Below are positions 1 to 26,108 of a stretch of DNA of 26,108 nucleotides, one piece after another. Position numbers and translations under genes: made by a program. Position 1 is the first letter of the stretch; each line of letters starts with the position of its first letter. The stretch lies in the IMG/VR virus record IMGVR_UViG_3300033463_000062, positions 1-26,108 of that record. One strand, 5' to 3'. The notes under the pieces are model-generated. The model worked only from the letters and a program-made list of their open reading frames with translations. It was not told where the DNA came from and ran no database searches. Origin of the DNA: a virus. Lineage: Duplodnaviria; Heunggongvirae; Uroviricota; Caudoviricetes.

Positions 1-1
1 C

Positions 2-199
2 CATTGCCAAATCGTATGCTTCTTCTTCGGTGAGTGTTATGCCTTTGAGCGGTACTCCTGCATCCCAACGCCTTATATCAAAGCGCGGGCCTAAATCGTC
101 GCCCCATTGGACTATGTTTAGTTCTTTGGTTATCGGAGCATTTTTGTTGCCGAGCGTTGCGAGCTTCTCTATAATTTCAAAATCTGCGTCGTAGTACAT
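2..199 (-). CDS. PC4/YdbC-like ssDNA-binding protein (3' end runs off window)
   Basis: Not in ORF track. Manual translation from ATG at 199: MYYDADFEIIEKLATLGNKNAPITKELNIVQWGDDLGPRFDIRRWDAGVPLKGITLTEEEAYDLAM. KELNxxxW...DIRxW...KGITLTEEE is typical of the YdbC/PC4-like family. AGGAGG RBS and sigma-A promoter upstream. Confidence 0.85.
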   Translation of the reverse strand, partial: MYYDADFEIIEKLATLGNKNAPITKELNIVQWGDDLGPRFDIRRWDAGVPLKGITLTEEEAYDLAM

Positions 200-216
200 A
201 TCGCACCTCCTGCGAT

Positions 217-245
217 ATTATACAATACAGAATCAAATTTGTCAA
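217..245 (-). promoter_or_regulatory. sigma-A promoter for the PC4-like gene
   Basis: Minus strand TTGACA-17 bp-TATAAT, a perfect consensus. Confidence 0.85.
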
Positions 246-279
246 GTGTATTTTAAAAAGCCGTCAGAATTTCTGCGGC

Positions 280-588
280 TTATTGTATTGCGTTTTCGTA
301 TGTGATTATGATTTTGATGCCGGAACCCGTGTTGTAAATGTCATAGCATTTTGCGTTGAATGTAGCCTCGGCAAACAAGCGAGAGAACACGCTTATTTCT
401 TCGGGCGTTTCAATTGACATCAGCAGATCGTTGTTTATCTTATTAAGCGACAAACTGAAATTGTCGTTTTGCCCGAAACTCGATAAGATTTTCTCAAGCA
501 AAATACAACTCTCGGCGACGTCATGCTTGATTGTTACGCCGTTAGTCCGGCAGAATTCCGACAAGATTTCTTCAATGTTTTCGTTCAC
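280..588 (-). CDS. hypothetical protein (102 aa)
   Basis: GTG start overlaps the upstream stop (GTGA); AAAGGAG-like RBS; natural composition; no recognisable motif. Confidence 0.75.
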   Translation of the reverse strand: MNENIEEILSEFCRTNGVTIKHDVAESCILLEKILSSFGQNDNFSLSLNKINNDLLMSIETPEEISVFSRLFAEATFNAKCYDIYNTGSGIKIIITYENAIQ

Positions 589-1229
589 TCTCCGAGCTCC
601 TTTACGTCATAATAATTGTGATATACAAACATAATGTTTACCTTTCCGTCAGTGCGCGGTATGAACACAATATGCGAGAAGAGCTTAAGAAGCAGCGCTT
701 TAAAAAGTCCCTCATTTTCGATATGAATTCCGTTGGCAATCATTTCAATTCTCGCGTCACGCCAGACGAGTTGTTTTAACTCCGTGTTCGTCAAGATGTA
801 TCCGTGATTCTTGTGGGCGATTTTACGCAGTTCTTCTGTTGCGATTTTGAAACCTTTTTCGACCTTTGGTTGAACATACGAGAAATAATATTTACCGTCG
901 TCAAACTCTTTCCGGTTCAAATCCCGCAGATATTCTTTTGCAGATTCTCGCAGCGATTCGTCTAAATCGTCAGATTCCGATATGCAATCCAAAAGAGCTC
1001 GGTACTCTTCGCCGAGATTTTGGATGTTTTTTTCTTCCCATTCCTTGGCATACTGCTCTTTTTCCTCGATGATTTTTCCGTACCTCATTGCAACATTCGG
1101 ATCATAATCGTCCGCCATATCTGATATGCGACCGTGACCGTACTGTGCCTCGCCATAATCATCGTAGTCTTCCAGATTATCCAAATCTTCGTCGCTGAAA
1201 TCCGGAATGTTTTTGTTAGGATTTTGCAC
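585..1229 (-). CDS. hypothetical phage protein (214 aa, acidic N-terminus)
   Basis: Long ORF, GTG start with AAAGGA RBS, directly downstream of a sigma-A promoter. Confidence 0.85.
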   Translation of the reverse strand: MQNPNKNIPDFSDEDLDNLEDYDDYGEAQYGHGRISDMADDYDPNVAMRYGKIIEEKEQYAKEWEEKNIQNLGEEYRALLDCISESDDLDESLRESAKEYLRDLNRKEFDDGKYYFSYVQPKVEKGFKIATEELRKIAHKNHGYILTNTELKQLVWRDARIEMIANGIHIENEGLFKALLLKLFSHIVFIPRTDGKVNIMFVYHNYYDVKELGE

Positions 1230-1260
1230 TTGACACCGTTTCCTTTTTTATTTTTTCTAT

Positions 1261-1290
1261 ATTATAACACACTCCTTATTATTTTGTCAA
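1261..1290 (-). promoter_or_regulatory. sigma-A promoter with extended -10
   Basis: Minus strand TTGACA-18 bp-TATAAT with TGn before the -10. Confidence 0.75.
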
Positions 1291-1319
1291 TACAGTTTTC
1301 AAATTAACTGCACGACTTC

Positions 1320-1592
1320 CGTTTAGTATTTCGCTGACTTTCGTCACCCACTTCGCGCCACGCGGAGGCATACTAATTGCGAAGCAACACAAACGTGTGA
1401 GCGGGAGCCACGGAAAATGCTAAAACCGTAAGGTTCCCGCCCGGCGTTTGGTATAATATTCAACGCTGATTTGTGGCTCAGACGTAGGAAGCCGTGTCTT
1501 TGCTCGTCGCTCGACCCAGCGAGGTATGCACCCGTCGTTAGTGACGCTGACTCTCACGGATAAAAGCGTAGCCGTAAGTCGCTTGTTTTTTT
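1320..1592 (+). ncRNA. candidate structured ncRNA (~270 nt), family unrecognised
   Basis: Consecutive stems with G-U pairs that only work on the plus strand (e.g. GCGGGAGCC/GGTTCCCGC, CTTCGCG/CGCGGAG, CGTCG/TGACG). Ends in a hairpin plus T-tract. No credible ORF. Confidence 0.5.
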
Positions 1593-1615
1593 GCGGACAA
1601 ATTTGCCCGGAATAC

Positions 1616-1643
1616 TTGACAAACCGATAAAAATATGTATAAT
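1616..1643 (+). promoter_or_regulatory. sigma-A promoter for a short plus-strand RNA
   Basis: TTGACA (1616-1621)-16 bp-TATAAT (1638-1643). Confidence 0.75.
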
Positions 1644-1649
1644 AAGAAT

Positions 1650-1731
1650 TGTAGTGTTTATTGCATTTCACTACAAACCTAATTATATTTTTTTGGGAAG
1701 CCCGCGGTCGATTGACTGCGGGCTTTTCTTT
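1650..1731 (+). ncRNA. candidate small RNA (~80 nt)
   Basis: Bounded by a consensus promoter and an intrinsic terminator; internal hairpin TTGTAGTG/CACTACAA; no RBS or ORF. Confidence 0.6.
1698..1731 (+). terminator. intrinsic terminator
   Basis: AAGCCCGCGGTC-gatt-GACTGCGGGCTT followed by TTCTTT. Confidence 0.8.
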
Positions 1732-1756
1732 GGATTTATATTTTGAAATGCAGAGC

Positions 1757-1787
1757 GAAAAGGCGGGAGATTTTCCCGCCCGTTTTT
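1757..1787 (-). terminator. intrinsic terminator of the 269-aa gene
   Basis: GGCGGGA/TCCCGCC stem with T-run on the minus strand, about 15 nt after the stop. Confidence 0.75.
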
Positions 1788-1800
1788 GACTGACTTTTTA

Positions 1801-2610
1801 TTACGCTTCCTGCGCTCTGACTTTGGGATATACGACCTCGTATGCAAGACCGGTTACGAGGTGCAACAACACGGACAGTATTATGCTGTCTATCGTGCCC
1901 TTGTTTGCAGTCTTGACTTTGCCGACACCGCCGAAGCCCGTGAATGTTTTGATTACGAACTGCGCGTCATTTATATTGACTGCGTAGCGATTGACGCCGT
2001 CTTTCTCGTCGTAGATTATATCGTCGATTATGCCCTGCAAAGTGCCGACGATTTTGTCGGGCTTAAAGTCGTCGATAGTGTAGACGGCTTTCGCGTCCTT
2101 TGATACGCGATACGAGCCTATATCAAACATAAAGCCGATTGCGTCGCTCGTGATTTGCGTAAGGATACGACCAGCGTCCTCGACTTTGAGCACCCACTCG
2201 AAGTCACGCGACGCATAGTCGCCCGTAGTCTTTTTGCAGAACGCGTCGTATGACTTCAACGACACATAGCGTTTGCGTTCCATAAGCGTGCGCTCGAACT
2301 TAACGACCTCTTTCGCGACACCGTCCTTATCGACCTCTTTCGCGGTCTTGGTACTGTCTTTATGCGCGAGGATCACATACGTGCACGAGCGCAAAACGCT
2401 GTGCATTTTGTCTGACGCTTTTGCGCAAGCGGTGAAATGCTCGACCATAGCAGAGTGCGCAAACTCTTTTTCAAGATCTTGTAATTTTTCCGTGTCCTTT
2501 ATCGACAGGGAAAGTTTACCACTATTCCTGTGCTCGTTATAGTCATTGATTGACTTTTCGATTTCCGCGCGTATAGTGGCGGTTTTGCGGATTTTCTTTT
2601 CGTTCTCCAT
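1801..2610 (-). CDS. hypothetical phage protein (269 aa)
   Basis: Long ORF, ATG with GGAGG RBS, downstream terminator; no motif recognised. Confidence 0.85.
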   Translation of the reverse strand: MENEKKIRKTATIRAEIEKSINDYNEHRNSGKLSLSIKDTEKLQDLEKEFAHSAMVEHFTACAKASDKMHSVLRSCTYVILAHKDSTKTAKEVDKDGVAKEVVKFERTLMERKRYVSLKSYDAFCKKTTGDYASRDFEWVLKVEDAGRILTQITSDAIGFMFDIGSYRVSKDAKAVYTIDDFKPDKIVGTLQGIIDDIIYDEKDGVNRYAVNINDAQFVIKTFTGFGGVGKVKTANKGTIDSIILSVLLHLVTGLAYEVVYPKVRAQEA

Positions 2611-3010
2611 TTTCGGAAACCTCCATAAAATTATTTAATTGTTTGCCGTCGTGCTTGTCGCCGTTGCCGTCGCCTTGCCGTCGTGCACTTTATAGAGAAT
2701 TGACGGACGGCAAAAACGGACAGTCGTTTTTCACAAATTTTCGGAATTTTTCGGCACGGCTTTTGTGCAGTTTGCACAACGCTATTATATTTATTTGAAC
2801 GAGCGTAAAAACAACATCTGTTTATTTATCTTTTTCCGAGAGTACGCGCACACGCGACGCTTTAATAAGCGCAAACAATACACGCATAAAACCGCGCACG
2901 TTGTCGCCAGCATAACGCGGATTTCCGCCAAATAGGAATAAGATAATATCACATTGATTGATTATGTTTATTCCGAGAGTACGCCCGGGCGTGCGCGTAT
3001 ATATGCGTAT

Positions 3011-3042
3011 AAAAAAGAAAAGCGACGGCTTGTCGCCGTCGC
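3011..3042 (-). terminator. intrinsic terminator of the sigma-like gene
   Basis: Minus strand GCGACGGC-gacaa-GCCGTCGC-TTTTCTTTTTT. Confidence 0.8.
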
Positions 3043-3061
3043 CGTTTTGGTATGCCGTCGC

Positions 3062-3961
3062 TTATGCCGTCACCGTTTGAATTTTTGCGCCTATTTTTGC
3101 GATATGACGACGGACGGTTTTATCACTTGTCGCCGTCATATCGGCTATTTCTTTTTGACTATATCCAGCGACTATATACTCGCATATAAGTCTGTCATAC
3201 TTGTCGTTTATATCATACTCTATATAAAAATCATCAAGATTTCTATAATCAAAGTTTTCAAAGTACTTGATTGTTTCAAGTGCCGTCTGTTTTTCGTTGT
3301 CGTCGTCGCCGTTGTCGTCGCCGTTGTCGTTGTTTTCCATAGCCGTCATACTTTTATTTAAGTTAGATATATAATTGTCAACGGCTCGGCTTGCAAGTGC
3401 TTTGACTGTTATTTTACGAGTGCCTTTTTTTGTTTTAATAGCAACCTCGTCATACGGCATCAGACCATATTTTATAAAGTGTTCCCATAAGACAAGATAC
3501 GCGGTTATAATTAAATCGTGACCGTTGCCTTGCGTATCGTCGTTTGTGAATTTTTTGTTAAGACTGTCAATCGTCGCCGTCGTGCGCTCCGTCATTGTTT
3601 TCAAGCCGTCGTCGTGCGTTTTTGCGTACTCTTTTGCGAGTATCTCACGAGTTTTTTCTAACTCGCGCATAATACTGCAATACCCGTCCGCGTTCTTATC
3701 ACGCATATAATCGGCGTAGGTATCACGGAGCAAATCATCATACAACGGCAAAGCCGTCAAGCACTGTTTACGGATAAGCACGGGACGGACGGCAAAGAAA
3801 GCCGTCTTTAAAAACAAGTGTTCTATATACTCGTCAAAAGAGTCAAAATCTGTCTTGTCTTGATAGTTTGTTATTATCTCTGTGAAAGTAGATATTATAA
3901 GCGTCTGTCCGTTAAGCGTTATCGCTTTCAAGCCGTTGTTTAAAATCCTTGTTTTTTGCAT
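3062..3961 (-). CDS. sigma-factor-like protein with C-terminal region-4/LuxR-type HTH (299 aa)
   Basis: C-terminal GYSQKEIADMTATSDKTVRRHIAKI is a sigma4/LuxR-type HTH; DLIITAYLVLWE...RAVDNYI resembles sigma region 2. AGGAG RBS. Confidence 0.65.
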   Translation of the reverse strand: MQKTRILNNGLKAITLNGQTLIISTFTEIITNYQDKTDFDSFDEYIEHLFLKTAFFAVRPVLIRKQCLTALPLYDDLLRDTYADYMRDKNADGYCSIMRELEKTREILAKEYAKTHDDGLKTMTERTTATIDSLNKKFTNDDTQGNGHDLIITAYLVLWEHFIKYGLMPYDEVAIKTKKGTRKITVKALASRAVDNYISNLNKSMTAMENNDNGDDNGDDDNEKQTALETIKYFENFDYRNLDDFYIEYDINDKYDRLICEYIVAGYSQKEIADMTATSDKTVRRHIAKIGAKIQTVTA

Positions 3962-4081
3962 TTTTTTAATCTCCTAAAATATATTTTTTTATTTTGATGT
4001 AAAGCAAGTTATAAGCGAAAACTGCTTATCCTCCGTTCACAGTCTGTTAATTTACCGTTAACTCGCCGTTCATCTGTAAAC

Positions 4082-4110
4082 AGTATAGCACAAACGGACG
4101 GCGAAGTCAA
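4082..4110 (-). promoter_or_regulatory. sigma-A promoter for the sigma-like gene
   Basis: Minus strand TTGACT-17 bp-TATACT with TGn. An inverted repeat CCTACTGC/GCAGTAGG (4116-4151) lies just upstream of the -35. Confidence 0.75.
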
Positions 4111-5107
4111 ACCGACCTACTGCGTTATATTACAGGCGCGTATGCAGTAGGAAGAACCTATCGCCGTTTTCGACATTTTTGTAAATTGTTTGTGAACGCC
4201 GTTTGAACGGCTCTCCCTTATATATATACGTGTATAATACTACGTGCACGTGCGAGCCCTCGGAATAAGCGTAATAAATCAAATCAGATTTGAATATTAT
4301 GTTAATTCCGAGAGTACGCGCTTGTGAATATTTTAACAAAGTTAATATATTTGTTATAAGCGTTAATTGATTGAGCGCAATTATATCGCATACGACATAA
4401 TTTTGACAAGGTGTAAAGCAATTTACTTTACACCCTCTGTTTCTACACGCTCTCGGGTGTTTCGTGAAAATGGGGCGTACAAATAACCGTTTTACGCCTA
4501 CACCGTACGGTTTTCACCGAAAACAGAAACGCAAGACCGCCCAAAGCGGTTGTTAGTTCCCCACCACTGCCCCAGTCCCCACGGTTCCCCCAAACGAAAC
4601 ACTCTCGTTCCCCATTTTGAAAAAGCATTCTGACAATTCGCACAAAGGAAGTGGAGCCTCTTATATCCGGGCGCACAAACTCTCGGGAGAAACCTGAAGA
4701 AGAAAGAGAGGAGAGCCCTAAAAGAGAACGGGCGCTCCAAAAGAAGAGGAAAGCTCGAAAACAAAGTATTTGACGACAGCTCCACTGCGCGAGAGGGAGA
4801 AGAGGTGGTGCCTTCGGCATTCGGTTGCCTTCCGGCAGTCCGAGGGGAGCGGGAGTCAGAGAGATTATTTCAAGTCGGAGACATCCAAACGAGCGATCTG
4901 AGAGGGGGAGGAATCTGAAAGGGAAAGGAGAGCGAGTGGGTAGTAAGGAATAAAAATAATCTCTATAAGACATCGAACTTAATGTGAATTAAACTTCTTA
5001 TAAGTGGAGAATAAATGCTTCTTAGTTAAATGGACATCTCTTTTATAAGCTATCTAATATTACGTGATATAACTACCTTTGTATAGTAGAAATCGTTGTC
5101 TATAACA

Positions 5108-5188
5108 CTAAGAAGTATAACACCCGATGTCTATACTTCTTAGTATAGTAGCATACTACATAGAAGTATAACACCCGATGTCTATACT
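5108..5188. repeat. 27-bp direct repeat x2 with a 12-bp inverted repeat; candidate origin iterons
   Basis: AGAAGTATAACACCCGATGTCTATACT at 5111-5137 and 5162-5188; CTAAGAAGTATA/TATACTTCTTAG at 5108-5119 and 5132-5143; AT-rich context. Confidence 0.85.
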
Positions 5189-5200
5189 ACAGTCTGTATT

Positions 5201-5249
5201 GCGATAAACTTCGTTTATCGCTTTTTGATTACCGAAGGTAATCAAAAAG
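5201..5249. repeat. two abutting perfect palindromes with GAA triloops
   Basis: GCGATAAAC-TTC-GTTTATCGC (5201-5221) and CTTTTTGATTACC-GAA-GGTAATCAAAAAG (5221-5249). Confidence 0.9.
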
Positions 5250-5529
5250 AAATGATATATTTAAGTTCTAATAAATGACATCGAATATAACTTGAATGTG
5301 TAACCTCTGTATAACTTCATTATCACTATACTTAATATTTATTGTTTTATTATATTTATTTATATAAGGAGGGGTGCCCTCCCGTCAAAGCCCCGTCTAT
5401 TTCCCTTCAATAAATCTCTTTTCAGGGGGAAATTGCCAAATAAAAGCTTATTATTCACTCTTATTTCTCCATATCTTGCAATATACATAAATTATTTACA
5501 ATTTAAAACTACATATAGTATTTTACGAT

Positions 5530-5558
5530 TTGACAAAATTAAAAATCTGCATTATAAT
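5530..5558 (+). promoter_or_regulatory. sigma-A promoter for the RNA polymerase operon
   Basis: TTGACA (5530-5535)-17 bp-TATAAT (5553-5558), a perfect consensus. Confidence 0.9.
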
Positions 5559-5602
5559 ACGCCCAACGAAAGGAGGCAGCGACCGATGAAGAAAGGAGCA
5601 GG

Positions 5603-5752
5603 ATGAAGACAGAACCGAAAAAAGTCAAACGCACTCAGAACATAGACGATGACGAGCGCTACGACGAAGACCTGAAAAAAGAGTTTTACAGGGACTTCTG
5701 GCAGCTCATGTCAGAATACAACACAGATTATAATTATTCGGAGGAAGAATAA
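5603..5752 (+). CDS. small acidic hypothetical protein (49 aa)
   Basis: MKTEPKKVKRTQNIDDDERYDEDLKKEFYRDFWQLMSEYNTDYNYSEEE; AAGGAG RBS; below the ORF-track cutoff. Confidence 0.7.
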   Translation: MKTEPKKVKRTQNIDDDERYDEDLKKEFYRDFWQLMSEYNTDYNYSEEE

Positions 5753-5753
5753 A

Positions 5754-5906
5754 ATGGCTATACGTTACAAGCTTGCGCCGAAGGGCATCATTTACGACGT
5801 GCTGAGAAAGCTGCGTGACAGCGATCTCAGCGAAGGAGAGATTGCGGATGCAATCATCGAGGCTCTGGAAGACAATAACTATTATATAACAGAGGACGAA
5901 AACTGA
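5754..5906 (+). CDS. small hypothetical protein (50 aa)
   Basis: MAIRYKLAPKGIIYDVLRKLRDSDLSEGEIADAIIEALEDNNYYITEDEN; GGAGG RBS; 1-bp gaps to both neighbours. Confidence 0.75.
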   Translation: MAIRYKLAPKGIIYDVLRKLRDSDLSEGEIADAIIEALEDNNYYITEDEN

Positions 5907-5907
5907 C

Positions 5908-8679
5908 TTGAGTAAATCCGTTTACATTGCAGGACTTGACGCAAAAGACATACACATAGCGAATATGCTCTCGCCGGACAGAGGCTACGACTACCGTGAC
6001 TCTAACGGGCGGCTCAACACCCGTCGCTTTCTGTGCTCTTTGGATTATTCCCTCGACCAAATCAAGCTCAGAGAGATATACGAGAAAGTTTGCCGCAGAA
6101 CGGACTTCTCTTTCCGCATCAACCGCAAGTGGTATTGCACGCAGGTCATAAACGTCACTTTCAAATACAGCGTTTGTGAATTCAACCAGTGCGGGACAAA
6201 CCGCTTCGTAAAGTACGGTCATAACGGACGCAACCTTGCGTTCGAAGACTGCGTTTGCCTGTATAACGGAGAGCTCATCGGAATTCAGCTTGACATGCCC
6301 GTGGCAAATCCTATTTCGCCCGATTTGCTCGGAAGGTATTTCAAGTTTGAAAACGGCGTCTACAAAAAAGCCAGAAGCCCCAAGACCCTCATCAAGACTT
6401 CGGCTTTGCGCAAACAGCTCTACGATAACGGCTTTATGGCAGGCGGGATCCACTACGTCCGTTGGAAGCGTTCGGCAGGAAGCTCCCGTGTTGGCAAGTG
6501 CCTGTTCATCAACGAGCGCCTGTATGACAGGATGCACCGGTGGGAGATGTGCGGCATCCACGTCAAAGAAGGCGATACCATAGACCTTGCGGCTTTGGAG
6601 TCGTACATCAGTCTTACATCGTCTTCGATCATCGACACCCTCGAGTTGGAGCCGAAGAACATTCTCGTTATTGACGATGCTGAATCGTGTTTCACTGAAC
6701 CACAATTCAGTGTGTCGGTGTTCGAGAAAAACGGAAAGCTTCAGGCGGAGAAAGCCGACTGTCAGATAAAGAACAGTATCTGGGACGGGCAAGGCTTTAT
6801 TGACCGCGAAGCAATGGGCAAATACCGTGACCGCGGAATGATATTGCTGCGGAATAAATTCTTTAAAAGCTGCTGCTTCAACTGCAACCTTCAGCAGTTC
6901 TTCGCAGACCACGGCATCACGGAAGTCTCGCAGTTAAACGGATACACTCAGGCGGAGCGCGTAGAAGACATCAAGCTTGTCGTAACCCGCTCCTCAATAA
7001 AGTATTTCAAGTTCGGAACGCTCGAGCAATGGTTGGCTAATCTGGAATTCATCTATGGAATAGTCAAACACGAAAAACCGACGCACTTCTTCGGCGGGCA
7101 AATGGTTCAAACCCACTACCAGCTTTTGAACACCATTCAGATGACAGAGTCCGACGTTTGGCAGTTCCTTAAGCCGACGTTCGACTACGTTGAACTGCTC
7201 AAAACTAACCCCGCGGTGCTCCGCCACCACATCAAATACCCCATTGTCGGAGACGAGGTCGAGTTATCCCCCCTGCAAACGAAAAACGATGTTATATGGA
7301 AGCTTATGGGTATAACGGATAAGTTCACCGAGACGCGCCTGTATAATGAGTTTAAAAATGAGATTATTCGGGCATACTTAAAGAACGTAAGGCTCGGTCA
7401 CGTTCTGGTCAACGGCAATTACTCCACAATGGTCGGCAACCCTCTCGAAATGCTCTACGCAATCATCGGGCAGTTCGACGGGCAGAGTATGCTCGGCGTC
7501 GGCAATATCCACACCAAGTGCTTCGAGTACGGCAAGACGCTTATCGGCTCCCGCAGCCCTCACGTCTCAATGAGCAACGTGTGGCTCCCGCGGAACGTGG
7601 AGTGCGAGGAGCTCGACCGCTACCTCAATATGACGAACGAGATCGTCGCGGTCAACTCAATCGGCGAGAGCACGCTCGACAAGCTCAGCGGATGCGACTT
7701 CGACTCGGACACCGTGCTTCTGACGGACAACGAGTTTTTGATTAAGGCGGCGCAGAAGTGGTACGGCAAGTTCCCTATCGCTCTGAATAACGTCGCGGCG
7801 GTCAAGACCAAGAGAGCCTACACTAACGAGCAGAAAGCCGAGCTCGACATCAAGACCGGTAATAATCTCATCGGAGACATAATCAACCTCAGCCAAGAGC
7901 TCAATACGAGAATTTGGGACGAGCTGAACAGCGGCGCGTCTTTCGACGAGGTGTTCGGTATATACCTTGACGTGTGCAAGCTCAACATAATGTCCTGCCT
8001 TGAGATAGACTCCGCAAAGAAGGAATTCAATATCAGCAACTCCAAAGAGCTTGCGGAGCTCCGCCGTAAGTACGAGTTGTTGGACGACGCGGGCAAAAAG
8101 ATAAAGCCCAACTTCTTCGCAGCGAAAGACAAGGGCAAAGGCTATTACGTTCCGCATAAGAAGAACTATAAGCGCCACGACACCACAATGGACTACCTCG
8201 AGCACTGTGTAAACCGATTCGCCTTACAGTTGTCCCGTAAGTTTAACAGAAAAAACTATACACTATTTTCCGCAATCCTGACGCTCACGGAGTACGACAG
8301 GAACTGCGCGTCAAAGTACGCCGTGCGCAGATGCGTGTCTATCGTGCGCGGAATGCTCGACGCTATCAAGTCTGTGTATTCGTCCAACCTCGACAATCAG
8401 GATAAGTTCAAACTGTATAGCGACATGCGCCAAGACTGCAACGAGTATATCGGCAGAATGAAATTCAACCCCGACACAATGATATACTTTTTAAAGACCA
8501 TAGAGGGCGAGCGGTATAAGAACATCTACAACACGATATTCTACACGCTGTTCGGCTACCCGAATACGATGTTCTACGAGGTCGTATTAAATTCGGCTAA
8601 TCCGATACGCAATCTTATATCTGCCGAAGACGGAGACATCGTCCTGTATGGAAAACGATACAAGGAGGAAATACTATAA
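5908..8679 (+). CDS. yonO: YonO-like single-subunit DNA-dependent RNA polymerase (two-barrel family related to eukaryotic RdRP), 923 aa
   Basis: RSAGSSRVGKCLF, SIWDGQG, GSRSPH and LSGCDFDSD (D597-F-D599-S-D601, nt 7696-7710) catalytic aspartate triad; SPbeta-like synteny with HU, phosphoesterase and head genes; TTG start. Confidence 0.88.
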   Translation: MSKSVYIAGLDAKDIHIANMLSPDRGYDYRDSNGRLNTRRFLCSLDYSLDQIKLREIYEKVCRRTDFSFRINRKWYCTQVINVTFKYSVCEFNQCGTNRFVKYGHNGRNLAFEDCVCLYNGELIGIQLDMPVANPISPDLLGRYFKFENGVYKKARSPKTLIKTSALRKQLYDNGFMAGGIHYVRWKRSAGSSRVGKCLFINERLYDRMHRWEMCGIHVKEGDTIDLAALESYISLTSSSIIDTLELEPKNILVIDDAESCFTEPQFSVSVFEKNGKLQAEKADCQIKNSIWDGQGFIDREAMGKYRDRGMILLRNKFFKSCCFNCNLQQFFADHGITEVSQLNGYTQAERVEDIKLVVTRSSIKYFKFGTLEQWLANLEFIYGIVKHEKPTHFFGGQMVQTHYQLLNTIQMTESDVWQFLKPTFDYVELLKTNPAVLRHHIKYPIVGDEVELSPLQTKNDVIWKLMGITDKFTETRLYNEFKNEIIRAYLKNVRLGHVLVNGNYSTMVGNPLEMLYAIIGQFDGQSMLGVGNIHTKCFEYGKTLIGSRSPHVSMSNVWLPRNVECEELDRYLNMTNEIVAVNSIGESTLDKLSGCDFDSDTVLLTDNEFLIKAAQKWYGKFPIALNNVAAVKTKRAYTNEQKAELDIKTGNNLIGDIINLSQELNTRIWDELNSGASFDEVFGIYLDVCKLNIMSCLEIDSAKKEFNISNSKELAELRRKYELLDDAGKKIKPNFFAAKDKGKGYYVPHKKNYKRHDTTMDYLEHCVNRFALQLSRKFNRKNYTLFSAILTLTEYDRNCASKYAVRRCVSIVRGMLDAIKSVYSSNLDNQDKFKLYSDMRQDCNEYIGRMKFNPDTMIYFLKTIEGERYKNIYNTIFYTLFGYPNTMFYEVVLNSANPIRNLISAEDGDIVLYGKRYKEEIL

Positions 8680-8852
8680 CGGCAAACCGTGATAAAAAAG
8701 AATACTTGGTGGACGACACCAAGTTTGTGGTTAACAGAAAATTCACAAACGGCAACAAAAAATTCGACGTGTATTGCGACTTTATTATAAAAAAGCAAAA
8801 GCGCTTGTGTTATAATGAATGTCGCAAAAGAGTGCCGGAAAGGAGTATATGA
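8676..8852 (+). CDS. small TnpW-like protein (58 aa, probable ATA start)
   Basis: AGGAGG 7 nt before ATA. Reads (M)TANRDKKEYLVDDTKFVVNRKFTNGNKKFDVYCDFIIKKQKRLCYNECRKRVPERSI. Overlaps the RNAP stop (ATAA) and the recombinase start (ATGA). TnpW similarity is a recollection-level match. Confidence 0.55.
   Translation: MTANRDKKEYLVDDTKFVVNRKFTNGNKKFDVYCDFIIKKQKRLCYNECRKRVPERSI
8808..8816 (+). promoter_or_regulatory. extended -10 promoter for the serine recombinase
   Basis: TGT-TATAAT about 30 nt upstream of the ATG; no clear -35. Confidence 0.5.
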
Positions 8853-10504
8853 ACAAATATATCTACGCCGACACATATTCCAGATTGTCAAAAGAAGAAG
8901 CCAACAAAGCTGGCGAATCCCAAAGCATCGAAAACCAAAAGCTGATAATGCGTCAGTATTGCAAGAGCCACAATATTATTATTGTGAAGGAGTTCGTTGA
9001 CGACGGGTACACGGGAGCCACGTTCGACAGACCCGACTTTCAGAATATGCTCAAGCATCTGAACGAAGGCAAAGCGAACGCGGTGATCACGAAAGACCTG
9101 TCTCGGCTCGGGCGTAATGCGAGCGAAGCTTCGTACTACGCGGAGGAGTATTTCCCCGAGCACGATATTCTCTACCTTGCAATATCAGACAACTTCAACA
9201 GCGAGGACGTGAACCCGATGTCGTCATTCCTATTCGCATATAACGAGTTCTTTTTGCGAGACACCTCGAAAAAGATAAAGACCTCGTTAAAGGCGAAAAA
9301 GGAAAATGGCGAATACTGTTGCTGCCCGCCGTATGGTTACATGAAGGACAAAGACAAGCGGGGTCACCTCGTGCCAAATCCCGAAACGGCTCCAGCGGTG
9401 CGACGAGCCTTTCAACTTATATCAAACGGTATGTCCGCAAGGGCGACTGCGATGCAGCTTACGGCAGAAGGCTTCGTCACCCCGTCGGTTTACTTTCTGA
9501 GGAACTCGCCCAAGAAGGCAAAAGCCTCTCCCGACTGGAACTCGACCACCGTGCAGCGAATGATCAAGAACGAAACCTATATCGGAAACACCGTTCTCGG
9601 CAAAAGCTTCAAGGTGAGCTACAAGTCCAAGAAGAAGAAGCAGATCCCCGAGGATGAATACATCCGTCACCCGAACACCCACGTCCCTCTCGTCTCAAGA
9701 GAAGTGTTCGACGCGGCTAACCGCAACATTGGATACAACACGAGAGACTGGAGAAAGAACCCACACCTGCCCGTCAGACAGAATATCTTCAACGGAGTGG
9801 TGTTCTGCAGTAAGTGCGGAAGCGCGATGTGCAGCGGAGGAGGTCAGTACAAAGGCTCGAAAGAGAGATACTGGTATCTGTCCTGTACCCACATCACGAG
9901 CAAGAAGAAACGGTGTGAGGGTGGTGCCCGTATCAAATATTCAAGTCTATGCCAAGTCATAAAGAACGAGTTGAACAGTATCCTCGCTTTGACCGACGAA
10001 GAGATGAAAGACATAACGCGTGCGGCAGTTGAGCGGTCACGTTCCTCCAACGACTATTTCAGCAGCGACGACTACTACGGCTCGTTGCAGAAAAAGTCTG
10101 AGGTGTTGATACAGTCGATGCAGAAGCTGTATAACGACTTGGCGGCGGGAGTCATAACACCCGAGCTCCACAGTTCTTTGATAGAGCGAACGAGAAAAGA
10201 GTATGAGACCTTGCAAGAGCAATTGAGAGAGGGAGAAAGCCACGAAGACCAGGGCGATGACGTCGAGGAAGCGTATAAGAACTTCTTTAGCTTGGTAAAA
10301 AGCACGTCGCAAGTTGAGGAGCTGACCCCCGAACTGATACGCACGTTCATCCAGAGAATTGAGATTGAGCCGAGAGTTTTGCCGCCGGGGTATCAGATTG
10401 CGATGCCGAGCGTCCCTTGCACGCAGACAATCACCATTTATTATAGATTTATAGGAAACTGTGATTTTTCGACCGCTAATTTGTGCGAAATCACCAACGA
10501 CTAA
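8849..10504 (+). CDS. large serine recombinase (resolvase + recombinase + Zn-ribbon + DUF4368-like tail), ~551 aa
   Basis: YSRLS catalytic motif, SIENQK, DDGYTG...DRPDF, KDLSRLGRN, PPYGY, CSKCG Zn ribbon, C-terminal ITIYYRFIG. Start moved to ATG 8849 (AAAGGAG RBS). Confidence 0.93.
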   Translation: MNKYIYADTYSRLSKEEANKAGESQSIENQKLIMRQYCKSHNIIIVKEFVDDGYTGATFDRPDFQNMLKHLNEGKANAVITKDLSRLGRNASEASYYAEEYFPEHDILYLAISDNFNSEDVNPMSSFLFAYNEFFLRDTSKKIKTSLKAKKENGEYCCCPPYGYMKDKDKRGHLVPNPETAPAVRRAFQLISNGMSARATAMQLTAEGFVTPSVYFLRNSPKKAKASPDWNSTTVQRMIKNETYIGNTVLGKSFKVSYKSKKKKQIPEDEYIRHPNTHVPLVSREVFDAANRNIGYNTRDWRKNPHLPVRQNIFNGVVFCSKCGSAMCSGGGQYKGSKERYWYLSCTHITSKKKRCEGGARIKYSSLCQVIKNELNSILALTDEEMKDITRAAVERSRSSNDYFSSDDYYGSLQKKSEVLIQSMQKLYNDLAAGVITPELHSSLIERTRKEYETLQEQLREGESHEDQGDDVEEAYKNFFSLVKSTSQVEELTPELIRTFIQRIEIEPRVLPPGYQIAMPSVPCTQTITIYYRFIGNCDFSTANLCEITND

Positions 10505-10579
10505 ATGTAATTCGACATCCATTGACCTTGATGTGAAACATCATCTAAAAGAAAGGCACTCTTTTGCATTATATTGTAT

Positions 10580-10600
10580 GAGCCAAAGGCTCTTTTTTTT
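10580..10600 (+). terminator. intrinsic terminator after the recombinase
   Basis: GAGCC-aaa-GGCTC plus T8. Confidence 0.6.
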
Positions 10601-10603
10601 ATG

Positions 10604-11084
10604 CAAAAATTTACAAAAAAGAGGGCATTTTTATCCCCCGCTTTTGAGAACTTGGCTTAAATACTGGGGATTGAGGGTAATTTGGGATGGACTATAGGAG
10701 AGGATAGTCAACTCGGTCGGAACGGAGACCTTAAACCCGTTTCCAACGGGTTTGCGATGAAGCGAATGACGGGGTCGGTATCCGCACGGGCGCAGAGCTT
10801 TGTATAGGGTTAGAGAGTATCCGCAGACCGACTTAGGCGAAAGCCGAAAGAAAACTTTCAAAGTGCCATTTTAAAAAGTGCCGGTGGTGGCGAATCTCCC
10901 CTCCTGCCGTGTCATCACCTCCCACACGGTTGCCACCACTTGCACCCTTTCACTTTAGCACGCTAAAGTGGCACGACTCAAAAATTTACAAAAAATGACC
11001 CTTTTTTATCCCCACCATTTCGCAACTTGGCTTATTTGCTGGGGTTTGATGGTTATTCGGGATGGACTATAGGAAGAGTAGTCA
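10604..11084 (+). repeat. ~106-bp imperfect direct repeat x2 (10604-10710, 10979-11084)
   Basis: Identical blocks CAAAAATTTACAAAAAA, TTTTTATCCCC, AACTTGGCTTA, CTGGGG, GGGATGGACTATAGGA and TAGTCA, separated by variable spacers of almost equal length. Confidence 0.92.
10711..10978 (+). ncRNA. candidate structured RNA between the repeats
   Basis: Stems AAACCCGTT/AACGGGTTT, GGGTCGGT/ACCGACTT, GGC-GAAA-GCC, a 16-bp stem 10878-10893/10930-10945, and CCGTGT/ACACGG; G-U pairs favour the plus strand. Confidence 0.55.
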
Positions 11085-11237
11085 CGAATTGACAATATTT
11101 GACATTAGTCGGGTCTCGGTGTTATCGGGATCGCGTCAAGGGAAGAGGGAAAGAAATTTTGATTGGGCGAATCAAAATTTCTTTGAAAGCGGCAAGCCGC
11201 ATGGAATTCGTGCTAATCAAAAATAAAATTTAAGGGA

Positions 11238-11426
11238 GTGATAAGTATAATTCAAATCACAAAAGAGGAAAGCTTGAAAATGAGGGAACGCTTTCCGAAA
11301 GTATCAATTACGATTACAAGCAGACAGACGAGTCACAAAAAGTATTATATGGAGGAAGCGTCCGTCTATGTCAAGTATCTGAATAAAATGCGTGAAGAGG
11401 AGATGAAGACGTGGACGAAGAAATAA
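11238..11426 (+). CDS. small phage protein (62 aa)
   Basis: AAGGGAG RBS, GTG start, overlaps the next gene; first gene of the late operon. Confidence 0.7.
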   Translation: MISIIQITKEESLKMRERFPKVSITITSRQTSHKKYYMEEASVYVKYLNKMREEEMKTWTKK

Positions 11427-12613
11427 GACGCTACCCCGGTGAAGAAGAAAACCAGTTTATTTTTCGCGTATGCCAACATAAAGATGCAATCGGTTCGTGG
11501 CAAGACGTAGCCGACCTGCTGAACAACGAACTCGGACACAATTATTCCGAAAGCACATACCGCAAGAAATTCGAGGCGTTTGAAATTATGTATAACGCAA
11601 ACATCAACAAGCTGGCGAATACCGACGCCGTCGACAAACTTCGCCAACTGAAAGAAGAAATCAAAGAGGAGCGTTACAAACTCCAAGCGCTGAACCTTGC
11701 CAACAACAGAAACCTTCGCCAGAAAAGCAGAATAGACCTTTTCTGCGAACAGGTAGGAGACAGACTCGAGGCGATACCGTTCGAACCGCTGTTAGAGGAA
11801 ATCCCCGCGGCGAAGAAAATGGATGACGAGTGGGTTCTCACGATTGCCGATATTCATTACGGCGCGAAGTTCCAGACTGCGACAAACGAGTATTCAAGAG
11901 AGGAAGCAAGAAGACGTTTTTCTACTCTTCTCGGTAGAGTGACACAGTATGCGCTCGAGCAAGACATCCGCGAGATGAACGTGGTATGTCTCGGTGATAC
12001 CATACAGGGACTGCTCCGCTACACAGACCTCAAGCTCAACGAGGCTCCCGTGGTCGATTGCACGGTTGAGGTCGGCGGACTCATAGCGGGGTTCCTTGAC
12101 GGACTCTCAAAGGTGTGCCGCGTCAACTACTATCACGTGCCGACGGCGAACCATTCTCAGACGCGCCCTCTCGGAAGCAAGGCTTCGGAGATCGCGACGG
12201 AAGACTTGGAGAAAGTCGTTGTTGCTATAATCACGTCCGCACTTAGAGATAACGGTAGAGTTACCGTAAGTTCTAATTCGGGCAACGATAGAATCGCGTT
12301 CAAAGTTGCAAATTTCAATTGTGTGGCAACACACGGACATACAATCAAGAGTGTCAGAAAAGCCATAAAGGACATATCGACGAAAGACAGAATGTTCTAC
12401 GACTATATGTTTGTAGGGCACTACCACGACGGCGGAGAGATTGCCGCCGGTGAAGACGAAAGTCATAATGTCGAAGTTCTTGTTTGTCCGAGCATAGTCG
12501 GAACAGACCCTTATGCAGATTCTCTGCTCCTCGGGTCAAAGGCGGCTGCGAAGCTGTTCAGGTTTGACAAAGAGTTCGGACACGTTGGCGACGAATTATT
12601 TATACTCAATTAA
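11411..12613 (+). CDS. calcineurin-like metallophosphoesterase (YonJ-like by position), 400 aa
   Basis: DIHYG, LGDTIQG, ANH, THGH and VGHYH motifs match the DxH/GD/NH/H/GHxH set. Confidence 0.88.
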   Translation: MDEEIRRYPGEEENQFIFRVCQHKDAIGSWQDVADLLNNELGHNYSESTYRKKFEAFEIMYNANINKLANTDAVDKLRQLKEEIKEERYKLQALNLANNRNLRQKSRIDLFCEQVGDRLEAIPFEPLLEEIPAAKKMDDEWVLTIADIHYGAKFQTATNEYSREEARRRFSTLLGRVTQYALEQDIREMNVVCLGDTIQGLLRYTDLKLNEAPVVDCTVEVGGLIAGFLDGLSKVCRVNYYHVPTANHSQTRPLGSKASEIATEDLEKVVVAIITSALRDNGRVTVSSNSGNDRIAFKVANFNCVATHGHTIKSVRKAIKDISTKDRMFYDYMFVGHYHDGGEIAAGEDESHNVEVLVCPSIVGTDPYADSLLLGSKAAAKLFRFDKEFGHVGDELFILN

Positions 12614-12626
12614 GGAGGATATTAAG

Positions 12627-12923
12627 GTGATTAAGGCTGATTTAGTCGCTCGCATTGCGGACGAGTGCGGAACCACACAGGTTGCCGCTGAAAAATGGGT
12701 AAACGCCATTTTCAACATTGTGGGCGAAGTATTAGCAGAAGGGCAAGACATAGTCATTGTTGGTTTCGGAAAGTTCCGTATCCTTCCGACGCCGGAAAAG
12801 AAAAGTAAGAACCCGATAACCGGAGAAATGGTTGTAACGCCTGCGGGGTATCGAGTAAAGTTCGTACCGGCGGACAGGATAAAGAAAGGATTGAACCACA
12901 TCGGCTTTGTCTCATTTGACTGA
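12627..12923 (+). CDS. hup: HU/IHF-family DNA-binding protein (98 aa)
   Basis: KADLVARIA...IVGFGKF...KNPITGE...VKF; AAGGAGG RBS before GTG 12627. Confidence 0.92.
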   Translation: MIKADLVARIADECGTTQVAAEKWVNAIFNIVGEVLAEGQDIVIVGFGKFRILPTPEKKSKNPITGEMVVTPAGYRVKFVPADRIKKGLNHIGFVSFD

Positions 12924-13927
12924 TGCAGAAAGTTAAACCGATAACGCCCGAAGACCTTGAGGGCATAAACGACTTCAACCGATTTATAATGGAGGACTTC
13001 CTGACGAACTCAACGGAACTCTCCCCGAAATCGTTGAAAGTGTATAGGTCAAATTTACAAATCTGGTTCTGGTGGGTCAAGAATAATCTTGGCAACAAGT
13101 CAGAATTGGATATCAAGCCTCTTGACTACAAGAGGTACCAGAACTGGCTGGTGAATAGGGATTGTTCGAGTTCGGACGTTAATATCAAGCGTGCTACGAT
13201 AAGCTCTTTAAACAAGTATATCGAAGTCTATTACGCTGATGATTACCCTATGTTTCATAATTTCATAAACGCCAGTATTCCGCGCCCTGCAAAGAACGTG
13301 GTGCACGAAAAGAAGCCGCTTAAGAAAGAAGAATTCAAGCATCTTGTTGATGAACTGACTCGGCTTGAGAAGTGGCAACAGCTCGCCTACCTACTGTTTA
13401 CGTTTGACACAGGGTGTCGGAGGGCGGAAAGCAGACAGCTTTTGAAAGAGGTCGTAACCTATGCTCCCATAGAAAAGGTTAAGGTTACGCAGGACGAAAA
13501 CGGCAACGACGTCGTTCATCGCGTTGTGATGTATTCAACGCATCCGATACGGTGCAAAGGCAGAGGTGCTGCGGGTAAGGTCAGACGTCTCACGTTTGGC
13601 GAAGACGCTATGCAGGCTATTAAGAAATGGCTTGAAGCGAGAGGTAAAGACGACTGCCCGTATGTGTTTGTTTCAAACGTCAACGGCAAAATGCAGCAAG
13701 TCAGCGATACGTGTTTTAATGGATGGTGTAAGGGTTTTGCAAAAATCGTCGGTCGTGAATTTCACCCGCACAACATTAGACACACGAGAGCGACAATGGC
13801 AGCCGTTGAGGAAGGCATAGACGCGAAGGTCGTTCAGAAGCTGCTCGGTCATGAAAGCGTGACAACCACGGAAACCTCATATATCGTCCGCGAAGAGTCG
13901 GAAGACTTAGACGATTTGTTTGAATAA
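12923..13927 (+). CDS. tyrosine recombinase/integrase (334 aa)
   Basis: TGCRRAE (R), KGRG (K), HNIRH (HxxR), LLGH and C-terminal Y: full catalytic set. Confidence 0.93.
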   Translation: MQKVKPITPEDLEGINDFNRFIMEDFLTNSTELSPKSLKVYRSNLQIWFWWVKNNLGNKSELDIKPLDYKRYQNWLVNRDCSSSDVNIKRATISSLNKYIEVYYADDYPMFHNFINASIPRPAKNVVHEKKPLKKEEFKHLVDELTRLEKWQQLAYLLFTFDTGCRRAESRQLLKEVVTYAPIEKVKVTQDENGNDVVHRVVMYSTHPIRCKGRGAAGKVRRLTFGEDAMQAIKKWLEARGKDDCPYVFVSNVNGKMQQVSDTCFNGWCKGFAKIVGREFHPHNIRHTRATMAAVEEGIDAKVVQKLLGHESVTTTETSYIVREESEDLDDLFE

Positions 13928-13939
13928 GGAGGTGACTGC

Positions 13940-14911
13940 ATGGCTGGAGCGCGTATGCCGAAAGACCTTCCGAGAGTTACGCCTGTAACGACAACTGCGG
14001 CTTACGCTTGCAGTTGTTGCGGCAAGACCTTCGTGAAACAAAACGGCAATTTTATGCAAACGAACAGTCCGCTGTTCGCTAATAACGCAGGGTATCTTAC
14101 GTTCTGTAAGACGTGCTGCGAAAAACACTACGACAAAATGTTCGCTCTTTACGGCAACGAACCGGCGAAAGCGATCCATGAGTGTTGCAGGACGTTCGGG
14201 TGGTATTGGAATGAAGGCATTTACGATGCGTCCAAGAAACTGCTCGATACGTATACCTCTTTGGTTGCATACTACATAACGGTAGGGGGTAAGAGCGGAG
14301 CGCCCGCGGGATACACTTACGAAAACAGATTACAGGAAGACGTGCTGCGTGTCGAAAACGGCGAGATTGACGAAACAACAGAAGTCCGCACGGCGACAAC
14401 CCGACAAATCAAAGTGTGGGGCAAGTCGTTTGAAACGGAAGAATACGCAATACTTGACAACTATTACGACGACCTGACGGCGGAATTCAAGTCGTCAAGT
14501 CCCGTCCAAGAAAAGTTGTTGAGAGACCTTTGCGTGCAGCGACTGTTGCAGGATAAGGCAATCAGGCGTGGCGATATTGACGCCTACGAGAAAGCCTCAA
14601 AGCTCTATCATTCTACGCTCAAAGCGGGCGATCTTGAAGTTAAGAGCAAGGAAGAAGATCTTAACGACCCCAATGCGAGTTACGGTCACACCCTCGCTAT
14701 GATTGAGAACTTCACGCCCGGCGAATACTACAAAGACAAGAAACTGTTCCTTGATTTCGACAAAATCAAAGAATACTTCGAGCGCTTTATTTTGAGACCT
14801 ATGAAAAACTTTATCACAGGCTCAAACGACAGAGACCCCGAATATACTGTTCAGGTTGGCGATATTGATGCTGACGCTGAACTCGAAGAGGAGTCCGAAG
14901 ATGAAGATTGA
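13940..14911 (+). CDS. Zn-finger phage protein (323 aa); possible terminase small subunit by position
   Basis: CSCCG...CKTCC cysteine pairs; AAGGAGG RBS; directly upstream of and overlapping terL. Confidence 0.7.
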   Translation: MAGARMPKDLPRVTPVTTTAAYACSCCGKTFVKQNGNFMQTNSPLFANNAGYLTFCKTCCEKHYDKMFALYGNEPAKAIHECCRTFGWYWNEGIYDASKKLLDTYTSLVAYYITVGGKSGAPAGYTYENRLQEDVLRVENGEIDETTEVRTATTRQIKVWGKSFETEEYAILDNYYDDLTAEFKSSSPVQEKLLRDLCVQRLLQDKAIRRGDIDAYEKASKLYHSTLKAGDLEVKSKEEDLNDPNASYGHTLAMIENFTPGEYYKDKKLFLDFDKIKEYFERFILRPMKNFITGSNDRDPEYTVQVGDIDADAELEEESEDED

Positions 14912-16703
14912 GATTTCGCAGTACGGCGACGAGAAACAAAACACACTCGCGTCGCGTTTTCCGAAAGGCACGTGGCTCAGTGACCAAGACCATGTCAACC
15001 ATTTTCTTTTGTGGAACACGTTTTTCAGACGCAACCCGCATCGGTTCGTTGAGACATATCTGAACATCACATTGTATTGGTATCAGTCGATAACCTTGTA
15101 TTTGATGTTCGTATGTACCATTGTGGTGATAGTTGCTGCTCGTGCGGCTGCAAAGTCTTTTATTATCGCAGTATATGCTGTTTCCAAAGCTATTCTGTAT
15201 CCAAACAGCAAAATTGTATTAACGGCAAACACTCGCGGAGAGTCGGCGCTAATTGTGTCGGACAAGATACTAAACGAACTGTGCAATATGTCCCCCAACT
15301 TACGACGGGAGATCTTGAGTTGGCACGTTAACAAGTCAGAAGTTATTGTCAAGTTCCGTAGCGGTTCAACGATTGAAACCGTTACCTGTAACGAACAGGC
15401 TCGCGGTCACAGAAGTACGGTTAACGTAGGAGAAGAGGCGCGTAAGATCAACAAGAAACGTATGGACTCTATCATCTCGCCGTTCAGAATTGTAAGACAG
15501 GCTCCGTATATCAAACTGCCCGAATACAGCGGCGAAGAGTTTTTGGAAGATCCGTGCGAAATACTGTTGTCCTCGTCGGACGAAGAACGCAACTGGCTTG
15601 TGAGGGCGGCGTATAGCGCATATAACTCAATGATGCGCAACGGCACGGCTATGTTCATAGCTTTCGACTATTCAATTTCATATAAACACGGCATACGCAA
15701 GCGAAAGCAATTACTTGAGGACATCTCAAAGATTGACCCGCTGACGTGGTTTGTGGAATACGAGAACGGTGTTCTACGCAGCAATGCGGCATCGTTCTTT
15801 TCTTATGATGTTGTAAAGGCTTGCCAAGTATCGAAGTTGCCATTCTACCCGAGAAAACTCGAAGACGTGTTGTCCCACGTCAGAAATAAATATGCCATAC
15901 CGAAGATGCCAGGGGAAGTTCGGTTGGTGGCGTGCGATATCGCTGTCGTTGACCGAGCCGGAAACGACAATTCGGCGTTTTCGTGCTTACGGTTATTCCC
16001 CGAAAAAGATGTTCACGACTTACCCATATTCAAAGTTCAAATGCCTTATCTCGAAGGAATGAGAGGCAGCGAGTTAAGAAAACAAGCTATTCGTATTCGT
16101 CAGCTTTACGACGACTTTGAAGCAGATTATATCGTACTTGATGTGCGAAATAGCGGCGCGGGAGTGTATGACCAGTTAGCACGAGTGTTATATGACGACG
16201 AGCGCGGCAAGGAGTATCGCCCGTTTAAGGCTATGAACGACGAGGACTACGCTAAACGTATTAACTCGCCTTCAGCTGAACCCAAAATATTTGTTATAAG
16301 TGCGTCTGCAAGATTGAATAGCGATATGGCAAATAACCTCAGGGCGATGATGATTAACCACGAACTCGAGCTTTTAGTGGCTAAGGATGAAGGCTTCGCC
16401 GAACTTCGAGCGACAACGCCCGAGTATGTGAAGACAATCAACCCTGAGGTAATGCTCTGGTATGAAAAACCGTATCTTGAAACAATGCTTTTCGTAAATG
16501 AAACGGTAAGTTTAAAGTACGAGAAGAAAGAAAACACCGGTCTAATCAAAATATTTGAAACTGGAGAGGATGTAAAAGACCGTTATTCAAGCGTCACAAT
16601 GGGTTGCTGGTTTGCTTCTCTGCTCGCCCGTGACCTATTAACCGAAGACGAAGAAGAGCCTCTCCAGATACAAATGTCACGGTCTCATGTGACAGCCCTA
16701 TAA
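14901..16703 (+). CDS. terL: terminase large subunit (~600 aa)
   Basis: Walker A-like AARAAAKS, Walker B VNVGEEA, nuclease motifs VACDIA and KDRYSS; followed by portal. Start set to ATG 14901 (GAGGAG RBS). Confidence 0.85.
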   Translation: MKIEISQYGDEKQNTLASRFPKGTWLSDQDHVNHFLLWNTFFRRNPHRFVETYLNITLYWYQSITLYLMFVCTIVVIVAARAAAKSFIIAVYAVSKAILYPNSKIVLTANTRGESALIVSDKILNELCNMSPNLRREILSWHVNKSEVIVKFRSGSTIETVTCNEQARGHRSTVNVGEEARKINKKRMDSIISPFRIVRQAPYIKLPEYSGEEFLEDPCEILLSSSDEERNWLVRAAYSAYNSMMRNGTAMFIAFDYSISYKHGIRKRKQLLEDISKIDPLTWFVEYENGVLRSNAASFFSYDVVKACQVSKLPFYPRKLEDVLSHVRNKYAIPKMPGEVRLVACDIAVVDRAGNDNSAFSCLRLFPEKDVHDLPIFKVQMPYLEGMRGSELRKQAIRIRQLYDDFEADYIVLDVRNSGAGVYDQLARVLYDDERGKEYRPFKAMNDEDYAKRINSPSAEPKIFVISASARLNSDMANNLRAMMINHELELLVAKDEGFAELRATTPEYVKTINPEVMLWYEKPYLETMLFVNETVSLKYEKKENTGLIKIFETGEDVKDRYSSVTMGCWFASLLARDLLTEDEEEPLQIQMSRSHVTAL

Positions 16704-16726
16704 AATTTTAAAGAAAGGAGAATGGA

Positions 16727-18364
16727 ATGCCTGAAATTGAGGCTAAGCCCGAAGAAAAATTTGACGTTTACGTTAACCATTCCGTTGCAGCGGACGGAAC
16801 GGAAGTAATAACCAGCACCATGTCGATTGACGAAATGGTAAGCGAGCTTGAAAAGGCGGACTACGAGTTCTTAACATCGTACCGTACAAAATCAAACAAA
16901 CAGTTGTGGTCGGTCTTTGCAAACGAAGACACTAAAACCGCAAACACGCTGACACTTGCAGAAGTCGACAATCTTGCGCAGGGTATCCACGCCGATAAGG
17001 ATAAGCTCTTAAACGCGAACCGCATAATACTCAAATATGTGGATTCGGACGGCGCAATGGGATACGCATACAGTGTTCTGCGGGCAAACATTCCCGTAAA
17101 ATATAAACTCACGTTCGGTGCGCTGACCGAAGACGAAGATGAGAAAAGCAAGATTGATGAAGTATCGCAGATAATTGCGGACTTCAACGATACCATAAAA
17201 ATCGAGACGTTTATACGCGATGTTGTAATGAAGGCATACCTTGAGGGTAACGCTCCCGTTTCAATGCGTATGGACGGTGATGCGGTTGTAGTCGACCTTT
17301 ATCCTCTGAATCTGGCTTATCCGTCAGAGTATCTCATAAATGGAGACAGGGTCATAGAGTTTGACGTTGATAAACTGAAAACCGCGTTATCAAAAGAATA
17401 TAAAAAGACGCGCACGAAGAAAGCCGTTTACTTCGAAAAGGTAGCGGACGAAATCAAAGCCGACTACCCGAAGGTTGTGTACGATGCGTATATGGACGGC
17501 ACGAAATACGTCAGACTGAGCGTTGACACGGCAGACTGTGTTACGGTCAACTCAATGAGCAAGAGATTCGGCGTGTCGCCGTTCTTCCGCTCTCTGAAAC
17601 CTCTCGTTGTTCTTAATAACATCGAGGAAGCAGACGTTGCAGATAGTAAAGCTCGCGCAAAGAAAATCATTTTCCAGAAGCTCCGTAAAGAACTTATGGG
17701 AGAAAATTTTAATAAGCGCGGTATAATCGAAGCCGACTATGTTCACGGCGAGCTTACAAACGCGCTGAAGACATCTCTTTGCGCATATACTGCTCCGCCC
17801 TATGTTGAGAGTCTTGAATTCGTAACATCGAAAGCAACGAACGAAGACGCCGCAAAGCAGCTTTCTCAATACAGATCTATGTATTTGCAGTCGCTTGGTA
17901 TATACTTCCTCGACACCGAGGCAAGTAACTACGCGGGCGTTAACGTATCAGTAACGCAAATCATAAGAAATGTCAATGCTATTGTTGACGACACCGAGCG
18001 CGTTATAAACAAACTTTACAGAACCTACTTGAAATACAGAGGTATCGACATCAAGTATGCGCCTGAAATTGTTATAGACGACGCCGAGACTATGGAGCCG
18101 AATCTCCGCCTTGAACTGGCGAAGTTTGCTTACGGAACTCTCAACGCTTCACGCGAGACGTCGTTTGGACTTGTAGGACTTGACCTGCAAGACGAAATAT
18201 CGAAGCGCAGACTCGAAAACAAGAACGGACTTGACGAAGTGTTCAAGCCCAGAGCCACGTCGTACAACACCGACCCGACAGAAGAAAACGAGGGCGGTGC
18301 TCCTCAGTCAAACGAGGACAAAGACAAACAGCAGTACGATCGTGACCGTAATAAATCGCTATAA
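16727..18364 (+). CDS. portal protein (545 aa)
   Basis: Position after terL, size, FGVSPFFRSL portal-like segment; AAAGGAG RBS. Confidence 0.75.
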   Translation: MPEIEAKPEEKFDVYVNHSVAADGTEVITSTMSIDEMVSELEKADYEFLTSYRTKSNKQLWSVFANEDTKTANTLTLAEVDNLAQGIHADKDKLLNANRIILKYVDSDGAMGYAYSVLRANIPVKYKLTFGALTEDEDEKSKIDEVSQIIADFNDTIKIETFIRDVVMKAYLEGNAPVSMRMDGDAVVVDLYPLNLAYPSEYLINGDRVIEFDVDKLKTALSKEYKKTRTKKAVYFEKVADEIKADYPKVVYDAYMDGTKYVRLSVDTADCVTVNSMSKRFGVSPFFRSLKPLVVLNNIEEADVADSKARAKKIIFQKLRKELMGENFNKRGIIEADYVHGELTNALKTSLCAYTAPPYVESLEFVTSKATNEDAAKQLSQYRSMYLQSLGIYFLDTEASNYAGVNVSVTQIIRNVNAIVDDTERVINKLYRTYLKYRGIDIKYAPEIVIDDAETMEPNLRLELAKFAYGTLNASRETSFGLVGLDLQDEISKRRLENKNGLDEVFKPRATSYNTDPTEENEGGAPQSNEDKDKQQYDRDRNKSL

Positions 18365-18406
18365 GGTTAATCCTTATATATAACATCACGGAAGAAAGGA
18401 GGATGT

Positions 18407-19849
18407 ATGGAGAAAGAAAGATTATATCTTACAAGCTCTGTTGTAGAACTGTCAGACGAAGAAGACAAGCCTTATATAACACTCACCAACAGATTGTGTT
18501 GGTATGGCGAACCGAACCTCAACGATGTCGAATTACCCGTTGAAGGCGCCGAAGAAAAAGCCCAGACGCTTCTTGATATGCCTGTTCAGGCTAAGTATAA
18601 AAAGATAGCGAACAAAGACGACCTCGGCGGGCACGAAGTTTATCGTGACCCTGTTACCGGCGAGGTTAAATTCGGGACAATGAGTGTGGGAACTCACGTT
18701 GCCGTCGAAGTCAAAGACGACACTGTAAATGTTTACGGCGAAGAAAAGACGCTGCCGTGCCTATTTGCCACTTCTAAAGTATGGAAGCGTTATCAGAATG
18801 TAGTCTCTGCTATAAAACGACTGTTTTCTGAAAACAAACTGCATAGTTCTTGGGAGATTGAGTACAACGACGCAGAAATCAAAGGCGGCGTAAAAGAACT
18901 CAAGAACTATTGGTTCATCGGGAACTGTATGCTGGGTTCTACAACCACTCCTGCGTATCCGTGTGCAGACACACTGGCAGTCGCGTCCGTCGAAAACGAG
19001 GACAGCTTATATGAAGCTGCAACTCTTGACGCGACGGAAGACAAGGAGGAACAATTGAAAGACGAACAGGATAAAGTTCTTGAACCTGTTGCAGAGCCGA
19101 CTCCCGATGTATCCGAGCAGAACCCCGAGCCCGTAGAGCCTGAGACCGAACCGGTTGTAGAGCCTGCGGCTGAGGGCGAGCCCGCTGCGGAGCCGGAGAA
19201 AGAGCAGGCGTCTCTCACGACTGAAGACATTTATCGTCATCTGAATAGAGCACTTGACGAGATGTTCCCGAATGACTGGATTTACGTCATGTATATTCTA
19301 CCCGAGGAACACGCTGCGCTGTGCCACAGATGCGGAGCCGACGAACTCACATTCCTTCTCGTAAATTACGAGGTGGTCGACGATGAAGTTCGTATAGTCG
19401 GCGAGGTCGAGGAAGTTAAAATCGCTGTTTCGATAAGCGAGATAAATTCCGAACTCAGCAAGCGCGATGCCGCTATAGCTGAGGCTTCTGTCAAGATTCA
19501 GAACCTTGAGTCTGAGCTTGAGACGCTTAAGCCTTACAAAGAAGAGGCTGACAGGATAGCCGCTGAAAAAGCAGAGGCTGAACTTGCGGAAAAACGCAAA
19601 GAGCTTGCCGAATACGCTACGAGAAGCAACCTTATAACGGACGCAGAGGTAGCAGAGGGCGGCGCTCTGTATGATAGTATCAAAGCTCTCGACAAGAGTG
19701 CTATTGATGCCGAGATTGCCCAGCGCTATATGTCGGGTATCAAACCCGCTGTTGCTGAGCAGGTCAAAGAGAAACACGCCACACGCGATGTGGCGAGCAT
19801 CGACGACGGCGAAAATATAAACGCCGTAATGATTTACATCAACAAATAA
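18407..19849 (+). CDS. head maturation protease/scaffold (YonD-like), 480 aa
   Basis: Between portal and capsid; globular N-terminus, Pro/Glu-rich linker (PEPVEPETEP), coiled-coil C-terminus. Confidence 0.65.
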   Translation: MEKERLYLTSSVVELSDEEDKPYITLTNRLCWYGEPNLNDVELPVEGAEEKAQTLLDMPVQAKYKKIANKDDLGGHEVYRDPVTGEVKFGTMSVGTHVAVEVKDDTVNVYGEEKTLPCLFATSKVWKRYQNVVSAIKRLFSENKLHSSWEIEYNDAEIKGGVKELKNYWFIGNCMLGSTTTPAYPCADTLAVASVENEDSLYEAATLDATEDKEEQLKDEQDKVLEPVAEPTPDVSEQNPEPVEPETEPVVEPAAEGEPAAEPEKEQASLTTEDIYRHLNRALDEMFPNDWIYVMYILPEEHAALCHRCGADELTFLLVNYEVVDDEVRIVGEVEEVKIAVSISEINSELSKRDAAIAEASVKIQNLESELETLKPYKEEADRIAAEKAEAELAEKRKELAEYATRSNLITDAEVAEGGALYDSIKALDKSAIDAEIAQRYMSGIKPAVAEQVKEKHATRDVASIDDGENINAVMIYINK

Positions 19850-19867
19850 AGCAAAGGAGATAACATA

Positions 19868-20350
19868 ATGCTTAGAGATTTAATAGTCAACGGTCAGGAC
19901 GCCGCGATAGCCGATTTCGGTATTGGCACTGCTGCGGCGACGGGCATGGGTGTTGTAGTCGACAGCGAAGCGACCAAGACGGTCAAACTTCCTGCTGCCG
20001 AGACTGCGACGGATGTATTTGTGCTTCAGAAGGCACATGTTCTCACGGGTATAAACTGTGCAAAAGAAATCGTATCTGATTACGACACTGAGTACAACAC
20101 GTTCGCTGCTGGCGACAAAGTTGTTCTCAACAAGTACGACATAGGCGAATACTTCGGCACGGACGCTTTCGCTTCCGGTCTGCTTGCAACGGATGCTGGC
20201 AAGAAACTGTCTGTCGGCACGGACGGCAAATGGAAGGTTGCGACCGCCTCGACCGTAACGTCCAAGTATGTATTCTGCGGCTTCATCATGGACAATGGTC
20301 ACAAGCTCGCGAAAATCAAAGTCGTTGAAGACACGACTGCGAATGCGTAA
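19868..20350 (+). CDS. head decoration/structural protein (YonC-like), 160 aa
   Basis: Small Ala/Gly/Thr-rich protein immediately before the capsid gene; AAAGGAG RBS. Confidence 0.6.
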   Translation: MLRDLIVNGQDAAIADFGIGTAAATGMGVVVDSEATKTVKLPAAETATDVFVLQKAHVLTGINCAKEIVSDYDTEYNTFAAGDKVVLNKYDIGEYFGTDAFASGLLATDAGKKLSVGTDGKWKVATASTVTSKYVFCGFIMDNGHKLAKIKVVEDTTANA

Positions 20351-20376
20351 TCAGGAAAGAAAGGAGATATACAACA

Positions 20377-21369
20377 ATGACGAATACTGAACTTGCCGAA
20401 GTCATCCGCAATGCAGATATGTATGAAATAGCCTGCAAGACGGTTCACGACATAGCTCTCGACGAAAACGAGAAAGAAGTAGTTGCCAGCCTTGACGAAC
20501 ATTTCAGAAATGTCGGTAAGACGGGCAAAGACAGCGACAAGGAAATAGCCGCGTTCATTCAGCGCGTTGTCACCGAGGAGCTTTACAACGCTCCCGAGGA
20601 AGTTCTTGACGCTATATTCGACCGCAACACCATCGGCGAATTTGACGCCTTTGAGGGCGTTTCCGCCGCGGAAAATGGTCTTATACCCCACGAAGCTGCG
20701 AAGGGCGGCAGCGTAGAGCGTTCTTTCATAGACGTTTCTATAATCGCCCCGAAATTCCGTAACCTTCAGATAGACACGGAAATCACGTACAAAGACCTCG
20801 CGAAAAACGGCTGGAAGTCCGTTGCGAGAATAACCGAGTATGCTGTTCAGGCTCTGAAGAACAAGATGTTCGCCGCGATCCTTGGCGACATCGACGCTGG
20901 CATCCTCTACGGTGCTGACAACTACATAGCTGCGGGCGGCGCTGCTGTAACGCAGGCTGCTGCTGACGCTCTTGCTGTTTATGTAAACGACAGAGCGGAG
21001 ATAGGCGACGGTCTTATCATAGGTAAGAGCGCTTATATCCAGCAGATGAGCAAACTCACGGGCTTTGCGTCCGACAGCATGAAGGACGAAGTTCACAACT
21101 ACGGTTTCCTCGGCAAATACGACGGCATCCCGATGCGTCCGATTTCTTCCGCGAAGAAACTCGGCGACGGCACCGCGCTTGTTCCCGACCAGAGAGTATT
21201 CGGCTTCGCTGGCAAGATAGGCGAGCTCGATATGCAGGGCGAGGTCAAGGTGTACCAGGATGAGAACAACTCGAAAGAGACTGTTAACATCTACATCAAA
21301 GACTTCACGTTCGGCTATGCTCTTTACAAGACCGCTTTCGCGGACATCGCAAAGATAGTCCTCTCGTAA
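20377..21369 (+). CDS. major capsid protein (330 aa)
   Basis: Size, position, strong RBS, biased codon use, and a terminator directly after. Confidence 0.8.
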   Translation: MTNTELAEVIRNADMYEIACKTVHDIALDENEKEVVASLDEHFRNVGKTGKDSDKEIAAFIQRVVTEELYNAPEEVLDAIFDRNTIGEFDAFEGVSAAENGLIPHEAAKGGSVERSFIDVSIIAPKFRNLQIDTEITYKDLAKNGWKSVARITEYAVQALKNKMFAAILGDIDAGILYGADNYIAAGGAAVTQAAADALAVYVNDRAEIGDGLIIGKSAYIQQMSKLTGFASDSMKDEVHNYGFLGKYDGIPMRPISSAKKLGDGTALVPDQRVFGFAGKIGELDMQGEVKVYQDENNSKETVNIYIKDFTFGYALYKTAFADIAKIVLS

Positions 21370-21379
21370 GTGAAATAGG

Positions 21380-21410
21380 AAGGCGCAGGGGCAACTCTGC
21401 GCCTTTACTT
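21380..21410 (+). terminator. terminator-like hairpin after the capsid gene
   Basis: AAGGCGCAGGG-gcaa-CTCTGCGCCTT followed by TACTT; GNRA loop. Confidence 0.7.
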
Positions 21411-21415
21411 ATATT

Positions 21416-21592
21416 ATGGAACGATTCAATTGCTATTCGCAACGGTTGTTCCGTGCTTTGATTGATAACGGTTTTACACCATTGTATTTGAAGCCAATTG
21501 ACGAGAATACGATATGCGTGGTTTTTGAAAAGACGGAAACACTCGTTGCCTTTGTTAAAAATACCTATCAAACCGTTAGAGATAAATACTGA
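21416..21592 (+). CDS. small phage protein (58 aa, DUF5659-like)
   Basis: MERFNCYSQRLFRALIDNGFTPLYLKPIDENTICVVFEKTETLVAFVKNTYQTVRDKY; fills the gap exactly; CYSxRL...NGF...VFEKT pattern; no RBS. Confidence 0.65.
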   Translation: MERFNCYSQRLFRALIDNGFTPLYLKPIDENTICVVFEKTETLVAFVKNTYQTVRDKY

Positions 21593-21611
21593 TTAAGGAG
21601 ATTTTAAGGCA

Positions 21612-22286
21612 ATGCTTGACAAAAGCAAAAATTATCTGGTCTTGAATTACAGTTCAAGCCCTGTGTGTTTTAACACACGATATGAATCCATACTCATCCC
21701 CGGCGGAACCAAAGACGCTCCTGCTTCTCTGCCTCTGTCCGTGGATGAAATAGTACAGGCGAACACCGGCACTCCGCTCTTTAAGTGCGGTCTTCTTTTC
21801 TTTGAGCCTGAATATGCCGAAGAACTGTACGACGCTTGCAGAATAAAGAACTGGAAGGACATATTGACCGACGAGCAGATTGAAAACATACTGCTTCACC
21901 CCACGATAGAAGGTCTGGAGAAGATTATAAACATCGAGACAGAAATCTATTTCGAGAGATGCTACGGCATTTATATCGGTCTGTTGAACGCCAACTATCC
22001 GATAACTGCAAACGTGTCGAAAGTTATGAGAGCGCGTCGCTCTGAATTCAGACGCAATAAGACAAAGAGCGAAATTCAGCTCGTGGCGAAAGATGTCGCT
22101 TCACCCATAACACAGGAAGAGTATGAGGCTACCAAGTCCGAAATAAACGAACTTAAGGCGGCAATGGAAGCGATGATGAAACAGAATGCCGAGCTTATGA
22201 AGGCTCTGTCAGAAAAGAAAACCGAAGCAAAGAAAGAGGAGACCGCTGCGAAGCCTCGTAAGACGACTAAAACGAAAGAGGTTTAA
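21612..22286 (+). CDS. hypothetical head-associated protein (YonA-like by position), 224 aa
   Basis: AAGGAG RBS; Lys-rich tail; follows the capsid gene. Confidence 0.7.
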   Translation: MLDKSKNYLVLNYSSSPVCFNTRYESILIPGGTKDAPASLPLSVDEIVQANTGTPLFKCGLLFFEPEYAEELYDACRIKNWKDILTDEQIENILLHPTIEGLEKIINIETEIYFERCYGIYIGLLNANYPITANVSKVMRARRSEFRRNKTKSEIQLVAKDVASPITQEEYEATKSEINELKAAMEAMMKQNAELMKALSEKKTEAKKEETAAKPRKTTKTKEV

Positions 22287-22288
22287 GA

Positions 22289-22786
22289 ATGCCCGGAACT
22301 CCGTTTGCTTCGCTTATAACGTCCTTTTTGCATAAAGTTGAAAAGGACAAACAGTATTTCAAATACTTTGAGCTTACCGATGCCGAGGCAATGGAGCTTG
22401 CACGGCAGAGGGCGGGATACTTCTTGGACGAAGCGATAGGAGAACTCATCGTAAGAGCAACTCCTTCCGTGGACTTCACGGACATTGACCCCGTAGCTCA
22501 ATGCTTTAACTTCGAACTCACCCCCATAGAAAAACATATCATACCGTGGCTTATGTATGAAATTTACGTCGAAAGGGATCTGGCTTACCTCAAGTCCAAG
22601 GAAGTCAACTTTGTTGACAAGAACCTCAAGACGTATGACCCGAGTAACGCAAGACAGAGTTATGTAACTCTGCTTAATACTGTAATCGCCAAGACGGACG
22701 AGTATATTGACATCTATCGCAACTCTGACAGAGCGTCGGGTGCATACTTGCCGATAGACTTCTCTGGAAACGATGCGGAGGAATAA
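22289..22786 (+). CDS. putative head-tail adaptor (165 aa)
   Basis: Size and position; helical composition. Confidence 0.6.
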   Translation: MPGTPFASLITSFLHKVEKDKQYFKYFELTDAEAMELARQRAGYFLDEAIGELIVRATPSVDFTDIDPVAQCFNFELTPIEKHIIPWLMYEIYVERDLAYLKSKEVNFVDKNLKTYDPSNARQSYVTLLNTVIAKTDEYIDIYRNSDRASGAYLPIDFSGNDAEE

Positions 22787-23800
22787 ATGGCGTTAGATGG
22801 TATAGCATACTATAAAGCCATACAAGGCTCATTAGGGGTGGATTCTCTCGTTCAGAACGAGATACGCTCGTCGCAGGCGTGGATGCGCGACGAGCTTGTT
22901 CAGTCGTTAAACTACGACGAATTGACCGCAACGCGTAACGGCATCCAGCAAGGCTTTCTCGTAACTACTACTGAATATGGGTTTCAGGCTCAGGTCAGAG
23001 CGCTTCCCGGAGACGAATTGTATATCGGTGATATAATCGGTTTCCGTGGCGAGTATTGGATTGTCACGGACTTAACGCCCGTCAACCCGTTCTACAGACT
23101 GGGCATTATGAAGCTTTGCAATTACGTATTGCGTTTCCAGAACTTCTCGCCGACTATCTATGAACGCCATGTATTTATTGACGGCGGTGCTTATGCAACC
23201 TACGTTAAAGGCGACACAAGGATTCAGTACGGCAACGAGAAGGCATCTATATATTTGCCTTATGACGACGCTACGAAGAAGTTGTTTATAGACAAACGAA
23301 TCAGCGTTGGAACATTGTGGGATAAGACTAACAGGGCTATTCTGCAGTGCAACAAAATCATAGGTGTCGACTACAGAAGCGTCTCGCGTGGCGAGGGCGC
23401 TCACCTTATGCTTCTCCATATTGAACAGGATGCGTACTCTCCCGAAAAAGACAATATGGAACTTGACCTGTGCGACTATATTACTGTATCGTCGGACACT
23501 TCAACTGAAGGTGTCGACAACAAGAGTTGTCAAATAGCGGGTATCCCGCGCCTTATGACCGGCTTCAGCAGAACGCTGACCGCAAAATTCTTCCAAGCTG
23601 ATGACTTGGTTGAAAACATTCAGGCTGTATGGTCTGTATCGGAACTGCCCGAGGGCATAACGTATCGCATAGAGGGCGACGGAATAATATTCCGCTGCGC
23701 CGACAAACCTGAACTCATAGGCGAGAGCTTCACCGTTGAACTAACTGACAGTCTGAATCAGTACGGCACATATACGGTCACAATGGAGGTGGTGTCATGA
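22787..23800 (+). CDS. putative head closure/neck protein with beta-rich C-terminus (337 aa)
   Basis: Abuts the previous stop; LYIGDIIGFRGEYWIV resembles head-closure folds; position. Confidence 0.55.
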   Translation: MALDGIAYYKAIQGSLGVDSLVQNEIRSSQAWMRDELVQSLNYDELTATRNGIQQGFLVTTTEYGFQAQVRALPGDELYIGDIIGFRGEYWIVTDLTPVNPFYRLGIMKLCNYVLRFQNFSPTIYERHVFIDGGAYATYVKGDTRIQYGNEKASIYLPYDDATKKLFIDKRISVGTLWDKTNRAILQCNKIIGVDYRSVSRGEGAHLMLLHIEQDAYSPEKDNMELDLCDYITVSSDTSTEGVDNKSCQIAGIPRLMTGFSRTLTAKFFQADDLVENIQAVWSVSELPEGITYRIEGDGIIFRCADKPELIGESFTVELTDSLNQYGTYTVTMEVVS

Positions 23801-24297
23801 GCTTAAGAGATGCAACGTATATCGACGAACTTATAAACTTCAAAAACACGGCAGTCCGCAAACTTGGTAATTCTCAAGAAGTGGTGGGACTTATCTTGGA
23901 CAACCCGAGCATCGACATGGAGAGCGACGAGGCTCTTTCCGTTGTAGGCAGAGACATACTCGACCACTCGTATTGTGATGATACACTCATTGACGTTCGG
24001 GCATTGATTTTTGTGGAAGCCGCGATAATAAAAAACGTAACCACACAAATGAGGCGGGATGAAATCGACGTTCACATTATTGTCGACAGACACTATATGA
24101 CGCTCGACCCCTCAAGATACAAAGGCGTGCGCGGAAACAGGCGTGACAATCTTGCGCGTCAGGTCAACCAGTTGCTCCAAGAGAGCAACGAATACGGCAT
24201 TGGCACGTTGACGCTTATAGATTGCGAGCCGTTCGTTGTTCCGAAAGGTTATTCAGGTTTACTCCTAAGATACAGGACGGCTGACTTTGACACTTGA
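23797..24297 (+). CDS. putative tail terminator/completion protein (166 aa)
   Basis: ATGA overlap with GGAGG RBS; position before the tail tube gene. Confidence 0.55.
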   Translation: MSLRDATYIDELINFKNTAVRKLGNSQEVVGLILDNPSIDMESDEALSVVGRDILDHSYCDDTLIDVRALIFVEAAIIKNVTTQMRRDEIDVHIIVDRHYMTLDPSRYKGVRGNRRDNLARQVNQLLQESNEYGIGTLTLIDCEPFVVPKGYSGLLLRYRTADFDT

Positions 24298-25081
24298 TTA
24301 CATTGATTTACTTTCTCCCAACCCGCTCGTAGTGGAGGGTGTCGGCAGAATCCGAAAGGTTAAACTGGAAGAACTCCAGAACGACGGCGAACATATCGGT
24401 CTGCCGTTTTACATATCCTTCATATATATATTGGGTGCAAACAAAAAAACCGCAAAAGAAATCCTGAAAACCTTAGGCGATTATTCGGACGCGCTTATTG
24501 AAAAGATATCATCACAAACTGATGTCTATGATATGCTGATGATGTCTACCACGACGATTAGGGCAATGCTTGATGCTCTGTCGTTTTTTATTTGTGAGGA
24601 CATCAAGTTTGACCCCAGTTCCAACACTTTCATAGTGTATAAAACGAAAGAGGGTCAAATAGAACAGGTCGGCATTGTCGACAAAAACAACTTTGCAGAC
24701 GTTCGTGACGTCATTCTCGAGAGCAACTGCTTGTCATACAACGCTAAAGCCGATGTAGAGGCAGTCTCGGACGACAACGAACTCTTGAAGAAGTGGAAAG
24801 AGGCGGAGGCGATGAATCAGGATCTGCAGCAGAAGACGGATACGGAAGACGCTGCGTTCGGAAACGTCATCTCAAAACTTTGCGCCTCTAACGTCGGCAT
24901 AAACTTTGAGAATGTGTGGAATCTCACGGTTTATCAAGCAATCGACCAACTGCAACAGTTGGGTTATCTCCGTAATGTAGAGCTGGCTGAAAGGTCGTTC
25001 TCGATTTACGGAGGCGAACATTATGATGCCAACGAGTGGTTACATTCCATTCAGGCGAAATCACACAGAAAGGATAACTAA
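24287..25081 (+). CDS. hypothetical tail-module protein (264 aa)
   Basis: Long ORF overlapping the previous gene; TTG start uncertain. Confidence 0.7.
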   Translation: MTLDYIDLLSPNPLVVEGVGRIRKVKLEELQNDGEHIGLPFYISFIYILGANKKTAKEILKTLGDYSDALIEKISSQTDVYDMLMMSTTTIRAMLDALSFFICEDIKFDPSSNTFIVYKTKEGQIEQVGIVDKNNFADVRDVILESNCLSYNAKADVEAVSDDNELLKKWKEAEAMNQDLQQKTDTEDAAFGNVISKLCASNVGINFENVWNLTVYQAIDQLQQLGYLRNVELAERSFSIYGGEHYDANEWLHSIQAKSHRKDN

Positions 25082-25082
25082 C

Positions 25083-25634
25083 ATGTCACGTACAGCAAGC
25101 AAGAAAATTGCTAATAGGTATGGTCTTGATACCAAGATTTACGAGTACACTGGTCTGACTCCGAGCGGTTCTCCCCTGCTTACTGTTGACTTTGCAAATA
25201 TAACGGACATAGAGCTTACCTCTGACGTTATATGGGCAACGGGCAACAGAAACCACGACCCGCAGGTTCCGTTTGATGAGCCGTATCAGGGTTCTTTCAC
25301 GCTCCAGACGCAGTGCGTACCGCTCCAGCTTATCGCTCTTATCACGAACGACACGACGGTTAATACCGATACGGGCACAGTTCATTTCAAGAACGACGTA
25401 AACGGCACGGCTTCTCCGAAGTTCTACGTTCTCGTATCTGACACGGTATGGAAGGACGACAACGGCGCTATACTCAACGAAACGATGACCGCTTTCAAAG
25501 TGCGTCCGAGAAAGAACTATTCAGCGTCTTACTCGGGAACAGGCGACCCTCAGTCTGTTTCAATTGTTTTCGATATGGTCGGCGACCCCGCTGGCAATGT
25601 TCTCGACCTTACGAGAGCGGAGCCCAGCACCTAA
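25083..25634 (+). CDS. major tail (tube) protein (~183 aa)
   Basis: AAAGGA RBS before ATG 25083; beta-rich Thr/Gly/Asp composition; followed by a terminator. Confidence 0.7.
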   Translation: MSRTASKKIANRYGLDTKIYEYTGLTPSGSPLLTVDFANITDIELTSDVIWATGNRNHDPQVPFDEPYQGSFTLQTQCVPLQLIALITNDTTVNTDTGTVHFKNDVNGTASPKFYVLVSDTVWKDDNGAILNETMTAFKVRPRKNYSASYSGTGDPQSVSIVFDMVGDPAGNVLDLTRAEPST

Positions 25635-25647
25635 TCGAGGAGTTATG

Positions 25648-25681
25648 GCGGGAGTTGCGAAATATCAGCTCCCGCTTTTTT
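25648..25681 (+). terminator. intrinsic terminator after the tail tube gene
   Basis: GCGGGAGTTG-cgaaatat-CAGCTCCCGC plus T6. Confidence 0.75.
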
Positions 25682-25687
25682 ACTATT

Positions 25688-26107
25688 ATGAAACTTTTAT
25701 CGTTTGACCAGTCAACGAGACTGACTGCATACGCCGTATTTGAAGACGGTGAACTCAAAAGACACGATTTAATCAAGATAAAAACGAAAGACGCAGACAA
25801 GCGCTTTGTAGAAATGTGCTCTGCCGTATTTAAAGTAATCTCAGAGGTAACGCCTGATGTGGTAGTTTGTGAGAACGTAAGTTTACAGACAAACGCAGCG
25901 GTGCTCACTTCTCTGGCGAGATTACTTGGAGCGATTGTAGGCTGGTGTATATTCGACAACATAGTATATGACACGTACTACGCGTCACAGTGGAGGAGAA
26001 TTCTCGGATTCACAAGCGATAAAAATTGCGATTCCGATGAAAACAGCCCGAAAAAAAAGTGCGACAGAACATACTACAAAGAAAAGGCTATTGCGTTTAT
26101 CAAAGAC
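25688..26107 (+). CDS. ruvC: RuvC-like Holliday junction resolvase (runs off window)
   Basis: Manual translation MKLLSFDQSTRLTAYAVFE...DVVVCENV...LARLLGAIV...YYASQWRRILG: RuvC-type catalytic D and E and the P/AxxWR helix; open to the window end. Confidence 0.85.
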   Translation, partial: MKLLSFDQSTRLTAYAVFEDGELKRHDLIKIKTKDADKRFVEMCSAVFKVISEVTPDVVVCENVSLQTNAAVLTSLARLLGAIVGWCIFDNIVYDTYYASQWRRILGFTSDKNCDSDENSPKKKCDRTYYKEKAIAFIKD

Positions 26108-26108
26108 A

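Follow-up and report, generated by a model that had tools for sequence, protein, structure and literature searches.

In an SPbeta-like phage from the gut, two direct copies of an element of about 100 nt stand at the head of the late genes, and each copy probably serves the phage's own YonO-type RNA polymerase as a promoter. The same identification had been put forward in an earlier account of this DNA that drew on its letters alone (here called the sequence-only reading), and it is supported, as a candidate, by comparison with other phages. A related signal follows YonO-type polymerase genes across a broad family, the copies find the corresponding element of SPbeta and of several other loci as their top-ranking alignment, and, in SPbeta, a weak match to the start box of the family lies in register with the one mapped start of a YonO-dependent transcript.

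Of a widespread family of minimal RNA polymerases, related to the cellular multi-subunit enzymes and to the polymerases of eukaryotic RNA silencing, YonO alone has been studied. It transcribes the late genes of SPbeta as one operon (Forrest et al., 2017; PMC5467207). The sole mapped YonO-dependent start lies at position 2225998 of B. subtilis 168 and is lost upon deletion of yonO, while the promoter sequence and any requirement for a helper were left open by that study (PMC5467207). A 2021 review (PMC8270828) holds nothing further on the YonO promoter, and no later definition of a YonO-type promoter was encountered in the literature searched, which included both of these papers (PMC5467207; PMC8270828). 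The remark in the sequence-only reading that this class of polymerase has no well-defined promoter consensus agrees with both sources.

Sequences and Methods

The window is the whole stretch of DNA that was analysed, 26,108 nt of the phage record IMGVR_UViG_3300033463_000062, whose full length is 90,108 bp and whose completeness is estimated at 58%. About 85 loci around YonO-type genes, 76 of them non-redundant, were collected from viral contigs, genomes and metagenomes and are designated by L numbers. The region examined for motifs comprised the 230–260 nt past the polymerase stop codon on the same strand. A position matrix, referred to as the Bacillales matrix, was trained on 31 Bacillales loci only, and its best hit was sought over the entire locus on both strands. 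For local alignment, the two copies served as queries over whole loci, likewise on both strands, and the aligned segments were ranked.

A Duplicated Element between a Terminator and the Late Genes

A repeat search places the direct copies at 10604-10699 and 10979-11074 of the + strand, as 96 nt aligned without gaps at 80% identity and a spacing of 375 nt. BLAST across the 90,108-bp record lengthens the match to 10604-10709 and 10979-11083, at 79% identity with one indel, and detects no third copy; on either side the similarity ends abruptly. Between the copies, identical runs of 17, 1, 11, 1, 3, 11, 1, 6, 4, 3, 3 and 16 nt are interspersed with 19 mismatches, so the blocks of 17, 11, 11, 6 and 16 bp and the 375-bp distance given in the sequence-only reading are exact by both alignment and repeat search. 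The last of these blocks, the 16-mer GGGATGGACTATAGGA, occurs twice when up to three mismatches are permitted, against 0.08 expected occurrences. The positions of these and the neighbouring features are collected in Table 1.

Table 1. Features of the window around the duplicated element
Feature	Position	Strand	Description or basis
YonO-like single-chain two-barrel RNA polymerase gene	5908..8679	+	923 aa, DFDSD catalytic loop
Large serine recombinase gene	8819..10504	+	Pfam Resolvase, Recombinase, Zn_ribbon_recom; phrog_95
Intrinsic terminator, GAGCCAAAGGCTC then T8	10580..10600	+	Terminator scan; after serine recombinase gene
Copy 1 of the element	10604..10709	+	Repeat search, BLAST, alignment rank 1 to SPbeta, L013, L003
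Copy 1, A/T box	10604-10620	+
Copy 1, block TTTTTATCCCC	10628-10638	+
Copy 1, block AACTTGGCTTA	10649-10659	+
Copy 1, block CTGGGG	10664-10669	+
Copy 1, start box GGGATGGACTATAGGA	10684-10699	+	Runs into hairpin GACTAT/ATAGTC
Copy 1, hairpin GACTAT/ATAGTC	10690-10709	+
drum RNA, Rfam RF02958	10752..10862	+	Covariance search: 65 bits vs gathering score 43, E 2.8e-10, model 1-112
Imperfect long hairpin	10873..10950	+	19-nt arms, 79% complementary; after drum RNA; weak T-run follows
Copy 2 of the element	10979..11083	+	Blocks and register as copy 1; alignment rank 1 to L007, L003
Copy 2, start box	11059-11074	+	Hairpin GACTA/TAGTC
Core-only third match GGGATCGCGTCAAGGGAAGAGG	11126..11147	+	Window's best match to family start box
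Perfect 15-bp inverted repeat, 5-nt loop	11150..11184	+	Late-operon leader; repeat search
First small late-operon ORF	11238..11426	+	59-62 aa; homologous start position is ATA at 11247
YonJ-like exonuclease gene, second of late operon	11411..12613	+	33% identity full-length to SPbeta YonJ, E 1e-74; phrog_284
HU-like DNA-binding protein gene, counterpart of SPbeta yonN	12513..12923	+	Pfam Bac_DNA_binding, E 3e-20

The pair of copies has the merit of revealing which blocks stay fixed and which segments vary freely. The further contention of the sequence-only reading, that this is the pattern of a selected site and not of neutral duplication, stands in part: the alignment is ungapped and the blocks are matched in relatives, whereas the clustering of mismatches taken alone reaches a permutation p of 0.06. 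The argument for selected blocks drawn from the two copies by themselves is suggestive, not proven, and the case for selection on the element is carried by the comparison with other phages described below.

As potential RNA, the copies are ordinary. Their folding energies correspond to z scores of -0.2 and -0.8, and the hairpin in each is weak and no better than in shuffled sequences. A CCCC/GGGG pairing and the terminal hairpin are preserved in both copies; read column by column, the substitutions in the spacers are non-compensatory, so that inner stems predicted in one copy are broken in the other. Non-compensatory change, together with unremarkable folds, favours contacts to double-stranded DNA over RNA structure.

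Copy 1 starts 4 nt past the intrinsic terminator, and 43 nt separate its end from a drum RNA; copy 2 sits between the drum RNA and the late genes. By virtue of this anatomy, the gap from the terminator at 10600 to the drum RNA at 10752 has to contain a start signal, and it is this gap that copy 1 occupies. A promoter scan finds no + strand site of the sigma-70 type (-35/-10 with a spacing of 16-18 nt) within either copy, and a domain search of the 90-kb record, 58% complete, finds no sigma region-2 domain. A helix-turn-helix protein resembling GerE and sigma region 4 is encoded at 3062-3961. The sole sigma-70-like hit nearby, TTGTCA-18-TATAGT on the minus strand over copy 2, was set aside, being of chance frequency and absent from copy 1. 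The descriptive claims of the sequence-only reading about this setting are accurate: the copies follow the recombinase terminator and precede the structural operon, they lack a sigma-A -10/-35 pair, and structured sequence comes after each, namely the drum RNA after copy 1 and the 15-bp inverted repeat after copy 2.

A third site deserves mention. Of all sites in the window, the one that best fits the family start box lies outside both copies, 55 nt after copy 2 and some 90–100 nt before the first late ORF, and is the top hit of the window both with an 18-mer matrix (15.1 bits, at 11131) and with the Bacillales-trained 20-mer matrix (13.2-13.4 bits, at 11128). It may be a further start site, comparable to the core-only site in SPbeta, or a purine-rich feature of the leader.

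The Polymerase, the Late Operon, and the drum RNA

The 923-aa protein encoded upstream is, judging by its sequence, a YonO relative. It matches phrog_8308 (E 3.8e-92), a PHROG that also matches in B. subtilis among the control genomes, and BLASTP aligns 484 aa of it to SPbeta YonO at 21% identity (E 4e-7), with DFDSD placed against DNDGD. The elements are accompanied in the same phage by a cognate polymerase of the YonO type, as is P_YonO, the mapped SPbeta promoter. In L003, L005, L013, L014, L131, L132 and L141 the element lies directly 3′ of the polymerase gene; in the window the two are separated by the serine recombinase gene of 1.7 kb, at a place where the relatives have no gene. Where it adjoins the polymerase gene, as in most relatives, the element could pass for the end of that gene; here it is more than that, having been split off by a 1.7-kb gene and a terminator and duplicated before an extra transcription unit. 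Such an arrangement is what a portable promoter would show.

Downstream, the locus is syntenic with the late region of SPbeta (yonO - yonN - yonK - yonJ - ... - yonF). The small ORF that opens the late operon is related to its counterpart in L013 (BLASTP, E 4e-7), and inspection by eye places this ORF after the element in L003, L005, L014, L131 and L132 as well; BLASTP gave no match between it and SPbeta YonK. Beyond the exonuclease and HU-like genes come a tyrosine-integrase-like gene, terminase, portal and other virion genes. The late strand carries the copies downstream of the polymerase gene and upstream of the first late genes, with a non-coding RNA following, and this corresponds to the position of P_YonO (cf. 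PMC5467207).

The drum RNA is likely the product of copy 1. RNAs of this kind normally have terminators after them (PMC5737381). In four Lachnospirales genomes, drum is flanked by an ordinary sigma-A promoter and a terminator, and the drum of L127 has an adjoining gene for a PBECR4 nuclease (Pfam); no PBECR4 gene was found in the 90-kb record, which is 58% complete.

A Family-Wide Signal behind YonO-Type Polymerase Genes

Expectation-maximisation recovers, from the sequence past the polymerase genes, a motif of the TCGTCTTTAAGGGAGA type that scores at least 12 bits in 46 of the 76 loci, compared with 1–5 loci in shuffled sets. Its form varies with lineage: GAGATAATCGTCATAAGGGAGA in Bacillus, CGCTTAATCGTCTTTAAGGGAGA in Paenibacillus and others, TTTTGTGTCTATAAGGGAAG in Lachnospiraceae, and TATAGGAGAGGATAG, TATAGGATAGAAG or TATGGAGGA in the clade of the window. 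The Bacillales matrix carries over to loci on which it was not trained: the 300-nt slot contains its best hit of the entire locus in 8 of the 31 Clostridia and other loci, where 0.5 would be expected, and in 2 of the 13 loci of the window's clade, against an expectation of 0.2. In 30 of 44 loci, a module with a CCTT..AAGG dyad, AACCCTTGATAcATAAGGGTTT, begins at a nearly constant distance of 48 nt (interquartile range 43-50) ahead of the start of the core; shuffled sets gave 12-15 loci. Four related phage records carry the element once per genome, which is expected where a single late operon is served by one promoter.

Many YonO loci also possess a hairpin that is variable in sequence and fixed in place, just 5′ of the start box. 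In many of them, this hairpin and a T-run may constitute the terminator of the polymerase gene. A leader stem that would pair the purine-rich start with downstream sequence was considered and discarded, as it did no better family-wide than an upstream control segment; within the Bacillus group alone, and weakly, pairing is seen between the purine-rich box and a pyrimidine run plus T-run farther downstream, with some compensatory changes. Two other lines were also abandoned. A profile HMM of 41 family elements failed to recover even that of SPbeta, the family being too divergent and its spacing too variable, and second cores of at least 12.5 bits in other loci proved, with few exceptions, to be chance matches within coding sequence, among them a conserved run of HU codons.

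The Window's Copies Compared with the Family

When the copies are aligned over whole loci, their top alignment coincides with the post-polymerase element in SPbeta (rank 1 of 2658), L013 (1 of 988), L003 (1 of 694, for both copies) and L007 (1 of 894); against most other loci, the corresponding ranks lie within the top 5-15%. In the reverse direction, the SPbeta element finds its best match in the 90-kb record at copy 1, by a small margin (43 vs 40). Reading the sequences side by side, the copies and these relatives have in common an A/T box, AAAAAyTTnAnCAAAAAAG, the block TTTATCCC, the series CTTGG..ACTGGG..TTGAG, a TTTGG.GAT, and a purine-rich start. The sequence-only reading had suggested a search for the blocks in other YonO phages, and the outcome is favourable, with a related signal in the 46 loci and first-rank alignments in the four named here.

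The relation of the copies to the element behind yonO homologues is expressed in these alignments, and the scores of their cores with the family matrices are weak (6-8 bits). Copy 1, at 10685, obtains 6.4 bits with the Bacillales 20-mer matrix, a score in the top 10 among the window's roughly 52,000 positions. A simple profile HMM made from both copies yields only weak hits, with E of 0.29 and above, in 14 related loci, where they fall directly after the polymerase gene. The exact 15-mer GGATGGACTATAGGA is found in 26 loci of IMG/VR, where only the word and its close surroundings match, and these occurrences were dismissed as chance. Searches of viral, genome and metagenome collections brought up no relative with more than 60% polymerase identity.

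The Mapped Start Site of SPbeta

Via the 168 genome, the mapped start corresponds to position 10452 of the SPbeta locus (L043), the first A of TAAT in GTCGGAT[A]ATAGTCATTTATGAGGG; this position falls inside the primer-extension amplicon of Forrest et al., which cross-checks the mapping. A hairpin lies just 5′ of it, and in two related Bacillus prophages its sequence varies while the pairing is preserved. Over 40 kb of SPbeta, the best late-strand hit of the Bacillales matrix is the element after yonO (14.2 bits), and the sixth-best starts at 10453 (7.8 bits), with the mapped start as position 2 of the 20-mer. A top-six hit at most 2 nt from the mapped start has a chance of about 1 in 1000.

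The mapped start of SPbeta lies 790 nt beyond the well-conserved element that follows yonO and precedes yonN; the base of that element corresponding in register to the mapped start is position 2,225,208 of B. subtilis 168 (L043 11242). The two sites share only GATAAT[C/A]GTCAT, an adjacent hairpin and a weak matrix score, and their likeness is not outstanding in a generic alignment of the 40 kb. With the region of the mapped start, the window's copies share only GAT..GAC/GTC..purine run. The 36 co-directional genes of SPbeta from yonK to yomA compare with 37 YonO-dependent genes (PMC5467207), numbers that fit yonN within or outside the YonO-dependent set.

Proposed Mechanism

The polymerase gene would presumably be transcribed early by the host enzyme, after which the phage polymerase would initiate inside the invariant 16-nt block. 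We infer the occurrence of a start at this place, its dependence on the phage polymerase, and the choice of the +1 base from the comparison. In the SPbeta register, the predicted starts would be at about G10686 for copy 1 and about G11061 for copy 2; by analogy with a TATA-GGGAGA arrangement, they would instead follow TATA, at G10697 and G11072. Both sets of positions are uncertain, and all four lie within the 16-nt block, near the start guessed in the sequence-only reading. The upstream blocks, comprising the A/T box, TTTTTATCCCC and AACTTGGCTTA..CTGGGG, would provide additional contacts on double-stranded DNA for the polymerase or a helper protein, and the 5′ end of the RNA would be folded into the small hairpin that starts within the start box.

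Initiation at copy 1 would yield a short transcript bearing the drum RNA, and initiation at copy 2 a long late mRNA encompassing the small ORF, the YonJ-like exonuclease, HU, terminase, portal and so on. This division of labour, a structured RNA from copy 1 and the late mRNA from copy 2, had been anticipated in the sequence-only reading and is retained as a candidate, as drum follows copy 1 and the late genes follow copy 2.

Alternative Explanations

Several other roles for the copies have to be weighed against a promoter for the phage polymerase. They could be promoters read by the host RNA polymerase, aided by an activator or specificity factor that is unusual or encoded by the phage. That a promoter is needed at the copies fits any enzyme, drum in the four Lachnospirales genomes is driven by sigma-A promoters, and a factor could be missed in a record that is 58% complete and that does encode the GerE/sigma-region-4-like protein at 3062-3961. 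We nonetheless consider a host enzyme unlikely at these sites, given that neither copy has a -35/-10 pair and the record has no sigma region-2 domain, that the signal travels with YonO-type genes in Bacilli, Clostridia and uncultured phages, and that a weak start-box match is in register with a start lost in the yonO deletion (PMC5467207). An action at the level of RNA, whereby the copies would be transcribed from upstream and function as leader, processing or antitermination signals like the put sites of HK022, is improbable. The strong terminator immediately before copy 1, the ordinary folding energies (z -0.2 and -0.8), the non-compensatory spacer changes and the family-wide leader stem that did no better than its control all speak against it, even though one of the two copies precedes each transcription unit, both retain the CCCC/GGGG pairing and terminal hairpin, and the purine box of the Bacillus type shows pairing with some compensatory changes. 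Just as improbable is a site for a regulator, be it a repressor of the MrpR/SPBRE type, an HU-type or another architectural protein, that is not itself a promoter. Conservation in several blocks at fixed spacing suits a protein contact surface, and the upstream module of the family is partly a dyad (CCTT..AAGG) at a fixed distance; against this, there are two copies here and one per genome in relatives, always directed toward late genes, and the same 150 nt would still need a promoter. An MrpR operator in particular is unlikely, as the published ChAP-seq peaks exclude yonN and yonK (PMC10516654).

The remaining alternatives fare worse. That the repeat is a neutral, ageing duplication devoid of function could draw on the block-clustering test of the copy pair (p = 0.06), and is made very improbable by the ends of the duplicated unit, which coincide with the terminator and the transcript start region, by the agreement of its blocks with those conserved in SPbeta and other relatives, and by a family signal far above shuffles. 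Recombination sites, the alternative raised in the sequence-only reading, or a pac/cos packaging site are scarcely credible. A large serine recombinase gene does adjoin the copies, and the element occurs nowhere else in the genome and lies 5′ of the packaging genes. The recombinase explanation fails because relatives carry the element without a recombinase gene alongside; moreover, the copies are direct repeats that have neither overall dyad symmetry nor an att-type dyad core. As for packaging, the pac region of SPbeta is around yonR-yonP and not after yonO (PMC8270828), and in the complete relative G208, which has direct terminal repeats, the polymerase locus is 45-60 kb from the ends.

Broader Implications

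Taken together with the family-wide signal, promoters for the phage polymerase at both copies invite a more general proposal, which we advance tentatively and regard as doubtful in its full extent. The element would define a sigma-independent, two-part class of promoters of single-chain two-barrel RNA polymerases, which phages of Bacilli and Clostridia would retain immediately after the polymerase gene. Its parts would be an upstream module, located some 45 to 25 nt ahead of the start and in many lineages represented by the CCTT..AAGG dyad, and a start box of the form T[A]AT-N5-TTAAGGGAGA, or TATAGGAGAGG in the clade of the window. Structured ‘orphan’ RNAs in the sense of Weinberg et al. would be the first products: drum here, DUF3800-VIII in SPbeta, skipping-rope in a Paenibacillus prophage, and ROOL, tmRNA and tRNAs elsewhere. 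In the window, a duplicated promoter would drive a drum RNA without its PBECR4 partner, possibly as a decoy or antidote for a nuclease.

The window constitutes a natural experiment, as the candidate signal has sharp boundaries, occurs twice, stands apart from the polymerase gene and lies ahead of two distinct products. The comparison also links drum, skipping-rope, DUF3800-VIII and ROOL, RNAs that have been catalogued and remain unexplained, to the heads of operons that are probably read by a YonO-type polymerase. If the assignment is true, a defined promoter would permit in vitro initiation assays and structures of initiation complexes, and might furnish an orthogonal expression system for Firmicutes.

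Comparison with Known Systems

Among other polymerase systems, there is a formal resemblance to promoters of the T7 type, in which an A/T-rich TATA or TAAA leads into a purine-rich, GGGAGA-like start (..CACTATAGGGAGA), and where the window has GACTATAGGAGAGG. In T7-type systems, a phage-specific polymerase drives the late genes, often with a stem-loop at the 5′ end of the RNA. The differences are nonetheless substantial, as the window's polymerase is of an unrelated fold (two-barrel, YonO type), the element extends over some 100 nt with far-upstream blocks as opposed to a 23-nt unit, and by the SPbeta register its start may be about 11 nt before the GG. PF00940, the domain of T7-type polymerases, has no match in the 90-kb record (58% complete), nor in the control genomes. 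A second parallel is provided by the promoters of the virion RNA polymerase of phage N4, which are hairpin-dependent. Many YonO loci similarly place a hairpin at a fixed position just 5′ of the start box, whereas in the window's copies the hairpin is weak and no better than shuffles.

SPbeta itself offers a repeated element in SPBRE, the operator of MrpR, a 15-bp motif at about ten early promoters (PMC10516654). The window's element resembles it as a repeated, phage-specific, non-coding element in an SPbeta-like phage, and differs in its length of about 105 nt, its one or two copies, and its location at the head of the late genes. The RNA behind copy 1 agrees with the drum RNA of Weinberg et al. 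(2017; PMC5737381) over the full model and above the gathering score; it differs from the four bacterial examples in having the phage element upstream in place of a sigma-A promoter.

The remaining comparison is with P_YonO. Like this promoter, which precedes an unannotated non-coding RNA and yonK-yonJ (PMC5467207), the copies are on the late strand, after the polymerase gene and before a non-coding RNA and late genes; the mapped start of P_YonO is itself in register with a site that weakly fits the start box of the family, T[A]AT-N5-TTTA.G.GGG. The copies deviate from P_YonO in lacking TAAT, with GGGATGGAC in place of GAGATAATCGTC, and in their weak scores, and they are closer to the second SPbeta element, directly after yonO, than to the mapped P_YonO site. 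Viewed against all of these systems, the element of the window represents no new kind of system, and would instead be a well-placed addition to the barely characterised class of promoters of YonO-type polymerases.

The late-operon leader

When the whole window was scanned, the highest match to the family start box, the core motif found 3′ of YonO-type polymerase genes, was GGGATCGCGTCAAGGGAAGAGG at 11126-11147 (13-15 bits). GGGAT-N8-GG(G)AAGAG is common to this site and to the cores of both ~105-nt candidate promoter elements, but the upstream blocks of those two copies are missing here. The late-operon leader also contains a perfect inverted repeat, which may stabilise the 5′ end or form a hairpin with a regulatory role, and 3′ of it a GCGGC/GCCGC hairpin that is devoid of a T-run.

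Alignment with relatives that begin with GTG, TTG or ATG places the apparent start of the first late ORF at the ATA at 11247, which is preceded at 8 nt by AAGGGAG. The homologous codon is likewise ATA (about position 9995) in L005, the locus of the closest relative. The start proposed by the ORF tool, the GTG at 11238, partly coincides with the ribosome-binding site.

Structured RNAs near YonO-type genes

The same-strand stretch 3′ of YonO-type genes is a hot spot of structured RNAs (see table). In Bacillus-type prophages, a conserved leader of ~65 nt (..AGCTAATTTCCACATAAAAGGGCTAGTAC..) follows the post-yonO start box. The 5′ end of this leader is rich in purines and pairs with a pyrimidine run that precedes a T-run. 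The leader resembles a small RNA or an attenuator, and an Rfam search of the SPbeta copy returned nothing at E ≤ 0.1.

The phage drum RNA (10752-10862) is found outside its customary genomic setting. In four Lachnospirales genomes (L126-L129), drum RNAs are accompanied by a sigma-A promoter (e.g., TTGACT-16-TGcTATAAT in L126) and a terminator, and then by a gene. In L127 this gene encodes a PBECR4 nuclease (PF18813, E 9e-45); the genes in L126, L128 and L129 open with similar N-termini, and the L126 gene looks broken. No PBECR4 match was found anywhere in the 90-kb phage record, itself estimated to be 58% complete. Speculatively, the orphan drum RNA could serve the phage as a decoy or an antidote.

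Features in the window and in related loci
Feature	Location	Setting
Skipping-rope RNA	L054 7231-7320	Downstream of YonO-type gene, same strand
DUF3800-VIII RNA	SPbeta (L043) 9410-9475	Downstream of yonO, same strand
ROOL, tmRNA, ~25 tRNAs	L014 11119-14781	Downstream of YonO-type gene, same strand
tRNA arrays	L007-L012, L086, L087, L105	Downstream of YonO-type gene, same strand
Post-yonO leader	L043 11240-11170; equivalent position in L046-L050, L099, L113, L060, L069	Minus strand (L043)
Perfect 15-bp inverted repeat	Window 11150-11184	Late-operon leader; arms AAAGAAATTTTGATT / AATCAAAATTTCTTT, 5-nt loop
Overlong or interrupted YonO-type genes	L005 6001-9765; L118 5001-8953; L113 110-3609; L045 and L078 after residue 625	
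Tyrosine-integrase-family gene	Window 12923-13927	Inside late operon

Interrupted polymerase genes

Several YonO-type genes exceed the needs of the protein by ~1 kb, or stop at residue 625 and resume later. These overlong or interrupted genes, together with a conserved, structured-looking sequence common to the L045 and L078 inserts (..GTGAACCTAGAAATCTAGGGTG..), suggest that the polymerase gene harbours introns or inteins.

Recombinase-type genes

Two recombinase-type proteins are encoded in the window, a serine recombinase (8819-10504) and a member of the tyrosine-integrase family. In the stretch 8811-8821, the annotated ATG of the former lies 2 nt after an extended −10 box, TGtTATAAT. There are two readings: a leaderless mRNA of unusual geometry, or a real start codon further downstream. 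The placement of the tyrosine-integrase-family gene has a parallel in SPbeta, where yomM likewise resides within the late operon.

Follow-up and report, generated by a model that had tools for sequence, protein, structure and literature searches.

The segment at 10863-10974 of this phage genome is very probably a plus-strand structured RNA. It directly follows a full-length drum RNA, and it carries two C-rich, anti-Shine-Dalgarno-like segments that folding predicts to be open; the RNA as a whole is probably expressed late. It is best filed as a drum transcription unit in which the terminator has been replaced by a loop-displaying domain, comparable to the small RNAs with C-rich loops and belonging to no described family. 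As a tentative explanation, to which we give somewhat less than an even chance, we propose that drum and the domain share one late plus-strand RNA, of which the domain forms the 3' module, and that the domain caps or ends this RNA in the place of a terminator and presents its two loops to GGAGG-type tracts. The complete transcript would be a non-coding RNA of ~280 nt, expressed late from the plus strand and consisting of a 5' hairpin, drum and the Y-shaped domain. Together with its own copy of a late element, this unit forms a 375-nt cassette, which an SPbeta-like Clostridia phage of the gut carries as an insert ahead of its normal late element. Copy A of the late element would drive both the drum RNA and the flagged domain, and the domain itself would most likely serve, through its very stable fold, to end or protect the drum RNA on its 3' side, where a rho-independent terminator would otherwise stand. 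The two CCUCC motifs, kept single-stranded, would be able to pair with GGAGG-type purine tracts, which might lie in the mRNAs of host or phage, as ribosome-binding sites, or within the transcript itself, as the AGGAGAGG at its 5' end. By analogy, such pairing may follow the mode of the C-rich loops of RsaE/RoxS, RNAIII and the Cuckoo small RNAs.

The window (the whole stretch of DNA that was analysed, 26,108 nt) covers the initial 26 kb of an IMG/VR virus record that is 90 kb long. Within it, the domain lies in a gap of 733 nt (10505-11237) between a large serine recombinase gene and a block of plus-strand genes. Pfam finds YonJ_N, YonG_N and YonD_N among the genes 3' of the gap, and the phage is therefore SPbeta-like; its relatives are found in Oscillospiraceae/Clostridiales assemblies, and the YonO-like polymerase has thousands of relatives in gut metagenomes. 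A classical intrinsic terminator closes the operon of polymerase and recombinase 3 nt ahead of copy A of the late element. No tRNA or tmRNA was found in the window with ARAGORN. The features discussed here are collected in the following table.

Features of the late leader region, with the elements of other phages to which they are compared (positions without a prefix are those of the window)
Feature	Position	Strand	Basis or context
YonO-like single-subunit RNA polymerase	5908-8679		weak Pfam RdRP match
Large serine recombinase	8819-10504		flanking genes all on the + strand
Classical intrinsic terminator, GAGCC-AAA-GGCTC then T8	10580-10601	+	terminator scan and sequence
Late element copy A, candidate promoter/leader for the YonO-like RNA polymerase	10604-10710	+	80% identical to copy B
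5' hairpin AAACCCGUU-UCC-AACGGGUUU, directly before the drum core	10733-10753	+	sequence; comparison with L051, L052 and L054
Drum RNA, Rfam RF02958, full length	10752-10862	+	65 bits against a gathering score of 43, E 2.8e-10
Y-shaped 3' domain: closing helix GUGCC/GGCAC, long stem, 13-nt bulge, apical hairpin, second hairpin	10863-10974	+	folding and pair lists
Competing helix GTGCCATTTTA/TAAAGTGGCAC	10863-10873/10964-10974	+	11 bp
Long stem	10878-10893/10930-10945	+	16 positions
C-rich motif CCCCTCCT (RNA CCCCUCCU)	10898-10905	+	within the 13-nt bulge
Apical hairpin CCGTGT/ACACGG	10907-10912/10924-10929	+
Apical loop CATCACCTCCC (RNA CAUCACCUCCC)	10913-10923	+	contains ATCACCTCC at 10914-10922
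Hairpin 2, CACTTTAG-cacg-CTAAAGTG (RNA CACUUUAG-CACG-CUAAAGUG)	10951-10958/10963-10970	+
Late element copy B	10979-11084	+	upstream of YonK-like and YonJ-like late genes; repeat comparison and relatives
YonK-like small gene, first in the late block	11238-11426	+	tblastn to L007
Homologous late element in relatives	L203:9695-9850, L205:4990-5140, L201:9780-9925
DUF3800-VIII RNA in SPbeta	L178:19410-19475 = AF020713 59409-59474	-	inside the ~1.3-kb YonO-transcribed leader
SPbeta 125-nt domain	L178:19190-19310	-	nearest yonK
~95-nt Bacillus-phage ACCUCCUUACACGGG element (alignment A3)	L178:19902-20009 (-), L183:136-244, L184:136-245

About 110 nt of what the initial annotation had described as an RNA of ~270 nt belong to the known Rfam family drum, whose covariance model matches over its entire length (positions 1-112 of 112). 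The match ends at 10862, one base before the domain, which lies wholly outside it and is a neighbour of drum, not a member of the family. The hairpin on the 5' side of the drum core matches the position of the 5' hairpin in three bacterial drum genes (L051, L052 and L054) that have this hairpin and one promoter region in common. To place the 3' side we drew on 30 other drum loci, five from Clostridia genomes and 25 from viral contigs. A terminator stands directly 3' of drum in 11 of them (five bacterial, six viral), and the remaining loci hold mostly tRNAs (five cases) or other structured RNA at this position, or a new promoter. All five Clostridia loci have a GC hairpin and a T-run immediately 3' of drum, and upstream of it a sigma-A promoter is present in all but one. 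It is this terminator position of ordinary drum genes that the domain occupies. The domain does not recur 3' of drum in any of the five bacterial and 25 viral loci, and CCTCC is absent from the 120 nt downstream of drum in all 25 viral loci (the five bacterial flanks were read by eye).

The arrangement resembles that of described drum transcription units (RF02958; Weinberg et al. 2017, PMC5737381) in its succession of promoter-like element, 5' hairpin, drum core and strong hairpin directly 3', but the 3' hairpin here lacks a U-tract, is ~110 nt long and branched, and contains two CCUCC motifs, with nothing similar at the 30 other loci. The partner gene also differs: a gene for a PBECR4 nuclease (PF18813), the usual partner, lies just downstream of drum in two of the five bacterial and four of the 25 viral loci, whereas a search of the 90-kb record found no PBECR4, and drum here is a lone copy. 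Like rho-independent terminators, the domain provides a small-RNA gene with a GC-rich helix at its 3' end. However, a scan for such terminators on the plus strand did not call it, and its GC-rich stem encloses 36 nt with a second hairpin of its own and a 13-nt bulge in place of a terminator-type short loop. Furthermore, CCCUUUCACUUUAG follows the long stem and GACUCAAAAAUUUAC the closing helix, leaving no U-tract on the plus strand, and the domain is therefore not a canonical terminator.

The helices that had been proposed from the letters of the sequence were all recovered by folding. Thirteen Watson-Crick pairs, two G-U pairs and one C-U mismatch make up the 16 positions of the long stem, the apical hairpin and hairpin 2 are both present, and the competing 11-bp helix, which would enclose the domain, comprises ten Watson-Crick pairs and one U-G pair. 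The first C-rich motif is also as described, and the "internal loop" that was said to hold it is a 13-nt bulge, on the 5' side only, in one long helix, since G10906 pairs with U10930 in the minimum-energy fold. Nine bases of the apical loop match the 3' tail of 16S rRNA, as previously stated, where the tail is the textbook one and not that of the host's own 16S. The plus strand folds with a minimum free energy of -44.2 kcal/mol, compared with -25.5 +/- 3.0 kcal/mol in 200 dinucleotide shuffles, none of which was as good (z -6.25); these fold statistics are strong. The two closing folds are nearly isoenergetic, at -44.2 and -43.3 kcal/mol (0.9 apart). Both C-rich motifs are predicted to be unpaired with a probability of 0.99-1.0 (0.99 for the bulge, 1.0 for the apical loop) in five folding contexts of 113 to 637 nt, which included the domain alone, the domain with drum, the sequence from the putative start site and the whole 637-nt gap. 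The preference for the plus strand, claimed initially from the G-U pairs, is borne out by three observations: the abutting drum RNA is on this strand, the flanking genes are all on it, and the non-Watson-Crick positions of the helices are G-U on the plus strand but A-C on the minus strand.

The counts of the motifs themselves are less decisive than the fold. The nine-base match to the 16S tail, ATCACCTCC, occurs once in the 90-kb genome, where about 0.2-0.3 occurrences are expected. On its sense strand, the plus-strand gene block 5908-26700 has fewer copies of CCTCC than expected (three observed, ~7 expected), and two of these three fall in the domain, 18 nt apart. When two strands and ~225 windows are counted, such a pair in one C-rich stretch of 116 nt goes only mildly beyond chance, and the motif statistics, taken post hoc over the 26-kb window, are suggestive, not compelling.

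Searches for relatives of the domain returned a single further copy, on the Logan contig L176, which is 100% identical over 10.5 kb. No homologue was found by blastn of the gap (736 nt in this search) against 50,697 phage records, or against the loci of 16 relatives and five further loci, nor on contigs anchored by the YonJ-like protein (metagenome) or the recombinase (viral). The loop pattern CCCCTCCT..CATCACCTCC gave 29 matches in viral contigs, all unrelated and apparently coding, while the hairpin pattern CCGTGT..ACCTCC..ACACGG gave 12, most of them under long open reading frames and none of them a relative. Rfam matched no family over 10863-10975 even at E up to 5, and the nearest YonO relatives (74% and 57-59%) have neither drum nor such a domain. 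A 16S-tail-like 7-mer is found in the late leader of none of the relatives' 18 YonO-phage loci. Because the motif is absent from these 18 leaders and from the 25 viral drum flanks, it is not a general property of drum RNAs or of YonO leaders.

The late element that precedes the unit is ~100 nt long and occurs in only two copies, A and B, in the 90-kb genome, with copy B starting 4 nt beyond the end of the domain. Three phages whose YonO is 57-59% identical (L201, L203 and L205) hold a single homologous element right after YonO and before their yonK/yonJ homologues, with an invariant AAAAYTTACAAAAAA, a CCCC...GGGG hairpin and a purine-rich tract resembling TAGGAGAGG; these relatives with a single element have no cassette. 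Copy B is therefore the ancestral one, and copy A with the 5' hairpin, drum and the domain (10604-10978, 375 nt) is accordingly an inserted, duplicated cassette. The element itself looks like a YonO-type late promoter or leader, a candidate reading based on its position in the relatives and on a weak likeness to the mapped YonO start site of SPbeta: the start site GGAT[A]ATAG weakly resembles GGACTATAG of the late element, and what the two share is limited to GGAT-A-ATAG against GGAC-T-ATAG. The homologous element was seen only in the closer L201, L203 and L205, and the 9-mers that the repeats share with the loci of a first set of relatives were noise. As a conserved stretch of ~100 nt, the element provides a concrete candidate for a YonO-type promoter. 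The earlier suggestion of a late RNA gains from this, in that the domain lies behind a conserved element that looks like a late promoter or leader, and the RNA is probably late. Transcription from copy A in particular is what we infer.

A comparable arrangement is seen in the late-operon leader of the Bacillus phage SPbeta, which is transcribed by YonO (PMC5467207). From the yomD-bhlB coordinates (PMC8270828) and the phage record, we placed the SPbeta start at position 60451 of AF020713, which makes the leader ~1.3 kb long. Between yonN and yonK, SPbeta carries an Rfam DUF3800-VIII RNA, detected at 47.5 bits against a gathering score of 40.2, and the 'unannotated non-coding RNA' that Forrest et al. 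2017 mention is probably this one. According to Weinberg et al. (PMC5737381), the genes that accompany DUF3800 RNAs may be related to those found with drum RNAs. Over the 125 nt closest to yonK, SPbeta, SPbetaL1, Goe11 and SPR differ by no more than one substitution and one 1-nt indel, while the flanks vary. This SPbeta domain is predicted to have a closing helix CUCCUUCGG/CCGAAGGAG and to expose UCAUCUCCUUUAUAUCCCCUU. The two leaders are thus alike in being non-coding, in standing directly upstream of a yonK homologue, in containing a structured RNA (DUF3800-VIII there, drum here) and in placing after it a folded domain with exposed anti-Shine-Dalgarno-like pyrimidine motifs. They nevertheless have no sequence homology, the SPbeta leader is ~1.3 kb long, and its motifs are CUCCUU(U) where those here are CCUCC. 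Both leaders show an excess of 16S-tail-like 6-mers on their sense strand (shuffle P 0.006 in SPbeta and 0.02 here), although, with two phages and a post-hoc motif count, the parallel is a lead and not proof. Independently of any role of the loops, drum-class and DUF3800-class RNAs are placed in this way in the leaders of YonO-transcribed late operons.

A resemblance of another kind was seen in a ~95-nt element common to Spbetaviruses and Herelleviridae Bacillus phages (000TH008, SIOphi, Yucatan and KKP_4047). Two helices of this element are backed by compensatory changes, the helix that closes its loop by four compensatory pairs, and the 27-nt loop UACCUCCUUACACGGGUC.G.GAAAAC is invariant save for two positions. 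Rfam does not match the element, and the annotation of some records runs hypothetical CDSs through it. Its loop UACCUCCUUACACGGGUC resembles the local ACCUCCCACACGG, the shared string being only ACCUCC-N-ACACGG. A covariance model built from seven copies (R1) gave no match at 10860-10975 with the filters off and E up to 10, and homology was rejected in favour of resemblance only.

RsaE/RoxS and the hairpins of S. aureus RNAIII, both from Gram-positive bacteria, and the Cuckoo/alpha-r14 RNAs pair with ribosome-binding sites through C-rich loops. The domain is like them in forming stable hairpins whose C-rich, anti-Shine-Dalgarno-like loops are single-stranded (here by prediction), and differs in having no Rfam match, in being joined to drum, and in being encoded by a phage, within a late leader. 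Among the candidate partners, the most stable predicted duplex is with CAGGAGGGGA, which stands ahead of a 104-aa gene at about 64.5 kb (-21.2 kcal/mol), followed by one with the Shine-Dalgarno sequence of the gene at 23797 (-17.8 kcal/mol). The yonK-like start region GGGAGUGAU, which is near-complementary to the apical loop, reaches -12.8 kcal/mol, and AGGAGAGG in the 5' leader, at the predicted 5' end of the same transcript, reaches -12.3 kcal/mol. These targets prove nothing in themselves, because any CCUCC pairs with any Shine-Dalgarno sequence, and any base-pairing function is inferred. The initial annotation had considered that the RNA could sequester the ribosome-binding sites of host or early mRNAs. 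Shine-Dalgarno strength does not differ between the late and the minus-strand (early) genes (p = 0.42), so no selective early target is evident, and selective targeting of early mRNAs through stronger Shine-Dalgarno sequences was rejected.

The main rival to a loop-presenting 3' module is a purely structural 3' element. Such a hairpin would stand in for the drum terminator, where it would confer stability, serve in processing or insulate two tandem late promoters from each other, and CCUCC would be incidental. We consider this somewhat less likely. In its favour, the domain stands where 11 of the 30 other drum loci hold a terminator, its long helix is very stable, copy B of the late element begins immediately beyond it, the motif was found in no other drum or YonO leader examined, and the excess of CCTCC is modest. 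What it leaves aside is that 13 and 11 nucleotides stay unpaired where the helix would otherwise run on unbroken, a feature superfluous in a hairpin meant for stability, that the same pentamer, otherwise rare on the sense strand, lies in both open segments, and that the missing U-tract does not suit a canonical terminator. The distinction matters for how the RNA is regarded. If the loops are functional, one RNA from the late promoter of the phage polymerase would join drum, elsewhere paired with PBECR4, to the RNAs with anti-Shine-Dalgarno loops in a testable setting; if they are incidental, the domain would be an ordinary stable 3' hairpin of a known RNA. A role as a cis switch for the late operon seems improbable to us. 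Here the two folds, or pairing of a loop with AGGAGAGG or GGGAGUGAU, would set how much transcription reads through into copy B or how strongly the first late gene is translated, and both the near-equal energies of the folds (-44.2 and -43.3 kcal/mol) and the duplexes with the 5' leader and the yonK-like start region are in keeping with it. So is an observation made by eye in the relatives, where the leader opens with a purine tract that pairs with pyrimidines farther downstream, in sequences that differ from phage to phage (GGAGAG/CUCUCC in L205, AAGAGGC/GCCUCUU in L201). Nonetheless, no terminator or other decision point follows the alternative helices, the yonK-like start is >300 nt downstream and past a second promoter-like element, and the duplex energies are ordinary beside the best matches in the genome. 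Slightly less improbable, and still well short of the 3' module that we favour, is a two-part late counter-measure RNA, in which the lone drum would act as an antidote or decoy for host PBECR4-type RNases and would be fused to a mimic of the 16S 3' tail that is displayed twice. Such a mimic might soak up Shine-Dalgarno sequences and so re-programme translation, or might decoy a factor that recognises the anti-Shine-Dalgarno tail, and the domain of the SPbeta late leader would be its functional analogue.

Two further readings place the feature on the other strand or in the DNA itself. A leftward small RNA or terminator with GGAGG loops (Shine-Dalgarno-like or CsrA-like), or a set of minus-strand mini-ORFs, is about as doubtful as the cis switch. 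The minus strand does have UUUUU (10873-10869) after the long stem, its fold is also stable (-48.4 kcal/mol, z -4.4), and a sigma-70-like site, TTGTCA-18-TATAGT at 11095-11066, is directed at the domain. Such sites, however, occur at chance frequency (two found, 1.6 expected), three helix positions become A-C mismatches on this strand, and a minus-strand RNA would be antisense to drum with no minus-strand gene nearby. Its GGAGG motifs lack a properly spaced start, as had been pointed out before, with only an ATG after 2 nt and an ATT after 4 nt. Very improbable, finally, is a site acting at the level of DNA, whether the attP of the serine recombinase, another protein-binding palindrome or an extruded hairpin promoter. 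A long inverted repeat 360 bp from a large serine recombinase gene invites this reading, and the G-U pairs, which indicate RNA, speak against it. Serine-integrase att sites have a dyad of roughly 50 bp, whereas here 36 bp separate the arms and the inner repeat does not lie in the centre. In L177 (1867-1997), which carries a 71% relative of the recombinase, a truncated SASP gene, that is host DNA, lies on the opposite strand no more than 31 nt after the recombinase stop, which should put the att site at about 10505-10600 in the present phage. An attP identity of the domain was thus rejected on both position and geometry, and the same junction points to a small acid-soluble spore protein gene as the probable place of integration, with att right after the recombinase stop.

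The slot after YonO is an exchangeable integration module, which holds a Tn916-type Xis and a tyrosine integrase in the 74% relatives (L055:3889-5409, L056:3266-4468) and a serine recombinase in the present phage. Several contigs of relatives (the ends of L201, L203 and L205) stop ~115 nt after an integrase gene. In other relatives, ROOL RNA, tmRNA and long tRNA arrays follow an HU-like gene (L016:11119-12457, L018:11290-11894 and others); exact synteny with these islands was rejected, since they sit after the HU gene and not before the yonK homologue, and at the position after the HU-like gene the window has a tyrosine-integrase-like gene in their place. Between copy B of the late element and the yonK-like gene lies a 15-bp perfect inverted repeat with a 5-nt spacer (AAAGAAATTTTGATT-GGGCG-AATCAAAATTTCTTT, 11150-11184). 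The start region of the yonK-like gene is odd yet conserved (11225-11250 in the window; L203, L205, L201 and L007), with AAGGA or GGGAG touching ATG, GTG or TTG and almost no spacer between them, and in some relatives the similarity at the protein level extends upstream of any canonical start.
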